The notes beneath the pieces were generated by a model. That model had not been told where the DNA came from, made no database searches, and saw only the letters and a program-made list of their open reading frames with translations. Positions 1-64,000 of a stretch of DNA of 64,000 nt are shown in pieces. This DNA comes from a bacterium (GTDB lineage: Bacteria > Patescibacteriota > Minisyncoccia > UBA6257 > WO2-44-18). The position numbers and the translations under genes were made by a program. The stretch spans positions 75,323 to 139,322 of the forward strand of contig JAUSKF010000005.1 in NCBI GenBank assembly GCA_030646995.1, given 5' to 3'. The stretch's first letter is position 1; the number at the start of each line of letters is the position of its first letter.

Positions 1-1769
1 TGATTTTGTGGCTGGCTCTTGGGCAGACCACCGCCATCGGATTTTTGATTGGAGCGGTAGCTTCTTCGGTGGCCGGTTATATCGGTATGAATGTTTCGGT
101 GCGCTCTAATTCCAAAACAGCAGAGGCAGCTCACAAAGGCTTGGGAGCGGCTTTATCTTTGGCATTCAAAGCCGGTTCGGTAACCGGATATATGGTAGTC
201 GCTCTCGGTCTGCTTTCTGTAGCGGGATTTTATTTCCTGACCGGAGATCCGAAATCTTTGATTGGCTTGGGCTTCGGCGCTAGCTTGATCTCTATTTTCG
301 CCCGCTTGGGTGGTGGAATTTTTACTAAAGCCGCCGACGTTGGTACCGACTTGGTTGGTAAGGTAGAAGCAGGAATTCCCGAAGATGATCCTCGGAATCC
401 CGGAGTAATCGCTGATAACGTGGGCGACAATGTTGGTGACTGCGCCGGTATGGCCGCCGACCTTTTTGAAACCTATGCGGTCACTTTGACCGCCGCGATG
501 TTGATTGGGGCGCTTACTTTGTCCGGTGGCCAGCTGGCCTTCCCGTTGGTGCTGGGCGGATTAGCAATCGTTGCTTCAATTTTAGGCGGATTATTCGCAA
601 AACTCGGAAAGAGTAAATCCATAATGGGGGCTTTGTATAAATCTTTGATTTCCGCCTTAGTTATTTCCGCCGGTCTTTTCTATTGGGCCTCGAGTGTTTA
701 TTTTCCCGAAAACACTTTGAACATTTTCTTCGCGACCGTGGTTGGTTTGGTAGTTACGATTCTGATGGTGGTGGTTACTGATTATTACACCGCTAAGAAT
801 TATCGCCCCGTTAAATCTATCGCCGAAGCTTCCCGCTCCGGTCATGGCACGAATATTATTATGGGTCTTTCGGTCGGGATGGAGTCTACTGCCTTGCCGA
901 TTTTGATTATTGTTGGCGGAATTTTGGCGGCCTTCTCCTTGGCCGGACTTTACGGCATCGCTTTGGCGGCAACCGCCATGTTGTCGGTCGCCGGAATCGT
1001 AGTGGCGATTGATTCCTTTGGTCCGATTACTGATAACGCCGGTGGCATCGCCGAAATGTCTAAAGCTCCGCAGGAAGTTCGTGAAATTACCGATGCTTTG
1101 GACGCGGTGGGCAACACCACGAAAGCGGTGACTAAAGGCTATGCCATTGCTTCGGCCGGATTAGCCGCTTTGGTTTTGTTTGCTGGTTATGTGGAAGAGC
1201 TTTCAGCGGTAGCGAAAGATGTGGTTTTTGAATTGCAGGATCCATTTGTGGTGGTCGGCTTATTCTTGGGCGCCGCCATTCCTTTTTTGTTTGGTTCGAT
1301 TGCGATGCGCGCAGTTGGAGAGGCGGCAGGGGCAGTCGTTGAAGAAATCCGTCGTCAATTCCGGGAAATTCCGGGAATTATGGATGGAACCGGTAAGCCG
1401 GACTATGCCCGTGCCGTGGATATCGTTACAAAAGCTGCTCTTGGAAAAATGATTGTGCCGGCGATTTTGCCGATTGCCGCTGTCTTAATTGTCGGTTTCA
1501 CTTTGGGCCCCGCCGCTTTGGGTGGCCTGTTGATCGGAGCGATTGTATCCGGTTTGTTCGTGGCCTTATCAATGACTTCCGGAGGAGCCGCTTGGGATAA
1601 CGCGAAAAAGTATATTGAATCCGCAGGAGCTAAGGGTACTGAGTGGCACAAGGCCGCTGTTACCGGAGATACCGTGGGCGATCCGTATAAAGACACCGCC
1701 GGTCCGGCAATTAACCCGCTTATTAAAGTCATCAGCATCGTAGCGCTTTTGATTGTTCCGCTTCTTTAA
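1..1769 (+). CDS. hppA: H+/Na+-translocating membrane pyrophosphatase (5'-truncated by window start)
   Basis: Translation contains GDNVGDCAG and [10 protein letters not shown], the hallmark motifs of V-type membrane PPase. The protein is multi-TM. It is too short for a full-length protein (about 670-800 aa), so the N-terminus lies upstream of the window. Confidence 0.88.
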
Positions 1770-1784
1770 AGAAATCCGACTTGT

Positions 1785-1817
1785 CCCTCACATAGCTTGC
1801 TATGTGAGGGATTTCCT
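1785..1817 (+). terminator. intrinsic terminator after hppA
   Basis: Perfect 12-bp inverted repeat CCCTCACATAGC/GCTATGTGAGGG with a 2-nt loop, followed by a T-rich tract. Confidence 0.55.
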
Positions 1818-1828
1818 GCTATAATTCC

Positions 1829-2299
1829 TTGGTTCTTCAGCACTTTAAGGAGTTGTCTATGTCCTTTTGGGGCGGGCTCGGAGTCCTCGCGCTGTTGTTC
1901 TTAGGGGTGAGTTTTGTAATTTGTGTGGCGTTGGGAAAACTCCTGAGAGTAAACCGTTTGCAAATGGAGGACTGCGGAATAGCCGATGCCGTTTGGGCAA
2001 TACGGAAATTCATCGATCAAGAGGTTACCGGAGATGTTCAATTCCACATTCGCCGGCGTGATTATTACGACGAGATTGTTCCGGAAGAAGAAGCCGGAAT
2101 TCCGGAGGCGTGCGTTGTCTGCCGGGCATTTGACCGCAAAGATACAGAAAAGGAAGATGCCCGCCCGCCACTTCTAGTGATTGACGGGCACTACATTCCT
2201 CTCTGCTCTGGGCACAAGGATTTCGTAAAGGAATTCGAAGGTCGTATCAAGGAAGGGATTTCTTCTTCTGACGAGTCGGAAAAAGCCCCTTCTGGATAA
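1829..2299 (+). CDS. hypothetical membrane-anchored protein with a Cys/His cluster
   Basis: ORF with an N-terminal hydrophobic segment and a CVVC...CSGH motif. The start is more likely at MSFWGG. No recognisable family. Confidence 0.4.
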   Translation: MVLQHFKELSMSFWGGLGVLALLFLGVSFVICVALGKLLRVNRLQMEDCGIADAVWAIRKFIDQEVTGDVQFHIRRRDYYDEIVPEEEAGIPEACVVCRAFDRKDTEKEDARPPLLVIDGHYIPLCSGHKDFVKEFEGRIKEGISSSDESEKAPSG

Positions 2300-2353
2300 A
2301 ACCAGAAGGGGACCTTATATAAATTATTAATAATTAACAAATAACTTAATTCA

Positions 2354-3262
2354 ATGAAGTCCAGTTTTAAAAAAGTTACAGGTTCGCAAATAGTGGTGGA
2401 AGTTACCTTAGAGCAGGAGGAATTTTTGCCGTATTATAAAAGCGCTTATGACAAGGCGCTGGCTTCAGTGCAAGTGAAAGGCTTCCGCCCGGGTGCCGCG
2501 CCTAAAGAAATGGCTGATCAAGGAGTGGACAAAGAAGCAGTTTTTAATCAGTCCGCGCAGGCGGCAATCCGTTGGAGTTTAGATGAAATTTCCAAAGACA
2601 AAGAATGGACTTTAATTGATGCCCCGAAGGTGGAGGTAGAAGAGGCGAAGTTGGGGATTAAATATAAAGCTACCCTGACTGTTTTTCCGGAGATTAAACT
2701 CGGCAATTATAAAAAAATCGCCAATAAGGTAGTGAGTGAGAAAAAAGAAGTTTCAGTTGAGGCCGGTGAATTGGAAAAAACTTTGGAGTGGCTTCGCCAG
2801 TCCCGCAAAGAAGGCGAGAAGGTCCCGGAATTGAATGATGAGTTTGCAAAAACAGTCGGGAAATTCCAAACCCTTGAGGAGTTGAAGAAAAACGTGAATG
2901 AAGGAATTTTGATGGAGAAGCAATTCAAGGAGCGGGACAGGCTACGTTTGAAAATGCTGGAAGAAATAATCAAAGCTTCGGAAATTGATTTGCCTTTGAT
3001 TATGGTGGAGAAAACAGAGGCGAGTATGGCCAAGCAGCTTGCCGCGATGCTGAAGGCTTCTGGTAAAACCGACGAGCAGATTCACAAAGAACTACACGAG
3101 CGCGCCGGCCATAACGTGATGAGCAACCTAATAATTTATAAGATTGCCCAAGATGAGAAGTTGGAGCCTACTCCGGAAGAGGTTGGAGAAGAGGGGGATT
3201 ACAACTATAATTATGGTGTGCTTCTGAATGAGAAAGTTTACGCATTCCTAGAGAAACAATAG
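2354..3262 (+). CDS. tig: trigger factor (short form)
   Basis: N-terminal ribosome-binding domain with a GFRPGxAP motif. Canonical tig-clpP adjacency. At 302 aa it is much shorter than E. coli TF. Confidence 0.72.
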   Translation: MKSSFKKVTGSQIVVEVTLEQEEFLPYYKSAYDKALASVQVKGFRPGAAPKEMADQGVDKEAVFNQSAQAAIRWSLDEISKDKEWTLIDAPKVEVEEAKLGIKYKATLTVFPEIKLGNYKKIANKVVSEKKEVSVEAGELEKTLEWLRQSRKEGEKVPELNDEFAKTVGKFQTLEELKKNVNEGILMEKQFKERDRLRLKMLEEIIKASEIDLPLIMVEKTEASMAKQLAAMLKASGKTDEQIHKELHERAGHNVMSNLIIYKIAQDEKLEPTPEEVGEEGDYNYNYGVLLNEKVYAFLEKQ

Positions 3263-3279
3263 GCCAAAACTAACGACAA

Positions 3280-3894
3280 ATGACTAACGACAAAAGAGAA
3301 ATAAGAAACGATTATTTGATACCGACAGTCATTGAGCGCGTCCCGGGAGGCGAGCGAGCTTTTGATATTTACTCCAAGCTATTGAAAGAGCGCATTATTT
3401 TCTTGGGCGGTCAGATTAATGACGGCTTGGCTAATGTAGTCATTGCCCAGCTTTTGCACTTGGAGCATGAAGATCCGAAGAAAGATATTAAGCTTTATAT
3501 CAACAGCCCGGGAGGTTCGGTGACTGCCGGTTTGGCAATCTACGACACTATGCAATACGTGAAGCCCGACGTTTCCACGATTTGTGTTGGTATGGCGGCT
3601 TCCATGGGGGCAGTTTTGCTGGCGGCCGGAAAAAAGGGAAAGCGTATTTCTTTGCCTAATTCGGAAATAATGTTGCATCAGGTGATGGGAGGCGCTGAAG
3701 GCCAAGCCGTGGAGGTAGAGATTGCCGCTAAGCATATTTTGAAGATTAAGGATCGCTTGAATCACATTCTCGCCAAGCATACCGGTCAGACATTGGCGAA
3801 GATTGAAAAAGACACCGACAGAGATTATTTCATGAGTGCGGAAGAAGCGAAGGCTTACGGGGTAGTAGATGAGATAATTAAGAGCAAGAAATAA
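3280..3894 (+). CDS. clpP: ATP-dependent Clp protease proteolytic subunit
   Basis: Strong ClpP signature: [12 protein letters not shown], the catalytic region MAASMGA, and the expected length. Confidence 0.95.
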
Positions 3895-4139
3895 GGTTAA
3901 CTTCTTTAGCTTCCCTCAACCCGGAAATTTTATCCCAGCGAAAAATTTCCTTGTCCTCGCAACGGCGGGGTTTTTATGTCGCGTTCGCTCCAAATTATAT
4001 AAAAACCACCTAGCCCGCCTGCTGTGGGGTTTCGGATAAGCCAAAGAAGCTCCACTCAGTCTAATTTGACATTAGACATTTTGCATTCTATTATCTAGCC
4101 AGCATTGCGATTGAAGTTTACAAGGAAAGAGGAGGTCAG

Positions 4140-4391
4140 ATGTTCGGAATGTCGATTTTTACCGTGGCGTTCGTAGTTTTCCTGATTGGCTACGCGATTC
4201 ATTATATGAAGGGCGAGGAACCGAATGCGACTTGGTGTTTGGTGATGATGGTTTGTGGAGCGGTGATGACGCTTGGCAACGTGCTCGGTCTTTTGATGGG
4301 GAGCCTCATTTCGGGATTGCTGCTTTTTATGACCGTCCCAATGACGGTTCAGTATTATCGGATGTGGCAGATAAAAAAGAGAGGATGGTAA
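4140..4391 (+). CDS. small hydrophobic membrane protein, hypothetical
   Basis: 83-aa ORF with two predicted TM helices, a strong RBS (aaagaggaggtcag) and an upstream TTGACA-N17-TATTAT promoter at about 4068-4096. Confidence 0.45.
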   Translation: MFGMSIFTVAFVVFLIGYAIHYMKGEEPNATWCLVMMVCGAVMTLGNVLGLLMGSLISGLLLFMTVPMTVQYYRMWQIKKRGW

Positions 4392-4446
4392 ATTTTCAGC
4401 CCCCTGCGTTTTGCGGGGGTTTTTCTTTTCAGTTAGAATAAAAGGA

Positions 4447-5586
4447 ATGAATGAAAATCTTTTAACTCGCGGGATAGAGGACGTAATCGTGAAGGAGCAT
4501 CTGGAGGAGGCTTTATCCGCCAGCCGGCGGACCGGTAAAAAGTTACGGATTAAGTTCGGCGCTGATCCGACCGCGCCCGACCTTCATTTGGGCCATGCCG
4601 TAGTTCTGCGAAAGCTGAAAGAGTTCCAAGATGCCGGGCATCAGATCGTTTTGATCATCGGGGATTACACCGCCAAGATTGGCGACCCGTCGGGCCGCTC
4701 CAAAACTCGCCCATCGCTAACCGACAAAGAGATTAAGGTAAATGCCAAGACTTATTTCAAGCAAGTTGGAAAGATTTTGAACTTGCGCAAAACGGAAGTC
4801 CAATACAACAGTAAGTGGTTCAAAAAAATGAGGTTTGCCGACGTGCTGGAGTTAATGGCAAAATTTACCACTCAACGAATTTTGGAGAGAGACGATTTCA
4901 CTAAACGCATCAAAGAGGGGGTAGAGGTCTATTCGCACGAACAAGTTTATCCGATGATGCAGGCCTATGATTCAATCATGGTGAAAGCCGATGTAGAAGT
5001 TGGCGGCACCGATCAGCGGTTTAATATGCTCGCAGGCCGCGATCTCCAGCGTCATATGGGTTTGCCCGAGCAGGATGTGATCACCTTTCCGCTTTTGGTT
5101 GGCACCGATGGAGAAAAGAAAATGTCCAAGTCCCTGGGTAACTATATCGGCATTACTGAAGCGCCGGATATGATGTTTGGCAAAGTGATGTCAATTCCCG
5201 ATAAGTTGCTGGAGCAGTATTACAAGCTTTGCACCAGCCAAGAGCGCACCCTACCCGACCCGCGCGAGGCAAAGCTTCGTTTGGCAAAGCTGATAGTGAC
5301 GCAATATCACAGCGAGAAAGAAGCAGAAAAGGCGGAACAGGAATTTATTCGGGTGGTTTCGCATGGCGAGGCGCCGGCGGATCGGCCTAAGCGCAAGGAC
5401 TTGGCGGGAAAATCAATTCTCGATGCGATTAGTGTAGTCAATATAGTTTCCAGCAGGAGCGAAGCTCGTCGCTTGATAGAGCAGGGAGGCGTGGAGATAA
5501 ATGGCAAAAAAGTCTCCGACCCTAATGGGATAGTCCCATCCGGAGCCACCGTAAAAGCAGGCAAGCGCCACTATTTCGATACTTGA
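4447..5586 (+). CDS. tyrS: tyrosyl-tRNA synthetase
   Basis: Class I HLGH motif (PDLHLGHAV), KMSKS motif and a C-terminal S4 domain. The start is moved to the MNENLL ATG, which has an RBS (aaaggaa). Confidence 0.92.
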   Translation: MNENLLTRGIEDVIVKEHLEEALSASRRTGKKLRIKFGADPTAPDLHLGHAVVLRKLKEFQDAGHQIVLIIGDYTAKIGDPSGRSKTRPSLTDKEIKVNAKTYFKQVGKILNLRKTEVQYNSKWFKKMRFADVLELMAKFTTQRILERDDFTKRIKEGVEVYSHEQVYPMMQAYDSIMVKADVEVGGTDQRFNMLAGRDLQRHMGLPEQDVITFPLLVGTDGEKKMSKSLGNYIGITEAPDMMFGKVMSIPDKLLEQYYKLCTSQERTLPDPREAKLRLAKLIVTQYHSEKEAEKAEQEFIRVVSHGEAPADRPKRKDLAGKSILDAISVVNIVSSRSEARRLIEQGGVEINGKKVSDPNGIVPSGATVKAGKRHYFDT

Positions 5587-5784
5587 GACCTCTTGTGTAA
5601 TTACTTTTCTACTGCAATTTCCATATTTTGGCTACGGCTTTGTAGAAATTTCTTGAAATATAATTTATATATTCCTTCGTAATTTTTACTTTGCCTCGCC
5701 TAAAATCTGGAAGTTTCGTCACGAAAAGAATCACACAAAAGATCTCTGGATAAAAGCGCGAAAATCCTCTATAGTAAGGCCGTT

Positions 5785-8157
5785 ATGAATAAAGGCGGAA
5801 AATTTGCGCGGATAATGAAATTTGGCGGTTCTTCCGTCGGCTCGGCCGAGCGGATAAGGAACGTCGCCAAAATTGTCTTGGACGCCCTTCGGCAGGCTCA
5901 GGGCAAGCCCACAAAAGGCGGGGTTGCCGTGGTGGTTTCCGCTATGCAGGGAGTGACCGACAAGTTGCTGGCTTTGGATTTTGATTTTGTGAAAGAAAAG
6001 CATCTGGCGGCCGCCAAAGAGCTAAAAGTGCCGGCGCCGATGGAATTGCTCAATGAGCTGGAGCTGGTCATCAAGGGTATCAAGCTTTTGGGCGACGCAT
6101 CGCCGATGGCCTTGGATCTTGTCGCCAGTTTTGGCGAGCGCCTCTCTTCGCAGTTGGTCGCCTCTTATTTAAATAAGAAAACTCTTAGTATTGCCGTAGA
6201 TTCCCGTGAATTAGTAAAAACCGATTCCAATTTTCAAAATGCCGCCGTAGATTTCACCGCGACCAATCGCAATATCAAAAAGTTTTTTTCCAAACTCGTC
6301 GTCAGTCGTCAGTCGTCAGTTGTTGTTCCCGTTATCACCGGCTTTATTAGCTCCGATTCTGCGGGCAAGACCACTACGCTGGGCCGAGGCGGCTCCGATT
6401 ATAGCGGGGCAATTTTTGGCGTGGCCTTGGGCGTGGACGTGGTGGAGATCTGGACCGACGCCGATGGAATTATGACGGCCGATCCTAGAATAGTGAAATC
6501 TGCCGCTACTCTTCCCCAGGTCAGCTACGAGGAGGCTTTTGAAATGGCTTATTTCGGGGCTAAGGTGGTTCATCCGGCGACAATGTTGCCCGCTATTAAG
6601 AAAAATATTCCGGTTTTGATTAAAAACACTTTCAATCCGAAGCATCCCGGCACAGTCATCATTGGGTCGGCGGCTAAGGATGGAAAGATTGTAAAGAATG
6701 TTTCGGCAATTGATGGAATGAGTTTAATCAATGTAGGTGGCACAGATTTGGCCGGTGTTCCGGGGACTGCCGAGCGAGTCTTTCGCGCAGTTTCTGAAGC
6801 CAAGGCCAACGTGGTCTTAATCGCCCAAGCATCCTCCGAGCACACTATTTGTTTAGCAGTTAGGAATTTTGAGGCCGATCGGGCGGTGAATGCTATAAAA
6901 AAAGAATTTGAAAACGAGGTGCGGCGCGGGAAGGTGGCAGTCGAGAGGAGAGATAGTCAGAGTATTGTGGCGGTAGTCGGAGATAATATGAGGGGAACGC
7001 CAGGAATAGTGGGTCGTGTTTTCGCCGCGCTTGGCGCGGCGAAGATAAATGTTTCCGCCATCGCGCAGGGCGGCTCAGAGCGGAACATATCTTGTGTGGT
7101 TAATGAAGGCGATAAAACGGCCGCGATCCGGGCGTTGCACCGGGAATTTTTTGAAAACGTCGGAGAGTTGAAGATATTTTTAGTCGGCACAGGAGTGGTC
7201 GGAGGGGAATTACTCAAACAAATCAACTTACAACTTACAACTAACGACTTACAACTGAAGATTTGTGGGATCGCCGATGTTGAGAAGATGTATTTGAGCG
7301 AAAAGGGTATTGATTTAAGGAATTGGAAGAAGTCCGTGAGAGCCGGTGAGAAGACTGACCTTTCGAAATTCATCGCGGAGGCGGCGGTGATGGGGGGTGA
7401 AAAAGTTTTTGTGGATTGCACCGCCAGCGAGAAGATCGCCAAAATGTATCCGCAGTTGGTGAAGTCGGGTTTTCATATAGTCACGCCCAATAAGAAATTC
7501 AATGTCTCTAGCCATAAAGAATACACTAATTTGCGTTCTTTATTGGCGACACATCAAAAATCTTTCCACTATGATGCCAACGTAGGAGCCGGCTTGCCAG
7601 TGATTTCGACAATTAAAAATTTGTTAGCCGCAGGAGACCAAATCAAGAAGATCGAAGGAGTATTCTCCGGCACTTTGAGTTATTTATTCAATAATTTCGA
7701 CGGTAAAAGAAAATTCAGCGATTTAGTGGCCCAAGCTAAGGCTTTGGGTTATACCGAGCCGGATCCGAAAGAGGATCTGAGCGGACAGGATGTAGGAAGG
7801 AAGCTTTTGATCCTTGCCCGAGAAACCGGCTTGCCAGCAGAGCTTGCCGAGGTAAAATTAGAGAACCTAGTGAAGCCCGATAGCTATTTCGCCGGGCGGA
7901 TTAAGAAGGCAAAAGCGAAGAAGTCAGTTTTACGGTATGTGGCGACGGTTCAAAACGGAAGAATGGCGGCATCTTTGAAGGAAGTTCCAATGGGCAACCC
8001 TCTGGCTAGTTTGTCCGGGGCCGACAATGTCTTCGCTATTTACACAAAGTATTATAAAAATCCGCTGGTGATTCGTGGCGCGGGCGCTGGAGCGGAGGTT
8101 ACGGCAGCAGCGGTACTGAACGGAATTCTAAGGATTAAAAATGGAAAAACAAATTAA
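5785..8157 (+). CDS. thrA: bifunctional aspartokinase / homoserine dehydrogenase
   Basis: N-terminal aspartokinase (KFGGSSV), ACT-like middle region, and a C-terminal homoserine dehydrogenase Rossmann fold (LVGTGVVGGEL). Contains two in-frame heptamer repeat insertions (see findings). Confidence 0.9.
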   Translation: MNKGGKFARIMKFGGSSVGSAERIRNVAKIVLDALRQAQGKPTKGGVAVVVSAMQGVTDKLLALDFDFVKEKHLAAAKELKVPAPMELLNELELVIKGIKLLGDASPMALDLVASFGERLSSQLVASYLNKKTLSIAVDSRELVKTDSNFQNAAVDFTATNRNIKKFFSKLVVSRQSSVVVPVITGFISSDSAGKTTTLGRGGSDYSGAIFGVALGVDVVEIWTDADGIMTADPRIVKSAATLPQVSYEEAFEMAYFGAKVVHPATMLPAIKKNIPVLIKNTFNPKHPGTVIIGSAAKDGKIVKNVSAIDGMSLINVGGTDLAGVPGTAERVFRAVSEAKANVVLIAQASSEHTICLAVRNFEADRAVNAIKKEFENEVRRGKVAVERRDSQSIVAVVGDNMRGTPGIVGRVFAALGAAKINVSAIAQGGSERNISCVVNEGDKTAAIRALHREFFENVGELKIFLVGTGVVGGELLKQINLQLTTNDLQLKICGIADVEKMYLSEKGIDLRNWKKSVRAGEKTDLSKFIAEAAVMGGEKVFVDCTASEKIAKMYPQLVKSGFHIVTPNKKFNVSSHKEYTNLRSLLATHQKSFHYDANVGAGLPVISTIKNLLAAGDQIKKIEGVFSGTLSYLFNNFDGKRKFSDLVAQAKALGYTEPDPKEDLSGQDVGRKLLILARETGLPAELAEVKLENLVKPDSYFAGRIKKAKAKKSVLRYVATVQNGRMAASLKEVPMGNPLASLSGADNVFAIYTKYYKNPLVIRGAGAGAEVTAAAVLNGILRIKNGKTN

Positions 8158-9220
8158 GAAATTGAAGGTTGGTATCTTGGGAGCTACCGGTACGGTTGGG
8201 CAGAAGTTTATTGTGCTTTTACAAAATCATCCGTGGTTTGAGGTATCTGCTGTGGCAGCCTCAAAAGAATCAGCCGGGAAAAAATATGAAGAAGCAGTGG
8301 CGGGGAGATGGAAGCAGGAAGTAGATATTCCGGAGTCGGTTCGGGCGATGGTTGTGCAAGATGCCTCCAAGGCGAATTTGAAATGCGATTTTGTGTTTTC
8401 CGGTTTAGACGCGAATGTCGCCGGAGAAATCGAGAAGGCTTTTGCGGTTGCCGGCTATCCGGTGATTTCTAATACGAAAAATTATCGTACCGAGCCGGAT
8501 GTTCCGCTTTTAGTTCCGGAGGTTAATGCTGACCATATTGCCGTAATTCCCGTTCAGCAGGCACGGCGTAAATGGAAGGGTTTTATAGTGACTAATCCTA
8601 ATTGTGTGGCGGTTCCGTTGGCGATGGCGTTGAAGCCGATTCATCAAAAGTTCGGAGTCAGTAAGGTGTTGGTCACTTCCATGCAGGCGATTTCCGGCGC
8701 CGGTTATCCGGGCGTTCCTTCTTTGGATATTTTAGATAATGTAATCCCACAGATCGGCGGCGAAGAGCCGAAAGTGGAATGGGAGCCTTTGAAATTGCTG
8801 GGAGAGTTAAAGAAGTCTGGGTTCAAATTGGCAAATATAAAGATTTCCGCTCATTGCAATCGGGTGCCGACGAAAGATGGGCATTTTTTAACCGTTTCAT
8901 TCAGTACTAGAAAACCGGCGAAGTTAGGAGAGATTAAGCGTTTAATAAAAAATTTCAAAGCCGAGCCGCAGAAATTGAAACTTCCTAGCGCTCCGGAGCA
9001 TCCGCTTTTTTACCACGAAGACAGCTTCCGTCCGCAAACTCGCTTAGACCGAGATCGCGAGGGTGGGATGTCGGTATCAGTCGGCAGACTGCGCGAGGAT
9101 CCAATTTTGGGATTTAAAATGGTAGTACTTGGGCACAATACAATCCGTGGAGCTGCGGGAGTGGCGATTTTAAATGCTGAGCTTTTGTATAAGAAGGGAT
9201 ATTTAAAATCTTGGAAGTAG
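8141..9220 (+). CDS. asd: aspartate-semialdehyde dehydrogenase
   Basis: GILGATGTVGQ NAD-binding N-terminus and an active-site Cys region (HCNRVP). Sits in the thrA-asd-thrC context. Confidence 0.9.
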   Translation: MEKQIKKLKVGILGATGTVGQKFIVLLQNHPWFEVSAVAASKESAGKKYEEAVAGRWKQEVDIPESVRAMVVQDASKANLKCDFVFSGLDANVAGEIEKAFAVAGYPVISNTKNYRTEPDVPLLVPEVNADHIAVIPVQQARRKWKGFIVTNPNCVAVPLAMALKPIHQKFGVSKVLVTSMQAISGAGYPGVPSLDILDNVIPQIGGEEPKVEWEPLKLLGELKKSGFKLANIKISAHCNRVPTKDGHFLTVSFSTRKPAKLGEIKRLIKNFKAEPQKLKLPSAPEHPLFYHEDSFRPQTRLDRDREGGMSVSVGRLREDPILGFKMVVLGHNTIRGAAGVAILNAELLYKKGYLKSWK

Positions 9221-9717
9221 TTCGTGGGATAACTTTGATCGGTATGCCGGGCTCCGGAAAATCGACCATCGGTCGGCTGCTAGCCGAAAAGATTGGTTTT
9301 TCTTTTGTTGACTTAGATAATTTAATCCGAGACCGTGAAGGCAAAACCCACACTCAGATTATTTTGGAAAAAGGAGATAAAGAACTCGTTCGCCTTGAAG
9401 AATTTTATACCGCCACTTTAAATTTAGAAAAAACCGTTTTCGCGCCGGGTGGCAGTATCGTGTATTCGCCGGCGGCAATGGAAAAATTGCGTCAGGAGAC
9501 CGTAGCTATTTATCTTTCAACGCCGATTGACGTGATTCGGAAAAATCTCGGAGATCAAATTGAACAGCGGGGAATAGTTGGCCTGAGAGGAAGGGGGCTC
9601 GAGGGGGTTTTTGCGGAGCGTAGCCCGCTTTACGAAAAATATGCGCATTTTACTGTAGATTGCGGCTCAAAATCTGCCGAAGAGGTATGTGATGCGGTAG
9701 CTGGTCTTATTGTTTAG
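9211..9717 (+). CDS. aroK: shikimate kinase
   Basis: GMPGSGKSTIGRLLA P-loop followed by FVDLD, typical of AroK. Size matches. Confidence 0.8.
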   Translation: MEVVRGITLIGMPGSGKSTIGRLLAEKIGFSFVDLDNLIRDREGKTHTQIILEKGDKELVRLEEFYTATLNLEKTVFAPGGSIVYSPAAMEKLRQETVAIYLSTPIDVIRKNLGDQIEQRGIVGLRGRGLEGVFAERSPLYEKYAHFTVDCGSKSAEEVCDAVAGLIV

Positions 9718-9777
9718 TTTGGCCTATTATATTTCCAGAACTTTGAAGGGCGGACTCTGATAAAAAGAGGAGGCCAA

Positions 9778-11055
9778 ATGCGATATCGTAGCACCGAACG
9801 GCAGGCGCCGCTGGTGGATTTCCAAGAGGCGCTATTGCGCGGATTGGCTCCTGACGGTGGTTTGTATATGCCGGAGGAGATTCCAAGGAGAAAGATTTCT
9901 GATGGAAGTTTTCCGGAGATGGCCGCGGAAGTCCTGCGGGATTTTGTACCAACTGAAGGTCTGGTGGAGATTTGCCAAAGCGCCTTTTCTTTTCCGGTGC
10001 CCTTGCGTCATTTGAAAGATAATTTGTATCTGCTAGATCTCACGATGGGCCCGACGGCTTCCTTCAAAGATTTTGGAGCGCGTTTTATGGCGAGATCAAT
10101 GTCGCAGGCTTTGAAGCCTGGTCAGCTGTTGAATATTGTCGTTGCGACCTCCGGTGATACGGGAGGCGCGGTAGCGGCGGGGTTTGCCGGCGTTGCGGGA
10201 ATCAAGGTTTTTATCTTGTATCCCAGCAAGAGGGTGACTAATCTCCAAGAAAAGCAGATGACAACGCTTGGCGGGAATGTCTGCGCCCTGGAAGTGGACG
10301 GTGATTTCGATGATTGTCATCGAGTGGCAAAAGAAATTCTCAAAGACGAGATATTGCGTAAGGAAATTCCTATTTCTTCAGCGAACTCCATCAATATCGG
10401 TCGGCTTCTTCCTCAGATGACTTACTATTTCTGGGCGGAGGCAATGTTGCGGCTTGGCGGCGTGAAACGGAGGCCGATTTTCGTGGTGCCGAGTGGAAAT
10501 TTCGGCAACCTGACTGCCGGTTTGTTTGCCCGAGCGATGGGCCTGCCATCCGAATTGTTTGTGGCGGCGGTAAATCGTAACTGCGCGGTGCCGGAATATC
10601 TGGTGACCGGAAATATGTCTCCCAAGAAGACGGTACGGACTCTCTCGAATGCGATGGATGTCGGCAGGCCAGACAATTGGGATCGAATTATGGATCTTCA
10701 CGATTACGATCGGGGCCGAGTCGGCGCAGTCATGAGGACGGGCATGGTAGACGACCGGCAGGTAGAAAAGAAAATGGCCGAATTCTGCCAATACGAAAAT
10801 CGGGATATCGATCCGCATACTGCCGTTGGGCTGTGCGTTGCCTATGAGCTTTGCCACAACGAATACAGGAAGACTCCGGTGGTTGTACTTTCCACTGCTG
10901 ACGCCGGAAAATTCAAAGAAGTCTGGGAGAAGGCGACCGGTCGCCGCTTGGAACTCGCCTCAAGGCTGAAAGAAGTGCTTGCGAAAAAGAAAGAAAGCAT
11001 TCTGGTGTCGCCGAATAAAGAAGAAGTAGTGAAAATAATCAGATCCCGCCAATAG
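9778..11055 (+). CDS. thrC: threonine synthase
   Basis: ThrC N-terminal domain (GLAPDGGLYMPEEIP) and the PLP-lysine motif SFKDFG. Confidence 0.9.
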   Translation: MRYRSTERQAPLVDFQEALLRGLAPDGGLYMPEEIPRRKISDGSFPEMAAEVLRDFVPTEGLVEICQSAFSFPVPLRHLKDNLYLLDLTMGPTASFKDFGARFMARSMSQALKPGQLLNIVVATSGDTGGAVAAGFAGVAGIKVFILYPSKRVTNLQEKQMTTLGGNVCALEVDGDFDDCHRVAKEILKDEILRKEIPISSANSINIGRLLPQMTYYFWAEAMLRLGGVKRRPIFVVPSGNFGNLTAGLFARAMGLPSELFVAAVNRNCAVPEYLVTGNMSPKKTVRTLSNAMDVGRPDNWDRIMDLHDYDRGRVGAVMRTGMVDDRQVEKKMAEFCQYENRDIDPHTAVGLCVAYELCHNEYRKTPVVVLSTADAGKFKEVWEKATGRRLELASRLKEVLAKKKESILVSPNKEEVVKIIRSRQ

Positions 11056-11064
11056 GCGGGATTT

Positions 11065-11493
11065 TTATTTTCCAGTTGTGCCGAAGCCGCCGCGGTTCGC
11101 GCCTCCAAGGTCGTCTACCTCCTCCCATTCCACTTTCTCGTATTGTTTAATAATCATCTGGGCAATCCGATCTCCGCGTTCTATTTTTACTGGTTGGTCG
11201 GTGTAGTTATAAATTGGTGCGTGGTATTCATCATTATTGCCGCAGAAGTCTTCATCGCCGATTCCAACTCCGTGCGCCATAAATAAACCTCGCTTCGGGA
11301 GTGAGCTGCGTGCGGCAAGAAAAACATAATGACCGACAGGCAGTTTGATACAGACATTCAATGGCACCATCGCCAATGTTTTTGGCGCGACGATTACCGG
11401 AATGCGCGCGGAACAATCTAAAGCCACTGCTCCGGAAGTTTTGTAGGCGGGTAAATCTAAGGTCTTATCGATTCGTTTAATTTTTACTTTCAT
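11065..11493 (-). CDS. dut: dUTP diphosphatase
   Basis: dUTPase motifs: AVALDCSA, GIGDEDFCGNNDEY (motif 3 variant) and C-terminal RGGFGTTG. Confidence 0.9.
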   Translation of the reverse strand: MKVKIKRIDKTLDLPAYKTSGAVALDCSARIPVIVAPKTLAMVPLNVCIKLPVGHYVFLAARSSLPKRGLFMAHGVGIGDEDFCGNNDEYHAPIYNYTDQPVKIERGDRIAQMIIKQYEKVEWEEVDDLGGANRGGFGTTGK

Positions 11494-11813
11494 TGGGGCT
11501 GCATATGAATATTAGCTCTCGCCGCGTTGTTAGGCAAAATTCTTTAGTTCGCGAAGGAGCATCTTGAGCCATAGACTCTATTGCCAGGATGAGCTGACAA
11601 AGAAATAAAGAATTTTGCCAACAACCCTTCGGGACATCTCAAATTTTACTTGATAGCTTTGTTTCTCGGGCTAGAAGTAGAGTCTACATCTGCGCCCTCA
11701 AAACTTCACTCTCAAAGATAAAATTTGAGTGTCGCGGGGGAGATTAATATTCATATACAGCCCGGATTATATCAGGTACAATCGTACTTAGCTTTTTGAG
11801 GTAAAATAAATCC

Positions 11814-12473
11814 ATGAATCAAAAGAATGGCATTTTTCTAGTTTTCGAAGGCGGCGAAGGGAGCGGCAAGACCACCCAGGCGAAATTGTTGGCTGATGAG
11901 CTACGGAAAATGGGGCACGAAGTTTTGCTTACTAAAGAACCCGGCGGAGATGAGGGGATTTGCCGAGATATCCGAGCCTTGCTTCTGAATCCGGTCTATA
12001 GCGGGAAGATGTCCAACTTGGCCGAACTGCTTTTGTTTGAGGCTGATCGGGCCCAACATCTTGAAAAGGAGGTGCGACCTGCTCTGCAAATGGGAGTAGT
12101 CGTTATCAGCGACCGTTTTGAGGCTGCCACTTTCGCCTACCAGTGCGTCGCCCGTCAAGTTTGTAGCCCTGATGATTTCTGGCTCATTAATAACATAGCG
12201 ACTAATAGGTTAAGGCCCGATATGACATTCTGGATTGACGTGGAGCCTTCGCTTGGATTACAGAGGAACATCAATGCTAAGAAACGTGACCGTTTTGAAA
12301 TGGAAAACGTCGATTTTCATAGAAAGGTTCGGGCAGGATACCGAAAATTCTTTGACTCCTATGTTTTAAGCTTTCAGGGTGAGAAGTTTGACGGCGCTAT
12401 GAGTATTAATGAGTTGCATGTTCAAATTCTTGAGGCGGCGAAGAAGATGATATCTGGGAAATTAGGAAAGTAG
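11814..12473 (+). CDS. tmk: thymidylate kinase
   Basis: FEGGEGSGKTTQ P-loop, LTKEPGG, and the DRF motif of Tmk. Confidence 0.9.
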   Translation: MNQKNGIFLVFEGGEGSGKTTQAKLLADELRKMGHEVLLTKEPGGDEGICRDIRALLLNPVYSGKMSNLAELLLFEADRAQHLEKEVRPALQMGVVVISDRFEAATFAYQCVARQVCSPDDFWLINNIATNRLRPDMTFWIDVEPSLGLQRNINAKKRDRFEMENVDFHRKVRAGYRKFFDSYVLSFQGEKFDGAMSINELHVQILEAAKKMISGKLGK

Positions 12474-12536
12474 GCGGCTTGTATAAGCCGCTTTTTTGTC
12501 TTAATATCCCAGCAGAACTTTAAGGAGCTAGCTCGA

Positions 12537-12989
12537 GTGATTAACTCCAAGCTAATGGTCGGGCTGACCTATTTTGCCAGACTCAATTTAGCCAGAGGGC
12601 ATCCGCCAATTGCCGCTTGCCTGACGGTTGATAATGCAATGATTGCGTTCGGTTGGAATAAGCGTTTTTTGTTGAACGACCCAACTGCGCACGCGGAGAT
12701 GATTTGTTTGCGCAGACCGAAAGTAGGGATGCTGAAGCCTGCTGATTTCCGGCGAGCGGTTCTCTATACCACTCTTTCGCCCTGTTGGATGTGCTCCGGG
12801 ACTATTTTGATGCTGGGTATCAAAATAGTTGTAGTTGGAGAAAATACGACCTTCAAAGGCCCCGAGGATATTTTGAAAAGTAACGGCGTGCAGATTTTTA
12901 ACTTGGAGAGCCTGAAGTGCATCAACTTGATGCGCCGGTTTCAGAAGCGGTATCCGGGTCGCTGGAAAAGAGACATCAGCCAACTATGA
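12537..12989 (+). CDS. cytosine deaminase (yeast Fcy1-like CDA-fold zinc deaminase)
   Basis: HAEM...LYTTLSPCWMCSGTILMLGIKIVVVGEN closely resembles the Fcy1/CodA-type zinc deaminase core (H-A-E and PC-x-MC zinc ligands). Neighbours dut and tmk. Confidence 0.72.
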   Translation: MINSKLMVGLTYFARLNLARGHPPIAACLTVDNAMIAFGWNKRFLLNDPTAHAEMICLRRPKVGMLKPADFRRAVLYTTLSPCWMCSGTILMLGIKIVVVGENTTFKGPEDILKSNGVQIFNLESLKCINLMRRFQKRYPGRWKRDISQL

Positions 12990-13081
12990 ATCGCGAACAG
13001 ATTTTCCGCCGCCTTGCATGGAGCCTCGCCTTACTACTAGGCTCGTTACTTGCCCTCGTAGTACTCTCAAGATTTTTCTAA

Positions 13082-13112
13082 ACAAAAACCTCCGCATTCG
13101 CGGAGGATTTTT
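13082..13112. terminator. bidirectional intrinsic terminator
   Basis: aaaaaCCTCCGCattcGCGGAGGattttt: a 7-bp GC stem with A-runs and T-runs on both sides, between convergent genes. Confidence 0.7.
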
Positions 13113-13114
13113 AA

Positions 13115-13441
13115 TTAAGAGGCCTTTACGGCTTTAGGTTTGCATCTGGACACTTCCATAGTGATACTCGGATCATCTTCTGTGGGATAATAGCCGATCT
13201 CTCCCTTCACCGTTTTCCCGTCGATTGTTTCTCCGGTAAAGTTGAAGTGATGGCGACTGTCATGCGGCTCCAGCGTTTTCAGTCTTACATAAACAGTTGA
13301 GCCGTAAAGTCTCGGAAATGCAACAATAATGTTCCGCTCAACGATTGCCGCCTTCAGCCCTTCTTTAGTTGGACCGTACCACTTGTTGTCATGACTCCAA
13401 TCCATGCATCCCATCTTTGACCTCCTGAAATGTTCCGCCAC
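13115..13441 (-). CDS. hypothetical protein
   Basis: 108-aa ORF with no recognisable motifs. Confidence 0.4.
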   Translation of the reverse strand: MAEHFRRSKMGCMDWSHDNKWYGPTKEGLKAAIVERNIIVAFPRLYGSTVYVRLKTLEPHDSRHHFNFTGETIDGKTVKGEIGYYPTEDDPSITMEVSRCKPKAVKAS

Positions 13442-13483
13442 CTATTATATACAAATTTCCTCGAATGTACAGACCGTCTATTG

Positions 13484-13554
13484 AGCGGGTAACGGGAATC
13501 GAACCCGTGTATTTTGATTGGCAACCAAACGTACTACCATTGTACTATACCCGC
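13484..13554 (-). tRNA. tRNA-Gly (anticodon GCC)
   Basis: Reverse complement folds as a cloverleaf: acceptor GCGGGTA/TACCCGC, D-loop AATGGTA, anticodon loop TTGCCAA, T-loop TTCGATT. Confidence 0.85.
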
Positions 13555-13567
13555 GACAATGAAAATC

Positions 13568-14221
13568 TTATATCGTTTTTGCCAATAAATCAATCCATTT
13601 TAAGACCTTTTCTTTAAGGTAGGCACTATTCACGATTATCATACAGATTCCATTTTCTAGCCGTTTTGTGGGGTGTCGGCCGACTATGTATTGAGTTTTA
13701 TAGAATTGATTTCGCGGCAATCCAGAGGTTTCCGACCAAAATTTTTCAGCCTGTTTTTGAGAAATGTCTTTATATAATATCAATCCGACCCTAATTTTTT
13801 CTTTTGGTACTTTGAGCGCGCGATGTAGGAACTTAGTGTATAGCGCGATCATGTCGGCGCTAGAATTTGTCAGGCGTAGTGGGTTTTTTGTTTTGCTGTC
13901 GCCCTCCCCCCAATAAAGCATCAGCCCGGCAATAAAGAGGGGTTTTGATGCCTGTTGCCGAAATTCTGATTCGGCTTCAAATCGGGCTTGTTGGCGCCAC
14001 TTCAACCATTTTTCTCTGTTCGTGGAAACAAACTTTTTGATTCTCTCAGCCACCCGGGGGCTATTCGCCCTACTAAGTAGTCGTTTGACTCTTTCTGAAT
14101 CCCGGTTATTTTTGAACCATTCTGATAATGTGCTTTTGGCAATTCCCAAAGTTGTGCTAATTTCGTTGTAGCTTTTATTTTGTTGACGTAGGCTGATAGC
14201 CAGGTTCTTTTTGGGATTCAT
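13568..14221 (-). CDS. HTH-containing protein with a possible degenerate LAGLIDADG-like motif
   Basis: N-terminal HTH (SYNEISTTLGIAKSTLSEW). Internal IAGLMLYWGEGD resembles a LAGLIDADG block. The gene stops 14 nt before tRNA-Gly on the same strand. Confidence 0.4.
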   Translation of the reverse strand: MNPKKNLAISLRQQNKSYNEISTTLGIAKSTLSEWFKNNRDSERVKRLLSRANSPRVAERIKKFVSTNREKWLKWRQQARFEAESEFRQQASKPLFIAGLMLYWGEGDSKTKNPLRLTNSSADMIALYTKFLHRALKVPKEKIRVGLILYKDISQKQAEKFWSETSGLPRNQFYKTQYIVGRHPTKRLENGICMIIVNSAYLKEKVLKWIDLLAKTI

Positions 14222-14555
14222 TGCGATATAATACTTGAGTATAACACAAGAGTCCGGTTCTGGGCTACCTATAGTGCCACTTGAACGATGCTGATTATCG
14301 GCTATTACTAACCACTAGTAGCTAGTCGCTATTTTACCGGAGGGGCTTCGGACGGTCCCTTGGTGGACGGTTCACCAGTCGGACCTTCGAAATTACTCGG
14401 GGTTTGCGCAGGTTGGCGAATCGGTATTCCGGCCAAAACGTAACTTCCGACCAAGCCTAGAATTACTAAAACGACGAAGATTATTTTGAGTGTGCTTTTC
14501 ATATTGGTATAATGTAGTATATTAGAACAAATCTTTTAAGCCTGCAATAATCTAT

Positions 14556-16391
14556 ATGAAAAACATCGCTTCGAACATTTTCTGGGCAATTATCACTCTC
14601 TTAGTTATCTCGGTGGCATTTTCTTTTTTTCTAAGTCCCACCGATGAGCCTGCGAGGGTTAGCATTAATGAATTAGTAAATAAAATAAACAAAGGCGAGG
14701 TAGCTAAGATAGTTATTGCCGGCAGTGGCTTGGATATTGAGCTGAAAGACGGAGTGAAGTTAGTCGGGCAAAAAGAAAATGAAGCCGGCCTATCAGAAAC
14801 TTTAAGGAACGTCGGGGTAGATCAGAAAGCTTTGCAGTTGGTGGCCCTAGAAGTGAAGGACGAATCCGGTTTTAAATTCTGGGTCGGCATTTTACTGCCG
14901 GCTCTTTTACCTCTGCTTATCATAGTGGCAATGTTTTGGTTTGTGTTCCGACAGGCGAAATCAGGCGCCTCCCAAGCATTTACTTTTGGTCGCGCCAACA
15001 TCCGGCTTTCTACTCCATTTAAAGATCGTGTCACCTTTAAAGATGTGGCCGGGCTGAAAGAGTCCAAGCAGGAATTGGAAGAGGTGGTGGATTTTTTGAA
15101 GAATCCGAAAAAATATTTGGAAATCGGCGCGCGCATTCCCCGCGGAGTTTTATTGATGGGTCAACCGGGCACGGGCAAAACGTTGCTTGCCCGAGCCGTA
15201 GCCGGTGAGGCCGGTGTGCCATTCTTCCATATTTCCGCTTCTGAATTCGTGGAGATGTTTGTTGGCGTAGGAGCTTCCCGCACTAGGGACGCTTTCGCTA
15301 CCGCCAAGAAGGCTTCCCCGGCAATTTTGTTTATCGACGAAATCGATGCCATCGGACGCGAGCGGGGATCGGGCATTGGCGGAGGCCATGATGAGCGGGA
15401 GCAGACTTTAAACCAGATCTTAGTGGAGATGGATGGCTTTGAGCGGAATACCCGACTGATTGTGCTTGCCGCCACCAACCGGCCGGATGTTCTAGATAAA
15501 GCTTTATTGCGCCCCGGCCGCTTTGATCGGCGCGTCGTGTTGGATATGCCTGATATTAATGACCGGGAAGAAATTTTGAAGATTCATGCACGGGGCAAGG
15601 CCCTAGAAAAAGGAGTGGAGCTCCGCAAAGTAGCCGTCCGTACCCCCGGATTTTCCGGCGCCGATTTGGCTAACTTGTTGAACGAAGCCGCAATTTTTGC
15701 CGCCCGCAAAAATCAACGTCTTATCACCGAGCAGGATATTTTAGGCTCCATCGAAAAAGTGATTCTTGGTCCGGAACGTAAAGGCAGAGCAATAACCGAT
15801 AAAGATAAACAGATTACTGCCTATCATGAGGCTGGCCATGCTTTGGTTGCGGCGAGCTTGAAGGATGCCGACCCCGTGCATAAAGTGACCATCATCAGCC
15901 GAGGTTCCGCCGGCGGCTATACTTTGAAATTGCCGTTAGAAGAAAGTCACCTCACAACCAAAAAGCAATTTATGGCCGACTTGGCGACGATGCTTGGCGG
16001 GCAGGTAGCCGAAAGATTAATATTCGGAGATATCAGCACTGGCGCCTCTAATGATCTCAAGCAGGCCTCGGAGTTAGCGCGTCGCTTGGTCACCAAGTAC
16101 GGAATGAGCGATAAGCTTGGGCCGATGACTTTCGGGAAAACCGAGGAATTAATTTTCTTGGGCCGAGAGATTAGTCATGAAAAGAACTATTCTGAAAAGG
16201 TTGCTTCCGAGATTGATGAAGAAGTCAGCGGTTTTATAAACAAAGCCCACGAGTTGGCTAAAAAGATAATCAGCACCCGCAAGAAAGTTTTGGACGTTAT
16301 TGCAAAAACTTTGGTGGAAAAAGAAATGCTCGAGCAGGAAGAGTTTTATGCGATTTTGAAGCCTTTTAATTTGAAGCCGCTAGCTATCTAG
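14556..16391 (+). CDS. ftsH: ATP-dependent zinc metalloprotease FtsH
   Basis: N-terminal TM segments, AAA+ Walker A (GQPGTGKT) and B (ILFIDEID), SRH, and the HEAGHAL zinc motif. Confidence 0.95.
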
Positions 16392-16447
16392 GCGTTCTAA
16401 ACTAGGCATTGAAAAATGCCCACTTTATGGCTAAAATGAGCTAAATT

Positions 16448-16520
16448 GGGCCAGTAGCTTAGTGGCTAAAGCACCGAGCTTATACCTCGGCGAGCGATGG
16501 TTCGAGTCCATCCTGGCCCA
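16448..16520 (+). tRNA. tRNA-Ile (anticodon UAU)
   Basis: Cloverleaf: acceptor GGGCCAG/CTGGCCC, anticodon stem CCGAG/CTCGG, loop CTTATAC giving anticodon TAT, T-loop TTCGAGT. Confidence 0.78.
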
Positions 16521-16563
16521 CAAACATAAACCACCACTTTCATGTGGTGGTTTATGTTTGTGT
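16521..16563 (+). terminator. long hairpin terminator after tRNA-Ile
   Basis: 17-bp perfect stem CAAACATAAACCACCAC / GTGGTGGTTTATGTTTG with a 6-nt loop. Confidence 0.6.
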
Positions 16564-16687
16564 GTCTTTACAGTTCGGAATGATTTTAAGGATTGTGGTA
16601 ACATTTAGTTATACCAGCCGTTACTAAAAATGTTTGTGGTGATGTAGTCGGTTAAAAGTTTGGTCAGTATATAAAAAAATAGACACA

Positions 16688-17941
16688 ATGGCGAAAAGCG
16701 ATAAGAGTGGCTTTAGGACAACTTTCACGGCCTTTTTTGTCGTTGTCGCAGTCATTGCGGTGGGAGTAATCAGTTATTTGATGTTGCGCAAATTTAGTGC
16801 CGAGGATTCGGCACAGACCCAGCAAGGCCCACAAACACCGGGTGTAGTTCTAGACACTGCGCCGTCATTTGCTCCGTCGGTAGATACTTCGAAAAATATC
16901 CTGAAGACTGATATTTCTACGCAACCAAGCGACAAATATAAAACTTCTGCAGATGTGGCCGTTTCAAATAGCGATACGACTAAGGAATCTACCGATTTTT
17001 CCTTAAAATTTGGCATAGGCGCTTCGGGAAACCGCGTGACCAGTTTACAAAAATTTCTTTCTCAATTTCCCGAAATCTACCCTGAGGGCCTAGTAACTGG
17101 ATACTTTGGCTCGCTTACCGAAAAAGCAGTCAAACGCTTTCAAAACAGAGAGGACATTGAAGAGGCGGGGGTAGTCGGACCAGAAACACTACAGCGGTTG
17201 AGCGAGCTAGGGCTGAACCTTCAAGAAGGGTCCATCAACACCGTTACTACCGAGTCCGCACCAGAGTCAGCGCCAGCCGCTCCACCCGCAGTGGAAGCAT
17301 TCTTAAAAATCAACTCCATAGACCAATCCACGCTTCCAGAGAATGTCGTTGGGGGGTTCGACACTTTATTTGCAAGATTTCGAGCGTCTGGAGGAGACAC
17401 AGCAATTAATCGGATGGTTCTGGTGTCCGATTCCATCGACGCCGACAAAAACATTTTGTTGGTGAAAGCGCATGTTGTGTACGATCTGACAAATTGGGGG
17501 AGGTCGCCTCTATTTGTCACATCCCCCACATTTCCTATGCACGTTCCTCAATCTGGCTCATCTCCTGAATACTGGTGGTGGTCGGTTGACCTGGCACCTC
17601 CCCGCTCCGTGCCCAATATAAGCTATCAAATAAGCTACGTGAACGGTATCGGGACCGTTACCACGACAACCGTGCCAGCCGTACCAAATGTCTGGGTTTC
17701 GCCGAAAATCATCGCAAATGACTCCAGCGCGATAATCAATGTTGAGGCCTACTGCGCTCATCCAGCCCGGTTTAGAGTTGGGATTATGAGCGTGGATGCT
17801 GTTTCTGGTTCATTATTCGGCGAAACCAATATCACTGGCAAGCCCGTTATTAGTGGTTTGTCTCAACCCCTATACGATCGCTACATTGAGTGCATAGTTA
17901 TGCCAGACGGCTCGATACGATCATCTCAATCCGGTACGTAA
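16688..17941 (+). CDS. hypothetical secreted/membrane protein with peptidoglycan-binding domain
   Basis: N-terminal TM or signal sequence. The internal block NRVTSLQKFLSQFP...GYFGSLTEKAVKRFQ resembles PG_binding_1. Confidence 0.5.
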   Translation: MAKSDKSGFRTTFTAFFVVVAVIAVGVISYLMLRKFSAEDSAQTQQGPQTPGVVLDTAPSFAPSVDTSKNILKTDISTQPSDKYKTSADVAVSNSDTTKESTDFSLKFGIGASGNRVTSLQKFLSQFPEIYPEGLVTGYFGSLTEKAVKRFQNREDIEEAGVVGPETLQRLSELGLNLQEGSINTVTTESAPESAPAAPPAVEAFLKINSIDQSTLPENVVGGFDTLFARFRASGGDTAINRMVLVSDSIDADKNILLVKAHVVYDLTNWGRSPLFVTSPTFPMHVPQSGSSPEYWWWSVDLAPPRSVPNISYQISYVNGIGTVTTTTVPAVPNVWVSPKIIANDSSAIINVEAYCAHPARFRVGIMSVDAVSGSLFGETNITGKPVISGLSQPLYDRYIECIVMPDGSIRSSQSGT

Positions 17942-18001
17942 CTTCTTGACTTGCAGAGTTAAATGAACAAGCCCCGGGCTTTAGCCCGGGGATGCGACCT
18001 A

Positions 18002-18031
18002 TTGACAATAATAGGGCAAGTATGCTATATT
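18002..18031 (+). promoter_or_regulatory. sigma70-like promoter module A
   Basis: TTGACA at 18002-18007, an 18-nt spacer, then extended -10 TGcTATATT at 18023-18031. Nearly identical to the module at 18725. Confidence 0.55.
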
Positions 18032-18037
18032 ATTTAA

Positions 18038-18703
18038 ACGTTCATCGATAATTTTCGCGGATCGGATGGCGCCAATATGGCCTCCCCGAGCCCCGCGATA
18101 CTCCAGTGAGGAGATGCGCCCAATGCGACGCTTCATCACCCACACCGCCGTCTAAATTGTCCAGGAGCGCCGGCCTCGTACCCGCAATTGCATAACGCCG
18201 ATAGGGCTGTGTAGTTGCGGCCAGTACAAGACCACGTCCAACGGTTATGCCGCGGCACCGTGCCAGACTAAGTTCGCGGTTGGGCATTCAACCAAACCCA
18301 TGGAGGGTAGAGGGAGAAAATGGGTGGCCAAAGGTGGCCCGCCCGGCCACAGATTGGGTTGTAGCCCGTAAAGGCCTAACAACAAAAGGATCTCGAAAGA
18401 GATCCAGATGTTCGCCGTACCCACAGAGGACGACCAGCGACCCAGCGAAACTGCTAGCCCCGGCCGCATCCCCTCAAGGGACGCGCGGCGGACCACTAGC
18501 CAAACTCTAACCATCGGAGGTGCGACTATGGGTCGTTATCCGTACGGTGCAATAAAGCCCGGTTAGTTAATTGAGAAGCGCGGATTTGGACAGAATTCTT
18601 AACCCCCCGCCTATCGCTAGCCGGGCGAGCGCCCAGCGCAAAAAAGGACGCCCACTCCGAAAGTGGGCAACCGCCCCGAGCTTAGCTCGGGGCGTTCTAT
18701 TTT
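18038..18703 (+). ncRNA. candidate large structured ncRNA of unknown class
   Basis: About 660 nt, visibly GC-rich against a roughly 45% GC background, with only short ORFs on all six frames. Begins just after promoter A. Contains many hairpins, including GGATCTC-GAAA-GAGATCC at 18388-18405 and GTGGCC-cgcc-cGGCCAC at 18337-18354. Ends in tandem hairpins plus a T-tract at 18648-18703. Confidence 0.4.
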
Positions 18704-18724
18704 ACCAACCTATTTTCCCAGCCC

Positions 18725-18754
18725 TTGACAAAGTAGACCCATCTATGCTATCAT
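18725..18754 (+). promoter_or_regulatory. sigma70-like promoter module B
   Basis: TTGACA at 18725-18730, an 18-nt spacer, then TGcTATCAT at 18746-18754. The sequence downstream through AAACG is shared with module A. Confidence 0.55.
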
Positions 18755-18816
18755 TAAACGTAAGATTCGTTGGTAGTCCTTTAATCAAACAACCCCATTT
18801 TCCCAAGGAGAGAACC

Positions 18817-19017
18817 ATGCAGGGCGATCGATTCCGTGACGAGCTCAAGACTCGAAAGATTGCCAGCGCCGAAAGGGCGGCGATCAGCAGGAAGCGTTCT
18901 GGTAAGAGCCCCAACCGGGCTCTGCGGTTCGGCGATCTGGATCGCGAGCAGGTTCGTCAGGTTCGCGAACTGGCGGCTCCACGTGAAAGCTGGCTCGGGA
19001 TGAATCCCGAATACTAG
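18817..19017 (+). CDS. small basic protein (66 aa), hypothetical
   Basis: ATG preceded by the RBS aaggagag. Arg/Lys-rich ORF lying between promoter B and downstream hairpins. Could instead be non-coding. Confidence 0.3.
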   Translation: MQGDRFRDELKTRKIASAERAAISRKRSGKSPNRALRFGDLDREQVRQVRELAAPRESWLGMNPEY

Positions 19018-19211
19018 CCTACCTACGGTAGGCAGGCCGGGTGATCGGCTAACCCCAGCGTGGGCGTCCACAGGACGCCATCTCGAAAAAGGAGGAAAGT
19101 GTGCGCCTCATAACAAACCCCGTCGCTTTTGCCCTGGGGCGGTAGGGGGAACGGACAAAGGGTATTAAATCCAGACGCAAAGCCCCCGATAAAACGGGGG
19201 CTTTCTTATAG

Positions 19212-19239
19212 TTGATTTTTTCCCAGACATGTTATAATA
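19212..19239 (+). promoter_or_regulatory. recG promoter candidate
   Basis: TTGATT-N16-TATAAT about 15 nt upstream of the recG start. Confidence 0.5.
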
Positions 19240-19254
19240 TAGGCAAACTTTACA

Positions 19255-21432
19255 ATGTTGCGCCTAGAAACCGAACTCGCCAAGATTAATGGAATCGGGC
19301 AAAAGTTTATCGATAAGCTGGATAAGCTTAAGATAAAGACCGTCAAGGATCTTTTGTGGCATTTTCCGTTTCGCTATGATGATTTTTCGACCGTAGCTAA
19401 GATTGCTGATCTTAAAGTTAATCAATCTGCAACCGTCCGCGCAGTGGTTAAGAAGGTGTCCACTCGTCGTTCTTGGAAGAAGAAAATGGTAATCGTAGAG
19501 GCTCTAGTGGCCGACGAGACTGGCGGCATCAAAGCCATTTGGTTTAACCAGCCATTTATCGCAAAAGCATTAATGCCCGGCCGGCGGGTTAATTTTGCCG
19601 GTAAAGTTGCGATGTCTAATGATGAGATATTTCTACAAAGTCCGACTTACGAACTTTTCCAAAATACTACCGAGACTATGCATACCGCCGGTCTTATTCC
19701 GGTCTATCCCGAGACTCGGGGACTCACTTCAAAAGGCATCCGATTTTTGACTGGAGCGCTTTTGAAAAATTTGGAATCTATCCCTGATTTTTTGCCGGAA
19801 GAAGTTTTACTGCAGGCGGAAATGCCGAGTGTTGCTTCTGCGTTGAAAAATATCCATTTCCCCAAAAAAATTGAGCAGGCGGAAAAGGCCCGTGAGCGGT
19901 TTGCTTTTGCCGATATCTTTTTGATTCAATTGATGAATTTACGAAACCGGATGCTGCTTGCCAAAGAAAAAGCTCCGCCGCTGAATATAGATAAATCGGC
20001 TATTACTGATTTCATCGCCAGACTTCCTTTCGAGTTGACCGGCGCCCAGCATCGGAGCATAGATGAGATCGTCCATGATCTTGCGAAGCCCAATCCGATG
20101 AACCGTTTACTGCAGGGAGACGTCGGGTCGGGCAAAACCGTAGTCGCCGCAGTGGCCGCTTTGATGTCTGCGCAAAACGGAAAACAAACCGCTTTTATGG
20201 CGCCGACTGAAGTTTTAGCGCGCCAGCATTACAGAACTCTTTGCGCTATTTTTAAAAACTATCCGATTGGAATCGGAATTCTCACCGGCAGTGAGTCGAG
20301 GGCATTTTATGGCGAGGGGATGGAGAGCAAGCTGACTAGGCCGAAATTTCTGGAGGAAATAGCGCAGGACAAGATAAAAATAATTTTGGGAACCCACGCC
20401 CTGATTTCCGAAGTGAAGGGTAAGAAGTCCCTCATCTTTAATGACTTGGCTTTAGCAATCGTGGATGAGCAACACCGCTTCGGAGTGGACCAGCGCGCCT
20501 CTTTGGTGAAAAAAGAATCCGCCAGTCGGCGGACCGCCGGCTGGCGGACCGGCGAAACAACTACCGTCCATTTCCTTTCGATGAGCGCCACGCCGATACC
20601 CCGCACGCTTTCGCTGACATTATTCGGAGATTTGGATTTGTCGATTATTGATGAAATGCCCAAAGGCAGAAAAGAAATTGTTACTAAAGTTATACCGCCA
20701 TTAAACCGGAAGAAGGCTTATGATTTTATTCGCGGAGAGGTTAAAAAAGGCCGGCAGGCTTTTGTGATTTGCCCGAGAATTGAAGAGGCGGAAAAGCCGG
20801 AAGTGGCGAAGGTTGGTGACAAGAAAAAAATAAATCTTTGGGCGGACGTGAAAAATGTGACAGAAGAATATGAGAGATTATCAAAAACTATCTTCCCTGA
20901 CTTGAGAGTAGCGATGTTGCATGGCCGGATGAAGGGGGTAGAAAAGGCAGAAATAATGGCCGACTTCGCGGCCGGCCGCACCCATCTTTTGGTATCCACC
21001 TCCGTTATCGAAGTGGGAGTAGATGTGCCGAATGCTTCCATAATGATGATTGAGGGCGCGGATCGTTTCGGCTTGGCCCAGCTTTACCAATTCCGCGGCC
21101 GTGTCGGCAGGGGAGAGCATCAATCATATTGTTTGCTATTTACTGATTCTGAATCCGCCTCTACTGCGCAAAGGTTAGATGCCTTAATTAAAGCGAAAAA
21201 CGGTTTCGAGCTTGCCGAGCAGGACTTGGCTATTCGTGGCCCAGGAGAATTTATCGGCGATAAACAGACCGGCATTCCTGACTTGGCAATGCGTTCACTA
21301 AACAATATTGCGATAATTAAGCTCGCTCGCGCCTCCGCTGAAGTGTTGATAAAAAAAGACTACACCCTTTCCAATTATCCGCCCTTGAAGGCTGAGCTTG
21401 CCAAGTTTCAAAACAAAATTCACCTAGAATAA
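19255..21432 (+). CDS. recG: ATP-dependent DNA helicase RecG
   Basis: N-terminal wedge/OB region. Helicase motifs I (GDVGSGKT), II (DEQHRFG) and VI (QLYQFRGRVGRG). Carries an in-frame GC palindrome insertion at 20518-20554. Confidence 0.92.
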   Translation: MLRLETELAKINGIGQKFIDKLDKLKIKTVKDLLWHFPFRYDDFSTVAKIADLKVNQSATVRAVVKKVSTRRSWKKKMVIVEALVADETGGIKAIWFNQPFIAKALMPGRRVNFAGKVAMSNDEIFLQSPTYELFQNTTETMHTAGLIPVYPETRGLTSKGIRFLTGALLKNLESIPDFLPEEVLLQAEMPSVASALKNIHFPKKIEQAEKARERFAFADIFLIQLMNLRNRMLLAKEKAPPLNIDKSAITDFIARLPFELTGAQHRSIDEIVHDLAKPNPMNRLLQGDVGSGKTVVAAVAALMSAQNGKQTAFMAPTEVLARQHYRTLCAIFKNYPIGIGILTGSESRAFYGEGMESKLTRPKFLEEIAQDKIKIILGTHALISEVKGKKSLIFNDLALAIVDEQHRFGVDQRASLVKKESASRRTAGWRTGETTTVHFLSMSATPIPRTLSLTLFGDLDLSIIDEMPKGRKEIVTKVIPPLNRKKAYDFIRGEVKKGRQAFVICPRIEEAEKPEVAKVGDKKKINLWADVKNVTEEYERLSKTIFPDLRVAMLHGRMKGVEKAEIMADFAAGRTHLLVSTSVIEVGVDVPNASIMMIEGADRFGLAQLYQFRGRVGRGEHQSYCLLFTDSESASTAQRLDALIKAKNGFELAEQDLAIRGPGEFIGDKQTGIPDLAMRSLNNIAIIKLARASAEVLIKKDYTLSNYPPLKAELAKFQNKIHLE

Positions 21433-21435
21433 GAT

Positions 21436-21840
21436 TTACCAGCCAAAGTAGTTTTGGATGCTGTAGAATCCGGGACCGGCTGTAGCTAGGACCAAAAGCG
21501 AAGCGAGTAAAACCAAATCAAGCTCATATCCGTTGATTAGTTTCATTCCTTGTTTCTTTTTCCAAAGCGCGGCAACCGACATATTGATGGCGAGCAGAAT
21601 TCCGATGATGGGCAAGTAAATTCCTAACAAAACCGCTAATCCGCCAAAAACTTCTACAAAGGCGACTATCGTGCCCCAAAAAGCGCCCGGTTTAAAACCC
21701 ATCATTCCGAAATTGATAGCGTTTTGTTTAAGATCCTTAATCTTCGGCCAGCCGTGAGCCAGAAATATGGCGGCAATTACTATGCGAAGCGCGAGTAAGG
21801 CCCAGTCGGTGAATAATGGAAACAATGAAATAGTGTTCAT
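21436..21840 (-). CDS. DoxX family membrane protein
   Basis: Four TM helices with a DoxX-like N-terminus (LALRIVIAAIFLAHGWPKI). Confidence 0.75.
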   Translation of the reverse strand: MNTISLFPLFTDWALLALRIVIAAIFLAHGWPKIKDLKQNAINFGMMGFKPGAFWGTIVAFVEVFGGLAVLLGIYLPIIGILLAINMSVAALWKKKQGMKLINGYELDLVLLASLLVLATAGPGFYSIQNYFGW

Positions 21841-21919
21841 CCAAATATTGTAGCACTTTATTTACGCGTTATATTATAGTATTATAAGGCGAACAAAGTC
21901 GCCGCATGGCGGCACTTAT

Positions 21920-21957
21920 GGCCTCATCGTCTAATGGCTAGGACAGCCCCCTTTTCC
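21920..21957 (+). pseudogene. tRNA-Glu 5'-half duplicate (pseudo-tRNA fragment)
   Basis: GGCCTCATCGTCTAATGGCTAGGACAGCCCCCTTTTCC matches about 33 of 38 positions of the 5' half of the intact tRNA-Glu at 22236. No T-arm or 3' acceptor follows. Confidence 0.5.
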
Positions 21958-21995
21958 GCCGGAGGCGGATCCTCCTTCGGAGGACACGGCACATA

Positions 21996-22230
21996 TATGT
22001 ATTATCTTTACATTCTGGAAAGTTTAGAATATAAAAGGCATTACATAGGCACGAGCGCCGATGTTAAAAACAGGCTCTCTGAGCATAACAGCGGTGAAGT
22101 GCGGTCAACTAAGGCTTATCGTCCATGGAGGTGCGTATATTCAGAAGAATTCTTGGATAAAACATCGGCGCGCAAGCGAGAGTTGTTCTTGAAAAGAAAC
22201 GCCAAGGCAAGAGAAGATTTGTTCAAGTAA
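21996..22230 (+). CDS. GIY-YIG nuclease family protein (YhbQ/UPF0213-like)
   Basis: YYLYILESLEYKRHYIGTSADVKNRLSEHNSG...PWRCVYSEEF...KRELFLKRN is the GIY-YIG (URI) domain signature. The start is set at the internal ATG because the upstream part of the ORF runs through the tRNA fragment. Confidence 0.78.
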
Positions 22231-22235
22231 AATAT

Positions 22236-22310
22236 GGTCTCGTCGTCTAGTGGCTAGGACATGCCCCTTTCACGGGCAGAACACGGGTTCGATTCCCGTC
22301 GAGACTACCA
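22236..22310 (+). tRNA. tRNA-Glu (anticodon UUC), CCA encoded
   Basis: Cloverleaf: acceptor GGTCTCG/CGAGACT, anticodon loop CTTTCAC, T-loop TTCGATT, 3' ACCA. The tsaD ATG follows immediately. Confidence 0.9.
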
Positions 22311-23432
22311 ATGAAAATTTTAGCGATAGAAACATCTTGTGATGAGACTGCGATGGCCTTGGTGGATTGCAAGGGCAACCCACTATTGAAAAACCGCTCC
22401 GCCGGCTGGCGGATTAAAGTTTTGGAAAATATTGTTTCTTCGCAGATTGCTATTCATCGCCCATTCGGCGGCGTAGTTCCGAATTTGGCAAAGCGCGAGC
22501 ATATAAAAAATCTCCCAAAAATTTACCAGTCGCTAGTCGCTAGTCACAAGTCGCTAAAGTTTGACCTAATCGCAGTTACCGTTGGTCCGGGTCTGGAGCC
22601 GGCTTTGTGGGCGGGAATTGAATTTGCGAAAAGTTTAGCGAAAGAAACCGGCAAGCCGTTGGTTGGCGGAAATCATATGGAGGGACATCTTTTTTCTAAT
22701 TGGCTGCCGCATAGCGTCATTGCGAGTGCGGCGAAGCAATCTAACAAAAATTTAAGTAAGATTGCCACGACCCCTTCGTGGTCTCGCAATGACAAGATTA
22801 AATTCCCGGCAATCGCGCTCGTGGTCAGTGGCGGACACACGATGGTCATCAAAATGGATTCTTTAAAGAAATGGAAAAATCTTGGCGAGACTCGCGATGA
22901 TGCTGCCGGTGAAGCTTTCGATAAAGTTGCGCGCTTGCTTGGCCTTCAGTATCCGGGCGGACCGGAAGTTGAGAGGCTGGCGAAAAATGGAAATCCGAAA
23001 GCGGTAAATTTTCCGAGGCCGATGTTGAATCCGCCAGCTGGCGGAAAAAATTATGAATTTAGCTTTTCCGGATTGAAGACTTCAGTTCTATATTATTTGC
23101 GAGATCATCCATTTGTCGTCAGCCGTCAGTCATTAGTTGCCGATGTCGCTGCAAGCTTCCAGCAAGCCGTTATCGATACACTGGTTGGAAAAACTATGCG
23201 CGCCGCGGAAGAGTTTGGCGCGCAATCAGTTTTGCTTTCCGGCGGGGTGGCGGCGAATAAGAGATTAAGAGAAATTATGAAATTAGAAACTGAGAAATTG
23301 GGGCGGGAATTTTTTGTGCCGGATTTTCAATACAATACCGATAACGCGGTGATGATTGCCGCCGCCGCCTACATTGCCAAATTGCGCGGGAAAAAATATC
23401 CGATGCGCGCCAACTCGAACCTTAGCTTGTAA
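22311..23432 (+). CDS. tsaD: tRNA N6-adenosine threonylcarbamoyltransferase TsaD/Kae1
   Basis: MKILAIETSCDETA N-terminus and the HMEGH metal-binding motif. Carries in-frame repeat insertions. Confidence 0.9.
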   Translation: MKILAIETSCDETAMALVDCKGNPLLKNRSAGWRIKVLENIVSSQIAIHRPFGGVVPNLAKREHIKNLPKIYQSLVASHKSLKFDLIAVTVGPGLEPALWAGIEFAKSLAKETGKPLVGGNHMEGHLFSNWLPHSVIASAAKQSNKNLSKIATTPSWSRNDKIKFPAIALVVSGGHTMVIKMDSLKKWKNLGETRDDAAGEAFDKVARLLGLQYPGGPEVERLAKNGNPKAVNFPRPMLNPPAGGKNYEFSFSGLKTSVLYYLRDHPFVVSRQSLVADVAASFQQAVIDTLVGKTMRAAEEFGAQSVLLSGGVAANKRLREIMKLETEKLGREFFVPDFQYNTDNAVMIAAAAYIAKLRGKKYPMRANSNLSL

Positions 23433-23491
23433 AGATATTTTTCTGTGGTAAAGTATTCGGCAGTTCGTTCTTAAGGAAGAGGCGAGTGATA

Positions 23492-23890
23492 ATGCCAATC
23501 AATCTTCTGAAGAGGTATGAAATTTCTTTCCGTTGCCAAGGAGTGGAGACGGTATCCGAAGGAGAAGGCACGATTCACGGTGAGATGACGGCGAACGCTG
23601 TTCAGTCTTCTTACATAGGAAGCCTCATGTGGGTTTTGAGTGAGCATCGCTTTTTCGTTTATGCATTAAGTTGCGAAGAAGCAATCACCGCTCTTCAACT
23701 GATGTCTCCTTCGTTGGCGGAGATCAAAGAGAATCCGAGGCGGATTCAGTGCGTCGGGTGTGAGCTTGCCGATCGGGAGCTATCTATCGGTCGGGGTGCC
23801 GTTCTTGCCTTTGGCTCTAAAATAATCGATAAAATGCCTTTGGGTGGGGAAAAATTCGCAGAGGAGCGCCTGCTCTACCCGGTCGCTTGA
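23492..23890 (+). CDS. hypothetical protein
   Basis: ORF with the RBS aaggaagagg. No recognisable family. Confidence 0.4.
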   Translation: MPINLLKRYEISFRCQGVETVSEGEGTIHGEMTANAVQSSYIGSLMWVLSEHRFFVYALSCEEAITALQLMSPSLAEIKENPRRIQCVGCELADRELSIGRGAVLAFGSKIIDKMPLGGEKFAEERLLYPVA

Positions 23891-24141
23891 AGTTGACTGT
23901 GCCCAGTGCCACAACGATAGCACGCCACCTAATTAACCTGATTTCCTGATTAAAACTGCTTTATGTCGCGCAATATTTAAGTAGGTTGTGGCACCGGGTG
24001 TGGATAACTCCACTTGCGCGCTTCTGTTAATACTGTAAATTAATAAATAGCTCATCGATAATAAAAATCTAATTGCCGTCGACACAAACGACGGATCACG
24101 TGTAGGCGCTGCTTACACAGACAGTTCATTTCTTTCTACCC

Positions 24142-24175
24142 ATAACCCCGACCTCCTGTCGGGGTTGTTTTTTAT
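24142..24175 (+). terminator. intrinsic terminator / possible valS leader attenuator
   Basis: AACCCCGAC-ctcctgt-CGGGGTT followed by GTTTTTTATTT, about 45 nt upstream of the valS ATG. Confidence 0.6.
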
Positions 24176-24219
24176 TTGCCAATTTTCTCAATTTCTAATT
24201 TCTCAATTTCTAACTTATA

Positions 24220-26355
24220 ATGATTCCAATGTCTGAAGAGCTGCCAAAGGCCTACGACCCGAAAGCCACCGAAGACCGCATTTATAAAATGTGGGAGGAC
24301 GGCGGGTATTTTAAGCCAGCGACTAGCGACTCGCGACTAGCGACTGGGAAAACTTACGCCATCCATTTGCCACCGCCGAACGTGACGGGTTCTTTGCATA
24401 TGGGTCACGCACTCAACGCGACCATCTCCGACATTTTAATTCGCTATCATCGGATGCGTGGCTATGAAACAGTTTGGTTTCCGGGCACCGATCACGCCGG
24501 TATCGCTACGCAAAGCGTGGTTGAAAAGAATTTAAAAAAAGAAGGCATTAGCCGCTGGGATTTGGGTCGCGAAAAGTTTATTGAAAAAGTTTGGGAGTGG
24601 AGAAAACAATATGGAGATATTATTATCAGTCAGTTAAAAAAACTCGGCGCTTCCGCGGACTGGTCGCGGACCCGTTTCACGATGGACCTCGAATATGCCG
24701 GCTGGGTAAAAAAAGTTTTTATTCATTATTTCGAAAAAGATTTAATTTATCGCGGCAAGCGAGTGGTTAGTTGGTGTACCGCTTGTCAGACTTCTTTGTC
24801 GGATTTGGAAATTGAATATAAAGAAGAGAAAACAAAATTGTGGCAAATTAAGTACCCACTGACTGACGACAAAGGACAAACGACTAGCGACTTCATAATC
24901 GTTGCGACGACTCGGCCGGAAACGATGCTGGGCGATTCGGCGGTTGCCGTGAACCCGAAAGATAAGCGTTATGAAAATTTAGTTGGCAAAAAAGTTTTGT
25001 TGCCGATCCAGAATCGCGAGATTCCGATTGTCGCGGACGAAAAAATTGATATGGCTTTCGGGACGGGCGCGGTGAAGATCACGCCGGCGCATGATCTGCT
25101 GGATGCTGAAATAGGGGAGCGACATAAGCTGCCTTTTGTTCCGGTAATCAACGGAATAGGGAAAATGACCGCCGAGGCCGGAAAAGATTTTGAAGGACTG
25201 AAGATCGCTGAGGCGCGCGAGAGGGTGGTGGCGGAGTTGGAAAAACTTGGCCTGATAGCTAAGACCGAGGACTACACTCATAACTTAGCAATTTGTTACC
25301 GGAGCGCCACACCCATTGAACCGCTTTTAAGCGACCAGTGGTTTTTGAAGATGAAAGATCTTGCCGCGACGGCATTGGAAACCGTGCAGTCAGGGAAAAC
25401 CAAAATTATTCCGGAGAATTTTTCTAAGCCTTATATTTCTTGGCTGGAGAATATAAAAGATTGGTGTATCTCCCGGCAAATTTGGTGGGGGCATCAGCTT
25501 CCGGTTTATTTTTGCAAAACTGATCCATTGAAGTTTGTCGTTTCGGAAGAAAAGCCTGCAAAATGCTCGGAATGTGGAAATTGCGAGATGGAGCAATCTC
25601 AAGACGTTTTGGATACCTGGTTTTCTTCCGCGCTTTGGCCATTCGCCGGGCTTTCCGAGGAAGATCAAAAGAAATTTTATCCTTCGAGTGTTTTAATCAC
25701 CGCCCGCGATATTATCAATCTTTGGGTCGGGCGGATGATCTTTTCGGGAATGGAATTTATGGGTGAGACTCCTTTCCCGGATGTTTTGATCCACGGCACA
25801 ATTCTCACCAAAGATGGCAAGCGTATGTCTAAAAGCCTAGGAACCGGCATTGACCCAATCGGTTTGATAGATAAGTACGGCGCCGACGCGACCCGGTTTG
25901 GCATAATTTGGCAGGCGATGGGCAATCAGGACATTCACTGGGACGAAACCGCCCTAGCTGGCGGCAAGAAGTTTGCTAACAAGCTATGGAATATCGCCCG
26001 GTATATTCATGGCGTAGGTATTGTTCCGAGAAATTTAGATGTTCAACGCGTTGAACATGTTGAAGACAAGGAAATTTTGGAAAAACTGGAAATTTTGAAG
26101 AAAGAAGTGGAAAAGGGGACCCAGGAGTATGATTTCGGACAAACTCTGCACAAGATTTACGACTTCGTCTGGCACGATTTAGCTGATAAATACATAGAAA
26201 CCTCAAAAGATCGCACCGATGAAAATGTTAAACTGATATTAAGCGGCCTCCTGATGGACGTTTTGAAGATATTGCACCCGTTTATGCCGTTCATCACCGA
26301 AGAGCTCTATCAAAAGCTCTTTGCTAAGGATTCCGCCCTGATTGCCGCGGAATAA
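24220..26355 (+). CDS. valS: valyl-tRNA synthetase (short form)
   Basis: HMGHALN (HIGH), the CP1 editing domain and KMSKS. Lacks the long C-terminal coiled-coil. Contains an in-frame (TAGCGAC)n insertion. Confidence 0.92.
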   Translation: MIPMSEELPKAYDPKATEDRIYKMWEDGGYFKPATSDSRLATGKTYAIHLPPPNVTGSLHMGHALNATISDILIRYHRMRGYETVWFPGTDHAGIATQSVVEKNLKKEGISRWDLGREKFIEKVWEWRKQYGDIIISQLKKLGASADWSRTRFTMDLEYAGWVKKVFIHYFEKDLIYRGKRVVSWCTACQTSLSDLEIEYKEEKTKLWQIKYPLTDDKGQTTSDFIIVATTRPETMLGDSAVAVNPKDKRYENLVGKKVLLPIQNREIPIVADEKIDMAFGTGAVKITPAHDLLDAEIGERHKLPFVPVINGIGKMTAEAGKDFEGLKIAEARERVVAELEKLGLIAKTEDYTHNLAICYRSATPIEPLLSDQWFLKMKDLAATALETVQSGKTKIIPENFSKPYISWLENIKDWCISRQIWWGHQLPVYFCKTDPLKFVVSEEKPAKCSECGNCEMEQSQDVLDTWFSSALWPFAGLSEEDQKKFYPSSVLITARDIINLWVGRMIFSGMEFMGETPFPDVLIHGTILTKDGKRMSKSLGTGIDPIGLIDKYGADATRFGIIWQAMGNQDIHWDETALAGGKKFANKLWNIARYIHGVGIVPRNLDVQRVEHVEDKEILEKLEILKKEVEKGTQEYDFGQTLHKIYDFVWHDLADKYIETSKDRTDENVKLILSGLLMDVLKILHPFMPFITEELYQKLFAKDSALIAAE

Positions 26356-27044
26356 TGCTCACCACGATACTATTAATCACTCTCGGTACAATTCCGGCTC
26401 TAGCTTGGCTCGCCTTTTATTTAAAGGAGGACTCGCGCCATCCCGAGCCGAAGAAGTTGATACTTTACACTTTTATCGCCGGATCACTGGTTACTGTTTT
26501 TGTATTGCAGTTCCAGATTATTATCAACGACTGGACTACTGGGCAGGGCCTACATACCTATAGCCTGTCCTCTTTCCTTTTATTGGGGGCGGCGGAAGAA
26601 ATTTTTAAATTTTTGGCGGTGTATTTGGTGGTTAGCCAGAGGAAAGAATTTGATGAACCGATTGACGCAATGGTGTATATGGTCGTGGCGGCATTGGGGT
26701 TCGCCACAGTAGAGAATGTTGCCTCTATCTTACAATCAGATGTTCTATCGATTGCATCACCCGGTCCTTTGGAGACCACGGCGCTTAGATTTGTGGGCGC
26801 CACTCTGCTTCATAGTCTAGCTTCGGCTGTCGTCGGCTACTATTGGGGGCGGTCTATCGCTAAAGGCGGGAATCGTTTCGTGGCCATTTCCTTGGGTTTG
26901 GTCATTGCCACTTTGTTGCATGCAGTTTTCAACTCACTTATAATTAAATCGGAGCCCGTAGCGCTGCCGTTAATATTTTTAATGTTTATGGCGCTATTTG
27001 TTCTCAATGATTTTGAAAAACTGAAGAAACCCAAGGATAATTAA
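26355..27044 (+). CDS. CPBP family intramembrane glutamic endopeptidase (CAAX protease/Abi-like)
   Basis: Multi-TM protein with an EE-containing motif (GAAEEIFKF) and conserved His blocks (LLHSLASAVVGYYWG; HAVFN). The start overlaps the valS stop. Confidence 0.72.
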   Translation: MLTTILLITLGTIPALAWLAFYLKEDSRHPEPKKLILYTFIAGSLVTVFVLQFQIIINDWTTGQGLHTYSLSSFLLLGAAEEIFKFLAVYLVVSQRKEFDEPIDAMVYMVVAALGFATVENVASILQSDVLSIASPGPLETTALRFVGATLLHSLASAVVGYYWGRSIAKGGNRFVAISLGLVIATLLHAVFNSLIIKSEPVALPLIFLMFMALFVLNDFEKLKKPKDN

Positions 27045-27070
27045 AAGTTATAAGGTTATAAAGTAAAAAT

Positions 27071-27544
27071 ATGGAAGACGAAGAAATAAACGAAGAAGAA
27101 ACTATAAGCGGGGAATCAATCGCGGCCGATGAGCCGGAGATTGATTTGGTTAAATCGGGCTCCGCCGTGCGGGAGCGTCACGCCGATACTGCCGAAGATC
27201 TCACCGATGAGGACGAAGGCCAACTTACCATCGATCTTTATCAGAGCGCCGATGAGATAATCTTGGAATCCCCAATAGCCGGCGTGAAGCCGGAGGACTT
27301 GGATATCGCGATTACCAGTGAATCCGTAACTATTAAGGGCAAAAGAGAAAAAGATCGTCGGATAAAAGATGAGGATTATTTTTATCAGGAGTGCTATTGG
27401 GGTCGTTTCGCCCGCTCTATTATCTTGCCGCAGGAGGTAGATGCAGAAAAATCCGAAGCCGCGATTAAGAATGGAGTTTTGGTTATTAAATTACCTAAAT
27501 TGAACCGTCAGCGCTCGAAAAAGATTAAAGTTCAGGCGGAATAA
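27071..27544 (+). CDS. Hsp20/alpha-crystallin family small heat shock protein
   Basis: Alpha-crystallin domain (LTIDLYQ...VTIKGKRE...GVLVIKLPK) with an acidic N-terminal extension. Confidence 0.85.
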   Translation: MEDEEINEEETISGESIAADEPEIDLVKSGSAVRERHADTAEDLTDEDEGQLTIDLYQSADEIILESPIAGVKPEDLDIAITSESVTIKGKREKDRRIKDEDYFYQECYWGRFARSIILPQEVDAEKSEAAIKNGVLVIKLPKLNRQRSKKIKVQAE

Positions 27545-27634
27545 TTATCTTGACCTAGCTAGCGCCGCTCTATACCATAGGGGGTAGTTATCTGTTCCTT
27601 AAAAAGGCGGACTTCTTGGAAAGGAGGAGGTAAG

Positions 27635-28594
27635 ATGCCCGAAAAAATCGGATTGGCGATTAGCGGGGGCGGCTTCCGGGGTTCTATTATCGGACCTCAC
27701 AAAGCCCTTTGGAGACGCAATAAAATCCCGGATAAGATTCAGGGAGTTTCTGTCGGCGCTTTGAATGCTGCTAAATTGGCTGAATCCGGTATCGAGGCCT
27801 TGGAAGAAAACTGGCGCATTATTGGGGCTGGCCATCCAAGTGCGATTTTCAACAAGCTGGACATCATTACACGTTTTAATAGCAATGCTCCGTTTAGTGA
27901 CGCCGGATTGAAGAGGTTGATTGGCAAGCTGGATCCAGTGAAGATTATTAATTCTCCTATTGAATTGGAGGTGGTAGTCAATAACGAAACGAAGCGGCGC
28001 ATGCAGGTTTTTTCTAGTCGTGATTTGATCTTTCAGGTTGACAAGGAAAATCCTAAAAATCCGAATCGGGGCCCGCATTTACTGCTTGACGCCATCAAGG
28101 CATCTGCGTCTTTGCCCGGATTCTTCCCACCCGTGAATATTTTGGGTGAATGGTTCTCCGACGGTTACTGTTTTCATTTGGAGCGCTTCGCCGATTTCGA
28201 TACTCTTTTCGTAGTGTTGCACGACGATCCGGAGCCGCGAATTTTTCCCGAAAGCCATTGGTTCCGGAGAATCTTTGCCGGACCGCAAAGAGTGCTGAGT
28301 GATCACGAAGAAGGTAAAATCCATGACTTTTTGAGGGATCACCCCGACAAGTTCACCGAGTTCAAGTTTTCTTCCAAGCTGGGCTTGGTGGACAGAATAC
28401 TCACCTTTTTGTCCAAAGGAGTCGATAAACTTCAGGGGAAGGGGCGATTGGTCCTTTTCAGTCCCGACTTCTCTATCCCGACCTTGGAGTTGGCCAGTTT
28501 TCAAAGGGGCGACATTGAAAAAGCAATCGATATGAGTTTCTTGCAGGCAGAAAAATTGTTGGATGAAATTTATCCGCCTACGCCCACCGTTTAA
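27635..28594 (+). CDS. patatin-like phospholipase
   Basis: GxGxxG oxyanion motif (ISGGGFRG), GxSxG lipase serine (GVSVG) and a downstream DG(Y) dyad. Strong RBS. The stop sits inside a terminator hairpin. Confidence 0.78.
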   Translation: MPEKIGLAISGGGFRGSIIGPHKALWRRNKIPDKIQGVSVGALNAAKLAESGIEALEENWRIIGAGHPSAIFNKLDIITRFNSNAPFSDAGLKRLIGKLDPVKIINSPIELEVVVNNETKRRMQVFSSRDLIFQVDKENPKNPNRGPHLLLDAIKASASLPGFFPPVNILGEWFSDGYCFHLERFADFDTLFVVLHDDPEPRIFPESHWFRRIFAGPQRVLSDHEEGKIHDFLRDHPDKFTEFKFSSKLGLVDRILTFLSKGVDKLQGKGRLVLFSPDFSIPTLELASFQRGDIEKAIDMSFLQAEKLLDEIYPPTPTV

Positions 28595-28622
28595 TGGTGG
28601 GCTTTTTGTTAGAATAATAAAG

Positions 28623-29123
28623 ATGATAGAGCATTACACACGAGCCATCGTTCTCGATAAAGAAGATTACGGGGACTTAGATTCCCGGGTAGTTTTATAT
28701 TCCGCCGATTTGGGTCGCATTACTGCCAGAGTAAAGAGTTCCCGCAAAATCACTTCCAAGCTAGCGGGTCATTTGGAGCCGGGGAAGTTCATCCGGGCTC
28801 GGATTATTGAACTGGGGGGGTTCCAGGTGGTGGATGCCCTCTCGGATGGCTTTCTGCCCATCTCTCCAAAAACGATGGCCGGTCTGCGGATGCTTAAGGA
28901 TATGACCGTAGAGCGTGATCCCGACCCGGAATTATGGGCGTTTATCGAAAGGGGACAATTGGGGGCTGGAGAAATCCTTTCCTTATTGGGATTCGCCCCG
29001 CAATTTGCTTCCTGCCGCACCTGTGAATCCGGTCAGCCGACGCATTTTTTATTGAAAGAGCTTGAGTATTCCTGCCATCCCTGCCTAGTTCAGTCCGGTA
29101 GGCCGCTGCATTTCGCTCTATAA
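28623..29123 (+). CDS. recO: DNA repair protein RecO (compact)
   Basis: N-terminal OB-fold pattern (AIVLDKEDYGDLDSRVVLYSADLGRITARVKSSRK) and a C-terminal C4 zinc finger (CRTC...CHPC). Confidence 0.7.
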   Translation: MIEHYTRAIVLDKEDYGDLDSRVVLYSADLGRITARVKSSRKITSKLAGHLEPGKFIRARIIELGGFQVVDALSDGFLPISPKTMAGLRMLKDMTVERDPDPELWAFIERGQLGAGEILSLLGFAPQFASCRTCESGQPTHFLLKELEYSCHPCLVQSGRPLHFAL

Positions 29124-29152
29124 TTTTTTATCAGAATGCTAACATTATAGTA

Positions 29153-31396
29153 ATGAGTAAAAAAGCCGTTGTAATTTTAAGCATAGCGGTAGTAGTGAGT
29201 TTGATGATTATTGGTTTCTTTATTTATCGCGCGAGTATCGCTCGAGGGATGGAGGTTGAGATAGCGCCTCCGGCCAAGGTGCTTATCGGGGTTCCTTTTG
29301 ATGTGAGGGTGGGAGTTTCGAATAAATCCTCTAATCTTTTTAAAAATGTCCGCCTGTGGTTGAAGTTGCCATCCGGATTGGCGTTTGTTGGCTCTCCAAT
29401 ATCACAAGAATCCGTTTCGCGGGAACTTGGCGCTCTTAGTGGGAATGGTTACAGCCAGCAGACTTTCACTTTAATCGCCCTGAACGGAGAAAACACCTTC
29501 AAAAAAATATCAGCCGATGCTATTTATGATTCCGGTTATTTCGATGCCGAATTCGATAAAAAAATAGACCAAAATCTTACTGTGGGTGGGCACGGAATTG
29601 AGATGGATATTGCCGCTCCGCAAAAAATTCTCAACGGGCAAGCCTTCGAAACTGAGCTATCTTTTAAAAATGTTTCCGGTGTTAATTTAAGCGAATTGAA
29701 AGTCAGAGTTGATTATCCGCCCACCTTTACCTTGTCCGGCGCCACTCTTCCTCCCGATGTCGGCAACAATACTTGGGTTTTGGGCAATATGCTCAAAGGT
29801 TCAGAGGTTAAGTTTAAAATTACCGGCAATGTGATTGGCCCTGATGGAGCGTTTTTTGATTCTTTGGCGACCGTTGAGGCATTACTTGCCGGTGAAATCT
29901 ACCCAATCAACAAGAATGCGGCGACTATTGGTATCGCTCCGGCCCCGATTACGCTGAAGATTAATTTGAATAATGACAATGAATATATCGCCGCCCCCGG
30001 CAGTGATTTACGTTATACCTTGAATTATGTAAACAACACCGACATCGGACTGCGTGATTTGATAGTCCGCGCTAAATTGTCGGGCATAATGTACGACCTT
30101 TCAACTCTTTCCTCCAATGGAACTTTCCGTTCTAGCGATAACTCTGTTACCTGGACCGCTGCTAACTTTCCTTCGCTGGTTTATCTTGCCCCCGGCCAGT
30201 CCGGTTCAGTTAGCTTCAATGTCCGCGCTAAAAGAGACTATCCTATTAAGAAGGCTTCCGATAAGAATTTTCTTTTGAAAGTTTCGGCTACCATTGATTC
30301 CCCGACGGTGCCGTACTTTGTTAACGAGGGTAAGGCGGAAAGTTTCGCCAGCATTGAAAATAAGGTTCAGGGCTTAGTGGACTTGGACGCGCTGGCGTAT
30401 TTCCGGGACGCCGCATCAGGAATTACAAATAAGGGCCCGATGCCTCTTCGTCTTGATCAGCCGACCAATTTTACAATTCACTGGCGAATTACCAATTACG
30501 CTACCGACGTCAAAGATATTGAGGTAAGGGCTTTTTTGGGTGGCAACGTGAGGGCCACCGGCGTGATGAAAAGCAACGCCGCTACCATTCCTTTTTATAA
30601 TGAGCGCACTCAAGAAATGATCTGGCAGTTGCCGAAAATAGATGCCACCACGGGCGTTATCGGCAAGCCGATTGAGGCTATTTTCCAAGTCGAGGCCGTT
30701 CCTTCTACTAACGATTTAAACAGGGACATGTTGCTGATTCAGGATTCTTCGCTCACTGCAACTGATGACTTTACTGGCGTTGCGTTGTCTAGCCAAGATG
30801 ACGAGATAACCACCGGCTCGCTTGATGACCAGACTGTTAGCGGGCAAGGGACGGTGTTGCAGCAGCCACAAGTATTGCAGCTCCAGCAGACGCATCTGGA
30901 TGAAAGGCAGAAGCTTCTTTTGTTGCTGGCGCAGCAAAAAGCGTCTCGTGCGGAGCAGGATGCGCAATTGGCGGAATTACAGGCTCGGCAGTCTAGCGCG
31001 CAGACAGCGCTGGAGCGGCAGTTACAGAAATTACGCGACGCATATAAACCGCCCGTAATTCTGCCGCCGGTGATTGCAGGTGGCGAAGGCGGTGGCGTGG
31101 TGGTTGACGAGGAATGCGCGAACCAAGCCGCCAGCAATCGGGACGCTGAGTTCGCTGCCGTGGATGACAATCACGATGATGATTTGAATGCTGCTTTGGA
31201 AAAGCGTCGGAATTTGCTGATTGCCGCCGCCCTAGTCGGCGACCCTCATCTCCGGCATATTCTCATTGTGGCGGCTCTGGTTGGTTATGAAAAAGATGAG
31301 AAGGAAATTGAAGAGGATTGGAACGAAGGACGCGCAGCGGCGCAACGCAAATATCAGCAGGACATGGCGGCCTGCAACGGTGGAGCCGGTCTTTAA
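29153..31396 (+). CDS. large TM-anchored surface protein, paralog A (beta-rich repeats plus C-terminal coiled-coil)
   Basis: N-terminal TM segment and repeated beta-sandwich-like blocks (NTWVLGNMLKGSEVKFKITGNVIGPDG). The C-terminus has a Q/L-rich coiled-coil and an acidic tail. Confidence 0.55.
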   Translation: MSKKAVVILSIAVVVSLMIIGFFIYRASIARGMEVEIAPPAKVLIGVPFDVRVGVSNKSSNLFKNVRLWLKLPSGLAFVGSPISQESVSRELGALSGNGYSQQTFTLIALNGENTFKKISADAIYDSGYFDAEFDKKIDQNLTVGGHGIEMDIAAPQKILNGQAFETELSFKNVSGVNLSELKVRVDYPPTFTLSGATLPPDVGNNTWVLGNMLKGSEVKFKITGNVIGPDGAFFDSLATVEALLAGEIYPINKNAATIGIAPAPITLKINLNNDNEYIAAPGSDLRYTLNYVNNTDIGLRDLIVRAKLSGIMYDLSTLSSNGTFRSSDNSVTWTAANFPSLVYLAPGQSGSVSFNVRAKRDYPIKKASDKNFLLKVSATIDSPTVPYFVNEGKAESFASIENKVQGLVDLDALAYFRDAASGITNKGPMPLRLDQPTNFTIHWRITNYATDVKDIEVRAFLGGNVRATGVMKSNAATIPFYNERTQEMIWQLPKIDATTGVIGKPIEAIFQVEAVPSTNDLNRDMLLIQDSSLTATDDFTGVALSSQDDEITTGSLDDQTVSGQGTVLQQPQVLQLQQTHLDERQKLLLLLAQQKASRAEQDAQLAELQARQSSAQTALERQLQKLRDAYKPPVILPPVIAGGEGGGVVVDEECANQAASNRDAEFAAVDDNHDDDLNAALEKRRNLLIAAALVGDPHLRHILIVAALVGYEKDEKEIEEDWNEGRAAAQRKYQQDMAACNGGAGL

Positions 31397-31427
31397 AGCT
31401 CCTTAATTTTGACTTATAATTCAAGGA

Positions 31428-33140
31428 ATGAATCGTAGGGCCATTTTCATTGTAGGTGGGGTAATTCTTCTGAGCCTGACGGCAATCGGGTTTTTGACCT
31501 ATCGCGCCAGATTTTCGCGGGGTTTGGAAATTGAAGTTTTTGCCCCGGAAGAGGTATCTATCGGCATTCCTTTTGATCTTCGCGTCGGTATCTCCAATAG
31601 CTCGGCCAATATTTTGGAAAATGTCCGATTGGCATTCACTTTGCCCGAGGGTCTAGCTTTCGTGGGCTCACCGGTCGGAAAGAACCTGGATTTCCGTGAT
31701 TTGAATAATCTTGGTTCCGGCAGCTTGAGTCAGCAGACTTTCAAGTTGGTAGCTTTGAGCGGCGAAAATACTTTCAAGCGGATTACCGTCGGAGCTAATT
31801 ATATTTCCGGCTCCTTGAGTTCCCGTTTTGAAAAAGAAGTTACTAAAGATATTGCCGTGGGAAGCTACGGTTTAACTCTCGATATTGCTGCGCCGCAAAA
31901 AGTTTTCAATGGGGAGTCTTTCGACGCTGAGATTTCTTTCAAAAATAATTCCGATATTGATCTTGATAATTTGAAATTAAAAATAGATTACCCGCTCACC
32001 TTTATCCTCGCCAAGTCTACTTTGCCCCCCGATATCGGCAATAACACTTGGGTTTTGGGCGGATTACGGAAAGGCTCGGATATGAAATTTAAGGTCTCCG
32101 GTAATCTTATCGGCCCCGAAGATGCTTTGTTTGATCTCAGGGCGACCATTGAATCGGTCTTTAGCGGGCAATCATATCCGATTAGTTCCAACGTCGCTGC
32201 TATCGCAATCGCCGCCTCGCCAATTTCATTGAAGATTACTTTAAATGGGAATACTGATTCGCTGGTTAAAATTGGCGAAGACCTGACCTACAAACTTAGC
32301 TATGTGAATAATACCGATGTCGGCTTGCGCGATGTGATTGTTAAGGCGCAGCTGTCGGGTGTGATGTTTGATCTTGGGACCCTTAGCACCAATGGCTCCT
32401 TCCGTTCTTCCGATAGCACCTTGTCTTGGAACGCCTCCAATGTTTCTGAGTTGCAGACGCTCGCTCCAGCGGAATCCGGCTCCGTAGAGTTCCGGATCCG
32501 TTCTAAGAGCGCTTATCCAATTAAGCGTTTAAGTGATAAGAATTTCACCTTGAAGGTCGTGGGCACGATTGAATCGCCCACAGTTCCGCATTTCGTTTCC
32601 GAGGGTAAAGCCGTCAGCTTTGCGAGTATTGAAAATAAAGTACAGGGGCGGGTGGAATTAGCCGCGTCGGCCTTTTTCCGCGACGCCATCTCCGGGATTT
32701 TGAATAAGGGTCCGATGCCGCCGAAAGTTAATCAGCCGACTAATTTCACCATTCATTGGGCGATTACTAATTATTCGACCGATCTTAAAGACGTGGAGGT
32801 AAGGGCATTTCTTGGCGGAAATGTGAAATGCACGGGAATAGCGAAGAGTAGCGTTTCTACTATTCCGATTTGCAACGACCGCACTCAAGAAGTCATCTGG
32901 CAGGTTCCCAAGGTAGTGGCCACCTCCGGGATTACCGGGAAGCCGGTTGAGGCGATTTTCCAAGTTGAGGCCGTTCCTTCATCTGCCGACTTGAATCGCA
33001 CGATGGTGATTATTCAAGATACCAGCCTAAAAGCGGTTGATGAATTTACCGGTATGGAGTTAACTAATAAAGATTCTGCTATCACCACTCAATTGCCCGA
33101 TGATCCGACTGTGAACGGACAGGGAGTGGTGACACAATAA
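31428..33140 (+). CDS. large TM-anchored surface protein, paralog B
   Basis: Collinear with paralog A over about 560 aa at roughly 40-50% identity (e.g. NNTWVLGGLRKGSDMKFKVSGNLIGPED). Lacks the coiled-coil tail. Confidence 0.55.
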   Translation: MNRRAIFIVGGVILLSLTAIGFLTYRARFSRGLEIEVFAPEEVSIGIPFDLRVGISNSSANILENVRLAFTLPEGLAFVGSPVGKNLDFRDLNNLGSGSLSQQTFKLVALSGENTFKRITVGANYISGSLSSRFEKEVTKDIAVGSYGLTLDIAAPQKVFNGESFDAEISFKNNSDIDLDNLKLKIDYPLTFILAKSTLPPDIGNNTWVLGGLRKGSDMKFKVSGNLIGPEDALFDLRATIESVFSGQSYPISSNVAAIAIAASPISLKITLNGNTDSLVKIGEDLTYKLSYVNNTDVGLRDVIVKAQLSGVMFDLGTLSTNGSFRSSDSTLSWNASNVSELQTLAPAESGSVEFRIRSKSAYPIKRLSDKNFTLKVVGTIESPTVPHFVSEGKAVSFASIENKVQGRVELAASAFFRDAISGILNKGPMPPKVNQPTNFTIHWAITNYSTDLKDVEVRAFLGGNVKCTGIAKSSVSTIPICNDRTQEVIWQVPKVVATSGITGKPVEAIFQVEAVPSSADLNRTMVIIQDTSLKAVDEFTGMELTNKDSAITTQLPDDPTVNGQGVVTQ

Positions 33141-33170
33141 ACAAACGACTAACGACTTACGATAAAGAAT

Positions 33171-34685
33171 ATGCCGACACCAAAAGCAAAAACAGGAAAT
33201 GATCTGATGGATAAGCTTCTTAGCTTGTGCAAAAGGAGAGGTTTTATTTTTCCGGGCTCGGAAATTTACGGCGGCTTAGCTAACTCTTGGGACTACGGCC
33301 CGCTTGGCGCTGAATTAAAAAAGAATATTAAAGACGAATGGTGGAATCGCTTTGTCCGCCAGCGTACCGATGTAGTTGGAATTGATGCCGCTTTGATGAT
33401 GAACCCGAAGGTTTGGGAGGCGAGTGGCCACGTGGCCGGTTTTTCCGATCCGTTGGTGGAGTGCAAAAAATGCCATGAGCGTTTCCGCGCTGACGCTCTC
33501 GAAATTTCGAAATCCGATGTCAAAATGTCGAAATCTCCTGTCGAAATGTCGAAATCTGATGTCAAAATGTCGAAATCTCCTGTCGAAATCTCGAAATCTC
33601 GAAATGTCATTCCCTGCCCGTCTTGTGGTGGTGAGCTGATGGAGGCCAAGCAATTTAACCTTATGTTCAAAACGAACATCGGCCCGACCGAAGAAAAGGG
33701 AAGTGCGGTTTATCTCCGCCCGGAAACGGCGCAGGCGATGTTTGTGGATTTTAAAAATGTATTAGACACCACGCGTAAGCGTCTGCCGTTCGGTATCGCC
33801 CAGATGGGCAAGGCTTTCCGAAATGAAATTACTCCCGGCAATTTTATTTTTCGCACCCGTGAATTTGAGCAGATGGAAATTGAATATTTCGTAAAAGAAT
33901 CCGAATGGGAAAAGCATTTTGAGAATTGGTTAGGCGAAATGAAGGCCTGGCTGGAACACTTGGGAGTTTCCGAAAAAAATCTGCACTATGCCGAGATTCC
34001 CGACGGGGAGCGCGCTCATTATTCCAAGCGCACCGTGGATATTGAATATGAATATCCTTTTGGTCGCAAAGAGCTTTACGGTTTGGCTTACCGCGGGAAC
34101 TTTGATCTTACCCAGCATGAGAAATTCAGCGGACAGGATTTGCGCTACACCGACCCGAATCCGCCGGCTGGCGGACCGAAGGAGAAGTTCTTGCCGCACG
34201 TCATTGAGCCGACCTGGGGCGTGGATCGTTCGGTTTTGGTGGCGATGCTAGAGGCGTACCATGAAGAAAAAGTAGAAAGTTCCGCCAAAGGCGGATCCGC
34301 CTCCGGCGGAAAAAGTGAAAAGTTAAAAGTGAAAAGTGAGGGAGAGGAAGGGGAGGACATTCGGGTAGTGATGCGTTTTCCGAAGTGGCTGGCTCCGGTG
34401 AAAGTAGCGATTTTGCCGCTTTCCAAAAAAGAAGAATTGGCGAAAGTTGCCAAACCCCTCTATGAAGAATTAGCCAAAAAGTTTGTCTGCGAATACGACG
34501 AAACCCAGAGCATCGGCAAGCGTTATCGCCGCCAAGACGAGATCGGCACGCCTTATTGCGTGACGGTGGATTTTGATTCGCTCGAGGACAAAGCCGTTAC
34601 TGTCCGCGACCGCGACACGATGGAGCAGGACAGGATCAAAATTTCCGAGCTTGTGGATTACTTAGGAAAAAGTTTAGAGAAATAA
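33171..34685 (+). CDS. glyQS: glycyl-tRNA synthetase (dimeric, class II)
   Basis: RRGFIFPGSEIYGGLANSWDYGPLGAELKKNIKDEWW is the GlyRS N-terminal signature. Has class II motifs and a C-terminal anticodon-binding domain. Contains a 2x14-aa tandem repeat insertion. Confidence 0.88.
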   Translation: MPTPKAKTGNDLMDKLLSLCKRRGFIFPGSEIYGGLANSWDYGPLGAELKKNIKDEWWNRFVRQRTDVVGIDAALMMNPKVWEASGHVAGFSDPLVECKKCHERFRADALEISKSDVKMSKSPVEMSKSDVKMSKSPVEISKSRNVIPCPSCGGELMEAKQFNLMFKTNIGPTEEKGSAVYLRPETAQAMFVDFKNVLDTTRKRLPFGIAQMGKAFRNEITPGNFIFRTREFEQMEIEYFVKESEWEKHFENWLGEMKAWLEHLGVSEKNLHYAEIPDGERAHYSKRTVDIEYEYPFGRKELYGLAYRGNFDLTQHEKFSGQDLRYTDPNPPAGGPKEKFLPHVIEPTWGVDRSVLVAMLEAYHEEKVESSAKGGSASGGKSEKLKVKSEGEEGEDIRVVMRFPKWLAPVKVAILPLSKKEELAKVAKPLYEELAKKFVCEYDETQSIGKRYRRQDEIGTPYCVTVDFDSLEDKAVTVRDRDTMEQDRIKISELVDYLGKSLEK

Positions 34686-34688
34686 AAC

Positions 34689-34712
34689 CGGCCCTTATGG
34701 GGCCGGTGGGGT
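34689..34712 (+). terminator. terminator after glyQS
   Basis: CCGGCCC-ttat-GGGGCCGG hairpin. Confidence 0.5.
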
Positions 34713-35017
34713 CGGATCTTTTCGGCGTGTTTTGTGTTCTGCCCAAATGCTGACCAGAAGTAGCATCGCGCCGGCAGTAATTAAAACCGTTTGCTCTACG
34801 ATTCCTTCGGATGAGATGATGCCTAGCATAAGCAAAAAGCCAGTAGTAAAACCAGAAAGAGCGTTCGGGCAGTACGGATCTTTCCAGAAACCTTTCATTT
34901 TTGACTCCTTTCCCTGGGGTTTTGAAGGAACTTCACGAACGACGCCATTATGGCATATCTAAATCTATTTTGCAATACCCGTGAGAGAATGGGCAAAATC
35001 TGATAGAATTTACCCAT

Positions 35018-36292
35018 ATGTCTAAACCCTTTATCAGAAAAGTTTTAAAGAACGGCTTGCGGGTGGTTTTGATTCCGGAAAAGGAAAATCCGGCGACGAC
35101 GGTGTTGGTTTTAGTAGAGGCTGGCTCAAAATACGAAGCCAAGGCCATCAACGGCATCTCTCATTTTTTGGAGCATCTTTGCTTCAAAGGCACGAAGAAG
35201 CGCCCCAGCGCTTTGATGATTGCCGGAGAGCTGGATAGAATTGGCTCGGAGTACAACGCCTTCACATCGCAGGAGTGGACTGGCTATTACGCTAAGGCCG
35301 CCGCCAAACACACCGACCTTATTTTAGAAACCGTCAGTGACCTTTATCTGAATCCTATTTTTGACGAGAAGGAATTAGAGAAAGAAAAAGGAGTAGTGAT
35401 TGAGGAATTGAATATGTATGAAGATATGCCGCAACGCAAAGTGCAGGATTTGTTTCTGGAGTTAATGTATGGAGATCAACCCGCGGGTTGGGATGTGGGC
35501 GGAAAGAAAGAAATCATTCAGAAGATTACCCGAAAGAACGTGCTGGATTATCGGGGGGAGCATTATGTGGCGAGCGCTACGGCGGTGATCGTGTCCGGAA
35601 GTTTTGACCCGAAAACTATTTTGCCGAAGATCGAAAAGCACTTCGCTAATATTCACGACGGAAAGAAATCCGGCAAACTCAAAACAATTGATAAGCAGGC
35701 TAAGCCGGAAATCTTTATCAAATTCAAAGAATCCGACCAGACCCATTTGGTGCTGGGCGTCCGGGCATACAATTTGTTTGATAAGCGGAAATACGCGTTG
35801 GAAATCCTAGGTGATATTTTGGGCGGGGGAATGAGCTCGCGCTTATTCCAAAAAGTGCGAGAAGAATTGGGCGCCGCTTATTATGTGAAAGCCGGTTCTG
35901 ACGCTTTAACCGACCATGGAATGTTTGCCGTCTCGGCGGGCATTGAACACAGCAAGATTGATATTGTGATCAAGGCGATTTTGGGCGAATTGACCCGAAT
36001 TGCTAAGGGAGATATCACCGAAAAGAATTTGGCGGATGCGAAAGAGCATTTGTCGGGCCGGTTGTTGTTGGGATTAGAAACTTCCGACGCAGTGGCGATG
36101 TTTTACGGCGGTCAGGAGATCTTAGAGAAAGAATCCAAGACTCCGGCGGAAGTCGCAAAAGGAATTGCCAAGGTTACAAAAGCGGAAGTGGTGGCGGTGG
36201 CGAAAGACATTTTCAAAAATGATAAGTTGAATCTGGCGATGATTGGACCCTATAAAGACAAGGAGCAGTTTGCAAAGATTTTGAAGTTTTAA
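35018..36292 (+). CDS. M16 family zinc peptidase (insulinase-like)
   Basis: Inverted zinc motif HFLEHLCFKGT (HxxEH) and two M16 domains. Confidence 0.85.
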   Translation: MSKPFIRKVLKNGLRVVLIPEKENPATTVLVLVEAGSKYEAKAINGISHFLEHLCFKGTKKRPSALMIAGELDRIGSEYNAFTSQEWTGYYAKAAAKHTDLILETVSDLYLNPIFDEKELEKEKGVVIEELNMYEDMPQRKVQDLFLELMYGDQPAGWDVGGKKEIIQKITRKNVLDYRGEHYVASATAVIVSGSFDPKTILPKIEKHFANIHDGKKSGKLKTIDKQAKPEIFIKFKESDQTHLVLGVRAYNLFDKRKYALEILGDILGGGMSSRLFQKVREELGAAYYVKAGSDALTDHGMFAVSAGIEHSKIDIVIKAILGELTRIAKGDITEKNLADAKEHLSGRLLLGLETSDAVAMFYGGQEILEKESKTPAEVAKGIAKVTKAEVVAVAKDIFKNDKLNLAMIGPYKDKEQFAKILKF

Positions 36293-36688
36293 CCTCGCTT
36301 TTAGTACCCTCGGGCAATTACTTCTCGGAAACGGCATAATTTGCTTCCAGCGAGCAAATTTGCCTCTCCCTCGCTCCGCCACTCTGAAGAGACCAAGCTG
36401 GCGGAGCTCCGGCATGTTCCTTAAAGTAATTTGCCCTACGACCAAAAGCGACACTACGATCTTTTCTCCGAAACCCGAGCGAGCTTAATCGGCTAGGAGG
36501 TTTTTGTATAATATATCTTTAACAAAAACCCGATTAGCGCGAGTGCCAAGTGGAGTTCGCCGCAGGAGCGAACGAAGCGGGTTGAGGGAAGAGATTGGGG
36601 TGGAGTCCTTTGCCAAAACTTGGAAAGTTTAGTATTATATTGCATAATATAAATGTGCTTCGTTACGTTATAAATTACGTAGCGCAGA

Positions 36689-37717
36689 TTGTTAAAAATG
36701 GATCAGAAAGCAGTCTCAATCAGTTGGGGTAGCTTGTGGAAGGTCGTTATGATGCTTTTGCTTGTTGTCACCCTGTATGTCGCTCGCGATATTTTAATCG
36801 CGTTGTTTTTGGCTATCATAATTTCTTCCGCCTTAGACCCGATAGTTACTTGGATGGAAAAACGCCGCATTCCTCGCTTGTTGGGCACCCTCGCTATTTA
36901 TATCGTATTAATTTTTATGATCGCTCTTTTGGCGTATGCCGTTGTTCCGATAGCCCTTTCCGAGTTGAATGTGCTTTTGGGTAGCTTAAGCCAGTATTCC
37001 GGCACGCTATTTGATTTCATTGATACCTCCGGATTTATTGACTCTGTTAACCAGGCGCTTGGTAAAATTACCAATTTGTTGCTGAGTGGCAGTACTTCGG
37101 TGTTGGAAATCGGCACCAAGTTCTTGGGTGGCCTGACCGCTACTGTTTCAGTCTTCGTGCTCTCTTTCTATCTTACTGTCGGCAAGGACGGCGCAGAGAA
37201 GTTTTTGCTGACCATCCTGCCTTCGGTGTATGAAAGTAAAACCGTGCTTTTGTATCGCCGGATTAAGAAAAAAATCGGCAATTGGCTGGCTGGGCAGGTG
37301 GTTTTGAGCTTGGCTGTAGGTTTACTGGTATTTCTAGGACTCTGGATTCTAGGGGTCAAATATAGCCTCATTTTGGGCATTTTAGCCGGTATCTTCGAGC
37401 TTATTCCTTATGTCGGCCCTATCTTTAGCGGAAGCTTGGCAGTCCTGGTGGCTCTCACAGATTCCGCTCCGCTTGGATTTTATGTGTTGATTCTATTTAT
37501 TATTATTCAGCAGTTAGAAAACAACGTGCTTGTCCCTGCTGTCACCAACTTAACTACGGCGCTTCAGCCGGTAGTGATTTTGATTGCTCTATTGATTGGG
37601 GCGAAAGTTTTTGGTTTCCTTGGCCTTGTCTTGGCTGTCCCGTCGGCGGTGTTGCTGCAGGAGTTCTTGGATGACTGGTCGGAATCAAAGGCTAGGCGAA
37701 GAGGGTTGGGCCTTTAG
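36689..37717 (+). CDS. AI-2E family transporter (PerM/UPF0118)
   Basis: Eight TM helices and the conserved ELIPYVGP region. Confidence 0.78.
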   Translation: MLKMDQKAVSISWGSLWKVVMMLLLVVTLYVARDILIALFLAIIISSALDPIVTWMEKRRIPRLLGTLAIYIVLIFMIALLAYAVVPIALSELNVLLGSLSQYSGTLFDFIDTSGFIDSVNQALGKITNLLLSGSTSVLEIGTKFLGGLTATVSVFVLSFYLTVGKDGAEKFLLTILPSVYESKTVLLYRRIKKKIGNWLAGQVVLSLAVGLLVFLGLWILGVKYSLILGILAGIFELIPYVGPIFSGSLAVLVALTDSAPLGFYVLILFIIIQQLENNVLVPAVTNLTTALQPVVILIALLIGAKVFGFLGLVLAVPSAVLLQEFLDDWSESKARRRGLGL

Positions 37718-37721
37718 GCGA

Positions 37722-37811
37722 GTAGTCGCTAATAATGCGAATTTTGGCCAATAATGCTAATATTTATTCGCATTATTAATTCTTCCATTTGCATTATTCG
37801 CGATTACTTCA
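37722..37811. repeat. MITE-like AATAATGCGAAT element (copy 1)
   Basis: AGTAGTCGCTAATAATGCGAAT ... ATTCGCATTATT ... GCATTATTCGCGATTACT: terminal inverted repeats of the same family as 46839-46950 and 63668-63720. Confidence 0.55.
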
Positions 37812-39275
37812 ATGAATAAGTTTTACGTCACAACTTCCATACCCTATGTAAACGGCGCTCCCCACATCGGCAATGTGCTTGATTCGGTTTATGCCGATGT
37901 TTTGGCGCGCTATCATCGCCAACTCGGTGATGATGTCCGATTTTTGACCGGCACCGATGAGCATGGCTCTAAGATAGTGCGCAGCGCGAAGGCGGCCGGG
38001 TTAACTCCGCAGGAATTTGTGGACAAGAACTCTTTTCAGTTTAAAAAGTTGAAAGATGTTTTGAATCTTTCTTGGGATGATTTTATTCGAACCTCTGACC
38101 AGAGCCGTCATTGGTCCGGAGCGCAGAAATTATGGGGCAAGTTGGAAAAAGCGGGGGATCTCTACAAAAAAGCTTATAAAGGCCTTTATTGCATCGGCCA
38201 CGAGGCTTTTATTACCGACAAAGACTTGGTTAACGGTATTTGCCAAGACCATCAAAAGGCGCCGGAGGTGATTGAGGAAGAAAATTATTTTTTCAAACTT
38301 TCTAAATACACCAAAGAAATTGAAAAGCAAATAAATTTGGGAACGTTCAAGGTTGTCCCGGAATCGCGAAGGAATGAGATTTTGTCGTTGTTGTCTCAAG
38401 GTTTGGAGGATGTGAGCTTTTCTCGCCCTGCTAAGGATTTATCTTGGGGCGTGCCGGTTCCCGGAGATTCTACCCAAACTATGTACGTTTGGGCTGACGC
38501 TTTAGTGAATTACATTTCCGCTCTTGGATATGGGAGCTCCGACGAGAAAATCTTCGAGAAATATTGGCCGGCAGATGTGCAGGTCATCGGGAAGGACAAT
38601 CTTCGCTTTCACGCCGCTATCTGGCCGGGAATGTTGCTTTCCGCGGGCTTGCCTCTGCCACAAACAATTTTTGTGCATGGATTTTTGAATGTAAACGGAC
38701 AAAAAATTTCTAAGACCGTGGGCAATGTAATTGATCCGGCGGAGTTGGTGGCGAAATATGGCACTGATCCTGTGCGTTTCTATCTTTTGCGGGAAGTCGC
38801 TCCATTTGATGATGGAGATTTTAGCTATGAAAAATTTGAAGAAGTTTATAACGCCAACTTAGCCAACGGATTGGGTAATTTTTCCGCCCGGGTACTGGCT
38901 CTTGGAGAAAAAGCGGGTGAGTTGGCTGGGGACGTGAATGATCCGAAAGTTAAAGAGATATTAGCGAAATCTGCAGAAGTGCGCGCGGCTGTAGCCGGGA
39001 AAGTTTCGGATTTTAAGTTTCACGAAGCGTTGGCGGCGATCTGGGGGTTTATCAGTTACGGCGATGTTTATGTAAACAATGAAAAGCCCTGGGAGGCCGG
39101 AAAAGAAAAAGTAATCACTCACGCCCTACTTATATTGGAGCAGGTCGCTGATCTTTTGAAACCATTTCTTCCGGAGACCGCTAAAAAAATATTGGATTGC
39201 ATAGAGGTTACCGGTATCGGCACCCTTAAAGCCAAAAAGTGTCCGCCCCTGTTCCCACGAATTGAGCATGCCTAA
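37812..39275 (+). CDS. metG: methionyl-tRNA synthetase (short form)
   Basis: PYVNGAPHIGN (HIGH), KISKT (KMSKS) and an anticodon-binding domain. Confidence 0.92.
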   Translation: MNKFYVTTSIPYVNGAPHIGNVLDSVYADVLARYHRQLGDDVRFLTGTDEHGSKIVRSAKAAGLTPQEFVDKNSFQFKKLKDVLNLSWDDFIRTSDQSRHWSGAQKLWGKLEKAGDLYKKAYKGLYCIGHEAFITDKDLVNGICQDHQKAPEVIEEENYFFKLSKYTKEIEKQINLGTFKVVPESRRNEILSLLSQGLEDVSFSRPAKDLSWGVPVPGDSTQTMYVWADALVNYISALGYGSSDEKIFEKYWPADVQVIGKDNLRFHAAIWPGMLLSAGLPLPQTIFVHGFLNVNGQKISKTVGNVIDPAELVAKYGTDPVRFYLLREVAPFDDGDFSYEKFEEVYNANLANGLGNFSARVLALGEKAGELAGDVNDPKVKEILAKSAEVRAAVAGKVSDFKFHEALAAIWGFISYGDVYVNNEKPWEAGKEKVITHALLILEQVADLLKPFLPETAKKILDCIEVTGIGTLKAKKCPPLFPRIEHA

Positions 39276-40113
39276 GTTATTTGATAGCCATACTCATATA
39301 CACTTTCCTATTTATGATCATGATCGGGAGGAGGTAATTAAGCGTGCCAGAGAAGCGGGAGTGAAGATGCTTTGTGTTGGCACGCAGGCCGCTTCGTCGC
39401 AGGCGGGCGTGGATTTGGCAAAAAAATATCCCGGCGAAATTTGGGCCGCGGCGGGTTTTCATCCGAATCATTTTGCCAGCGCTTGGTATCACGACAAGAA
39501 AGAGCAGGCAGAATCCGAAAGAGAGAAGTTTGACGCGTCAAACTTATTAAAAATCGCCCAGCAGCCAGAGGTGGTGGCAATCGGGGAGTGTGGGTTGGAT
39601 TACTACAGATTACCGAACGACAAACAAGAAACAACTAACGACAAAAATACTCAACGCGACGCGTTTATCGCGCAGATTAAGATAGCCGAGCAGGTTGGGA
39701 AGCCGCTGATGATGCACATTCGTCCCTCACGAGGAACCGATGACGCCTATTTAGATGCTTTGGATATTTTGAAATCCGAAAAGTTTTCCGGTGGGAAGAT
39801 TAGTCATTTTTTCGTGGGCTCGTTGGAGGCCGCAAAGAAAATGGCAGAGGCAGGATTCAGTTTTACTTTCGGCGGAGTGATCACTTTTGCCCGAAATTAT
39901 GATGAAGTAATAAAATATTTGCCGATAGAGAATATCTTACTGGAAACTGACGCGCCGTATGTTGCTCCAATGCCGTACCGCGGAAAAAGAAACGAACCAG
40001 CATATATTTCGGCGACTGCGGCGAAAATCGCCGAGCTAAAAGGACTTTCAGTGGAGGAGGTAGCCGAGAAAACTTTCGCCAACGCATTGCGTATTTTCAA
40101 AATTACTTTATAA
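39262..40113 (+). CDS. tatD: TatD family metal-dependent hydrolase/DNase
   Basis: DSHTHIHF N-terminus and conserved His/Glu/Asp blocks. Classic metG-tatD adjacency. Confidence 0.88.
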   Translation: MSMPKLFDSHTHIHFPIYDHDREEVIKRAREAGVKMLCVGTQAASSQAGVDLAKKYPGEIWAAAGFHPNHFASAWYHDKKEQAESEREKFDASNLLKIAQQPEVVAIGECGLDYYRLPNDKQETTNDKNTQRDAFIAQIKIAEQVGKPLMMHIRPSRGTDDAYLDALDILKSEKFSGGKISHFFVGSLEAAKKMAEAGFSFTFGGVITFARNYDEVIKYLPIENILLETDAPYVAPMPYRGKRNEPAYISATAAKIAELKGLSVEEVAEKTFANALRIFKITL

Positions 40114-40150
40114 TTTCTCCTTAGTTGTTCATAAGAATGGAGGCGCTCTG

Positions 40151-40489
40151 ATGGTGAATTTTCCGAACACGAAGAAAGTTTTGAAATGTCTGTCAAATCT
40201 CACTGAGCGCGAAGAGATTATCTGGTCTCGTGACAAGTCGGGAGAATGTTGCAGCGTGGCATACCTACGTTGGAAATTCGAACTGATTTGGTCCCGCGGT
40301 CAGTTAGAATTTCTGATGGATGGAGTAAAGATGGAAAACTGTGTTGCGGAAGTGAAATCTCTCCAGGAGGGCATTGAGGAGCAGGAACAGAGGCGCAAGC
40401 CGGATATCTCTCACAAGCAGGAAAGTACTGCCGCCTCTTTCCTGCGAGACCTCTCTCGTCACAACAAGCCAGTACAGGCAAAAAAGTAA
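40151..40489 (+). CDS. hypothetical protein
   Basis: 112-aa ORF with no recognisable motifs. Confidence 0.35.
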   Translation: MVNFPNTKKVLKCLSNLTEREEIIWSRDKSGECCSVAYLRWKFELIWSRGQLEFLMDGVKMENCVAEVKSLQEGIEEQEQRRKPDISHKQESTAASFLRDLSRHNKPVQAKK

Positions 40490-40571
40490 GCTGCGTTTAT
40501 CGCGGCTTTTTTATTGGACAATTCAGTCAAAATTTGGTTAAATTTGCCTAGTTTTTTGAAAGGGAAGAAAC

Positions 40572-42218
40572 GTGGCGATAACTCTGAACGACCTCTGGCG
40601 TGAAACGGTGGATCGTTTCCCCGACCATGACTATTTGAGTCTTTTTGGTCGAACGGTTACTTACACTAAGGTGGATAGGGAAAGTAGAAAGTTTGCCAAT
40701 TTTCTCCGTTGTCAGGGTTTGAGGCCTGGCGACCGAGTAATGTTGTTGATGCCGAATTGCCCGCAAATGGCGATTGCTTGCTGGGGAATTTGGAGGGCGG
40801 GTTGTGTAATGACGGCTCTGAATCCTTTGCTTACTTCGTCTGAGTTGGTGGAGATGGCTAGATTGGTCGAACCGAGTCTTTTTGTGACGCTGAAGGATCT
40901 GGACGCGCACAACCGGGCACTTGTACCCAATTTGCCTTCCGACTGCGCAACGATGATGGTAGGCCTTGAGGCTTATTTGCCGCCCATAATGTCTGTGCTT
41001 TACAGGCTAAAAACTTTAGTTACGAAGCGTAATCCATCGTATCAATTCACTTGGAGTTCTATCCGGGATTCGGAATGCTCGAGCTATACCTTTGAAGACC
41101 TGCCCAAGCCGGATGATCTGGCAGTCCTGCAGTTCACCGGCGGCACTACCGGAAGCGTGAAGGCGGCTATGCTGACTCATGCCAATCTGGTGGCCAATAC
41201 CGAGCAGGCGATGGATCTGGTCGGAAAAGTTATCGACGAGAATTCCGTCATTTTCAGCGCCATCCCATGTTTCCATGTCTACGGACTATCCGTTTGCTTA
41301 GTACTGGCCGCTTCTCGGGGGGCTAAAGTGGTGATGGTCCCGAAGTTCATGGATAGGAATAAAGTTATGAAAGATGGAAAAGAAGTTACTATCGCCACGA
41401 TCAACAAAGAAGTCTTTCGGATCTTTAAGGAGGACTGCATCACTTTGCTTCCCGGAATTCCGAATATTTTTGCGGCTTTGATTGACGATAAAAGATTTCG
41501 GGATTTGGATATCGAGCACATGCGCCTTTGTGTGTCTGGGTCTGGCGCTTTGAATCAGGAAGTTAAGAGGAATTTTCAGGCCTGGGCCGGGTGCGAAATC
41601 ATCGAAGGCTACGGACTTTCCGAAACTTCTCCGATTGTTTCTATCAATCCCCCCGGCCGCGCATTGCCGGGCAGTTTGGGAATTCCGGTTCGTGATACCG
41701 AGATTCGAATTGTTCCCGAGCCGGATGCCAAACTAGAAGACGGCGGCGAACTCTGGGTACGCGGTCCGCAGGTGATGAAGGGGTATTGGGAAAATGAAGA
41801 GGCGACCAAGGACGTGCTTACTCCCGACGGTTGGCTCAAAACCGGAGATATGGTGATTCAAGTTGGTGAACATCTTGTGATGACCGACCGGAAGAAAGAC
41901 ATGATTAAGGTTAGCGGTGAGAATGTTTATCCCAGCGAGATTGAAAAAATTTTGCTGGAGAAGTTGGGAGTTGCCGAGGCTTATGTGGTGGGCGTTCCTG
42001 ACGACAAAAGCGGTGAGCGAGTGGTTGCCTGTCTTGTTCCGCAAGACGGCACTCGCAATTTTTCTCTCGAAGAGGTCCGAGCGGCCTGCGGCGGTCTAAG
42101 TAAAATAAAAATCCCCAAGGAAGTGTGGAATTTTTCTAAGGACCAAATTCCGCGAACTTATTTGGGCAAGGTTCAGAAGAAAGAATTAAGGAAGATGCTG
42201 ACAAAAACCCCATCGTAA
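40572..42218 (+). CDS. AMP-dependent synthetase/ligase (acyl-CoA synthetase-like)
   Basis: AMP-binding motif LQFTGGTTGSVKAAMLTHANL, a GYGLSET motif and a C-terminal lid domain. GTG start. Confidence 0.8.
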   Translation: MAITLNDLWRETVDRFPDHDYLSLFGRTVTYTKVDRESRKFANFLRCQGLRPGDRVMLLMPNCPQMAIACWGIWRAGCVMTALNPLLTSSELVEMARLVEPSLFVTLKDLDAHNRALVPNLPSDCATMMVGLEAYLPPIMSVLYRLKTLVTKRNPSYQFTWSSIRDSECSSYTFEDLPKPDDLAVLQFTGGTTGSVKAAMLTHANLVANTEQAMDLVGKVIDENSVIFSAIPCFHVYGLSVCLVLAASRGAKVVMVPKFMDRNKVMKDGKEVTIATINKEVFRIFKEDCITLLPGIPNIFAALIDDKRFRDLDIEHMRLCVSGSGALNQEVKRNFQAWAGCEIIEGYGLSETSPIVSINPPGRALPGSLGIPVRDTEIRIVPEPDAKLEDGGELWVRGPQVMKGYWENEEATKDVLTPDGWLKTGDMVIQVGEHLVMTDRKKDMIKVSGENVYPSEIEKILLEKLGVAEAYVVGVPDDKSGERVVACLVPQDGTRNFSLEEVRAACGGLSKIKIPKEVWNFSKDQIPRTYLGKVQKKELRKMLTKTPS

Positions 42219-42261
42219 GATGGGGTTTTTTTATTGCTCGGAAAAAGTTAAAATTATCTCG

Positions 42262-44580
42262 ATGAAGTACGACTTCAAGAAAATAGAAAAGAAGTGGCAA
42301 AAGGAATGGGCCAAGGGAAAATATAAAGTTTGGCATTCTGAAGATAAGTCCAAAAAACCGAAAGCTTATGTTTTGGATATGTTTCCTTATCCATCAGGAG
42401 AGGGCCTGCACGTCGGCCACGTGGAAGGCTACACCGCTTCCGATATCTATAGCCGATTTTTGCGGATGAGCGGCTATAACGTTCTCCACCCGATGGGCTG
42501 GGACGCTTTTGGTTTACCGGCGGAAAATTATGCTATAAAAAAGAAAATTCATCCGAGTATTGTGGTGAAAAATAACGTAAAGAATTTTACTCGCCAGTTG
42601 AATAGCTTAGGCTTCAGCTATGATTGGCAACGTGAAATTAATACTACCGACCCCGATTATTATAAATGGACGCAGTGGATTTTTCTTCAGCTTTTCAAAA
42701 AAGGACTGGCCTACGAGGCGGAGATTCCGGTTAATTGGTGTCCGAATGATAAAACCGTTCTGGCCAATGAAGAGGTGATTGATGGCGGCTGCGAGCGCTG
42801 CGGAGCGAATGTGGAGCGCAAGAAGCTGAAGCAGTGGGTTTTGAAGATTACTGCCTACGCCGACCGCCTGCTTGCCGACTTAGATGGGCTAGACTGGCCC
42901 GGGCGAGTAAAAGAGATGCAAAGAAATTGGATTGGCCGCTCGGAGGGGGCGCTGATTAAGTTTCCGGTGGTTTGTAACCGGCCTTATTCCGGCGCGCTGG
43001 AAATTTTCACTACTCGGCCCGACACCATTGCCGGAGTGGCTTATATGGTGGTTGCTCCGGAGCATCCGTTAATCTCGGAATTAGGTGAGCACATCGAAAA
43101 TCTAACCGAAGTTAAAAAGTATATTGAGAAGGCGAAGAATAAAAGCGACAGAGAGCGTCAGGAAAATAAAGAGAAGACGGGTGTTGCATTGAAGGGGGTG
43201 CGGGCAGTCAACCCCTGGAGCAAAAAAGAAGTACCGATTTGGGTTTCAGACTATGTGCTGATGAATTACGGCACAGGAGCGATTATGGCCGTTCCTCAAC
43301 ACGACGAGCGTGATCGTGAATTTGCCGTAAAATTCCAACTGCCGATTTTTGATGAGCCTCTAATTTCTAAAGATGAAGTAGTTGCCAAGGTTGGAGGTCA
43401 GAAAAAAATTAACTATAAGCTTCGTGATTGGATATTTTCCCGCCAGCGTTATTGGGGTGAGCCTATCCCGATAATCAAGTGCGCGACTTGCGGCAACGTC
43501 GCAGTGCCGGAAGATGAGTTGCCGGTAGTTTTGCCTAAGGTGAAAAATTACGAGCCAACAGGTGAGGCCGAATCTCCTTTGGCGGGCATTGAAAAGTGGG
43601 TCAAGGTAAAATGCCCACAATGCGAAGGGCCGGCGAAGAGAGAGACGAATACAATGCCCCAATGGGCCGGCTCCTGCTGGTACTACATCGGCTATTTAAT
43701 AGCCGAAAATCTCAAATCCCAAACTCTAATTTCTAAACAAATTCAAAATTCTAAATTTCAAAATGAGATCAAACATTGGCTTCCAGTGGATTTGTATCTT
43801 GGCGGAGTAGAGCATGCCGTACTCCATCTCTTGTATGCTCGTTTTTGGCACAAAGTTTTGTTTGATATCGGCGCGGTCTCTACTAAAGAGCCATTTATGA
43901 AGCTGGTCAATCAGGGTTTGATCTTGGGTCCGGATGGTTTAAAGATGTCTAAATCTAAGGGGAATGTGGTTAATCCCGATGAAATAGTGGCAGGTTTCGG
44001 GGCTGATTCGTTGCGCTTATATGAAATGTTTATGGGCCCATTGGAAGATGCCAAGCCTTGGGACCCGCGAGGGATTGTTGGTCTGCACCGCTTCTTACAG
44101 AGAGTGAATTCTTTGCCAATTATCAAGGGAGCTAGCAGCGCTGAATTAGAGCGATTACTCCATCAGACAACTAAAAAAGTGTCCGAAGACATTAAGGTCT
44201 TTCACTTCAACACCGCCATCAGCGCTCTGATGGTCTTGAGTAATAAAATGGAATCACTGCTTCCGGAATTTGTGAAATTACTGGCCCCATTTGCGCCACA
44301 TCTTGCGCAGGAGCTTTGGCAGAGACTGGGAAATAAAACTTTACTTGATAATGAAACTTGGCCGAAGTGGGACTCGAAATTAATTCAGGAAGATAATTTT
44401 GAATTGATTGTTCAGGTAAATGGCAAGATGCGCGATAAATTTTCTACAGCTAAGGGTATTTCTCAATCGGAAGCCGAGGGTTTAGCTTTAGCCCGTGATG
44501 GCGTGAAGAAGTGGATAGCTGGAGGTCAGCCGAAGAAAGTTATTTTCGTGAAAGATCGCTTGATAAATTTTCTCGTTTAA
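42262..44580 (+). CDS. leuS: leucyl-tRNA synthetase
   Basis: PYPSGEGLHVGHVEGY (HIGH region), KMSKS and a CP1 editing domain. Contains a low-complexity heptamer-like insert at 43707-43765. Confidence 0.92.
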   Translation: MKYDFKKIEKKWQKEWAKGKYKVWHSEDKSKKPKAYVLDMFPYPSGEGLHVGHVEGYTASDIYSRFLRMSGYNVLHPMGWDAFGLPAENYAIKKKIHPSIVVKNNVKNFTRQLNSLGFSYDWQREINTTDPDYYKWTQWIFLQLFKKGLAYEAEIPVNWCPNDKTVLANEEVIDGGCERCGANVERKKLKQWVLKITAYADRLLADLDGLDWPGRVKEMQRNWIGRSEGALIKFPVVCNRPYSGALEIFTTRPDTIAGVAYMVVAPEHPLISELGEHIENLTEVKKYIEKAKNKSDRERQENKEKTGVALKGVRAVNPWSKKEVPIWVSDYVLMNYGTGAIMAVPQHDERDREFAVKFQLPIFDEPLISKDEVVAKVGGQKKINYKLRDWIFSRQRYWGEPIPIIKCATCGNVAVPEDELPVVLPKVKNYEPTGEAESPLAGIEKWVKVKCPQCEGPAKRETNTMPQWAGSCWYYIGYLIAENLKSQTLISKQIQNSKFQNEIKHWLPVDLYLGGVEHAVLHLLYARFWHKVLFDIGAVSTKEPFMKLVNQGLILGPDGLKMSKSKGNVVNPDEIVAGFGADSLRLYEMFMGPLEDAKPWDPRGIVGLHRFLQRVNSLPIIKGASSAELERLLHQTTKKVSEDIKVFHFNTAISALMVLSNKMESLLPEFVKLLAPFAPHLAQELWQRLGNKTLLDNETWPKWDSKLIQEDNFELIVQVNGKMRDKFSTAKGISQSEAEGLALARDGVKKWIAGGQPKKVIFVKDRLINFLV

Positions 44581-44668
44581 GTTATATTATCGGCAGTTCG
44601 TTGTGGGCTTGATTAATCCATTGCGGGTTAATCGCCCGTCAGAATAGTCTTTTCCAGGAGAAGTGTTC

Positions 44669-44947
44669 ATGCATAGAAGTGAAATTGCCAAGAGAGAAGA
44701 GGAGATGAAGGCTTTTGAACCCGATGCAAAGGATGACGTCCTGCGTTATTTGAGAATGCACCCAGAAGATGTGTTTATGATCTCGGATTTGAGAGCAGCT
44801 CTTTATCCCGACTGGGCAGAGCTGGAAGCAGATAACCGCGAGCCCAAATTCATGGCGCTGCTTAATGTTCTTGACGATCTCGTGAATGCCGGCATCGTGG
44901 AGAGGATTCGTGACTGCGCATACAACACTTACTACGGCCTCCATTAA
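44669..44947 (+). CDS. hypothetical small protein
   Basis: ORF with the RBS AGGAGAAG 8 nt upstream of the ATG. Confidence 0.4.
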   Translation: MHRSEIAKREEEMKAFEPDAKDDVLRYLRMHPEDVFMISDLRAALYPDWAELEADNREPKFMALLNVLDDLVNAGIVERIRDCAYNTYYGLH

Positions 44948-45014
44948 AAATTATTCAGGCGCCTAAATGGCGCCTTTTTCTTTAGTCTCTAAGGCGGTAA
45001 GATTAATAGACATT

Positions 45015-46838
45015 ATGTGCGGAATAGCGGGCTACATAGGGAAAAAGGAGGGACTGCCGATTGTTTTCGGCAATCTCAAAAAAATGGAGTATCGGGGCTA
45101 CGACTCTGCGGGCGTAGCCTTTTTCGTTAATCGTAAAGGAAATTTTGATATTGAAGTAATTAAGCGTCCCGGAAAGATAAATATTTTAGAAAAGGATTTG
45201 CTAGGCGAGCGATCTTTGCCGGCAACTGCCGCTATCGCGCATAGCCGTTGGGCGACGCACGGTGTTCCTAATGAAGCGAATGCTCATCCTCACTCCGACT
45301 GCAAAAAAGAAATATTTTTAATTCACAACGGTATTATTGAAAACTATTCCGAATTGAAGGCGGTACTTATGAAAAAGGGGCATCACTTTCATTCCCAGAC
45401 TGACACTGAAGTATTCCCGCATTTGATTGAAGAAGAATTGAAGTTGGAGAAAAGTTTTGAGGCAGCTTTTGAAAAAAGCTTGAAAAAAATTGTGGGCGCT
45501 TACGCATTTGCTGCAATTTATAAAAACGAGCCTTCTAAGTTGTTCATTGCCCGACTGGGCAGCCCATTGGTGGTGGGGGTGGGAAAGGGAGAGTATTTTG
45601 TGGCTTCTGATCCGACCGCGCTAGCGGGGTTAGTAAAAAAAGTTATTTATCTGAAAGACGGTCAGCGTGGAGTACTCTCGCTTGCCGGAATCAAGATCGG
45701 GCCGGCTCGGCCGAAGATAGAGAGATTGGAGATGAATATTGAACAAGCCCAGAAAGGCAGCTTCCCGCATTTTATGATGAAGGAAATATTCGAAGGCCCG
45801 GAAGTATTGCAATCGGCATTGCGTGGCCGGCTGTCGGCGAGTCGGGGGCTTGTGAAGTTGGGTGGTCTAGGGAGTGTCGCTAAAAAATTAAAGAAAATTA
45901 AAAAAATAGATATTATTTCCTGCGGCACCTCCTATTATTCGGGAATGGTGGGAGAGTATCTTTTTGAAGAACTGGCAGATTTGTCGGCGGAAGTTTTACT
46001 GGCTTCCGAATATCGCTATCGCAAACACCCGATTAATAAAAGCTCCGCCGCTCTGTTTATTTCTCAATCAGGAGAAACGGCAGATACTTTGGCCGCCTTA
46101 AAGAAGGCCAATGGCCACAACTTAATGACCCTGGGAATCGTGAATGTGGTGGGCTCCAGCATTGCCCGTGATACGGTAGCCGGAGTTTATAATCACGCTG
46201 GGCCGGAGATTGGAGTGGCCTCCACCAAGGCCTTTTTATCTCAACTAGGCGTACTGACTCTGATGGCACTCTATTTATCGGGGAAGCGAAGTGGTTTGAA
46301 TAAAGAAGTAATGAAGGAGCTTTCGGTTTTAGCCGGGAAGATGAAGGAAGTTTTGAAGCAAAGTGAAAAAATAAAAGAATTGGCGAAAAAATATCTTAAA
46401 TACAATAATTTTCTTTATTTGGGTCGCGGACACAACTATCCGGCGGCTTTGGAAGGAGCCCTGAAGATTAAAGAGATTGCTTATGTCCACGCCGAGGGTT
46501 ACGCCGGCGGAGAGATGAAGCACGGACCGATTGCTTTGATCGATAAAAACTTTCCGACCATCGCTCTAGTGACCGAGAATCGGGTTTACGAAAAAATGAT
46601 TTCTAACCTGCAGGAAATAAAAGCCCGTTCCGGACCGATTCTTGCCATAGCAACCGTGGGTGATAAAAAGATTGGCAAAATAGCTGATGACGTAATTTAT
46701 GTTCCACGCACTGCGGAGCAGCTGGAGCCAATGCTAAATATCGTTCCGCTCCAGCTTTTTGCCTATCATTTTGGTGTATTGCGGGGGCATGACGTGGATA
46801 AACCTAGGAATCTTGCGAAAAGCGTGACTGTTGAGTAA
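45015..46838 (+). CDS. glmS: glutamine--fructose-6-phosphate aminotransferase
   Basis: MCGIAGYIG N-terminal nucleophile Cys, a GATase-2 domain and two SIS domains. Confidence 0.93.
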   Translation: MCGIAGYIGKKEGLPIVFGNLKKMEYRGYDSAGVAFFVNRKGNFDIEVIKRPGKINILEKDLLGERSLPATAAIAHSRWATHGVPNEANAHPHSDCKKEIFLIHNGIIENYSELKAVLMKKGHHFHSQTDTEVFPHLIEEELKLEKSFEAAFEKSLKKIVGAYAFAAIYKNEPSKLFIARLGSPLVVGVGKGEYFVASDPTALAGLVKKVIYLKDGQRGVLSLAGIKIGPARPKIERLEMNIEQAQKGSFPHFMMKEIFEGPEVLQSALRGRLSASRGLVKLGGLGSVAKKLKKIKKIDIISCGTSYYSGMVGEYLFEELADLSAEVLLASEYRYRKHPINKSSAALFISQSGETADTLAALKKANGHNLMTLGIVNVVGSSIARDTVAGVYNHAGPEIGVASTKAFLSQLGVLTLMALYLSGKRSGLNKEVMKELSVLAGKMKEVLKQSEKIKELAKKYLKYNNFLYLGRGHNYPAALEGALKIKEIAYVHAEGYAGGEMKHGPIALIDKNFPTIALVTENRVYEKMISNLQEIKARSGPILAIATVGDKKIGKIADDVIYVPRTAEQLEPMLNIVPLQLFAYHFGVLRGHDVDKPRNLAKSVTVE

Positions 46839-46950
46839 TCGCGAATAATGCCAATTTTAAACTTTAATATTGCGAATAAAAACGTGGAGCAGATGTAGGC
46901 GGACAAATTTGCATTATTTGCCAAAATTCGTATTATTAGCGAACACTTTA
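46839..46950. repeat. MITE-like AATAATGCGAAT element (copy 2)
   Basis: Begins AGTAATCGCGAATAATGCCAATTTT. Ends AATTCGTATTATTAGCGAAC, an inverted copy of the first terminus. Confidence 0.55.
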
Positions 46951-47097
46951 TGAAGTACCTATTTCCTATAATTTTCCTTACCTCGGCGGTATTTTTTGCT
47001 TTCGCAGCCGTAAAATACGGTCCATCTGCGGTAGAAACAACCACCAGAGTGAGCGCCAAAGCGGTTACCTCTAAGCCGGTAGCCAGCTTTATAAATT

Positions 47098-48138
47098 TTA
47101 TTTTCTCTCGGTAAGCTTCACCGCTACAGCAAAGGATTTTTTGCCCCGTAACACTTTTAGATTCATCACTCCGCCCACCTCCTTCTCTTCGAGGATGTCT
47201 TGAATGGTGCGGTCTGTAGTAATTTTTATTCCGTCGCATTCGAGTACGATATCTTTTTCTTTCAAGCCAGCCTTGTGAGCTGGGCTACCCGGTATAATCG
47301 CTTGTGTGTGTGGCTCTTGGCCAACTACCATTGCTCCGTAGTCAACGGCCAACTTCATTCGGGATTTCATATTTTCGTCTACGTTTATATAACGTAAACC
47401 AAGCAGCGGGCGCTTGATGTGGCCGAATTTTTTCAAATCAGCCAAATCCCGCTCCGCGTATTTTATCGGTATGGCGAAGCCGAGGCTTTGGGCTCCAAAC
47501 ACAATCGCGGAATTGATGCCGATAGCTTCTCCGCTCATATTCACCAGCGGCCCGCCGGAATTGCCTGGATTGATGGCGGCATCGGTTTGGATAAGTCCTC
47601 GAAGCTCTTGTGGGGCGACCATGGGGGCGGTGGCGGCGCGAATCGAGCGAGCAAGGCCGGAAATAATCCCGCTAGAGACTGTATTTTTAAACATTCCCAA
47701 AGCGTTGCCGATAGCGAGTACGCTTTCACCCAAGTCCAAATTTGAAGAATTGCCGAGTTTTACTATTGGTAAGTTTTTGGCACTGATTTTCAGAATTGCT
47801 ATATCATCCACCGGATCGCGGGAGAGTACCTCGGCCTTATATTTTTTGTTATCGTCGGCGATTATTGTGTATTCCGCCTTCGGGTCAGCTACCACGTGTT
47901 TATTGGTTAGGATTATTCCTTCCGGGCTGACAATAAAACCGGATCCACCACCTATTTTCACCATTCCACGGGAATCTATCTCTTCAGGCGGAATGTTTAA
48001 GTGAGGATGACCATACGGCATAAACGGAAGTACTTCCGGAGGAATTTCTTTCTCCAAATCCTCCAAACTTTTGGAAATTACAATTGATACGACCGCGGGC
48101 ATTACTTTTTTAATCGTTTCTACAATTTGAGATTTCAT
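47098..48138 (-). CDS. htrA: HtrA/DegP-family serine protease with PDZ domain
   Basis: Trypsin-like catalytic domain (GNSGGPL) and a C-terminal PDZ domain. Confidence 0.9.
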   Translation of the reverse strand: MKSQIVETIKKVMPAVVSIVISKSLEDLEKEIPPEVLPFMPYGHPHLNIPPEEIDSRGMVKIGGGSGFIVSPEGIILTNKHVVADPKAEYTIIADDNKKYKAEVLSRDPVDDIAILKISAKNLPIVKLGNSSNLDLGESVLAIGNALGMFKNTVSSGIISGLARSIRAATAPMVAPQELRGLIQTDAAINPGNSGGPLVNMSGEAIGINSAIVFGAQSLGFAIPIKYAERDLADLKKFGHIKRPLLGLRYINVDENMKSRMKLAVDYGAMVVGQEPHTQAIIPGSPAHKAGLKEKDIVLECDGIKITTDRTIQDILEEKEVGGVMNLKVLRGKKSFAVAVKLTERK

Positions 48139-48148
48139 TGGTTAATTA

Positions 48149-48222
48149 TACCATTCCATTTAATTTCTATAAGTCTGGTACGTGTACCATTCTATTTTAT
48201 TTATATAAGTCTGGTACTCGTA
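48149..48222. promoter_or_regulatory. tandem 36-bp repeat in htrA upstream region
   Basis: Two copies of TACCATTC(C/T)ATTT..ATTT(C/A)TATAAGTCTGGTAC. Each has GTACCA...TGGTAC inverted ends. Confidence 0.5.
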
Positions 48223-48229
48223 ACAAAAA

Positions 48230-48901
48230 TTACGGAATAATGGTTGGCTTGCGTCGGTGCTTAATAAATTCAAGCACAGTCGGCACTAATGACACTATGA
48301 TTATCCCTATGATTACTAGGCCGAAATTTTCTTTAATAATCGGAATGTTTCCGAAGAAGTAGCCGGCGAGCGAAAAAGCCATGACCCATAAAATTCCTCC
48401 GGCCACATTGTAGGCAAGAAATTTCAGATAATTCATATGACCGATTCCGGCCACAAAAGGAGCAAAGGTGCGGATAATCGGGATAAAGCGGGCAATGACG
48501 ATGGTCTTTGCCCCATGAATTTCATAGAAATCATAGGCGCGGCGCAAATAATCTTTATTAAAAAATAAACTTTTTTCTTTAGAGAAAACCAGTGGCCCCG
48601 CTTTCCGGCCAATCCAATAATTTACGGTGTCGCCCAAAATAGCGGCGGTAGCAAGGAGGAGGATTAGGAGGCCGATATCAATACTTCCCAGCGCGGCAAT
48701 CGCTCCGGCAGCGAAAAGCAGAGAGTCTCCGGGCAGAAAAGGGGTGGCGACTATACCGGTTTCGAGAAAGATCACCAAGGTTAAGATACCGTAAGTCCAA
48801 ATACCGTAATTTTGGACGACGGTATTTAGATGCTCGTCGAGGTTCAAGAATAAATCGATTAATTGGCTTAGGATATCCATTGAGGGAATTTTAACATGCA
48901 T
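48230..48901 (-). CDS. DedA family membrane protein
   Basis: DedA/VTT-domain signature LETGIVATPFLPGDSLLFAAG in a multi-TM protein. Confidence 0.8.
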   Translation of the reverse strand: MHVKIPSMDILSQLIDLFLNLDEHLNTVVQNYGIWTYGILTLVIFLETGIVATPFLPGDSLLFAAGAIAALGSIDIGLLILLLATAAILGDTVNYWIGRKAGPLVFSKEKSLFFNKDYLRRAYDFYEIHGAKTIVIARFIPIIRTFAPFVAGIGHMNYLKFLAYNVAGGILWVMAFSLAGYFFGNIPIIKENFGLVIIGIIIVSLVPTVLEFIKHRRKPTIIP

Positions 48902-48940
48902 ACCAGACTTTATATAATGTAATAGAATGGTACAAATGAT
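48901..48940. promoter_or_regulatory. third (inverted) copy of the 36-bp repeat, in the dedA upstream region
   Basis: ATACCAGACTTTATATAATGTAATAGAATGGTAC is the reverse complement of the htrA-upstream unit. Overlaps a TATATA -10-like box. Confidence 0.5.
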
Positions 48941-48951
48941 AAACTTATTTT

Positions 48952-49773
48952 ATGTTTGGGTTTTGGAAAAAATCAGCAATTGTGGCAGCGGCCCTGGCTT
49001 TGGTTCCGTTGGCGGCCAATGCGGCGATTTTACGTAATTTGAAGCAGGGCGATCGGGGAGAAGACGTGCGGGAATTGCAGACAATTTTGAACAAGAGCCC
49101 CGACACTCGGGTCGCCTTGATTGGCCCCGGTTCCTCCGGAAACGAAACCGCCTATTTTGGCATCCTGACAAAAGTAGCAGTGATCAAATTCCAGGAAAAG
49201 TATGCCGCTGATATTTTGACTCCGGTGGGATTGAAGAGCGGCACCGGGTTTGTTGGCGGGCAGACGAGGATTCTTTTGCTACAACTGGCGGCTGGAAAGA
49301 CGGCTCCACTGGCGTCTCCTTCGACGAGCCCAGGGCAAGCGACACCCCAGGCCGTAAAGACCCCGCCACCGAAAATTGTTTCTATTTCCCCCGGCGTCGT
49401 GACCGCCAGCACCCGCGAGCTTACGATAACTGGCGAAAATTTTACGCCGACCGGTAACGCCGTAGTTGTTTCGAGCGAGCTGCCCGGCGCGTTCATTGAT
49501 CTTCCGTCCGCTGACGGCAAGGTAATAAAATTTAATTTTCACTTCGCGGCGGCCGATGCTTTGAAAAAGCAATTAGCCCCGATGATCGCTTCCGGTAGAT
49601 ACGCGGCCATTTCGGCATCCTTTACTAAAAATATCCAGGATCGGACCAGCCAGACCGGCAACGCCCAGATACCGGTTCAAGTTGAAGTCCGAAACTCCAA
49701 CGGGGCGAGCGCGCAATTTCAGATATTAGTTGATCTCACCGAGATTCTTAAAGAAATCGGCCCGCAATATTGA
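48952..49773 (+). CDS. hypothetical secreted protein (PG-binding-like plus Ig/IPT-like)
   Basis: Signal peptide, a peptidoglycan-binding-like block (DVRELQTILNKSPD...FGILTKVAVIKFQ) and an IPT-like segment (PKIVSISPGVV...ITGENF). Confidence 0.5.
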   Translation: MFGFWKKSAIVAAALALVPLAANAAILRNLKQGDRGEDVRELQTILNKSPDTRVALIGPGSSGNETAYFGILTKVAVIKFQEKYAADILTPVGLKSGTGFVGGQTRILLLQLAAGKTAPLASPSTSPGQATPQAVKTPPPKIVSISPGVVTASTRELTITGENFTPTGNAVVVSSELPGAFIDLPSADGKVIKFNFHFAAADALKKQLAPMIASGRYAAISASFTKNIQDRTSQTGNAQIPVQVEVRNSNGASAQFQILVDLTEILKEIGPQY

Positions 49774-50180
49774 TTATGATAAAGATTTTCCAAGCTACAT
49801 CGATAGTCGGTCTCGGAGTGGCGCTCGCCATGGCGATGGTCTTTTTGCCTATGCATGATTTTTCCCGCGCCCTAGCTCAAACAGCGAGCAGTGAAACTCC
49901 CTATGGTGGCCAGAGAGTCTATACGCTTACCTGTGATTGCAGCGGCAATGCATTGCTGTATATTATGGATTATCGAACCAACACTATCTTGACCCTTCTC
50001 TATCAAGAGGGGGCTTCTATTCTTTATAGTTATTACAATGTCTACACCAGCACTTACTTGCTGGGCACTTATTCATCCACCGGTAACAGCTGCAAGATAT
50101 ATGTCGGAGAGGATTGCGTGGATATATCTAACGAAGGCCAATTGGGTAGCCAGCCAGGCACCGGAACTTCGCAAAACTAA
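49770..50180 (+). CDS. hypothetical small secreted Cys-containing protein
   Basis: ORF overlapping the upstream stop (ATGA), with an N-terminal hydrophobic segment. Confidence 0.4.
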   Translation: MIMIKIFQATSIVGLGVALAMAMVFLPMHDFSRALAQTASSETPYGGQRVYTLTCDCSGNALLYIMDYRTNTILTLLYQEGASILYSYYNVYTSTYLLGTYSSTGNSCKIYVGEDCVDISNEGQLGSQPGTGTSQN

Positions 50181-50193
50181 AACCCGCCAATTG

Positions 50194-50276
50194 TGCTCGG
50201 GACAGGAGTTGAACCTGCACGCCCTTGCGGGCACAAGCACCTCAAGCTTGCGTGTCTGCCGTTTCACCACCCGAGC
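50194..50276 (-). tRNA. tRNA-Leu (anticodon GAG)
   Basis: Type II tRNA: acceptor GCTCGGG/CCCGAGC, anticodon loop TTGAGGT, long variable arm (TGCCCGCAAGGGCG), T-loop TTCAACT. Confidence 0.85.
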
Positions 50277-50280
50277 TTAT

Positions 50281-50943
50281 TTAAATGATATTCTTCTTGC
50301 CTATTATAGCGAGTACGGCCCTAATTTTCAAATATTTTCTTCTAAGACTCGTGGCGTGGTTTTTATAATATATCTTTGGCAACAATTTTAAAGATTCCGC
50401 TTTCGCATATTTTAGCTGATAGCACACACCCTTTTGGCCACGTCCGGTTACGTGGCCTTTGATATTCAATAATTCGTAAATTCGCTCACGCAGCCAGTTA
50501 ATGTGTTTTTTGCTTGCCGATACAAACTCGGTATAAAACATAAAACTGGACCTCCATCGGGGATCCCAGTAGGAATAGAATGTTCCGTCGCCATCAAAAT
50601 GTCCGCGTAAAAAATCAAAAAAGTATTGATTTGGTATTTCTAATGCGCTCATTACCTTCGACTTGTTCGCCATTAGTCCAATTTTTAATAAAAATCTATA
50701 GAAATTCACGTCACCAAACTGGATACGAAATGCCTTTTTACCAGTTTGCCCGGACGTTTTTTGTCCGATTTTATTTTTAATTCCTAGGCACCCCTTAAAA
50801 TTCTCTAGTTGTTCCTTGTCCTTGGAAGTTAGATCAAAGTGCCGGCTATCGGATGATAAATTGCCATCGGTGGTTAAAAGCCCGATTGCGTAGGCAAAGT
50901 TGGGCGACCATTCAAGTTTTATTTTGTTTTTCGGTAAGGCCAT
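50281..50943 (-). CDS. LAGLIDADG-family homing endonuclease (double-motif)
   Basis: Two LAGLIDADG blocks, AYAIGLLTTDGNLS and FLRGHFDGDGTF, at the typical spacing. Free-standing, with its stop 4 nt from tRNA-Leu(GAG). Confidence 0.82.
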   Translation of the reverse strand: MALPKNKIKLEWSPNFAYAIGLLTTDGNLSSDSRHFDLTSKDKEQLENFKGCLGIKNKIGQKTSGQTGKKAFRIQFGDVNFYRFLLKIGLMANKSKVMSALEIPNQYFFDFLRGHFDGDGTFYSYWDPRWRSSFMFYTEFVSASKKHINWLRERIYELLNIKGHVTGRGQKGVCYQLKYAKAESLKLLPKIYYKNHATSLRRKYLKIRAVLAIIGKKNII

Positions 50944-50993
50944 TTCTTACTATTATACCTCAAGGTAATAGCGTATGCCAATGAGGGGGTAAT

Positions 50994-51022
50994 CAAAAAG
51001 ACCCCTTTCGGGGTCTTTTTGA
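50994..51022. terminator. bidirectional terminator
   Basis: AAAAAGACCCC-tttc-GGGGTCTTTTT perfect hairpin between the homing endonuclease and rplS. Confidence 0.7.
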
Positions 51023-51412
51023 TTAGGATTTAGTTTCGACGGTTTCTTTCTTGGATTTCGCCGCGGTTTTAGTAGCGGCTTCTTTTTCTCCGCCGGTTCC
51101 TAATTTCTGACGAGTCTGACGCTTGGAAAGATCTCGGACATAGTAAATCTTGGAGCGGCTTACTTTTTTAGAGAAGCTGATTATATCCACCTTATCAATA
51201 CGAGGGGAGTAGATTGGAAAGATTTTTTCTACGCCTATTCCGGCAACAGTCGAGCGGACGGTAAAGGTGGCGCCCGGTTCAGAGCCATGTTTACGAGCCA
51301 AGACTAAGCCTTCAAAGCGGCTAACGCGGTCTTTGTCGCCTTCTTTTACCTTTTCCCAAACCCGGACAGTTGAGCCGGCTTTTATTTTACTTAATGTTTC
51401 TTTGGAAATCAT
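51023..51412 (-). CDS. rplS: 50S ribosomal protein L19 (with C-terminal basic extension)
   Basis: L19 core (GSTVRVWEKVKEGDKDRVSRFEGLVLARK...) with a lysine-rich tail. Confidence 0.88.
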   Translation of the reverse strand: MISKETLSKIKAGSTVRVWEKVKEGDKDRVSRFEGLVLARKHGSEPGATFTVRSTVAGIGVEKIFPIYSPRIDKVDIISFSKKVSRSKIYYVRDLSKRQTRQKLGTGGEKEAATKTAAKSKKETVETKS

Positions 51413-51444
51413 ATCCCGTCTATTATAGACTAATTGAAGATAAG

Positions 51445-52554
51445 ATGCAAATACTGGTGGATGCGCGGCTATTGTCGCGAGGTGGAAATTCGGGAGTGGA
51501 GGAATATACTCGCGGTTTATTGAGCGAGCTTTTTCAGCAGGGCCAAAGCGACACTTTCACTCTATTTTATAACGGACTAAATAAGGTTGCGCTGGAATCC
51601 CAGCTTCCGATAGCCGGTCGCAGTAATGTGCGGGTTCTAGATTTGAAGATTCCTAATAAGATATTTGATTTTTCTTCTCGGTTTTTGAATCGCCCTTTTA
51701 TTAATCGACTTTCTAAGGCCGACTTAATTTTCAGCCCGCATTTCAATAATTTGGCTTGGCAGGGAGTGCCACGCATAGTTACGATTCCCGATCTTTCTTT
51801 TATTCACCACCCGCAATTTTTTTCCTGGCGGCATCGTTTCTGGAATTGGCTGCAGAATGTTAAACGTCAGGCGCAATTATCGGATAAAATCGTCACTGTT
51901 TCCGAATTTACAAAGAGCGATATCGTGGATTTGTTAGGAGTTGCCCCGGAAAAGGTAAGTGTAATTTATCCGGGAATTTCCAAGATTTTCCGGCCAATGA
52001 CGGAGAGTAGGCCCGGCCGGCCATATATTTTGTATTTGGGAACCATCGAACCGCGCAAAAATATTGCTTTGCTGATCAGGGCTTTCAATGTTTTGAAGCA
52101 GGAGCCCCACTTTAAGGATTGGCAGTTGATAATCGCCGGCAGGTTGGGTTGGCTTTATGATCAAGTGTTACGGGAGGCAAAGAATTCTCCGTTCTCCGAG
52201 GATATAATTTTTCGCGGAGCCGTCGAAAGCCAAGAGCGGGTTTCGTTGTATAATTTAGCTAGGGTGTTCGTTTACCCTTCTTTTTTTGAGGGCTTCGGAT
52301 TTCCACCGTTGGAGGCGCAGGCTGTCGGGTGTCCGGTGATTGTTTCTGATAGAACTTCTCTGCCGGAGGTTCTGGGCGCGACCGCGCTGTATGTTAATCC
52401 TTGGAAAGTGATGGATTTAGTTGATTCAATCAAACGACTAGATCAGGACGATAGCCTGCGATCCAAAATGATTACGGGGGGCATCGAAAATTCAGGGAAA
52501 TTTGATTGGAAAAATTCTGCCGAGCAAACACTCAAGCTATTCCATGCCCGGTAG
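51445..52554 (+). CDS. GT4-family glycosyltransferase
   Basis: GT-B fold with the E-x7-E region and YILYLGTIEPRKN / FVYPSFFEGFGFPPLEA motifs. Confidence 0.85.
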   Translation: MQILVDARLLSRGGNSGVEEYTRGLLSELFQQGQSDTFTLFYNGLNKVALESQLPIAGRSNVRVLDLKIPNKIFDFSSRFLNRPFINRLSKADLIFSPHFNNLAWQGVPRIVTIPDLSFIHHPQFFSWRHRFWNWLQNVKRQAQLSDKIVTVSEFTKSDIVDLLGVAPEKVSVIYPGISKIFRPMTESRPGRPYILYLGTIEPRKNIALLIRAFNVLKQEPHFKDWQLIIAGRLGWLYDQVLREAKNSPFSEDIIFRGAVESQERVSLYNLARVFVYPSFFEGFGFPPLEAQAVGCPVIVSDRTSLPEVLGATALYVNPWKVMDLVDSIKRLDQDDSLRSKMITGGIENSGKFDWKNSAEQTLKLFHAR

Positions 52555-52634
52555 CCACAACTGCGACTGCGCTTCGCGCGTCTGTTAAAAATTATGACTA
52601 TGAATTATTTTCAAAAATTGAATAAAATCTCCAG

Positions 52635-54632
52635 TTGTCGGATTGGAGAATGGTTATGGTCGCAGTTGTGGCACCGGGCATGAAATACATTGATATTCGC
52701 CCGCCAAAGCCTCGTCGGCGCCGGCCTACGGTTTATAAAGTGCCGGTTGATTTGCCGTATATACCAATCGCCAGAAGAGAACCTTCTGAAGAGCGACGGC
52801 CAAATTTAAAAGTTCCCCTTATCGGTACTTTAGCCGTGTTCTTGTCGGTGATAGTTTTTTTTGGGTTCAATCTGATGAAATTCAAAGAGCAGGCAGAGCA
52901 AACCGGCCCGGTAGTTTACAACAATTTCAAAGCCGGTGCGGCGGCGCTTTTCAATTTTGATCTTGGTTTAGCGAAAGAATCTTTTCAAAAAGCATCCGAT
53001 GATCTGGCAATGTTGAATGAGAAGACGCCGTTGAATACCGCGCCGGCGGTTTTGAATACTTTTTTGAAGATTAGCCAGACTTCGGTTGCTCTCAGCGCCG
53101 ACCTCGAGGATCTGAAGAAAAACGGCTTGGCTTTCATCATCAATAAACAGGGAGCCTTTTTGATAAAGAAATTGCATCATATTCAGGAATTGGTCGGGGA
53201 GATCGGAAAATTAGGCGACAAGCTGAAAAGCCAAGCGGCTAATCTTGGCTATAAGAGCGATGAAGAGTTCGCCGGACTGAATACTAAATTGGGCGAGGCT
53301 GATCAATTCTTGTCGGCATTTTTGAAATGGTTGGAGGCGCCGAAGAAGCAGCGTCTGGTGGTGTTGTTTCAGAATCCTTCGGAGATCCGCCCATCGGGGG
53401 GGTTTATCGGTAGTTACGCCATCGCCACCTTATTTCAGGGAAATCTTTTGGAACTAGAGACCCGCGACATCTATGATCCTGATGGCCAGTTGGATTTGAA
53501 GATTATTCCGCCGAAGGCATTACAGGGGGTAACGGATAAGTGGGGGGCGAGAGATTCCAATTGGTTTTTTGATTTCCCGATGTCGGCCAGAAAGGTGTTG
53601 GAATTTTTGGAAGCTTCAAAGATTTATAGCGAGCAGGGGATTCGTTTCAGTGGGGCGGTGGCGATTAATGTGGATGTGATGCAAGACTTAATTACCATTG
53701 TTGGGCCGTTTGAGTTGCCGGAATATGGCTTAACCATAAGCGACGATAATTTTTTAAAGGAGGTACAGCGGGAAGTAGAGTCTGGTAAAGATAAAGAAAA
53801 GGGCGAGCCGAAAAAAATTATCAAAACTTTGGCGCCGATGATTTTTATGGAAATTGCGAAATTAAGCGAAGCGCAAAAAGAGGATTTACTGAAAAAAATG
53901 GCGACGCGGCTGAAAAATAAAGATTTGATGGTGTATTTCAAAGACCCCGCGATTCAGCGGTACACTAAAGAACTGGGAATCGGTGGAGAAGTCATGGCTT
54001 TGCCGGAAGAGTTTACAGGAGAATACTTGGCGGTAGTGAACGCGAATATTGCGGGGGGTAAGAGCGATGCCTTAATCGAACAAGTGATTAAGTTTTCAAG
54101 CATTATTGATGAAGACGGCGACGCAAAGAATAATTTAACAGTGACTAGAAAGCACAATGGCGCCAATGAGAAAGATTGGTGGTACAAGGCCACTAATAAG
54201 AATTATCTACAGGCCTATGTTACTTCCGGGTCTATTTTAAAAAAGACTACCGGCGCTACTCCGCGGACCGTTGTGCCGGCCGTTGATTATGTAAAACAAG
54301 GATACGCCAAAGACCAGGACTTGGTGGCGTTAGAGAGTGGCGACTCTTTGGGCAGGGAAGTGTTGGCTAGTTGGTTGAATGTGAAGGCTGGAGATTCGGG
54401 TAAATTGTCTTTTGATTATCAGCGTTTGGGAGTGGTGGATTTGTCTAAAACTTCCCTCTATCAATTTATTTTTGAAAAGCAATCCGGAGTCGGTGGAAGA
54501 TTAGAAGTTAATTTACGAGCGCCGGAGGGTTTTCAGTGGCGGGAGAGTGGCGCTCGGGATTTTCAATATTCTAGCGACGATCTACCGGCGAGAATTGTTT
54601 TAGATCTAAATCTGGAGGCCGCTTTGCGCTAA
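52635..54632 (+). CDS. large hypothetical membrane-anchored protein
   Basis: 665-aa ORF with an N-terminal TM segment. No catalytic motif recognised. The start is uncertain. Confidence 0.45.
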   Translation: MSDWRMVMVAVVAPGMKYIDIRPPKPRRRRPTVYKVPVDLPYIPIARREPSEERRPNLKVPLIGTLAVFLSVIVFFGFNLMKFKEQAEQTGPVVYNNFKAGAAALFNFDLGLAKESFQKASDDLAMLNEKTPLNTAPAVLNTFLKISQTSVALSADLEDLKKNGLAFIINKQGAFLIKKLHHIQELVGEIGKLGDKLKSQAANLGYKSDEEFAGLNTKLGEADQFLSAFLKWLEAPKKQRLVVLFQNPSEIRPSGGFIGSYAIATLFQGNLLELETRDIYDPDGQLDLKIIPPKALQGVTDKWGARDSNWFFDFPMSARKVLEFLEASKIYSEQGIRFSGAVAINVDVMQDLITIVGPFELPEYGLTISDDNFLKEVQREVESGKDKEKGEPKKIIKTLAPMIFMEIAKLSEAQKEDLLKKMATRLKNKDLMVYFKDPAIQRYTKELGIGGEVMALPEEFTGEYLAVVNANIAGGKSDALIEQVIKFSSIIDEDGDAKNNLTVTRKHNGANEKDWWYKATNKNYLQAYVTSGSILKKTTGATPRTVVPAVDYVKQGYAKDQDLVALESGDSLGREVLASWLNVKAGDSGKLSFDYQRLGVVDLSKTSLYQFIFEKQSGVGGRLEVNLRAPEGFQWRESGARDFQYSSDDLPARIVLDLNLEAALR

Positions 54633-55293
54633 AGTGCATCTTTTTTCCGTTTGGCATGGTGAGCTCCAGCGATTCTGCATGTAAAAATTGTCGCTTAATA
54701 AATTTCGGCGCTTTTCTTGTGGTGTATACGGCATCGCCCACAATTGGGTGACCGATAGACGCGAGGTGAACTCTGATTTGGTGAGTTCGGCCGGTTTTTG
54801 GCTCTGCTTCAACAAGAGTAAACAGCTCGTGCTCTCCGGGAAGGGAATAAACTCCGAGTACCCGATAGATGGTAATGGCGTCTTTAATCATTGCCGTTCC
54901 TTTTGTGCGGGTGGTGCGTTTTAACGTGCCGGATTTTAATCCGAGTGGGCGGTCAATGATCCCTGATGGTTTTTTAATTTCGCCCCAAACCATTGCTTGG
55001 TACACCTTTTTGATTTCGTGGTTCTGGAAGAGTTTTTTCAGATATTCAAAGGTTTTTTGGTTACGGGCAACCACCATCACTCCGGATGTGTCTTGGTCCA
55101 GTCGGTGCACGATTCCCGGCCGATTTTCCGGATCATCGCCAACTTTTTTAACTTCCGGATATTTTTTCACCAGCCATTTAACCAGCGAATTTTCGTCGGC
55201 GAATTTTTTAATCGGATGCACCAAAAGACCGGCGGGCTTATTGAGCACCACCAGATTCTTGTCCTTGTAGATAATTTTTGGTTGGCGGGTCAT
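54571..55293 (-). CDS. RluA-family pseudouridine synthase
   Basis: HRLDQDTSGVMVVARN catalytic-Asp motif. Confidence 0.85.
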   Translation of the reverse strand: MTRQPKIIYKDKNLVVLNKPAGLLVHPIKKFADENSLVKWLVKKYPEVKKVGDDPENRPGIVHRLDQDTSGVMVVARNQKTFEYLKKLFQNHEIKKVYQAMVWGEIKKPSGIIDRPLGLKSGTLKRTTRTKGTAMIKDAITIYRVLGVYSLPGEHELFTLVEAEPKTGRTHQIRVHLASIGHPIVGDAVYTTRKAPKFIKRQFLHAESLELTMPNGKKMHFSAKRPPDLDLKQFSPVDRR

Positions 55294-55312
55294 TAGGAGA
55301 TTTTATTATCTG

Positions 55313-55384
55313 TGCGCCCTGGAGGGATCGAACCTCCGACCTTTTCAATGTCAATGAAACGCTCTACCACTGAGCTAAGGGCGC
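55313..55384 (-). tRNA. tRNA-Val (anticodon GAC)
   Basis: Acceptor GCGCCCT/AGGGCGC, anticodon loop TTGACAT, T-loop TTCGATC. Confidence 0.85.
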
Positions 55385-55403
55385 AATAATTTTCGGAGGA
55401 CTG

Positions 55404-55475
55404 TGCGTGTGGAAGGAATCGAACCTTCGACCTCTGTCTTATCAGGACAGCGTTCTACCACTGAACTACACACGC
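55404..55475 (-). tRNA. tRNA-Ile (anticodon GAU)
   Basis: Acceptor GCGTGTG/CACACGC, anticodon loop CTGATAA, T-loop TTCGATT. Confidence 0.85.
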
Positions 55476-55530
55476 ATAATGTAGCGCGTATTCGATACTT
55501 TATCAGATGATTTGCCGATTTTCAAATCGA

Positions 55531-55773
55531 TTATTGGGCCTTTTGGATTTTCTGGAATCCCTCCAAGTCGAAGGTGGCAATCTCGGGAGTCTTGCGAATG
55601 TCGGCTCCGGAAATGGCTGAGAGATTTTGCAACAGGAAGTTCAGGAGATAAATCACATAAATCATCAGCGCCAAAGCGATTGTGATACCCGCAACATATA
55701 ATATAGCCGCGTTCTTTTTCATTTTATTGGAAAAATACCTGACCTTCGGCAATAATGTTGAAATTATCGCCAC
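55531..55773 (-). CDS. small membrane protein, hypothetical
   Basis: 80-aa ORF with one TM helix. Confidence 0.3.
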   Translation of the reverse strand: MAIISTLLPKVRYFSNKMKKNAAILYVAGITIALALMIYVIYLLNFLLQNLSAISGADIRKTPEIATFDLEGFQKIQKAQ

Positions 55774-56266
55774 CCGACTGGCGAGTCATATCAACGGAAT
55801 TAAATTTAATGTATAACTGGCCTTTTTCTACATCCTTGAGGAATTTGGACCAATTTGCGTAAGTGGCGAGTCCCGTCAGAGAGAATTTAATAAATCCGGG
55901 AGTGTCGGCGGTGCTGGAAGTTTCGCCTCCGAAATCAAAACTTAATTCGGCGCCATTTTTTTGGGCCAAGTCGGTCATTTCCCGGCCGAAGTTGATTAGC
56001 TTGTCCTTGGAGGGGAGGACGACGTCCAGTTTTTTGGTGAGTGGGGCGGCCTTATCGGCGTCGTTTTTCAAGGTTGCCAGCGATTCGGTGGCTCGAGTAC
56101 GCAGCGCCAGTTCATTGCGTAATTCAGTGATATTGGTTGAATTTTTTCCCACATGCCAGGCTAAAAATTGCACCACTCCCACCGCGAGAATTGTTAATCC
56201 CAAGCTTATGCCCAGTTGAATCCAGAGTTGCTTTTTAAAAAGGTCCATACAATAGTAGTATAACAC
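55724..56266 (-). CDS. hypothetical membrane-anchored protein (PilO/PilN-like topology)
   Basis: N-terminal TM segment followed by a coiled-coil and an alpha/beta periplasmic domain. Family assignment is weak. Confidence 0.35.
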   Translation of the reverse strand: MLYYYCMDLFKKQLWIQLGISLGLTILAVGVVQFLAWHVGKNSTNITELRNELALRTRATESLATLKNDADKAAPLTKKLDVVLPSKDKLINFGREMTDLAQKNGAELSFDFGGETSSTADTPGFIKFSLTGLATYANWSKFLKDVEKGQLYIKFNSVDMTRQSGGDNFNIIAEGQVFFQ

Positions 56267-56269
56267 TCT

Positions 56270-57322
56270 ATGGATTCAGCCGATTTGTTATCCGAAAAGA
56301 AGTTTTATAACGCGCTTTGTGTCGCCAATCACGGAGACATTTTTGATATGAAAAAAATCCGAACCGCCTTTTCTTCTTGGGCCGAGGCCTGGGCTAAAGG
56401 AGGGAGCGGGCGGAATATTGATCCGGAAGCCGAATGGGAAAAACTTTCAGAACTGGGTATCAGTCTGTCTCTTCGCGGCGATAAGGATTTTCCGGTTCTT
56501 TTGAGTGAGGCAACTGACGCCCCATTCGCCATTTATTATAAAGGCATTATTCCGAAGGACGGGCGAAGCGTTTCAATCGTCGGCACTCGCAGGGCAACTA
56601 TGATCGCCAAAAGCGCCGCTAAAGACTTTGCGAGCCAGCTGGTCAAATCCGGCGTGGCAGTGATTAGCGGTTTAGCGATGGGCATTGATACTGCCGCTCA
56701 CGAAGGGGCGCTCGCCGCAGGTGGGAAAGCAATTGCTGTCTTGGCCAATTCTTTGGACTCGGTATATCCACGGCAGAATGAAAACTTAGCAAGACGAATT
56801 TTAGAAACCGGAGGCGCGCTGATTAGTGAGTATCCTTTAGGATCGGAAACTTTTCCGGTTAGATTTTTAGAGCGTAATCGGATTGTCAGTGGATTGTCTC
56901 CGGCGACTCTTGTGATTGAGGCTCCGGAAGATTCCGGTTCTCTGGTGACGGCGAATTTAGCCTTAGAGCAGAACCGGGAAGTTTTTGTGGTGCCGGGGCC
57001 GGTGAGCCATGAAAATTATCAAGGCTCGCATAAGTTAATTCGCGCGGGAGCGCGATTGGTAACCTCGGCTGCCGAGATTTTGGAGGATTTAGGTTGGCAG
57101 GATGAGGCGTCTCAAACCGCTTCGCTCTTGGAGCTTCCCATAGCTAAATTGGCTGCCGGGGAGAAAGTAGTCTTTAACGCCCTACGGAGCGCCGGCGAGG
57201 CTCTTCAAGTTGACAGAATACAAGAAATAACCAGAATGAGTGTTCTGGAAGTCAGCCGTAATCTGACTTTTTTGCAGATAAAAGGTTTAATTAAAGAAGA
57301 TGCTGGGCGTTACACAGTTTAA
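56270..57322 (+). CDS. dprA: DNA processing protein DprA/Smf
   Basis: Rossmann-like DprA core (VSIVGTRRAT...VISGLAMGIDTAAHEGAL). Confidence 0.9.
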   Translation: MDSADLLSEKKFYNALCVANHGDIFDMKKIRTAFSSWAEAWAKGGSGRNIDPEAEWEKLSELGISLSLRGDKDFPVLLSEATDAPFAIYYKGIIPKDGRSVSIVGTRRATMIAKSAAKDFASQLVKSGVAVISGLAMGIDTAAHEGALAAGGKAIAVLANSLDSVYPRQNENLARRILETGGALISEYPLGSETFPVRFLERNRIVSGLSPATLVIEAPEDSGSLVTANLALEQNREVFVVPGPVSHENYQGSHKLIRAGARLVTSAAEILEDLGWQDEASQTASLLELPIAKLAAGEKVVFNALRSAGEALQVDRIQEITRMSVLEVSRNLTFLQIKGLIKEDAGRYTV

Positions 57323-57326
57323 TTTT

Positions 57327-59399
57327 ATGCAACTTGTAATTGTAGAATCACCAACAAAAGCCAAAACAATTTCCAAATTTTTGGGAAAGAAGTATAAAGT
57401 CGAGTCATCCTACGGCCACATTCGCGACCTTCCAAGGAGTACGCTTGGTATTGATGTAGAGAATAATTTTGAACCGAAATATATTGTTCCGGTGAAGGCG
57501 AAGAAGGTGGTAAAGCAGCTGAAGTTGGACGTAAAGAAGTGTGACGAAGTAATTCTGGCAACTGATCAAGACCGTGAAGGGGAGGCAATCGCTTGGCATT
57601 TAGCGCAGGCTTTGGGTTTGGAGAAATTTAAGAGAATCGTTTTTCATGAAATCACTAAGACCGCAATTGAGCACGCGCTGACCGAATCGCGCGAGTTGGA
57701 TATGAATATGGTGGACGCCCAACAGGCGCGTCGTATTTTGGATCGCTTAGTTGGCTACAAGCTTTCGCCGTTTTTGTGGAAAAAGGTGACTCGCGGGCTT
57801 TCTGCGGGCCGCGTGCAGTCGGTAGCGGTGCGACTGATTGTGGAGAGAGAAAATGAGATTCGGGCTTTTAAGCCGGAAGAATATTGGACGATTGTCGCGG
57901 AACTCCTTAAGGGATCCGACATGATTGAGTTCTCGCTGAATAAGATAAATGGGGAGGGCGTGGATAAGTTGGGCATTAAGGGAAAAGAGGCGGCTGATGA
58001 AATCGTCGCTAATCTTCAAAAATCCGAATTCGTTGTTTCTTCCGTAGAGAAAAAAGAGGCAAATAAAAATCCACTCCCGCCATTTACTACCAGTACGTTG
58101 CAGCAGACCGCTGCAACTCGTTTGGGTTTTTCATCTAAGAAAACCATGGTAATCGCCCAGCATTTATATGAAAACGGCCACATTACTTATATGCGTACCG
58201 ATTCGGTAAATTTATCAAAAGAGTCCGTAGGCGCGGCTAAAGATTGGCTCACTAGGGAACTGGGGGAGAATTATTCTTTGCCTGAACCGAGAACCTTTAA
58301 AGCGTCTTCCAAGCTCGCGCAGGAGGCTCATGAGGCCGTTCGCCCGACCAATATTTCTGCCACGCCCGATTTAATTGAGCTGGCCGACGAAGGAGAAAAG
58401 AAGCTTTATCGGTTGATTTGGCAGCGGTTTGTAGCCTGCCAAATGCCACAGGCAAGAGTAGCTTTAACGACGATTGATGTAGAGGCGGGCGCATATTCAT
58501 TGAGAACTAACGGGCAGATGATTGTTTTTGATGGATTTTTGAAAATCTGGCCGCAGAAATTTTCCGAAAAAGATTTACCGGAACTGACGAAGGGCGACAA
58601 GTTGAATCTTCAGGCGATTAAGCCCGACCAACACTTTACTGAGCCACCTGCGCGCTTTACTGAAGCATCGTTGATTAAAATTTTGGAAGAATATGGCATT
58701 GGCCGGCCGTCTACTTATGCGCCTACGATTTCCGTGATTCAGGTGCGTAACTATGTCAGAAAAGAAACTGGAAAGTTTTTTCCGACCGAGACGGGTGAAT
58801 TAGTGAATAAAGTTTTGACGGAGCACTTCCCTCAAATTGTAGACATTAGTTTTACCGCGAAAATGGAAGAACAACTCGACCAAATTGCTGATGGAAAAGA
58901 AAAATGGCAGCAGGTTATCGGTGATTTTTATGGGCCTTTTGAAAAAAATCTGGAAGCGAAGTACAACGAGGTGAATAAAAAAGATCTTGTGCAGGAGGAA
59001 ATGACTGAAGAGAAGTGTGAAAAATGTGGAAAGTTGATGATGATTAAATACGGCCGGTTCGGAAAGTTTATGGCTTGCTCCGGTTTTCCGGATTGTAAAA
59101 CCACCAAAGCTCTCCCGAAAGATGCTCCTAAAATGATTGGAATGAAATGCCCGAAGTGTTTGGAGGGAGATGTAGTCGTAAAAAAGGTAAATAAGGGGCG
59201 AGCCCGCGGAAAGATTTTTTGGGGCTGCAATAAATATCCAAAGTGTGACTTTGCCAGCTGGACTGACCCGCTCAATCCTCCGGTAGAAGGGGAGCAACCG
59301 GCAGCTGCCGCTCCAGCCGAAGCTTCGGCTAAGGAAGGCAAAGAGCAGGACGAAGATGACGCTCCTCAAGAAGACGAAGAAAAAAGCCCCGAATCTTAA
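57327..59399 (+). CDS. topA: DNA topoisomerase I
   Basis: TOPRIM N-terminus (LVIVESPTKAKTI; GHIRDLP), the active-site Tyr region and C-terminal C4 zinc ribbons. dprA-topA adjacency. Confidence 0.93.
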   Translation: MQLVIVESPTKAKTISKFLGKKYKVESSYGHIRDLPRSTLGIDVENNFEPKYIVPVKAKKVVKQLKLDVKKCDEVILATDQDREGEAIAWHLAQALGLEKFKRIVFHEITKTAIEHALTESRELDMNMVDAQQARRILDRLVGYKLSPFLWKKVTRGLSAGRVQSVAVRLIVERENEIRAFKPEEYWTIVAELLKGSDMIEFSLNKINGEGVDKLGIKGKEAADEIVANLQKSEFVVSSVEKKEANKNPLPPFTTSTLQQTAATRLGFSSKKTMVIAQHLYENGHITYMRTDSVNLSKESVGAAKDWLTRELGENYSLPEPRTFKASSKLAQEAHEAVRPTNISATPDLIELADEGEKKLYRLIWQRFVACQMPQARVALTTIDVEAGAYSLRTNGQMIVFDGFLKIWPQKFSEKDLPELTKGDKLNLQAIKPDQHFTEPPARFTEASLIKILEEYGIGRPSTYAPTISVIQVRNYVRKETGKFFPTETGELVNKVLTEHFPQIVDISFTAKMEEQLDQIADGKEKWQQVIGDFYGPFEKNLEAKYNEVNKKDLVQEEMTEEKCEKCGKLMMIKYGRFGKFMACSGFPDCKTTKALPKDAPKMIGMKCPKCLEGDVVVKKVNKGRARGKIFWGCNKYPKCDFASWTDPLNPPVEGEQPAAAAPAEASAKEGKEQDEDDAPQEDEEKSPES

Positions 59400-59409
59400 G
59401 ATTCGGGGC

Positions 59410-59943
59410 TTATGGGTTTAGGGTTTTGGCCCAAGCAAAGCCTTTTTTCAGAATTTCTTTTGAATCACTGAACATTGCGATAATTGCCCGGTTCAACACG
59501 CCGGAGTCTCTTTTGTAGTTAGCTTTCAGGTCTTGGATAAGGGGAAGTTGTTTCTCTGTGACTTTAATCGGTCCTCCGGTGGCGGCGTTGAGGCGTAGAG
59601 TTTTTAGGCTATCTACTGGGAAGTGAACTGCCCAGGCAGACGTATTGCCTCCCGTCACGCTCGGATTTTCTAGATGAATAATTCTTTTACCTTCATTGCG
59701 GGCTATAAAGAAATCCGCCAGCCAGACCCATCCAGCCTCTTCGCCGATTTCCCGACGCAGGGCTTCTTCATAAGTCTCCTCATCTTTCACGCCACCCCAA
59801 ACTGTCAGTTGAGAGCCGCCTGGATAAGATTCGGGTATCAGGTTTTCATCATTGATTTCACCGCGTTTTTGCAGAATTGCCACCAGACCGTCCGGCGGAA
59901 GGTGCATAAACACGATTAGTCCGACCGAGCGTTTTTCGGGCAT
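59410..59943 (-). CDS. NUDIX hydrolase
   Basis: Nudix box GGVKDEETYEEALRREIGEEAG. Confidence 0.78.
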   Translation of the reverse strand: MPEKRSVGLIVFMHLPPDGLVAILQKRGEINDENLIPESYPGGSQLTVWGGVKDEETYEEALRREIGEEAGWVWLADFFIARNEGKRIIHLENPSVTGGNTSAWAVHFPVDSLKTLRLNAATGGPIKVTEKQLPLIQDLKANYKRDSGVLNRAIIAMFSDSKEILKKGFAWAKTLNP

Positions 59944-60020
59944 GAGGTTCTCCCTCTTGTGAGCGTTATCAAAAAACCGCAATTATTTTCGCACGGAAAT
60001 AAAAAAACCGCCATAGGCGG

Positions 60021-61094
60021 TTAGTAATCAGTCGTCCTACAAAGATGAGCGGGAGTTTTTAAGTTGCGGCCCATCTGCCAGAGGGCGTTATCTAGGGCGA
60101 GCATCGAAACGGGTTTTTTGCCGCAGCCGATCAGATGTGTATTCAGGAAAGCGAGAAGATTTTTTACTGCCGAAATGGTCGCCATCCTGATCTCCCGGAC
60201 CTCTTCACTTTTGGCGGGTAATTCTTCCTGCCGGTCGATCCTCGCGGCCAGCTTTTGAGAGTAGATGATCGCTCCGCGAGACCGTAGCGCGTTGGGAATC
60301 GCCGAATCGGCGATTGGTCCCAGCAGGTTTCCATCTACGAGGGACTTCAGATCTTGCGGAGCCGACAATGCCCTTCCTTGATAAATCATCAGCCAGAGCT
60401 GTGCGCGTTTGGCAAAACGTAACGGGTATCTTCCTAGTTCGTCTTCGTGATAAGAGCAATCTAGCCCGAAGCTTTTGGGAAAGTTTAGTTCGATGAGATC
60501 CACAATCCCTATGCGTGATTCATTTCCAAAAGCGCGATAACCCCCTTCTTGGAAAAGGCTTTGCCATTCGGAATTAAATACTCTTTCCAGCGCTTCCGCT
60601 GTTTCCAGCAGATAAATTCCCCGATAGCCGATTAGCGGCATTGGGCAGTGTCCTTGGAAAAATCGATTGATGCCGTTTTTTGATCGGATGATGTTCATCA
60701 TCGCTTCGGTTTCGATGGGTCGTTCGCCGAAATGCCGATAGAAGCACCGGCACATTGCTTGCGAGCCGTAGTAGACTCCGGTTTCATCAACAACTTTGAA
60801 ACGCAAATGCGGCGCGTGCGGATCGGTAAAGGTAAAATTGACTGCGCAGATGTAAGGAAGATAGGAGGCAAGTGCCAAGCTATCTTTCGGTAATACTCCG
60901 GGCATCTGCCAGTCAGGAATCGCTAGCCGAAGTTCGCTAATGGACAACGCCAATATCTTGAGTTGATTTTCATCGATTCTGACGTGTTTGCCATGGCAAA
61001 CTTGGAAAAACTCATTTTCCCACAACTCGGTAATTGCTCTGGTTCTGGGATTGAGTTTCGGAGCAATCTCCTGATTTGACTGTTCAGGACTCAT
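60021..61094 (-). CDS. hypothetical protein
   Basis: 357-aa ORF. The start is moved to MSPEQ, which has the RBS AAAGGAGG. Its 5' end overlaps relA divergently. A terminator hairpin (AACCGCC-ata-GGCGGTT plus a T-run) lies at its 3' end. Confidence 0.5.
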   Translation of the reverse strand: MSPEQSNQEIAPKLNPRTRAITELWENEFFQVCHGKHVRIDENQLKILALSISELRLAIPDWQMPGVLPKDSLALASYLPYICAVNFTFTDPHAPHLRFKVVDETGVYYGSQAMCRCFYRHFGERPIETEAMMNIIRSKNGINRFFQGHCPMPLIGYRGIYLLETAEALERVFNSEWQSLFQEGGYRAFGNESRIGIVDLIELNFPKSFGLDCSYHEDELGRYPLRFAKRAQLWLMIYQGRALSAPQDLKSLVDGNLLGPIADSAIPNALRSRGAIIYSQKLAARIDRQEELPAKSEEVREIRMATISAVKNLLAFLNTHLIGCGKKPVSMLALDNALWQMGRNLKTPAHLCRTTDY

Positions 61095-61149
61095 CTGGCC
61101 TCCTTTGTTACTCATTGAAAAACAGCTTGCTAGATAATACTCTGAAAGC

Positions 61150-62829
61150 GTGCCAAGTGTCAAAGATTTTATAAATAAGGATAGATATGGCCTAGTTAGC
61201 CGAGCTTATGGGTTTTCTAAGTTTGCCCATTCGGGCCAGAAAAGAAAAAATGGCGAACCGTATTTTTCTCACTGTCTGGCGGCCGCGGAGTCTATCGCCG
61301 AGTGGGGATTGGATGAGGCGACGGTTGCCGCTGCTTTGTTGCACGACGTAGTGGAAGACACCAATCATTCTCTGGATGAACTTAAGGAAAAATTTGGAGA
61401 AGAGGTGGCGTTTTTGGTGGACGGCGTCACGAAGATAGGCAAAGTGCGGTATCGGGGCATTGAGGCGAAGGTGGAAAATTTGCGGAAATTTATTTTATAT
61501 TTAAGCCAAGACATACGCGTGATTTTGGTGAAGTTGGCGGACCGACTGCATAATATGAAAACTTTGTACGCCGTTCACGCTTTGAAGCAGAAACGGATTG
61601 CGCTCGAAACAATGGAGATTTACGCCCCACTCGCATACCGGCTGGGAATGCAGAGATTAAGCGGCGAGTTGGAAGATTTGGCTTTTCCTTATCTCTATCC
61701 GCAGGAATATAAATGGCTCATAGAAAATGTGAAAGAGCGCTTCGAAGAGCGGGAGCGTTATTCGCAACGCGTAAAGCCGGTTATTGAATCGGAGCTGAAG
61801 AAAAATAATGTCGGTACGATTTTAGTGGATTCGCGGGCGAAGCGATATACGAGTTTGTATAAAAAACTTCTTCGCTACGATATGAACGTGGAAAGCATCT
61901 ATGACTTGGTGGCGATGCGTATCATCGTAAAAAGTTTGGAGGATTGCTACGCGGCGCTCGGAGTAGTTCATAAGATGTGGCCACCAGTCCCGCATCGATT
62001 TAAGGACTACATTGCCCTTCCGAAAGGTAATGGTTATCGTAGTTTACACACCACAGTTTTCGGACCGGAAAATAAAATCACCGAGATTCAAATAAAAACC
62101 GAACAGATGCACGCTGAGGCCGAGAACGGTATCGCGGCGCACTTTGCATACCAGCAAACAAAGAGCACTAAGGCTTACTTGGAAAGAAATGCTTCCGTGG
62201 CCGATAAAAAAGAGCTTTCTTGGATTAAGCAGTTGCGTAGCTGGCAGCAGGACTTCACCAATCCGGAGGAGTTCGTGCAGTCTTTGAAAATTGATTTTTT
62301 CCAAGACAGAATTTTAACTCTCACTCCGAAAGGGGAGGTGATTGATTTACCGGTAGGCGCCACTCCGATTGATTTTGCTTACCAAATTCACACGGAAGTC
62401 GGCAATCATTGCGCCGGCGCGAAAGTGAATGGGAAGATTGCCGTTTTGGATCACAAATTAAAATCAGGCGATATCGTGGAAATTATTATTCAAAAAAATA
62501 AGCGCCCATCGGAATCTTGGTTAGAGTTCGCGCACACCGGCTCAGCGCGTAATCATATCCGGGCCGGTTTGCGGCACAATGTCGGCAATCTGGATAAAAA
62601 AGAACCGCAGGCCACCGAATTAAAATTGACCGTTAAAGACCGGGAGGGTTTACTTGGCGACATTTCTGAAATGATTACCCGTTCGCATGTCCGCATTCAG
62701 TCGGTCAATGCAAAAATGCCGGTCGTGAAAATAAGCTGTGAGGTAATGACGAAAGATAAAGCCGAGAAATTGTTGGAGAAGATTAAAAAACTGAAGGAGG
62801 TGAAGGCGGCAGACTTTCGTCTAATTTAG
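61150..62829 (+). CDS. bifunctional (p)ppGpp synthetase/hydrolase RelA/SpoT homolog (compact)
   Basis: HD hydrolase domain (HDVVEDT), a synthetase domain and TGS and ACT domains. GTG start. Confidence 0.88.
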   Translation: MPSVKDFINKDRYGLVSRAYGFSKFAHSGQKRKNGEPYFSHCLAAAESIAEWGLDEATVAAALLHDVVEDTNHSLDELKEKFGEEVAFLVDGVTKIGKVRYRGIEAKVENLRKFILYLSQDIRVILVKLADRLHNMKTLYAVHALKQKRIALETMEIYAPLAYRLGMQRLSGELEDLAFPYLYPQEYKWLIENVKERFEERERYSQRVKPVIESELKKNNVGTILVDSRAKRYTSLYKKLLRYDMNVESIYDLVAMRIIVKSLEDCYAALGVVHKMWPPVPHRFKDYIALPKGNGYRSLHTTVFGPENKITEIQIKTEQMHAEAENGIAAHFAYQQTKSTKAYLERNASVADKKELSWIKQLRSWQQDFTNPEEFVQSLKIDFFQDRILTLTPKGEVIDLPVGATPIDFAYQIHTEVGNHCAGAKVNGKIAVLDHKLKSGDIVEIIIQKNKRPSESWLEFAHTGSARNHIRAGLRHNVGNLDKKEPQATELKLTVKDREGLLGDISEMITRSHVRIQSVNAKMPVVKISCEVMTKDKAEKLLEKIKKLKEVKAADFRLI

Positions 62830-63667
62830 GAGCGTTGGTTAGCCGAGCCACAATTCCGTGCAGTTCCTCGGGTGAGTAAAAAGTAATAATTAATTTTCCG
62901 GTTTCTCCGGAGCGATCAACTTTTACAGGGGTGCCTAGTGCGGACTCCAATTCTCTTTGTAGTGTTTCAGTTTCGGGATCTATAGAAAGGGGAGCGGGAA
63001 GTATCCCGTCCATCGTCGGTGATTCCACGCGCTTGATTCTTTGAATGCGAGATTTTAATTCGCGTACACTCAAATTACTGCGCAATAAATCTTCCATCAG
63101 CATTTGTTGTTGCCCTGGATCATCTACGGTCAGCAATAATCTGCCCTGGCTTTCGCTTATCTGATTTCTGGAAATAGCATCTTGAACTGCAGTCGGCAGG
63201 CCGAGTAGGCGCATAGTGTTAGCAATTACTTCTCGGCTTTTTCCAATGCGGGCGGCGATTTCACGCTGGGTCATCGCGAACTCATCTTGCAATCGGGAAT
63301 AGGCGCGGGCAGATTCAATCGGATTTAAATCGGCGCGTTGCACGTTTTCCAAAACCGCCAGCTCTAAGCGTTCCTTCTCTAGGGTGACGCTGCGGATGAT
63401 GGCGGGGATTCTTTCCAAACCGAGCATGCGTGAGGCTTGCCATCTTCGCTCGCCGGCGATGAGTTGATAGGCTACCTCCGTGCCGAGCTCGCTCTCCGTT
63501 TCAACTTTCGTGACGGTAATCGGCTGGAGAATGCCGAACTCGCGAATGGAATTTGCGAGGTTTTTTAATTCTTCAGGATCAAAATTTCTCCGCGGCTGCT
63601 GCGGGTTAGGGGAGATTTTGTCTACCTCTATAAGAAAGACCGGTCCTTGAATCGGGGGATTGTCCAT
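62783..63667 (-). CDS. parB: chromosome partitioning protein ParB/Spo0J
   Basis: ParB box (GERRWQASRMLG) and a downstream HTH region. Confidence 0.9.
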   Translation of the reverse strand: MDNPPIQGPVFLIEVDKISPNPQQPRRNFDPEELKNLANSIREFGILQPITVTKVETESELGTEVAYQLIAGERRWQASRMLGLERIPAIIRSVTLEKERLELAVLENVQRADLNPIESARAYSRLQDEFAMTQREIAARIGKSREVIANTMRLLGLPTAVQDAISRNQISESQGRLLLTVDDPGQQQMLMEDLLRSNLSVRELKSRIQRIKRVESPTMDGILPAPLSIDPETETLQRELESALGTPVKVDRSGETGKLIITFYSPEELHGIVARLTNAPKLDESLPPSPPSVF

Positions 63668-63720
63668 GGAGTAATCGCTAATATACGAATTTAAAATTAA
63701 ATAATGCGAATGTTCGACAA
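63668..63720. repeat. MITE-like AATAATGCGAAT element (copy 3, partial)
   Basis: AGTAATCGCTAATATACGAATTT...AAATAATGCGAATG immediately upstream of parB. Confidence 0.45.
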
Positions 63721-63737
63721 TTTAATCTTAACACAAA

Positions 63738-63755
63738 GTGCTCGGGGAGAGACTT
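63738..63755. repeat. 17-nt direct duplicate of the tRNA-Leu(CAA) 3' end
   Basis: GTGCTCGGGGAGAGACT is identical to 63926-63942. The two copies flank about 170 bp containing an 11-bp inverted repeat (GTAGCACCCCG / CGGGGTGCTAC). Confidence 0.5.
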
Positions 63756-63926
63756 TCGCTTCGTTTTTAGGCTGCCGCCTAAAACTCGCCGAACTACTTT
63801 CGTAGCACCCCGACCCCCGCTTAAGAAACCAAAGGTTTCTTACCCTTCGGATCTTCCTGGACGGGGTGCTACTCGTTCGAGTCTCAGGCACAAAATAAAT
63901 CAGCCCGTTTGGGCTGTTTCATTTTG

Positions 63927-64000
63927 TGCTCGGGGAGAGACTCGAACTCTCATGATGTTGCCATCGGTGGATTTTGAGTCCACTGCGTCTGCCATTCCGC
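63927..64000 (-). tRNA. tRNA-Leu (anticodon CAA), 5' end beyond the window
   Basis: Reverse complement shows a D-arm, anticodon stem GTGGA/TCCAC with loop CTCAAAA, a long variable arm (GATG-GCAA-CATC), T-loop TTCGAGT and 3' CCCGAGC-A. A hairpin terminator lies at 63885-63925. Confidence 0.75.

Follow-up and report, generated by a model that had tools for sequence, protein, structure and literature searches.

Within the window, by which we mean the whole stretch of 64,000 nucleotides that was analysed, a small GIY-YIG nuclease gene stands between an incomplete and an intact copy of a tRNA-Glu gene, and the question raised by this locus is how such an arrangement could have arisen. The first-pass annotation had read it as a footprint left at a tRNA gene by homing or integration; such a footprint is supported by the findings described below, but integration of the integrase type is not. 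The explanation that we favor, and hold to be probable while leaving substantial room for doubt, is that a small homing-type selfish DNA cassette is lodged in the tRNA-Glu gene and includes a tRNA copy of its own.

The tRNA-Glu locus

A single tRNA-Glu(UUC) was called in the locus by ARAGORN (Rfam score 60.9 bits). It is preceded by a 5-nt gap after the ORF stop (22231–22235) and abuts tsaD, as had been annotated first, the tsaD ATG following directly on the encoded CCA (Table 1). The partial 5' copy of this tRNA, originally given as 21920–21957, is present but extends only to 21954 (nt 35); a direct repeat of 38 nt (21917–21954 and 22233–22270; 87% identity, spacing 316 nt) covers it. The two GC hairpins reported behind it are both perfect (21955–21969 and 21970–21984), each with a 6-bp stem and a 3-nt loop, together composed of TCCGCCGGAGGCGGA + TCCTCCTTCGGAGGA, and 3' of them homology to the tRNA resumes for 7 nt (CACGGCA vs. 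CACGGGCA in the tRNA). Pfam confirmed the ORF as GIY-YIG, with its ATG at 21997 rather than 21996 and a length of 77 rather than 78 aa. A longer, 98-aa ORF from an ATG at 21934 was rejected, as the distance from relic to ATG varies between 39 and 46 nt and not in multiples of three, and the majority of homologues begin at the methionine of MYYLY. A second tRNA or tRNA-like gene at 21920–21995 was likewise rejected: neither ARAGORN nor Rfam, even at E ≤ 10, made a call there and the fold z-score was only −1.65, in agreement with the earlier expectation that the fragment is not a functional tRNA. A small GC palindrome was also noted upstream of the relic, at 21899–21915.

Table 1. Features of the tRNA-Glu locus, in coordinates of the 64,000-nt window
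Feature	Position	Strand	Remarks
doxX	21436–21840	−	Pfam DoxX; divergent from the putative cassette
Region between doxX and relic	21841–21919	+	Presumed native tRNA-Glu promoter region
Probable relic of resident tRNA-Glu(UUC), nt 1–35	21920–21954	+	Stops past the second anticodon base
Double hairpin	21955–21984	+	30 nt, between anticodon nt 35 and 36
tRNA nt 36–43 remnant, CACGGCA	21985–21991	+	7 nt; inferred to travel with the element
GIY-YIG nuclease ORF	21997–22230	+	77 aa and stop; catalytic domain only
tRNA-Glu(UUC), CCA encoded	22236–22310	+	Called by ARAGORN and Rfam
tsaD	22311–23432	+	Pfam TsaD, E 2e-80; conserved 3' neighbour of tRNA-Glu

Because the interval between ORF and tRNA leaves no room for a promoter, the region 21841–21919 is presumed to be the native tRNA-Glu promoter region; a homologous region precedes the tRNA in an empty locus (L002, see below). 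A consensus promoter scan of the locus found no promoter, so this assignment is only inferred. For the same want of promoter room, relic, hairpins, ORF, tRNA and tsaD are presumably co-transcribed, and transcription would presumably start at the old tRNA promoter, with the tRNA released by normal processing. The hairpins were also considered as a terminator and rejected, since a T tract is absent downstream; the terminator-like matches obtained in the scan were on the minus strand only (21914–21900 and 22413–22398) and are probably spurious.

Recurrence, empty sites and the origin of the intact tRNA

The arrangement is not confined to this locus. Across genomes and metagenomes, the latter searched for homologues with a narrow alignment, 70 of 73 distinct evaluable homologous ORFs are followed within 150 nt by the start of a tRNA on the same strand, with the stop codon mostly within the tRNA D arm or 0–21 nt before the tRNA. 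These tRNAs are Glu-UUC, Glu-CUC, Ser or Cys, and the hosts are ultra-small bacteria (Patescibacteria). A 5' copy of the downstream tRNA, scoring at least 26, was found upstream of 51 of 67 evaluable ORFs (controls ≤ 22), which is an excess over chance, and the type of the fragment agrees with that of its neighbour, Glu with Glu, Ser with Ser and, in the single Cys element, Cys with Cys. In canonical elements the 5' copy is split by the double hairpin between anticodon nt 35 and 36. The locus thereby belongs to a large family with a fixed architecture and conserved hairpins in the anticodon, which the first-pass annotation had not described, and since this layout recurs at about 70 tRNA genes, we consider it most likely an undescribed selfish element. 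The ORF beside tRNA-Glu without the fragment, named beforehand as an observation that would overturn a mobile-element reading if found in many lineages, was not seen; the fragment is present there. Distant family members (P0037, P0040) are not beside tRNAs. It was also observed that gene callers had extended these ORFs through the tRNA fragment or fused tandem copies.

An alternative is that the locus is a vertically inherited, domesticated operon, in which a YhbQ-like nuclease gene was captured through an old tandem duplication of tRNA-Glu, the half-tRNA and hairpins serve as a cis-regulatory leader for nuclease, tRNA-Glu and tsaD, and the patchy distribution results from repeated loss by recombination between the repeats. 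Such an operon would account for the strong purifying selection on the ORF and the nucleotide-level conservation of its leader (see below), and in several pairs ORF and TsaD divergence are roughly parallel (63 vs. 53%, 51 vs. 56% and 45 vs. 48%), so that much of the distribution could be vertical. It does not accommodate, however, the occurrence of the same architecture at tRNA-Ser and tRNA-Cys genes, with matching fragments and in unrelated genomic contexts. Neither does it accommodate the observed decay products and rearrangements: relics range from 35/35 identical to heavily decayed, the ORF is internally deleted in L008 and lacks a start in P0009, tandem arrays are present in L107 and L159, a partial upstream ORF copy abuts the relic in L132, L103 contains a nested older relic, and some gene calls contain two GIY stretches. 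Taken with the allelic evidence given below, we regard a domesticated operon as unlikely.

The empty site predicted in the first-pass annotation, a single tRNA-Glu directly upstream of tsaD, was found in L002 and likewise in most relatives (tRNA-Glu abuts tsaD in L002, L007, L009, L016, L052 and L058). Among 48 tsaD-linked tRNA-Glu loci, an upstream tRNA copy was present only in L035, L055, L008 (with the ORF remnant) and L053 (weak), which links the occurrence of the fragment to that of the ORF. When the empty L002 is aligned with the occupied L096, both of which come from the Hainich groundwater wells, the flanks are 97–99% identical, identity ends at tRNA nt 35 and an insert of 281 bp follows in L096; the empty L043 and the occupied L035 are syntenic on both sides (about 80% identity), and there too nt 35 marks the junction. 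Both pairs thus show presence/absence polymorphism at a fixed tRNA position, with its left junction at nt 35, leaving the direction, gain or loss, unresolved. Precise loss by recombination between the 35-nt repeats could explain either pair, as the domesticated-operon explanation would have it, and since such a deletion recreates the empty site, L002 and L096 give no direction. Furthermore, L096 has a working tRNA identical to the one in the empty L002, i.e. of the host type, so the intact copy in the occupied allele should remain a target, and no immunity is evident.

Partial tRNA duplications are also the classic signature of integrase-mediated integration, and the locus could in principle be the att-site remnant of a genomic island or prophage in tRNA-Glu, with which it shares a partial tRNA duplication flanking the insert and a tRNA that stays functional. 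What the insert contains, and how small it is, effectively rules this reading out: it amounts to about 281 bp (0.28 kb) with one 77-aa ORF and neither integrase nor recombinase, and in addition the tRNA is duplicated at its 5' end (nt 1–35) rather than its 3' end. Viral relatives of the ORF were not found either; a scan of viral contigs returned two weak partial matches only, and a phage origin was rejected.

Of the two tRNA sequences in the window, it is the fragment that resembles the tRNA-Glu of related genomes. The relic matches the 5' half of tRNA-Glu in the closest relative (L001) at 35 of 35 positions and in L007 at 34 of 35, while the working tRNA departs from the tRNA-Glu of the relatives through compensated changes in three stems (acceptor, anticodon and T) and has its nearest match in the tRNA of another occupied locus (L108). 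The acceptor strand of the relic would form only 5 of 7 pairs with the present 3' strand vs. 7 of 7 for the working copy. Similarly, the L035 relic equals the tRNA of the empty L043, and the L035 working tRNA resembles that of L103, the ORFs of these two occupied loci being 89% identical. A further point not made in the first-pass annotation is therefore that the fragment is probably the resident relic and the intact tRNA an imported copy; in the window the working tRNA would be a different allele brought in with the cassette, an inference from sequence comparison for which no donor has been identified. These observations also count against the domesticated operon, in which a pseudogene fragment should not outdo the functional gene in conservation and in which resident-type relics beside different, compensated working alleles, as in the window and L035, are not expected. 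Acceptor-stem compatibility was rejected as a general test of import, since most differences retain G-U pairs and its power is therefore too low; poorer pairing was seen only in the window (5/7) and a few other cases.

The nuclease and the double hairpin

The product of the ORF matches PF01541 (E 1.3e-15) with residues 1–71 on profile positions 1–74 of 78. Among 35 homologues no variation was seen at Y16, G18, R26 and N31, and conservation reaches at least 90% at Y5, H30 and E62, so that the residues typical of the superfamily (Tyr of GIY, Tyr-x-Gly of YIG, Arg, His/Asn and the metal-binding Glu) are conserved. The AlphaFold model (pLDDT 96.4) has the alpha/beta fold of the domain and retrieved with Foldseek the GIY-YIG domains of UPF0213, Slx1, I-TevI and UvrC, with the UPF0213 structures 1zg2 and 1ywl and Slx1 as the nearest solved structures; a profile of 12 homologues matched these two over its full length (1zg2, E 5.9e-9; 1ywl, E 3.4e-8), and Slx1 was matched with a TM of 0.71–0.73 and an rmsd of 1.5–2.1 Å. 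Among stand-alone UPF0213/YhbQ-like proteins, which are single domains of about 80–100 aa, the similarity is greatest to BH0048/EF2693. The suggestion of a YhbQ-like nuclease thus held, the protein being a bare UPF0213/YhbQ/Slx1-like catalytic domain, and for this reason 'YhbQ-like' and 'mobilising endonuclease', which had been offered as alternatives, do not exclude each other. With a dN/dS of 0.05–0.11 the ORF is under purifying selection, and together with the catalytic residues and the confident fold model this indicates that its function is retained, keeping in mind that there are no cleavage data and that low dN/dS is equally compatible with a host-beneficial gene. Unlike in classical GIY-YIG homing endonucleases (I-TevI, Seg), no C-terminal DNA-binding domain is present, all 77 aa being catalytic, so sequence-specific recognition remains unexplained. 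The NCBIfam group I intron endonuclease model gave 15.9 bits vs. a cut-off of 56.

The double hairpin lies at the identical position in the Glu and Ser elements in which the relic reaches nt 35, and its stems show compensatory changes between elements. Compared with L096, the 42-nt leader is identical to that of the window at 41 of 42 positions, although the dS of the ORF is 1.28, and purifying selection is thereby observed on the leader as well as on the ORF. The CACGGCA motif 3' of the hairpins is also found in L096, L144 and L130, irrespective of the host tRNA sequence, and in L132 and L142 the tRNA remnant at this place extends to about nt 58. The double hairpin is thus part of a conserved leader of the ORF and, on these sequence comparisons, would form the left end of the imported DNA.

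Hairpins of this kind are not restricted to the nuclease gene, which permits the alternative that the GC palindromes, single or double, which are abundant in these genomes, are themselves the mobile agents and are spread in trans by the GIY-YIG protein. The nuclease gene would then merely be harboured at tRNA genes as a safe and well-transcribed place, and the relic would be a mere by-product, left when a hairpin inserted into one of two duplicate tRNA copies. The motif TCCNCCNNNGGNGGA occurs 4 times in the window vs. 0.06 expected and a second hairpin motif 5 times vs. 0.02, and hairpins are present as in-frame insertions in tsaD, recG and two aminoacyl-tRNA synthetase genes, as well as elsewhere in the relics of some elements (e.g., 8|9, 12|13 and 22|23). 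The closest structural relative, Slx1, is moreover a structure-specific nuclease acting on branched DNA. Palindromes spread in trans leave unexplained, however, why a full tRNA and its matching relic invariably accompany the ORF, why the junction is at nt 35 and why hairpins are on the left side of the ORF only, and we judge this alternative to be improbable. A 26-nt hairpin match at 34288–34313 was considered as a second cassette and rejected, being a separate in-frame hairpin pair in an aminoacyl-tRNA synthetase gene.

In tRNA genes of Patescibacteria, mobile group I introns are inserted preferentially at position 35/36 (PMC13011429), and the proposed cassette agrees with them in phylum, in the type of gene targeted and in the precise point of insertion. 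Those introns, in contrast, are self-splicing ribozymes with HNH endonucleases (PMC13011429), whereas the cassette has no ribozyme and needs no splicing because it supplies an uninterrupted tRNA copy. One could nevertheless imagine a degenerate intron with its homing endonuclease gene, formerly at 35/36 of tRNA-Glu, whose ribozyme decayed to two hairpins and whose tRNA was rescued by duplication. This we hold to be very improbable: no group I intron or other Rfam family was detected at 21800–22400 even at E ≤ 10, the tRNA introns known from Patescibacteria interrupt tRNA-Asn, -Asp and -Thr and carry HNH, not GIY-YIG, the ORF is located 3' of the tRNA remnant and outside any intron-like structure, and the 30-nt hairpin pair occurs elsewhere as a free insertion.

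A proposed route of spread and its relation to known systems

In the mechanism that we propose for the selfish cassette, the mobile unit would comprise the double hairpin, the short remnant from tRNA nt 36 onward, the 77-aa GIY-YIG gene and the abutting tRNA sequence, either the 5' part or an entire copy of the target tRNA. Its entry into a resident tRNA gene would take place between nt 35 and 36 of the anticodon, leaving resident nt 1–35 as a dead relic (21920–21954), and the working tRNA (22236–22310) would be restored by the tRNA sequence of the cassette itself. As tRNA sequence flanks the nuclease gene on both sides, any tRNA-Glu gene could provide homology for repair-mediated copying, which is the proposed route between distantly related genomes; tsaD possibly serves as the right-hand homology for recombination. 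Cutting of tRNA genes near the anticodon loop is inferred in the absence of cleavage data, as is the nuclease activity itself, and so is copying through double-strand-break repair. Besides the reservations given above, it speaks against the cassette that in some elements the hairpins stand elsewhere in the relic, and that the matching fragment remains unexplained once the cassette moves from Glu to another type of tRNA (Ser or Cys).

Several known systems resemble parts of this proposal. SegB of phage T4, a protein of roughly 220 aa with its DNA-binding part included, is close in setting, T4 and T6 having a GIY-YIG gene among tRNA genes. As a homing endonuclease of the free-standing GIY-YIG type, it cleaves within tRNA genes and promotes the inheritance of its own gene and of the adjacent tRNAs, with tandem amplification via homologous recombination (PMC2330249; PMC13096335); its reported recognition site is 27 bp long (PMC2330249). 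The tandem amplification resembles the arrays in L107 and L159. SegB, however, is a phage protein, whereas the ORF described here encodes a 77-aa catalytic domain in cellular Patescibacteria chromosomes, and the fixed order of relic, double hairpin, ORF and tRNA has not been described for SegB. UPF0213/YhbQ (COG2827) and the nuclease domain of Slx1 are the best matches in sequence and fold and share the single-domain size; to our knowledge, neither tRNA linkage nor mobility has been reported for UPF0213/YhbQ and Slx1 proteins, and neither was found in the literature on UPF0213/YhbQ. In fungal mitochondria (e.g., Allomyces atp6), free-standing endonuclease ORFs are accompanied by a duplicate of part of the host gene. 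There too the ORF brings a replacement piece, the displaced resident piece becomes a pseudogene and GC-rich double hairpins co-occur; these ORFs differ in having protein-coding targets, a duplication of the 3' end and an organellar location, as opposed to tRNA genes, a 5' relic and bacteria. No published description of the cassette arrangement was found in the literature on GIY-YIG and tRNA-Glu, Patescibacteria, UPF0213/YhbQ or double-hairpin elements.

Only tentatively, and as a reading that taken as a whole is doubtful, we raise the possibility that tRNA-replacing cassettes, with a minimal Slx1/UPF0213-like nuclease and structure- or leader-guided targeting, are a class of their own among bacterial mobile elements. 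Such an element would find its target via DNA structure or the double-hairpin leader and not by a long sequence read by the protein. By splitting a single-copy tRNA gene within the anticodon and carrying the sole working copy it would be hard to lose, since recombinational excision would leave the relic fused to a 3' half that does not match it, and it would be a vehicle for horizontal tRNA gene replacement. Its nuclease could possibly also be behind the small palindromes found in-frame in essential genes.

If the cassette is indeed mobile, it would illustrate by what simple means a nuclease gene can move from one genome to a distant one, the target's own sequence providing homology on both sides and the cassette's tRNA copy making good the damage. 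Pseudo-tRNA fragments and unusual alleles of tRNA-Glu and tRNA-Ser in Patescibacteria would then have an explanation, and the 77-aa nuclease, with a natural target that is defined and a conserved DNA/RNA element of 30 nt, would provide an easy biochemical system. Mobility would also suggest a testable function for the widespread, uncharacterised stand-alone GIY-YIG (UPF0213/YhbQ-like) proteins and a route by which essential single-copy tRNA genes in tiny genomes may be replaced horizontally.

The tRNA-Glu locus and its nuclease

The arrangement between doxX and tsaD is given in the table. The first-pass annotation had described it as a GIY-YIG ORF lying between a duplicated 5' half of tRNA-Glu and the intact tRNA gene, and these elements were borne out by the tRNA calls, the repeat and the Pfam match; the start of the ORF (21997) and the exact extent of the tRNA homology had to be corrected. 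The downstream tRNA-Glu, hereafter the working tRNA, is the sole tRNA called at the locus by ARAGORN and Rfam (Rfam, 60.9 bits), and neither program called a tRNA in the upstream fragment (the relic) even at E ≤ 10, as had been expected of a non-functional copy. A repeat finder detected relic and working tRNA as a direct repeat of 38 nt with 87% identity and a spacing of 316 nt, and the ORF covers the whole Pfam GIY-YIG domain (E 1.3e-15).

Features of the locus and palindromic repeats (window positions unless another locus is named)
Feature	Position	Strand	Remark
doxX	up to 21840		divergent from cassette
Spacer, 79 nt	between doxX and relic	+	
tRNA-Glu nt 1–35 (relic)	21920–21954	+	
Two perfect 15-nt hairpins, TCCGCCGGAGGCGGA + TCCTCCTTCGGAGGA	21955–21984	+	
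CACGGCA	21985–21991	+	tRNA nt 36–43 minus one base
CATAT	between CACGGCA and ORF	+	
ORF, 77 codons + stop	21997–22230	+	Pfam GIY-YIG
AATAT	between ORF stop and working tRNA	+	
tRNA-Glu(UUC), CCA encoded	22236–22310	+	ARAGORN, Rfam
tsaD ATG	22311	+	directly after tRNA
TCCGCCNNNNGGCGGA copies	4516–4531, 20518–20533, 22398–22413, 23030–23045, 34160–34175		all inside coding genes
Imperfect inverted repeats, ~27–38 nt	locus L178, 1415–1481 and 1741–1802		

Because the gap between ORF and tRNA is 5 nt and the tRNA abuts tsaD, we infer from the layout that the whole unit would be read as one transcript from a promoter upstream of the relic and then processed. The tsaD start codon follows the tRNA CCA with zero spacer (22308–22313), as it also does in the comparison loci L002, L007, L016, L052 and L058. 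With tRNA 3' processing at the CCA, the tsaD message would begin at its own AUG, which suggests leaderless translation of tsaD made by tRNA processing, in an arrangement kept in several relatives. A further small GC palindrome, GTCGCCGCATGGCGGCAC, lies just 5' of the relic (21899–21915) and is missing from the equivalent spacer of L002 and L096; a terminator scan flagged it as a minus-strand terminator, which makes no sense, as doxX starts, and does not end, on that side. Elsewhere in the window, ARAGORN called a tRNA-Ile with anticodon UAU (16448–16521), a type uncommon in bacteria, where AUA is usually read by a lysidine-modified CAU tRNA.

The ORF is under purifying selection (dN/dS 0.05–0.11 in six pairs) and has conserved the residues diagnostic of GIY-YIG catalysis. 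The best matches to the confident AlphaFold model of its product (pLDDT 96.4) are 1zg2 and 1ywl, both UPF0213 proteins, and the nuclease domain of Slx1 (TM-score 0.71–0.73, rmsd 1.5–2.1 Å); the I-TevI catalytic domain is a poorer match (TM 0.55). The protein belongs to the GIY-YIG superfamily and, within it, to the UPF0213/YhbQ-like group. It has no DNA-binding domain, and fails to show the classical homing-endonuclease domain architecture.

Linkage to tRNA genes and occurrence of the cassette

The source organism is a member of Patescibacteria, and its top TsaD matches (62–70% identity) are Paceibacteria- or Harrisonbacteria-like metagenome-assembled genomes. Homologues of the ORF were gathered by protein search, contig look-ups and a metagenome scan, and they make up a family whose layout is fixed. 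A same-strand tRNA gene begins no more than 150 nt away in 70 of the 73 distinct ORFs with enough downstream sequence. The stop codon usually falls within the tRNA D arm or 0–21 nt 5' of the tRNA, so that many predicted proteins finish in GPIV. ARAGORN identified the neighbours as Glu(UUC) (42), Glu(CUC) (18), Ser (8) and Cys (1); one 'Leu' and two 'Ser(GCT)' calls were the second tRNA of a pair, picked by the script. The first 35 nt of the neighbouring tRNA are duplicated 39–46 nt 5' of the ORF start codon, and the type of this copy matches the neighbour, Glu with Glu, Ser with Ser and Cys with Cys; it scored 26 or higher for 51 of the 67 evaluable ORFs, against a control-region maximum of 22. 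In a rough neighbour-joining tree, the elements at tRNA-Ser and tRNA-Cys fall into a single clade and those at Glu(UUC) and Glu(CUC) are intermixed, as homology-dependent spread between similar tRNAs would give. One tRNA-Ser element occurs in a genome labelled Margulisiibacteriota: this locus, L183 (MAG labelled Candidatus Margulisiibacteriota), carries a full cassette at tRNA-Ser(CGA) and, provided the bin is labelled correctly, places the element beyond Patescibacteria; the cassette has a zeta-toxin-like gene on one side and an rve-family transposase on the other.

The wider protein family comprises 398 clusters (50% clustering, E ≤ 1e-10), and its distant members P0037 and P0040 have no adjoining tRNA. 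At L178, the P0037 ORF (GIY-YIG, ~52% identity), which has no tRNA neighbour, is flanked by imperfect inverted repeats and may represent a separate kind of small mobile cassette that makes use of the same nuclease.

The empty site predicted by the first-pass annotation, a single tRNA-Glu upstream of tsaD, was found in L002, where nothing lies between doxX, tRNA-Glu and tsaD. L002 and the occupied L096, both from Hainich groundwater, have flanks 97–99% identical; L096 matches L002 to tRNA nt 35, where a 281-bp stretch absent from L002 begins (hairpins, CACGGCA, ORF, tRNA nt 1–35), after which the tRNA continues. Empty L043 and occupied L035 (~80% identity) show conserved synteny in both flanks, and their left junction is that of the first pair. 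These two presence/absence polymorphisms are evidence, from comparison of sequences, that the cassette would come and go, with the direction, gain or loss, unresolved. An extra small gene directly follows the tRNA in occupied L096 (2822–3142) and L035 (7090–7431, numbered on the strand of the GIY ORF) and is absent from the empty counterparts; the gene of L096 encodes a helical protein and that of L035 an unrelated small membrane protein, and they may be hitch-hiking flanking DNA or mark an independently variable spot.

Among 48 tsaD-linked tRNA-Glu loci of relatives, an upstream tRNA copy was found only in L035 and L055 (with the ORF), decayed L008 and, weakly, L053. L008 retains relic, hairpins and just the final 22 codons of the ORF, and one widespread ORF lacks its start. 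A partial ORF copy adjoins the relic in L132, and outside its current relic L103 bears an earlier one that has degraded further. Near-identical ORFs occur in unrelated flanks (L128/L132, 99%; L035/L103, 89%), and L090 and L094 share the ORF, with left flanks that part exactly at the hairpin start. The tRNA is shared by this pair as well, and L094 has no relic, the end of a HhH-GPD glycosylase gene meeting the hairpins directly (~1584); this junction is either a chimera of the assembly or the product of recombination between hairpins at dispersed sites. L107 (2436–3080) and L159 (2050–2700) contain tandem arrays of complete relic-hairpin-ORF units, and the two GIY-YIG stretches in database proteins P0050, P0053, P0065, P0142 and P0164 are read-through of such arrays.

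The double hairpin and other palindromes

Immediately 3' of tRNA nt 35, between anticodon bases 2 and 3, stands a 30-nt double hairpin (YCCNCC-NNN-GGNGGR twice), followed by 6–8 nt of tRNA from nt 36 (sometimes as many as ~23 nt), a few spacer nt and the ORF. When the 26 distinct 30-mers directly after nt 35 were taken without a pairing filter, 17 formed perfect 6+6-bp hairpins and the remainder hairpins in shifted register, with compensatory pairs at stem positions 1, 4 and 5. The Cys element has its hairpins within the T loop (55|56), and some elements with shortened relics have them at other positions. The 42-nt leader (hairpins, remnant and spacer) is identical at 41/42 positions between the window and L096 despite an ORF synonymous divergence of 1.28, which argues that it is constrained at the nucleotide level; identity in other pairs is 93–95%. 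The leader could serve to control translation (in the second hairpin CCUCC pairs with GGAGG) or as a site of RNA processing, could form a DNA structure that the nuclease recognises, or could interrupt the relic and so spare it from recombination or cutting.

A second double hairpin of this kind, at 34281–34310, shares a 26-nt match (96%) with the cassette hairpin region and lies in-frame (SAKGGSASGG) in a class II aminoacyl-tRNA synthetase gene (33171–34685), so the hairpin pair exists as a free-standing insertion too. The 16-nt palindrome TCCGCCNNNNGGCGGA occurs five times in the window (0.02 expected), in genes for tyrosyl-tRNA synthetase, recG, tsaD (two copies) and a class II aminoacyl-tRNA synthetase. 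The tsaD copies are in-frame insertions of 4–6 residues missing from ten homologues, and the copies look like miniature palindromic elements inserting in-frame into essential genes.

Origin of the tRNA copies and proposed mechanism

The window relic is identical at 35/35 positions to the 5' half of tRNA-Glu in L001, the nearest relative among those with a full TsaD match, and at 34/35 to that of L007. The working tRNA departs from these two genes by paired and compensated changes in its acceptor stem, anticodon stem and T stem; it is most similar (88%) to the tRNA of occupied L108, and the relic acceptor strand would pair with the present 3' strand at only 5/7 positions. Since a dead fragment would not be expected to remain identical to relatives as an essential gene gains many compensated changes, the simplest reading, inferred by comparison and with no donor identified, is that the relic would be the remnant of the resident gene and that the cassette brought the working tRNA with it. 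The pattern recurs in L035, whose relic equals the tRNA of empty L043 and whose working tRNA resembles that of L103 (ORF 89% identical). CACGGCA follows the hairpins in the window, L096, L144 and L130 regardless of the host tRNA, from which we infer that the remnant travels with the element. The working tRNA of L096 is of host type; evidently, as far as such comparison allows, the imported extent may vary or the tRNA copies may have been homogenised.

As the most likely working, we propose that the nuclease would break an unoccupied tRNA gene close to its anticodon loop, that the broken left end (nt 1–35) would pair with the relic of an occupied allele and the right end with the intact tRNA, or tsaD beyond, and that repair would copy all between the paired ends. 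The recipient's own nt 1–35 would be left as the new relic and the tRNA restored from the donor. These steps are inferred, without evidence of cleavage and for a protein that lacks a DNA-binding domain; they do not account for the matching relic upon a change of tRNA type, and nothing indicates that the intact tRNA of an occupied allele is immune.

The cassette also resembles mitochondrial endonuclease ORFs that arrive with a substitute for part of the gene they target. In literature searches, including recent surveys of insertions in tRNA and rRNA genes of Patescibacteria, we found nothing to match its setting in bacterial chromosomes, the splitting of its tRNA targets within the anticodon, the 5' relic, the conserved double hairpin and the minimal nuclease. 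Mobile group I introns at position 35/36 of Patescibacteria tRNA-Asn and tRNA-Asp genes (PMC13011429) share their position with the cassette junction. The closest experimental precedent for the proposed mechanism is SegB of T4/T6; this GIY-YIG enzyme cleaves within tRNA genes and drives both the preferential inheritance of these genes and their recombination-dependent tandem amplification (PMC2330249; PMC13096335). The L107 and L159 arrays recall SegB-driven segmental amplification and, by analogy with SegB, the element would work like a free-standing homing endonuclease cassette.

Follow-up and report, generated by a model that had tools for sequence, protein, structure and literature searches.

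The three inverted-repeat sites in the window, that is, in the whole 64,000-nucleotide stretch of DNA analysed here, can be read, with a probability of about 0.58, as gene-less, non-autonomous copies, resembling MITEs and REPINs, of a cassette that carries a GxxExxY gene, and they would also serve as gene-boundary DNA. Because the same arms enclose a nuclease-like gene in related genomes, the window elements seem to be a mobile cassette in the form that lacks its gene. The architecture of the arms is conserved across a large clade, GxxExxY is the only gene nested between outward-pointing arms, this gene has decayed in place at one site, and orthologous sites are filled in some genomes and empty in others.

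All three sites described in an earlier note on this DNA are present in the window sequence, but their coordinates were a few bases off, element 2 beginning at 46833 and not at 46839. The flanking genes are confirmed as those for an AI-2E transporter and metG, glmS, and parB. All three elements are built from the 12-bp unit ATTCGCATTATT, the complement of which is AATAATGCGAAT, and the ends of the elements are formed by a 24-bp terminus, ATTCGCATTATT[C/A]GCGATTACTC[C/T], in which the outer unit is extended as (G)AGTARTCGCK..., in agreement with the start that had been given for each copy. Elements 1 and 2 contain four units each, two facing left and two facing right, and element 3 is a single arm of two units, confirming that the site at parB is partial. 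The features are as follows.

37715-37717: stop codon of the AI-2E transporter (perM-like) gene, left of element 1
37720..37810, no strand: element 1, complete four-unit inverted element, fills the spacer between the perM-like gene and metG
37721..37742, minus strand: left terminal 22-mer of element 1, AGTAGTCGCTAATAATGCGAAT on the plus strand
37750..37761, minus strand: left inner unit of element 1, AATAATGCTAAT on the plus strand
37766..37777, plus strand: right inner unit of element 1, ATTCGCATTATT
37787..37808, plus strand: right terminal 22-mer of element 1, ATTTGCATTATTCGCGATTACT, ending 3 nt before the metG ATG
37812: metG ATG, right of element 1
46833..46949, no strand: element 2, complete inverted element of four units around a 29-nt centre, located between glmS and an ORF of 54 codons
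46834..46855, minus strand: left terminal 22-mer of element 2, AGTAATCGCGAATAATGCCAAT on the plus strand, contains the glmS stop codon
46836-46838: glmS stop codon TAA, within AGTAAT of the left terminus of element 2
46866..46877, minus strand: left inner unit of element 2, AATATTGCGAAT on the plus strand
46907..46918, plus strand: right inner unit of element 2, ATTTGCATTATT
46926..46947, plus strand: right terminal 22-mer of element 2, ATTCGTATTATTAGCGAACACT, degenerate, ending 2 nt before the ATG at 46950
46950..47114, plus strand: 54-codon ORF, MKYLFPIIFLTSAVFF..., starting directly after element 2
63665-63667, complement: parB ATG
63668..63711, minus strand: element 3, half element with one arm and two units, its terminus adjoining the parB start codon
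63670..63690, minus strand: terminal unit of element 3 with a one-base deletion, AGTAATCGCTAATATACGAAT on the plus strand
63700..63711, minus strand: inner unit of element 3, AATAATGCGAAT on the plus strand

The start codons of metG, parB and the ORF at 46950 thus lie 2-3 nt past the element termini. This ORF, which has no match in Pfam, may encode a small membrane protein. Elements 1 and 2 align beyond the 12-nt core, the left half of element 1 matching the right half of element 2 over 41 nt at 88% identity. A search with an 18-mer allowing up to three mismatches gives four matches in the window against 0.10 expected, a number reached in none of 100 shuffles; the fourth match, at 54035, lies in coding DNA and is a chance match, not an element. 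Nine 12-mer units with at most one mismatch are found in the 64-kb window, all of them within the three sites and all intergenic. An HMM search finds no GxxExxY gene within the window.

Other repeats and unusual stretches also occur in the window. The region 63738-63926, between the parB half element and a tRNA (63927-64000, minus strand), begins with the 16-mer GTGCTCGGGGAGAGAC, which is identical to that at 63928 at the 3' end of this tRNA; ARAGORN and Rfam find nothing in this region, which may be a tRNA-like remnant or a novel RNA. Around a DedA/VTT gene (48230-48901, minus strand), positions 48146-48220 and 48901-48948 hold a 36-mer in two tandem copies and a third, inverted one (TACCAGACTTATA...ATGGTA), placed upstream of an HtrA-like gene, the DedA gene and a gene at 48952 on the plus strand, an arrangement suggestive of an operator and promoter used in common. 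At 33496-33608, a 21-nt sequence is repeated five times in tandem inside a class-II aminoacyl-tRNA synthetase ORF (33171-34685), so that an essential enzyme contains an inserted repeat of 7 residues. Units of AATTTCTnAATTTCT form a tandem array at 24179-24215, just before the gene at 24220, and units of this sequence are arrayed in inverted orientation in the perM/metG spacer of the closest relative (L121, about 312-417, which are the 106 nt upstream of its metG), indicating that several short-unit repeat families coexist in the lineage. The AATTTCT-type arms at 23270 and 24179 were considered as a second cassette, but they are not an element pair because the left arm lies within the coding region of TsaD.

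An exact scan for AGTARTCGCKAATAATGCNAAT, with one genome per species, finds the 22-bp terminus core in at least 120 stretches from 58 assemblies. Among the matches listed, all but one are from metagenome-assembled genomes of Patescibacteria, labelled, among others, as Wolfe-, Lipton-, Harrison- and Colwellbacteria and Paceibacteria, and the single match in Colwellia equals the number expected by chance and is not a member of the family. The clade that shares the family also includes Nealsonbacteria. The 22-mer is thus a nearly clade-specific marker (119 of the 120 matches listed). The G+C content of the genomes carrying it ranges from about 36 to 59%, and the density of units differs strongly between genomes. 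These loci share no further DNA similarity with the window, and none of them comes from the genome of the window. The copies that had been described as a three-copy family are therefore members of a true repeat family, but one that is not local: it is conserved throughout a large clade and is found repeatedly in front of the same core genes.

In an alignment of 141 instances, conservation reaches the upstream unit about 20 nt away and two bases past TACT, and the latter defines the terminus as a 24-mer. An arm consists of two 12-bp direct-repeat units, 19-22 bp apart, with the outer unit extended to the 24-bp terminus, and two arms placed back to back make one element. Neither the 12-mer nor the 24-mer is palindromic. 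The related loci contain 73 inverted terminal pairs, whose outer length varies between 55 and 164 bp; many solo arms and tandem arrays occur besides. The spacers between units show an identity of 0.41 within assemblies against 0.32 between assemblies, whereas the units are nearly invariant. Recurrent spacer types are seen in only one assembly, JAUSKB; elsewhere, copies in the same genome mostly share only the units. The diverged spacers beside undiverged units indicate that the units are under selection, either by the protein or by the host, and the pattern suggests selection over a long period more than recent copying.

A search of the kind used for insertion sequences, for outward-pointing arms 400-4000 bp apart, gives six cases, all of 434-466 bp and each enclosing one GxxExxY gene, and a seventh locus found at a looser threshold (L117) also encloses such a gene. 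No other gene and no transposase-type gene is ever enclosed by outward arm pairs. The opposite arm configuration brackets 19 ordinary gene segments. Conversely, arms flank 12 of the 13 GxxExxY genes examined. Cognate arms are present in all six homologues that were fetched independently, by protein identity, in addition to the seven above (L201, L203, L205, L208, L210 and L211). These genes lie in at least six neighbourhoods, namely pilB/pilC, rplJ/rplL, MFS/polX, ftsX/response regulator, clpP/dehydrogenase and prfB/ftsE. The repeats thus occur as inverted doublets with a spacer and also flank the associated gene, with terminal arms outside and inner units as the inner flanks of the gene. The GxxExxY start codon is often the ATG within a unit (AATA-ATG-CGA-AT), so that the N-termini read MQI/MRI... 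or ...ANNAN, and the N-terminus is a translated unit in 57 of 120 homologues. The arms of divergent genes differ: a GxxExxY gene of Nealsonbacteria that is 54% identical has arms in the dialect GCGAATAATAAGCGAAT, a paralogue at L071 has yet other arms, and assembly MHJJ contains two paralogues with different arms, the comparison covering pieces of 8-20 kb from each genome.

The enclosed gene encodes a protein of about 130 amino acids, the only matches of which are TIGR04256 (GxxExxY) and PF13366 (PDDEXK_3). Glu-42, Asp-81, Glu-91 and Lys-93 are invariant in 34 sequences and make up the PD-(D/E)XK pattern. No sequence relative has a solved structure; an AlphaFold model has a mean pLDDT of 88, and the nearest solved folds are Cas4 SSO0001 and lambda exonuclease, with TM scores of about 0.5. 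The GxxExxY/PDDEXK_3 family is large, annotated as of unknown function and marked by many horizontal transfers (PMC3424549).

The site between pilB and pilC is occupied differently in different genomes. In two of them (L203 and L021) it contains the full GxxExxY gene. In a third (L090), the pilB of which is 75% identical to that of L203, a 164-bp element retains the last 27 codons of the gene (E = 4.5e-10), and in a fourth (L017) the site is empty, with a spacer of 21 nt. L090 is the only case in which a remnant of the gene is found in an element centre, and nothing of it is found in the centres of the window elements. Yet another genome (L075) has an 86-nt pilB/pilC spacer (about 3399-3483) with an unrelated repeat family of inverted CTACGGACTAC / GTAGTCTGTAG units. 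The order of perM and metG is kept in 32 relatives, in which the spacer of the window is absent or different: the gap is -11 to +9 nt in 11 of them. In L121, the closest relative, whose perM is 87% identical, the two genes are 106 nt apart and the spacer contains another inverted repeat, based on AATTTCTAATT. Therefore, element 1 has the character of an insertion and not of a signal ancestral to metG. Insertion polymorphism is thus seen at the orthologous pilB/pilC and perM/metG sites, the relatives compared being distant ones, and some sites seem to have been inherited vertically, namely ftsX/response regulator (L057 and L210), MFS/polX (L058 and L201) and pilB/pilC (L203, L021 and L090). The earlier suggestion of a non-autonomous miniature element is borne out in these respects by the gene-bearing form with the same arms, the deletion derivative at an orthologous site and the empty metG site.

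Two further arrangements are seen upstream of metG in relatives. Nine genomes (L135, L137, L139, L142, L159, L160, L170, L181 and L194) have a perM/metG spacer of 477-540 nt containing a small gene on the opposite strand, which is not GxxExxY according to an HMM search. Eight others (L133, L134, L148, L154, L173, L175, L178 and L197) have ATGATAAAAT followed by a hairpin, AAAGGAGG...CCTCCTTTT, 60-70 nt before metG; judging from the sequence, the hairpin would mask the ribosome-binding site and would be part of a conserved metG leader of some kind.

The termini lie directly against start or stop codons and, in some loci, against the 5' end of 16S rRNA. A long ORF starts within 12 nt of 93 of the 235 terminal units, with a peak at 2-3 nt, and 76 adjoin a stop codon, although these classes rest on crude ORF calls that contain errors, and several of the calls as divergent are spurious. 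Another 14 of the 235 lie within tandem arrays. In 59 of the 93 start cases, 2-3 nt separate the terminus from the start codon, and the stop codon is the TAA or TAG inside AGTARTC in 21 of the 76 stop-adjoining termini. In L001 and L120, 1-2 nt separate the 22-mer from the start of the 16S rRNA model, and L004 and L105 show the same arrangement. Genes that recur behind a terminus in different assemblies are those for SecY (three times), MreB (three times), SSB (twice), 16S rRNA (four times) and ABC ATPases, and this recurrence of core genes could reflect a regulon, insertions inherited from long ago or a preference for certain targets. In one locus (L051), the element is the entire 110-nt spacer between the divergent thyA and folA genes, and so both promoters must lie within it; the other divergent pairs mostly have a spurious ORF on one side, and only thyA/folA is verified. 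On the outward side of the element upstream of 16S rRNA, AAATTGGGACAACTAnAAAAATT(T)TGA is conserved in five assemblies (L001, L002, L004, L105 and L120; for example, L120 4775-4812).

These positions raise the possibility that the elements are a host cis-regulatory module, in which a DNA-binding protein or RNA polymerase holoenzyme specific to the clade would use the units as operators and promoters to control a regulon of core genes; GxxExxY would then be one more regulated gene, or the regulator encoded amid its own binding sites, or a nuclease of the homing type that takes these conserved sites as its targets. The invariance of the units beside variable spacers, the distance of 19-22 bp between units, which is about two helical turns, the tight spacing to start codons, the recurrence of the same core genes in two to four assemblies each, and the thyA/folA spacer are all in favour of such a module. 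So are the leaderless look of many window genes and a single sigma-70-like match (9/12) in element 2, TTTGCA-17-TATTAT, the TTTGCA of which comes from the right inner unit at 46907..46918; the consensus reads TTCGCA-18/19-CATTAT on one strand and AATAAT on the other. As to the leaderless look, many gene starts in the window lack a Shine-Dalgarno sequence and have, 5-8 nt before the ATG, a TATAAT-like hexamer that is often preceded by TGn (for example, 47098-48138, 21436-21840 and 50281-50943 on the minus strand, and 31428 and 35018). AGGAGG precedes a few window genes (4140, 9778 and 27635), and the 3' end of 16S rRNA at L120 6385-6402 is GGATCATTTAAAC, without a CCTCC anti-Shine-Dalgarno sequence.

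However, arms face gene ends and gene starts at similar frequencies and with identical conservation, solo arms face starts and ends about equally, and elements also occur between convergent genes (L047 and L085). A directional leaderless promoter reading from TACT into ATG is rejected since stop codons adjoin the termini equally tightly and end-facing arms are equally conserved. Together with the lack of bias of the solo arms, this indicates that the 2-3 nt spacing reflects packing. A promoter in the opposite direction with AATAAT as the -10 hexamer finds little support either: a long ORF follows directly after only 5 of 363 units, and tandem duplications occur on either side, so that neither direction is favoured. 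A scan for sigma-70 promoters finds no canonical pair at metG, and 79 of 80 metG relatives (47-73% identity) lack the motif upstream, so that conservation upstream of metG is absent; in relatives with the same gene order the spacer is empty or occupied by another repeat. The pilB/pilC site, which is full, decayed or empty depending on the genome, also argues against a regulatory module, which in addition leaves unexplained why GxxExxY is the only gene ever found inside an element. As a full account of the elements, such a module is therefore considered rather unlikely. The conserved regulatory module proposed in the earlier note survives in that the motif is clade-wide and recurs before the same core genes, and a promoter or operator role is probably part of the truth where an element is the only DNA before a core gene.

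The terminator that had been proposed as part of such a module is unsupported, because neither element 1 nor element 2 has a G+C-rich stem with a run of T. The arms could act at the RNA level in other ways as well, folding into a hairpin that stabilises a message or serves as an RNase III-type processing site separating messages, and the positions of the termini at the exact ends of coding regions and 16S rRNA would suit this. The predicted RNA fold of element 1 has an energy of -33.2 kcal/mol (z = -7.5), and that of element 2 has a z-score of -2.5; the good folding of element 1 is a consequence of the inverted repeat itself. The two arms of one element agree at the variable position 12 in only 16 of the 73 pairs against 31 expected, so that the variable positions are anticorrelated and not compensatory, and selection for a hairpin within the element is rejected. 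The identical 18-mers at 37791-37808 and 46834-46851 had hinted at a pairing between arms that bracket a gene, but such arms mismatch too, agreeing at position 12 in 6 of 19 cases. Since solo arms and tandem arrays cannot form a hairpin and no Rfam 15 covariance model matches at the gathering score, with only noise at E <= 10, a role at the RNA level is improbable.

A classical MITE origin is still less probable; in that case the elements would derive by internal deletion from an insertion sequence whose DDE or similar transposase moves them in trans. The inverted termini, the small size, the lack of coding capacity and the presence or absence of copies in different genomes agree with this, and of the classical MITE features the inverted termini stand. 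A uniform length, shared spacers and target-site duplications do not: direct repeats of 2-8 nt, sought at three offsets around the 73 pairs, are no more frequent than expected by chance. A gene-bearing form with the same termini does exist, and its gene encodes a PD-(D/E)XK-fold protein, not a recognised transposase. Furthermore, outward arms enclose only GxxExxY and never a transposase-type gene, and the terminus is kept across a very wide clade. Finally, a DNA-uptake signal that marks self DNA for the competence machinery, to which the clade-wide motif in either orientation, often in inverted pairs, and its presence at pilB/pilC might point, is hardly credible, given that the units are strictly intergenic and only nine in the 64 kb of the window, that their density differs strongly between genomes and that the enclosed gene would be left unexplained.

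The preferred reading, gene-less copies of a GxxExxY cassette, would involve a nuclease-fold protein that binds or cuts the arms and thereby spreads them; the mobility of the arms is inferred from the sequence comparisons. The protein would recognise the arm units and cut at or near them, and arm pairs, with or without the gene, would be copied or moved to other intergenic spacers, as are MITEs or the REPINs of RAYT systems. Copies may persist because the arms are compatible with the expression of the genes that they adjoin and sometimes provide signals for it; candidates for such signals within the arms are the stop codon (TAA or TAG in AGTARTC), GGAG 12 nt before the ATG of the unit, and -10-like hexamers on both strands. 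In many relatives perM and metG overlap or touch; with element 1 placed between them in the window, metG needs read-through or a promoter in the element, and parB and the small ORF after glmS would likewise depend on read-through or a promoter inside the element. It is tentatively proposed, by analogy and with somewhat less than even odds, that GxxExxY (PF13366) is a minimal PD-(D/E)XK nuclease that recognises the 12-bp units and spreads or maintains arm pairs in lineage-specific dialects, and that the host has co-opted the arms as the whole boundary and promoter DNA of core genes, including that of 16S rRNA.

The defined 24-bp terminus provides a concrete candidate substrate for the GxxExxY/PDDEXK_3 family. 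If the protein mobilises or maintains the arms, it would be a second, unrelated enzyme class with the REPIN-RAYT type of lifestyle, in which a single gene accompanies gene-less repeats. Since Patescibacteria cannot be grown alone, a complete spacer before 16S rRNA, secY, mreB or ssb is also a rare handle on how their genes are started and separated.

In the literature searched, itself incomplete, no description of the motif or its association with GxxExxY was found, and known systems share only some of its features. Free-standing homing endonuclease genes, such as seg and mob of T4-like phages, resemble GxxExxY in that a small nuclease-fold gene lies between conserved genes (here rplJ/rplL and pilB/pilC) with filled and empty alleles. 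Unlike them, GxxExxY always comes with two repeat arms, which occur without the gene by the dozen, and we know of no homing activity in the PDDEXK_3 family. Correia elements of Neisseria are MITEs that carry expression signals; like the elements here, they are intergenic, non-coding sequences of about 100 bp with terminal inverted repeats that lie near genes and can supply promoter elements. The present elements differ from them in having no target-site duplication and no uniform length, in having a form that bears a nuclease-fold gene, and in being spread over a clade instead of one genus; Correia elements have, to our knowledge, no known parent.

Marine Beggiatoaceae contain abundant intergenic direct repeats of the 7-nt sequence TAACTGA, arranged in tandem and suspected of a regulatory role (PMC4679880). 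These are also lineage-specific short units in intergenic arrays near gene starts, but they are described there without an inverted-arm architecture and without an enclosed gene. REPINs are doublets of REP sequences, and RAYT is a single-copy REP-associated tyrosine transposase (PMC3116915; PMC3337134; bioRxiv 10.1101/2022.05.22.493013). By analogy, REPINs with RAYT would be the closest counterpart of the present system, although the enzyme class and the arm design differ. In both, short extragenic repeats occur as inverted pairs with a spacer as well as singlets and arrays, a small gene is flanked by inverted copies of these repeats, copies without the gene are far more numerous than those with it, and some sites look vertically inherited. 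In contrast to REPIN-RAYT, the protein enclosed here has the PD-(D/E)XK fold and is not an HUH/Y1 (IS200/IS605-like) transposase; the arms are phased direct repeats of a non-palindromic 12-mer, whereas a REP forms a hairpin; the terminus is nearly unchanged over a far wider range of genomes; and the termini adjoin start and stop codons.

Follow-up and report, generated by a model that had tools for sequence, protein, structure and literature searches.

To our knowledge, almost nothing is known of transcriptional control in CPR bacteria, because their members have not been cultivated and very few regulators can be recognised in them. A 64-kb stretch of CPR DNA (hereafter the window) carries a short repeat with inverted ends beside the genes htrA and dedA, and the question raised by this locus is what the repeat does there. 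A first-pass annotation took it to be a shared operator for an envelope-stress regulator, of the two-component or ECF-sigma type. The repeat is real and beyond chance. The envelope-stress operator model for htrA and dedA is only partly supported, owing to the target of one of the copies, the non-conservation of the repeat in sister species and the type of regulator proposed. As sister species have the repeat at other cell-surface genes, it is probably a swappable regulatory module and not a conserved htrA/dedA stress operator. The features on which this reading rests are listed in Table 1.

Table 1. Repeat copies, promoter elements and genes of the window, and locations of related copies in other genomes.
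Feature	Location	Strand	Description
Repeat copy 1 (htrA-proximal)	48148-48181	-	GTACCAGACTTATAGAAATTAAATGGAATGGTAT; PWM score 49.3
Repeat copy 2 (distal)	48184-48217	-	GTACCAGACTTATATAAATAAAATAGAATGGTAC
Repeat copy 3	48900-48933	+	ATACCAGACTTTATATAATGTAATAGAATGGTAC; PWM score 35.0; points to PG-binding gene
Junction palindrome TGGTAC-NN-GTACCA	48176-48189		formed where copies 2 and 1 meet
Degenerate palindrome, distal array boundary	48212-48225		TGGTACTCGTAACA on + strand
htrA extended -10, TGgTATAAT	48145-48152 (TATAAT 48145-48150)	-	6 nt before ATG 48138
Best sigma-70-like promoter, PG-binding gene	48891-48918	+	TTAACA-16-TATAAT, 11/12 matches
dedA extended -10, TGtTAAAAT	48888-48896	-	7 nt before ATG 48880 (M8 of long ORF)
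htrA-like serine protease	47098-48138	-	Trypsin_2 and PDZ (Pfam)
dedA	48230-48901	-	VTT domain (Pfam); longest ORF
PG-binding gene, secreted protein	48952-49773	+	weak PG_binding_1 match, just below Pfam cut-off
L114 (JBBTRE01, H41-bin011_1)	dedA-htrA spacer, orthologous site		two tandem copies
L112 (JBBTRE01)	between map and 150-aa membrane protein gene		partial copy and two copies
L102 (CAZJFE01)	before pilC and pilin genes		one copy
L094 (CAZJFE01)	166 nt before murB		one copy
L116 (CAZJFE01)	before small GTG-initiated ORF		partial copy and one copy
L122 (same run as L085, SRR13727527)	before pilC		one copy: GTACCAGACTTATAGAAATTAAGTGGAATGGTATAAT-taaagg-ATG

HtrA homologues that are 65-87% identical to the window protein are named Candidatus Harrisonbacteria or Parcubacteria; judged by these names, the source of the window is a Harrisonbacteria-like CPR bacterium. 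The calls of htrA and dedA made in the first pass were confirmed by Pfam. HtrA had been described as a periplasmic protease, a term that is not apt because the protein starts straight at its protease domain (MKSQIVETIKKVMPAVVSIV) and has neither signal peptide nor membrane anchor. The HtrA proteins of close relatives are, like that of the window, 345-349 aa in length. Gene callers often place the htrA start 12 codons downstream, which gives 334 aa; an exact look-up of the window HtrA returned no match, and a 100% match (P0001) is stored with the shorter start. With HtrA as the query, one metagenome scan yielded distant relatives only (≤58% identity), in other contexts and with no motif. The protein encoded at 48952-49773 has an N-terminus that resembles a signal peptide by eye. 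Among the neighbouring genes that were checked, no gene for a regulator or DNA-binding protein was found.

Elsewhere in the window, an ORF with a LAGLIDADG_3-like domain (50281-50943, - strand), possibly homing-endonuclease-like, adjoins a tRNA (50194-50276, - strand) and has the promoter TATAAT-N8-ATG. A weak, sub-threshold PilO-like ORF (- strand) is divergent from dprA (+ strand) at 55724-57322, beside topA, and these pilus/competence genes are without the repeat. The window also holds a 21-nt tandem repeat of about five ATGTCGAAATGTCGAAATCTC-like copies (33496-33608) within ORF 33171-34685, and a second intergenic repeat family (37721-37761 / 46907-46947 and 37766-37794 / 63683-63711). This family includes a 41-nt inverted pair that is 88% complementary (AGTAGTCGCTAATAATGCGAATTTTGGCCAATAATGCTAAT), and its ATTCGCATTATTA pieces are found upstream of the ORFs starting at 37812 (+) and 63667 (-) as well as between glmS and the 3' end of htrA.

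There are three units of the repeat in the window, each of 34 bp and of the form rTACCAGACTT-N14-GAATGGTAy, with a core that consists of TACCAGACTT, an AT-rich stretch of 14-15 bp and then GAATGGTA. The inverted ends reported earlier, (G)TACCA...TGGTA(C), are genuine, as are the two tandem copies upstream of htrA, which span 48148-48217 between dedA and htrA; Tandem Repeats Finder gives 48149-48217 with a period of 36, 1.9 copies and 90% matches. Copy 3 lies in the divergent spacer of dedA and the PG-binding gene. The pattern TACCA-N18-28-TGGTA occurs three times in the 64-kb window, every time at one of these units (0.15 expected), and none of 100 shuffles contained three. Likewise, TACCAGACTT occurs exactly three times in the window, always within a repeat unit. 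A PWM built from the family copies detected no further or weaker copy in the 64-kb window, and a PWM scan of 807 kb, comprising the window and the loci then collected, detected no weaker copies. In the three window copies, which were unselected by any search, 18 arm positions are identical, and the 14-nt centre of copy 3 differs from those of copies 1 and 2 at many positions; invariant arms around a drifted centre point to a sequence-specific constraint on the arms.

The palindrome TGGTAC-NN-GTACCA that arises at the junction of the tandem copies is also found in L112, L114 and L116. Its degenerate version at the distal boundary of the window array looks like the vestige of one more copy; a degenerate version bounds the upstream end of most family elements, and the flank TTTGTTACGn on this side of copy 2 also precedes the pilC copy in L122. 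As a free-standing operator the palindrome was rejected, for in 188 kb of clade DNA it was found only within elements and never alone. Folding of the individual units gave hairpins of -0.4 to -2.4 kcal/mol, within the shuffle range, and thus no stable single-unit hairpin. As RNA, the entire 94-nt spacer folds somewhat better than shuffles (z -2.7, 4/200 as good). Rfam returned no family at the window locus, nor downstream of the L116 and L094 copies, and the reading as an RNA element was dropped for this reason. By eye, the L094 copy is followed by a possible terminator-like hairpin. L116 has long-range complementarity (CCCGCCTTAG...CTTAGGCGGG) with no Rfam match, and at its 1-144 (- strand) TATAGT-N5-GTG opens a 42-codon ORF, VEPALDSELVDSRVRQIASYLGSLAELTHLILFGVQLRRDFL, where the contig ends.

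The unit is directional. Copies 1 and 2 read toward htrA, and copy 3 reads toward the PG-binding gene and away from dedA. Copy 1 overlaps the htrA -10 box, its final 3 nt also being the first 3 of the box, and the copy continues into TGgTATAAT-taacca-ATG of htrA, an arrangement of the sigma-70 extended -10 leaderless type (TGnTATAAT about 6-8 nt before the start codon). With the extended -10 only 6 nt from the ATG, a leaderless htrA mRNA is predicted. For the PG-binding gene, the -10 of the best promoter (TATAAT) falls within copy 3, and an alternative -10, TAGAAT, is located at 48923-48928. The dedA gene has an extended -10 of its own, TGtTAAAAT, which is kept in all relatives, with or without the repeat. 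Because the relatives start there and TGtTAAAAT-N7-ATG is conserved, the true dedA start is probably 48880 and its mRNA probably leaderless. The first-pass annotation had also placed a third copy near the dedA start; this copy is present, although it is oriented to the PG-binding gene and not to dedA, and dedA has its own -10 in relatives that lack the repeat. For copy 3, a role at the divergent PG-binding gene is therefore no less plausible than one at dedA.

The arrangement at htrA has counterparts across the window. TATAAT-N5-9-ATG is common at operon-first genes (ORF starts 21840 (-), 31428, 35018, 50943 (-) and 51412 (-)), and the ORF start at 56270 is also listed among the TATAAT-like leaderless-type starts. 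In many first genes a TATAAT-like box precedes the start by 5-9 nt and there is no Shine-Dalgarno sequence, so that leaderless initiation seems to be common in this CPR genome; the internal genes 9778, 27635 and 40151 carry GGAGG. Ordinary -35 boxes (TTGnnn) are found at other promoters of the window. The idea that the repeat unit contains a canonical -35 was rejected, as only CTTATA is found at 17 nt upstream of the -10. The conserved block TACCAGACTT is positioned at about -42 to -33 and is not a canonical polymerase element; given a module with no canonical -35, the block is better explained as a factor site.

Comparison with relatives separates the repeat from the genes next to it. A contig from Logan run SRR13727527 (L085) is identical to the window over both spacers, and the htrA site is also filled in L114. 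The repeat is absent from both control regions in L081/L082, L086/L087, L088, L117, L118, L083 and L084, and hence does not appear to be a conserved htrA/dedA operator. In five of these lineages (L081/L082, L086/L087, L088, L117 and L118) the synteny PG-binding gene <- -> dedA -> htrA is kept. HtrA identity to the window in the repeat-less lineages is 79-87% (84-87% in these five, L083 81%, L084 79%). In the five empty lineages the distance from the dedA stop to the htrA ATG is 7-30 bp and the divergent spacer about 45-60 bp, and both the dedA -10 and the htrA -10 (TATAAT or TATACT, N6-7, ATG) are retained; L086 and L088, for example, keep TATAAT/TATACT-N6-ATG at htrA. Since a -10 is present at the empty sites (L086, L088, L118 and L120), the repeat is extra DNA set directly upstream of ancestral -10 boxes. 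In L083 (1-2159), a bAvd/23S_rRNA_IVP gene and an RVT_1 reverse transcriptase gene lie a few kb upstream of rplS-dedA-htrA, which we take to be a gene pair associated with diversity-generating retroelements.

The window and L114 have a common left junction, TAATTTTT(G)TTA(A/C)GA(A/G)|TACCAG, and in both the array is flanked by a duplication, now diverged, of ~18 bp from the 3' end of dedA. From these two features the htrA insertion looks like a single old event. HtrA of L114 and L081 is 93% identical, yet the L081 site is empty, and the HtrA and DedA identity matrices are incongruent (93%/82% for L114-L081, 83%/84% for window-L114), which suggests a recombination breakpoint near the dedA-htrA spacer. 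On this evidence, the repeat must have been lost through recombination between the flanking duplicates, or segments must have been exchanged among lineages. At htrA, at pilC and in the divergent spacer, sites are empty in very close relatives (85-94% protein identity), which indicates gain, loss and duplication of modules.

When 185,579 species genomes were scanned for TACCAGACTT-N13-15-GAATGGTA, 28 loci were obtained, most of which were single matches in unrelated phyla with GC-containing centres, about the number estimated from chance. Two Patescibacteria MAGs (JBBTRE01 and CAZJFE01) had several matches with AT-rich centres, the exact-arm search pattern biasing the apparent conservation of the arms in these other genomes. 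CAZJFE01 is the same genome as L082, in which the htrA site is empty. A match in Staskawiczbacteria (L115) may be a more distant family member. A scan of viral contigs gave one match, inside a coding region, which was judged to be chance, and a search of the literature on CPR promoter motifs found nothing specific. The L122 pilC copy, which is 36/37 identical to window copy 1, comes from the sequencing run that also yielded the window-identical L085, and L122 and the window may for this reason be from one genome.

All family copies (six loci in at least three genomes) are intergenic, promoter-proximal and co-oriented with the downstream gene, so that the scattered or intragenic copies expected of a simple repeat were not seen. 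The genes downstream in relatives include cell-surface genes too, namely the pilC-pilin operon, murB and a small membrane protein gene. The motif occurs at a fixed position and orientation in several promoters, and most copies abut a -10: the promoter-proximal copy ends GAATGG and is followed by TATAAT (TATAGT in L116), 5-28 nt before the start codon, and this GAATGG|TATAAT register is found at six sites (window htrA, L114, L122, L102, L112 and L116). Copies with TATAAT after them mostly carry TGGAAT and those without it carry TAGAAT, so that every copy keeps a -10-like box. Copies in one array are more alike than orthologous copies, and two family copies have a 15-nt centre. The pilC site is filled in L102 and L122 and empty in L120/L121, whose PilC is 94% identical to that of CAZJFE01 and whose site reads ...aaaTGtTATAAT-tgaattaatcagat-ATG. 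L120/L121 and L102 are homologous from TATAAT on and differ over the ~65 nt upstream, which indicates that this DNA was replaced and not merely interrupted.

Taken literally, the earlier model of one envelope-stress regulator (two-component or ECF sigma) that co-controls htrA and dedA is improbable. Copies are present in both control regions, htrA is stress-regulated in many bacteria, and the other targets in relatives are envelope genes. Against the model, copy 3 is directed at the PG-binding gene, relatives conserve the dedA promoter regardless of the repeat, and most close relatives have no repeat at htrA and dedA. No match to the sigmaE/ECF (GGAACTT-N16-TCAAA), CpxR (GTAAA-N5-GTAAA) or CiaR (TTTAAG-N5-TTTAAG) consensus was found in 47900-49100. 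Moreover, the module abuts a TATAAT of the sigma-A type and not an ECF -10, and HtrA is without a signal peptide. As to other stress operators, CIRCE/HrcA, HAIR/HspR and CtsR operators had zero matches in the window with mismatches allowed.

Read as a promoter of the sigmaH/ComX type, for an alternative sigma factor, the unit would have ACCAGACTT as its -35-like element and RnnGAAT as its -10-like element, 11 nt apart, and would drive pilus/competence-type and surface genes. The B. subtilis sigmaH consensus is RnAGGAwWW-N11-12-RnnGAATww, which ACCAGACTT-N11-AtaGAAT resembles, and in two species a pilC-pilin operon is among the targets. Agreement at the -35 is weak, however (CAGA against AGGA), the genome portion examined has no such sigma gene, and the unit is joined in a fixed way to a sigma-A TATAAT already found at empty sites, which speaks for dependence on sigma-A. 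We regard this reading as quite improbable.

In a rough order of the rivals, a 'mobile promoter' or selfish mini-repeat is the serious one, the sigmaH/ComX-like promoter is weaker, and MITE, REP and TIGR elements fail their defining tests. As a mobile promoter, the repeat would be a self-contained, compact AT-rich cassette with no dedicated regulator. Illegitimate recombination or gene conversion would carry copies of it from one intergenic region to another, where tandem amplification could follow, and it would provide constitutive strength or have no effect. The unit contains several -10-like hexamers (TATAAA, TAGAAT and TATAAT), presence and absence alternate in close pairs (L114 and L081 at htrA, L102 and L120 at pilC), the upstream pilC DNA was replaced, the pilC copy and htrA copy 1 are nearly identical with a common left flank, and within-array copies resemble each other most. 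Promoter reuse and putative mobile promoters have also been published (PMC3575422). What speaks against a cassette of this kind is that the arms have stayed invariant around a drifting centre, and this even in copy 3, which is old and diverged; such arms point to sequence-specific recognition of TACCAGACTT and GAATGG, neither of which is an RNA polymerase consensus. Its copy number per genome is also apparently low, with no more copies in 64 kb and three exact matches in one MAG. All in all, we consider it unlikely, albeit the strongest of the alternatives.

The best fit to the fixed sigma-A -10 register, the orientation, the invariant arms and the spread over several genes would be a clade-specific, directional operator or activator module upstream of promoters, which serves a putative factor and is spread by promoter-region exchange. 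We tentatively assign this reading a probability of roughly 0.45. The downstream end of the module would be fused in fixed register to a sigma-A extended -10 (TGgTATAAT), which would fire a leaderless or short-leader mRNA, and the conserved arms would most likely be contacted by a putative DNA-binding regulator, either an activator at about -42 to -33 (or -44.5) or a repressor over -43 to -12. A small, species-variable set of mostly cell-surface genes may thereby come under one input: htrA, the PG-binding gene (perhaps with its divergent partner dedA), pilC-pilins, murB and small membrane proteins. Tandem copies would provide extra sites. Modules would pass from one promoter to another when the DNA upstream of an existing -10 is recombined or replaced, and could also be duplicated or lost, so that regulon membership would differ between sister species. 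Beyond the observed anatomy, orientation and -10 register of the units, their distribution over loci and genomes and their presence/absence polymorphism, we infer protein binding, the sign of regulation and the transcription start sites. The claim of a shared cis-regulatory site thus stands in so far as the repeat is not random, lies at promoters and could plausibly be bound by a protein, and is not supported as regards a conserved htrA/dedA operator. Several points count against the operator module: none of the neighbouring genes checked encodes a DNA-binding protein, a simple dimer would not usually have arms spaced by 22 bp, two copies have the longer 15-nt centre, the L094 copy is distant from murB and has the possible terminator-like hairpin behind it, the arm conservation in other genomes is subject to the search bias, the targets are few, with 'cell surface' being a loose category in a small genome, and, given the patchy distribution and the L122 copy, recent promoter copying fits as well as selection for a regulon.

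A bolder and doubtful version is that copying places a cassette of 34-36 bp exactly at the upstream border of existing -10 boxes, as a 'plug-in' operator that rewires surface genes. If so, protease, pilus and wall-enzyme genes would be rewired to answer one regulator, with a turnover fast enough to differ between species at 93-94% protein identity, and regulons in reduced CPR genomes would evolve by cassette exchange and not by point mutation. In kind, the repeat is unsurprising, since lineage-specific promoter or operator motifs and reused promoters are well known. It is mainly of interest because ways into transcriptional control and the turnover of regulons are rare for CPR bacteria. It is a concrete, testable cis-element with defined arms, a -10 register and targets that include a type IV pilus operon and the HtrA protease; the sister genomes supply natural filled and empty alleles for comparison, and the repeat illustrates promoter-module exchange as a route of regulon turnover.

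Among known systems, the idea that the repeat is a MITE-, REP- or Correia-like miniature transposable element, or else a short guide array of the TIGR type, is very improbable, notwithstanding the inverted ends, the TA at both boundaries, the tandem copies and the patchy occurrence. TIGR arrays have two alternating 8-12-nt repeats and two 9-nt variable spacers in 5-15 units with a period of 36 nt, lie adjacent to a Nop-domain Tas gene, and are found in CPR bacteria (PMC12045711). The tandem period and the CPR host are the likenesses. Unlike such arrays, the window has 2 units only, with one conserved block and a semi-conserved AT-rich centre in place of dual repeats and two hypervariable 9-nt spacers, and its neighbours are htrA, dedA and the PG-binding gene, with no Nop-domain gene nearby. 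REP, BIME and REPIN elements likewise have intergenic units of ~35 bp with inverted ends that are sometimes in tandem. However, REPs form stable imperfect-palindrome hairpins, occur mostly at gene 3' ends in both orientations, and are associated with RAYT transposases, whereas the hairpin of the present unit is unstable and its position and orientation are promoter-specific.

The Correia elements of Neisseria (NEMIS) are also short repeats with inverted ends and TA boundaries that precede genes and contribute promoter elements. They are about 100-155 bp long with ~26-bp inverted repeats, and occur in hundreds of copies, in either orientation, with a clean TA duplication. None of this applies to the repeat described here: 34 bp is far under MITE size, orientation is strictly toward genes, and there is no clean insertion with target-site duplication, as flanks are replaced and not split, the irregular dedA 3'-end duplication flanks the htrA array, and no duplication is uniform over sites. 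With the htrA stress operators, the repeat has in common a conserved motif at -45 to -10 of the htrA promoter that is common to envelope genes; unlike them, it lacks their consensus sequences and is not conserved at htrA in close relatives.

The putative mobile promoters described in a study of promoter reuse in prokaryotes (Matus-Garcia, Nijveen and van Passel; PMC3575422) are a class whose description the repeat fits, given the near-identity of the htrA and pilC copies and the empty orthologous sites. As in that class, near-identical promoter-region sequence is found before non-homologous genes, within and across related genomes, and its presence varies between relatives. It differs in that the module is only ~34-50 bp long, ends exactly at the -10, is often in tandem, and has two invariant arms that are not RNA polymerase elements.

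Follow-up and report, generated by a model that had tools for sequence, protein, structure and literature searches.

Probable homing-endonuclease cassettes carrying a replacement 5′ half in tRNA genes of a Patescibacteria contig

Two nuclease-type open reading frames (ORFs) on a Patescibacteria contig, one LAGLIDADG and one GIY-YIG, are probably homing-endonuclease cassettes that occupy tRNA genes and carry a replacement for the tRNA 5′ half. This reading is based on the anatomy of the loci, strict linkage of ORF and tRNA, sporadic occupancy, remnants, divergence largely decoupled from that of the host, and one clear case of co-transfer, all of which we observed. Patescibacteria are ultra-small bacteria with reduced genomes. 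The stretch that we analyzed, referred to as the window, comprises 64,000 nt of contig JAUSKF010000005.1 (GCA_030646995.1).

ARAGORN and Rfam place tRNA-Leu(GAG) at 50193–50276 (−), tRNA-Glu(UUC) at 22236–22310 (+), and tRNA-Gly(GCC) at 13483–13554 (−). Each is preceded on its own strand by an ORF: ORF 50281–50943 (−) stops 4 nt 5′ of tRNA-Leu(GAG), ORF 21934–22230 (+) stops 5 nt 5′ of tRNA-Glu(UUC), and ORF 13568–14221 (−) stops 13 nt 5′ of tRNA-Gly(GCC), an arrangement seen at three of the six complete tRNAs of the window. These measured gaps bear out the initial annotation, which had described free-standing ORFs ending 4 to 14 nt before a co-oriented tRNA at three loci. Its statement that none lies inside an intron or intein is also true, yet two of the three ORFs are flanked by two versions of one tRNA, a displaced 5′ half on one side and a complete copy on the other. 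The annotation overlooked this defining anatomy; because a displaced 5′ half stands upstream of the ORF, we place the cassette in the tRNA gene and not merely beside it.

In a compact genome, such adjacency might arise by chance: intergenic spacers are short throughout the window, and FtsH stops 56 nt before a tRNA-Ile. A cross-genome survey refutes this explanation, which we regard as having virtually no probability, because the same pairing recurs in other genomes; the same family lies 5′ of the same tRNA in 73 of 73 and 7 of 7 loci and in several further ones, in different lineages and neighborhoods.

The tRNA-Leu(GAG) locus contains the following features.

51023–51412, minus strand: rplS (ribosomal protein L19; ORF), conserved left neighbor of the tRNA-Leu(GAG) site
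50990–51025, no strand assigned: terminator-like hairpin 3′ of rplS (terminator scan, 16-pair stem)
50957–50982, minus strand: displaced tRNA-Leu(GAG) 5′ fragment, D-loop through anticodon loop, ATTGGCATACGCTATTACCTTGAGGT (sequence reading)
50952–50981, minus strand: promoter-like site TTGGCA-18-TATAAT 5′ of the ORF (promoter scan, 11 of 12 matches)
50281–50943, minus strand: LAGLIDADG endonuclease gene, double motif, 220 aa (Pfam, PDB profile, AF2/Foldseek, PHROGs)
50303–50331, minus strand: promoter-like site TTGAAA-17-TATAAT in the last ORF codons (promoter scan, 11 of 12)
50193–50276, minus strand: complete tRNA-Leu(GAG) (ARAGORN; Rfam tRNA, 49.9 bits, full length)

The initial annotation had recognized a double-motif LAGLIDADG protein before tRNA-Leu(GAG), and sequence profiles and the structural model agree with it. 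The protein carries the motifs AIGLLTTDG (D26) and LRGHFDGDG (D119), with both aspartates invariant among 22 homologues, and matches Pfam LAGLIDADG_3 (25.9 bits; cutoff, 22.5), the PDB profile of 2dch (E = 7.5e-6), and phrog_4645 of PHROGs, annotated as "endonuclease" (6.5e-33). When its AF2 model was searched with Foldseek, I-Tsp061I ranked first (E = 6.5e-9), followed by other LAGLIDADG enzymes; the best 50 of 107 PDB matches at E ≤ 1e-3 are all LAGLIDADG-fold proteins. Pfam detected no C-terminal HTH on this protein. The gene thus combines two motif helices bearing Asp, a profile match, the twice-repeated alpha-beta-beta-alpha-beta-beta-alpha fold, and the sporadic distribution (below) of the LAGLIDADG family.

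In 70 of 81 LAGLIDADG loci, the ORF is immediately preceded, on its own strand, by a gene for an L19 homologue; the identity of rplS was established by a Pfam Ribosomal_L19 match to the same gene on contig L001. Between rplS and the ORF, the homology of the window fragment to the tRNA ends directly past the anticodon loop. On its own this fragment is a short and weak match (nhmmer E = 0.029, profile positions 15 to 39), and the same block stands upstream of nearly all LAGLIDADG ORFs. A search with a tRNA-Leu 5′-half profile placed 6 of 96 fragments at E < 0.01; because the fragments are too short for nhmmer, we instead compared motif counts with background and found the D-loop-to-anticodon motif in 68 of 96 LAGLIDADG upstream regions versus 6 matches in 1727 kb elsewhere outside tRNAs. 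The acceptor strand is gone from most displaced fragments, while loci L033 and L058 hold full 5′ halves that include it.

Both promoter-like sites are closely tied to this architecture. The −35 element of TTGGCA-18-TATAAT lies within the displaced D-loop, and its −10 element overlaps the last base of the fragment (T38) and extends into the cassette; "GTATAAT" follows the anticodon in most loci. This site would serve as the promoter of the ORF, and since the ATG stands 8 nt past the −10, the mRNA would be nearly leaderless. TTGAAA-17-TATAAT ends 26 nt 5′ of tRNA-Leu +1 and is the likely promoter of the functional tRNA-Leu, presumably the complete copy at 50193–50276. Sites scoring at least 10 of 12 occur within 70 nt 5′ of the tRNA in 44 of 84 occupied loci, compared with 3 of 80 ORF-interior controls.

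Across relatives, tRNA-Leu(GAG/AAG) lies directly 3′ of the LAGLIDADG gene in every one of the 73 loci with enough sequence, at a gap of −36 to +21 nt (52 nt in one locus), and the ORF overlaps the tRNA by 15 to 36 nt in 18 loci. These genome loci were chosen for presence of the gene, unlike the occupancy sample, which drew on metagenome sequences and for which rplS (L19), not the nuclease, served as the anchor. Loci L084 to L121 come from Hainich groundwater metagenomes. This survey of presence/absence polymorphism, a check called for in the initial annotation, found the gene to be sporadic: 34 sites are empty (rplS and an intact tRNA-Leu(GAG) in succession, with no ORF between them), 15 are occupied, 4 hold remnants, and 5 are unclear. 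In the 4 truncated remnants, the C-terminal part alone is kept, adjoining the tRNA, and the ORF tail with its promoter-like site is always retained. Empty and full sites occur in close pairs by L19 identity (L108, empty, and L043, full, 92%; L159 and L147 versus L149, 93 to 94%; L126 versus L048, 91%). On the L19 tree, a short marker that resolves host kinship poorly, the occupancy states need 28 changes, compared with 30 ± 1.9 when shuffled.

The divergence of the LAGLIDADG gene is largely decoupled from that of its host. LAGLIDADG and L19 identities are weakly coupled (Spearman, 0.30), and discordant pairs exist in both directions (L19 87% and LAGLIDADG 46%; L19 43% and LAGLIDADG 76%). The divergence of tRNA-Leu follows the LAGLIDADG gene (Mantel rho of 0.20, 0 of 500 permutations) and not L19 (0.03); within empty sites, tRNA and L19 identities correlate weakly (rho of 0.12). 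One locus, L116, is a clear case in which ORF and tRNA were transferred together. Compared with L043, its L19 DNA is 72% identical, whereas identity is 88% over 323 aligned nt 5′ of the tRNA and 97.6% in the tRNA, and the two are near-identical throughout the remnant ORF; compared with L112, its L19 DNA is 94.6% identical but its tRNA only 83%. Directly after rplS, L116 also retains nt 1 to 20 of a resident tRNA of the L112 type: a foreign tRNA is carried, and the native part has been displaced.

These distributions bear on whether the LAGLIDADG gene has been domesticated, as a vertically inherited host factor that is co-transcribed with tRNA-Leu(GAG) and regulates or matures this tRNA, or that serves as a maturase for the many group I introns of Patescibacteria. 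Several properties suggest such a role: the 3908 homologues are uniform in length, and across the loci the protein is 58 to 77% identical to that of the window, where L19 of the same loci ranges from 42 to 83%, a level of conservation that is high for a selfish gene and could also reflect host function; the likely tRNA promoter lies within the ORF tail, in addition to the overlaps with the tRNA itself; and the structural matches include WhiA, a LAGLIDADG protein that has been domesticated. The order rplS-ORF-tRNA, kept in the 70 loci noted above, is less telling because rplS and tRNA-Leu are adjacent without the ORF as well. Both catalytic aspartates are invariant, unlike in WhiA-type proteins, which have lost catalytic residues, bear a fused C-terminal HTH, and are present throughout their clade; the gene is also missing from many close relatives. 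The empty sites, the remnants, the decoupled divergence, and the transfer of ORF and tRNA together make domestication improbable. Specifically, the proposal of a co-transcribed tRNA-processing factor, raised in the initial annotation, finds no support, since many ORF-less close relatives retain an intact tRNA-Leu(GAG). We had also considered a conserved core gene, given the number of homologues, the invariable tRNA linkage, and the rplS synteny; many empty sites and remnants led us to reject this reading. The behavior of the gene across these sequences instead fits that of a homing endonuclease.

Anticodon stems differ between and within loci. In 0 of 64 loci is the anticodon-stem strand identical between the displaced fragment and the functional tRNA. 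Stems of the nTACC type occur in 11 of 81 occupied and 16 of 34 empty alleles (Fisher P = 2e-4, with relatedness ignored), and altered anticodon-stem pairs may confer immunity to cleavage. The stem is CTACC/GGTAG in empty alleles of the L112 and L126 type and CAAGC/GCTTG in the tRNA-Leu of the window. A fixed immunity difference between occupied and empty alleles was rejected, since a column-by-column comparison gave a shift in the anticodon stem and no absolute difference, and 11 occupied alleles bear the stem typical of empty sites.

The tRNA-Glu(UUC) locus has a similar layout.

21920–21954, plus strand: displaced tRNA-Glu(UUC) 5′ half, nt 1 to 35, ending inside the anticodon (alignment to the functional tRNA)
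21956–21984, plus strand: two GC-rich hairpins, CCGCC-GGA-GGCGG and TCCTC-CTTCG-GAGGA, at the cassette 5′ end (sequence)
21997–22230, plus strand: GIY-YIG domain protein, 77 aa, MYYLYILES... (Pfam GIY-YIG, PF01541, 56.8 bits)
22236–22310, plus strand: complete tRNA-Glu(UUC) (ARAGORN, Rfam)

A GIY-YIG ORF before tRNA-Glu had been annotated from the outset, and the Pfam match upholds it with a revised start. The true start is most likely ATG 21997, because the stretch 21934–21996 translates the displaced tRNA-Glu fragment and the two hairpins and because homologous ORFs begin with MYY or MYF. The displaced half is identical to the functional tRNA at 31 of 35 positions (nt 1 to 35; z = 11.5 versus shuffles); L177 and L178 have 100%-identical displaced copies of nt 1 to 35 (z = 20 and 18), and L185 has displaced nt 11 to 37 of tRNA-Ser(CGA) (z = 11). 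The hairpin pair is conserved in these three loci and in L072. Homologues measure 78 to 112 aa, and the window protein consists of the catalytic domain alone; because it lacks the separate C-terminal DNA-binding domain found in I-TevI and Seg enzymes, we do not class it with them. In its genomic context, this domain protein behaves like a mobile gene: members lie directly 5′ of a tRNA in 5 of 7 cases examined (window included), the homologues of L181 and L183 having no downstream tRNA. A promoter scan found no internal promoter in this cassette.

Both cassettes have their junctions in the anticodon loop, where group I introns of tRNAs classically reside, and position 35/36 coincides with an unusual intron site reported for Patescibacteria tRNA-Asn and tRNA-Asp (PMC13011429). 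Together with the two conserved hairpins that open the GIY-YIG cassette, this raises the question of whether the cassettes are present or very recent ORF-bearing tRNA introns, with the upstream fragment as the true 5′ exon and the ORF region spliced out. We consider this highly unlikely: the tRNA 3′ of the ORF is complete and has an acceptor stem of its own, most displaced tRNA-Leu fragments have no acceptor strand, and relaxed Rfam scans (E ≤ 10) of both cassettes returned no group I (Intron_gpI) or group II intron, the complete tRNAs being the sole tRNA matches. An origin from introns in the distant past is compatible with these data.

The third ORF differs in lacking a recognizable displaced tRNA half.

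13568–14221, minus strand: HTH protein with a C-terminal alpha/beta domain, 217 aa (HTH profile matches)
13483–13554, minus strand: complete tRNA-Gly(GCC) (ARAGORN, Rfam)

A tRNA-like stretch is present at 14290–14329, near this ORF. Searches of Pfam, NCBIfam, PHROGs, and PDB sequences returned HTH matches alone, of transposase or homeodomain type, and the same types occur in divergent members. The AF2 model has a pLDDT of 93, and Foldseek searches of PDB and BFVD gave nothing below E = 1e-3, leaving the C-terminal domain without a recognized fold. The initial annotation had taken the IAGLMLYWGEGD block as LAGLIDADG-like; comparison of residues 94 to 217 with LAGLIDADG domains found no significant profile or structural similarity (hhalign probability, 0.1 to 0.5%). 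Its reading of the ORFs as homing or selfish nucleases is supported for the LAGLIDADG and GIY-YIG loci; for the HTH protein, which behaves alike in genomes, these searches revealed no nuclease fold.

With HTH domains as the sole domains detected, it is a serious, if not the favored, possibility that this protein is a DNA-binding regulator or is transposase/recombinase-like and that its link to tRNA-Gly is incidental, which would leave two nuclease loci rather than three. Upstream of the HTH ORFs we found no significant match to a displaced tRNA fragment and hence no duplication like that of the mobile ORFs (mORFs) discussed below. Other observations point away from an incidental link. All 10 members examined (window included) lie directly 5′ of a tRNA in unrelated neighborhoods (7 tRNA-Gly(GCC), 1 tRNA-Phe, and 2 tRNA-Ile(UAU)); the ORF is present in three tRNA-Phe/tRNA-Gly junctions and absent from three; the family, at 5261 clusters (50% identity), is both large and diverse; E106, D108, Y150, K175, and H183 are invariant, and D152 is nearly so; and two independent hhalign alignments bring GEGD and LAGLIDADG motif 1 into register. 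In this linkage, patchy presence, diversity, residue invariance, and motif register, the family resembles mobile nuclease families, and we consider it probable that the HTH protein represents a third mobile gene associated with tRNAs.

For the LAGLIDADG and GIY-YIG cassettes, we propose the following mechanism, in which endonuclease activity, a cleavage site in the anticodon arm, and promoter use are predicted from sequence. A cassette would consist of a short 5′ region, the nuclease ORF, and a fresh tRNA 5′ half at its 3′ end, and would join the tRNA gene in the anticodon loop, at about nt 36 to 38 of tRNA-Leu(GAG) and after nt 35 of tRNA-Glu and tRNA-Ser; the junction suggests nt 36 to 38 as the target site of the LAGLIDADG enzyme. 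The carried 5′ half and the resident 3′ half would then form a complete tRNA gene 3′ of the ORF (or the whole tRNA would be co-converted), and the 5′ half of the complete tRNA-Leu(GAG) would accordingly belong to the cassette. The old 5′ half would be stranded 5′ of the ORF, a dead fragment whose D-loop, in the LAGLIDADG cassette, would supply the −35 of the ORF promoter; the 5′ region of this cassette would begin with the −10 box, and its last ORF codons would bring the promoter-like site for the tRNA. Because a complete tRNA gene is rebuilt downstream, insertion would be harmless without splicing. Spread would occur by double-strand-break repair (homing) once the DNA enters a cell with an empty site, and at a later stage the ORF would decay and then be deleted. 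An "RNase P safe harbor," in which the ORF would occupy the leader of the tRNA and be transcribed from the tRNA promoter, was also considered; the ORF-tail promoter-like site and the displaced half largely supersede this idea for the LAGLIDADG cassette, and it may still apply to the GIY-YIG cassette, in which the scan found no internal promoter.

If correct, this mechanism would be a third route, besides introns and inteins, by which a homing endonuclease can reside harmlessly in an essential gene: by carrying a replacement for the part that it displaces. The LAGLIDADG cassette apparently brings a promoter along with a bacterial tRNA 5′ half. It would follow that selfish cassettes carry tRNA genes of these reduced genomes along in horizontal exchange, which bears on tRNA-based phylogeny, on annotation (false N-terminal extensions, pseudo-tRNA fragments), and on assembly (contigs break here). 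The loci offer candidate natural enzyme/target pairs, namely, the LAGLIDADG protein with the tRNA-Leu(GAG) anticodon arm and the minimal 77-aa GIY-YIG protein with tRNA-Glu or tRNA-Ser, and the large HTH family, with its domain of unassigned fold, is a candidate new mobile nuclease. The findings also bear on the clustering of tRNA introns and split tRNA genes at the anticodon loop. More speculatively, and with considerable doubt on our part, Patescibacteria and some other uncultured bacteria might harbor a general and previously undescribed class of splicing-independent tRNA homing elements, at least three unrelated families having converged on a position 5′ of a rebuilt tRNA. Were this true, one converging family (more than 5000 clusters at 50% identity) would have a catalytic domain without a known fold, tRNA genes would themselves be horizontally mobile, the elements would select compensatory anticodon-stem changes as immunity, and they might link intron-bearing tRNA genes, split tRNA genes, and free-standing endonuclease genes in evolution.

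Several known systems share parts of this design. Integrase elements that insert in tRNA genes restore them through a duplicated 3′ end; they depend on tyrosine integrases and att sites and extend over kilobases. The cassettes likewise have a tRNA gene as conserved target that is kept intact by a carried partial copy, but they have no integrase, duplicate the 5′ half, and span 0.3 to 0.8 kb. In phage T4, free-standing GIY-YIG and HNH genes are located between conserved genes and spread by break repair, with co-conversion of the markers beside them; SegB acts in the region of the tRNA gene cluster. We know of no duplicated tRNA half described near such genes. The free-standing homing endonucleases of T4 and its relatives (PMC2988022, PMC13096335) resemble the cassettes in being free-standing and spreading by break repair, with SegB in a tRNA region, and differ in residing in phage genomes, having DNA-binding domains, and lying between intact genes. 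I-Tsp061I (PDB 2dch), the best sequence and structure match of the LAGLIDADG protein, is likewise a monomer with two LAGLIDADG motifs; it is 19% identical, archaeal, and intron encoded rather than free-standing beside a tRNA. Homing endonucleases of tRNA group I introns, such as the LAGLIDADG enzyme of cyanobacterial tRNA-Arg(CCU) and the HNH enzyme of Patescibacteria tRNA-Asn (PMC13011429), share the anticodon-loop target (35/36 to 37/38), the enzyme superfamilies, and the sporadic distribution, whereas the cassettes have neither ribozyme nor split exons, and duplication of the 5′ half takes the place of splicing.

The closest analogue appears to be the fungal mitochondrial mORFs that carry a replacement gene end, found in atp6 of Allomyces macrogynus and in atp6, atp9, cox2, and nad3 of Glomus (PMC3630166); our literature search found no report of nuclease cassettes with a replacement half in bacterial tRNA genes. 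Both systems involve a LAGLIDADG or GIY-YIG ORF that is free-standing, resides within a host gene, and moves together with a copy of part of this gene; a hybrid functional gene is rebuilt, the native part is displaced and decays, and no splicing is needed. Correspondingly, the LAGLIDADG and GIY-YIG ORFs are flanked by a tRNA 5′ half on the 5′ side and by a complete tRNA on the 3′ side. In the fungal mORFs, the sequence of the carried part is foreign, as it is in L116, the one clear case among the cassettes; this indicates horizontal transfer. The fungal mORFs occupy mitochondrial protein genes and replace the C-terminal or 3′ end, whereas the cassettes occupy a bacterial chromosomal tRNA gene and replace its 5′ half, with the break at the anticodon loop. 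Replacement of the 5′ half obliges the cassette to provide for transcription as well, for which the promoter-like site in the LAGLIDADG ORF tail is a candidate, and in this cassette the displaced fragment is apparently reused as the −35 of the ORF promoter.

Three ORFs in the window end a few nucleotides before a co-oriented tRNA gene, with gaps of 4, 5, and 13 nt, as the initial annotation had described. Six tRNA genes are complete in the window, and a further one is truncated by its end. Identical proteins in databases, together with their relatives, point to a metagenome-assembled genome of Patescibacteria (Parcubacteria type) as the source. The relevant genes are as follows.

13483-13554, minus strand: tRNA-Gly(GCC)
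13568-14221, minus strand: HTH ORF, stop 13 nt before tRNA-Gly(GCC)
21934-22230, plus strand: GIY-YIG ORF as annotated, stop 5 nt before tRNA-Glu(UUC)
22236-22310, plus strand: tRNA-Glu(UUC)
50193-50276, minus strand: tRNA-Leu(GAG)
50281-50943, minus strand: LAGLIDADG ORF, stop 4 nt before tRNA-Leu(GAG)
63927-64000, minus strand: tRNA cut by the window end, 5' truncated (Rfam, 35.1 bits)

By profile, residues, and predicted fold, the product of 50281-50943 is a genuine two-motif LAGLIDADG enzyme, in agreement with the first reading. It scores above the Pfam LAGLIDADG_3 cutoff, both motif aspartates are invariant among homologs, and the archaeal intron enzyme I-Tsp061I is both its closest solved relative by sequence profile and the top fold match of its AF2 model (Foldseek). 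A match to phrog_4645 ("endonuclease"; E = 6.5e-33) spans profile positions 106-298 of 308, indicating that phage relatives exist with approximately 100 additional N-terminal residues. The annotated GIY-YIG assignment likewise held, as a Pfam search gives a clear GIY-YIG domain.

We scanned one genome per species for relatives of the LAGLIDADG gene and retrieved 80 of 486 loci. A tRNA-Leu(GAG), once AAG, lies directly downstream and co-oriented in 73/73 loci with enough sequence after the stop; in the 7 loci without a tRNA call, the sequence stops 19-87 nt past the ORF. Gaps range from -36 to +21 nt, plus one of 52 nt, and at 18 loci the reading frame stays open up to the tRNA and runs 15-36 nt into it. 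These surveys across genomes exclude a chance adjacency of ORF and tRNA. The L19 gene rplS is immediately upstream in 70/81 loci, and conservation of the LAGLIDADG protein equals or exceeds that of L19 from the same loci. Linkage, synteny, and conservation together made the gene a candidate conserved host gene, a reading overturned by a metagenome scan anchored on L19 and independent of nuclease presence.

Against a conserved background of rplS followed by tRNA-Leu(GAG), the L19-anchored sample contains 34 empty loci (L19 match and tRNA 4-250 nt apart), 15 with the LAGLIDADG gene (4 of them cut by a contig end), 4 remnants, and 5 further loci with longer, unclassified spacers. The remnants retain the C-terminal part alone beside the tRNA (profile positions 128-215, 129-216, 152-216, and 181-216). 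Empty and occupied states are intermixed in closely related loci, with 91-94% L19 identity across opposite states. On an L19 tree, the states need 28 changes, on a par with shuffled states (30 ± 1.9); this tree is weak, as is L19 as a phylogenetic marker, and the genome loci had been picked for gene presence. The initial annotation had weighed homing or selfish nucleases against co-transcribed tRNA-processing factors; the survey found the gene to be sporadic and speaks against the second option.

Gene histories are also discordant. Pairwise LAGLIDADG identity is approximately 60% regardless of L19 identity (Spearman 0.30), with discordant pairs in both directions, and tRNA-Leu divergence tracks that of the nuclease (Mantel rho 0.20, 0/500 permutations) and not that of L19 (Mantel rho 0.03). 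These statistics make no correction for relatedness. One locus, L116, shares 94.6% of its L19 DNA with its close relative L112, yet their tRNAs are just 83% identical; with the distant L043, L19 DNA is 72% identical, whereas the tRNAs reach 97.6%, the region upstream of the tRNA is 88% identical over 323 aligned nt, and the remnant ORF is near-identical. Directly after rplS, L116 retains the first 20 nt of an L112-type tRNA. In this one explicit case, the sequences thus indicate that ORF and tRNA-Leu were transferred together, displacing a piece of the resident tRNA. A domesticated factor serving the tRNA or an intron is contradicted by the many close relatives without the ORF, by the remnants, and by these discordant histories.

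Some contigs break at this site: 7/80 genome contigs, and the Logan contig carrying the window's own LAGLIDADG gene (L001), end inside tRNA-Leu directly past the cassette. One possible cause is a mixture of occupied and empty alleles in the sampled populations; another is that the duplicated tRNA segment confuses assemblers. The genome contigs are listed here.

L003, L009, L012, L015, L016, L019, L029: contig terminating 19-87 nt past the LAGLIDADG stop codon

Almost all full-length LAGLIDADG ORFs are preceded by a short conserved block, ATTGG(C/T)A(T/G)ACGCTA..CTTGAGG(T), which corresponds to tRNA-Leu(GAG) from the D-loop through the anticodon loop. The motif occurs in 68/96 LAGLIDADG upstream regions, compared with 6 matches in 1,727 kb elsewhere outside tRNAs, and two loci (L033 and L058) preserve whole 5' halves including the acceptor strand. 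Directly past the anticodon loop, homology to tRNA gives way to (G)TATAAT. The window has a short form.

50957-50982: displaced tRNA-Leu fragment

Here, the D-loop TTGGCA and a TATAAT beginning on the fragment's last base form a promoter-like site (11/12) ending 8 nt before the LAGLIDADG ATG. A second 11/12 site, TTGAAA-17-TATAAT, lies within the last ORF codons, 26 nt before tRNA-Leu; a site of this kind occurs in 44/84 occupied loci versus 3/80 ORF-interior controls and explains why remnants always retain the ORF tail. Displaced fragment and functional tRNA of the same locus never share an anticodon-stem strand (0/64), and the common nTACC stem is rarer in occupied than in empty alleles (11/81 versus 16/34; P = 2e-4, uncorrected for relatedness).

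The sequence layout of the GIY-YIG cassette follows the same plan. Window positions 21920-21954 correspond to the first 35 nt of the functional tRNA-Glu (31/35 identical, z = 11.5) and are followed by two hairpins, after which an ATG at 21997 begins a typical GIY-YIG N terminus. The annotated 98-amino-acid ORF is therefore over-extended; from the corrected start, the protein has 77 amino acids and no DNA-binding domain. Homologous loci share this layout, and the junction always falls within the anticodon, after nt 35.

21956-21984 (also in L177, L178, L185, and L072): two conserved GC-rich hairpins opening the cassette
L177: gap 4 nt, tRNA-Glu(UUC), upstream copy of nt 1-35, 100% identical
L178: ORF overlapping the tRNA, tRNA-Glu(CUC), upstream copy of nt 1-35, 100% identical
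L185 (labeled Margulisiibacteriota): gap 11 nt, tRNA-Ser(CGA), upstream copy of nt 11-37, identical
L072: gap 5 nt, tRNA-Glu(UUC), upstream copy degenerate
L177, ~18-60 (initial ~45 nt of the upstream region): second two-hairpin copy

In L177, the second copy precedes the displaced tRNA-Glu half by approximately 100 nt and is not followed by an ORF; in Allomyces mitochondria, mobile endonuclease elements are likewise associated with double hairpins. Both the complete tRNA downstream of the ORF and the lack of a ribozyme signal in either cassette contradict a present-day intron. Two more distant homologs, L181 and L183 (~1440-1800; 51-54% identical to the window protein), lack a downstream tRNA and lie between inverted repeats (CCCCCACACCTTTC ... 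GAAAGGTGTGGGGG), which suggests a different small element type with the same nuclease domain.

The third ORF fared differently from its HTH/LAGLIDADG-like annotation. In its high-confidence model (pLDDT 93), a three-helix HTH at the N terminus is followed by a helix of 50 residues and an alpha/beta domain at the C terminus; none of Pfam, NCBIfam, PHROGs, PDB sequences, and Foldseek (PDB and BFVD) recognizes anything beyond the HTH. Its GEGD motif aligns in register with LAGLIDADG motif 1 at a profile-profile probability of 0.1-0.5%, and a nuclease nature is not established. In genomic behavior, as read from sequence, the family (5,261 clusters at 50% identity) matches the two cassettes. All 10 members examined are directly followed by a tRNA (Gly(GCC) in 7, Phe in 1, and Ile(UAU) in 2) in unrelated neighborhoods, and the ORF is present at three tRNA-Phe/tRNA-Gly junctions and missing from three. 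A search upstream of HTH ORFs yielded no displaced tRNA fragment. A tRNA-like stretch, GCGACTAGCTACTAGTGGTTAGTAATAGCCGATAATCAGC (14290-14329, minus strand), approximately 70 nt upstream of the window ORF gives no significant tRNA-Gly match and no ARAGORN or Rfam call; it may be what remains of a different tRNA after decay. Relatives' tRNA arrays contain further 0.8- to 1.1-kb gaps directly 5' of tRNAs, and the DnaA-box consensus TTATCCAC(A/C) stands immediately upstream of several cassettes from two different families.

L049 4859-5709: tRNA-array gap, HTH-family ORF before tRNA-Phe
L056 4739-5877: tRNA-array gap before tRNA-Val(GAC)
L082/L014, L007, L028, L044: TTATCCAC(A/C) directly before the displaced tRNA-Leu fragment
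L162, L056, L073: TTATCCAC(A/C) upstream of HTH ORFs

At L165 (2177-3228), the order is rplS, tRNA-Leu(GAG), tRNA-Val, tRNA-Phe, HTH ORF, and tRNA-Gly, with the LAGLIDADG site empty (4-nt gap before tRNA-Leu(GAG)); cassettes are thus gained and lost independently within one array.

Beyond the observed anatomy, linkage, sporadic occupancy, remnants, discordant histories, and single co-transfer, we propose that the LAGLIDADG and GIY-YIG enzymes target empty tRNA alleles for cleavage within or close to the anticodon arm and that repair off the occupied allele would copy the cassette with its carried 5' half, often with the entire tRNA. The rebuilt tRNA would be transcribed from the putative ORF-tail promoter in the LAGLIDADG cassette and by read-through and then normal 5' processing in the GIY-YIG cassette. 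Altered anticodon-stem pairs would protect occupied alleles, and later deletions would erode the ORF starting at its 5' side.

Full-text literature searches returned no description of such an arrangement of tRNA halves and nuclease ORFs. A 2026 survey of Patescibacteria tRNA introns covers introns alone, most of them without endonuclease genes, and reports 35/36 as an unusual insertion site (PMC13011429). Judged by analogy, the closest counterpart is the fungal mitochondrial mORF, a LAGLIDADG or GIY-YIG ORF carrying a foreign C-terminal gene part and displacing the native one in atp6, atp9, cox2, or nad3 (PMC3630166). Unlike mORFs, the tRNA cassettes reside on a bacterial chromosome and target the anticodon loop of a tRNA rather than these four genes. 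Whereas mORFs replace a C-terminal part, the cassettes replace the 5' half, so a promoter must be supplied; in the LAGLIDADG cassette, in a further departure from mORFs, the displaced fragment is reused as a putative promoter element.
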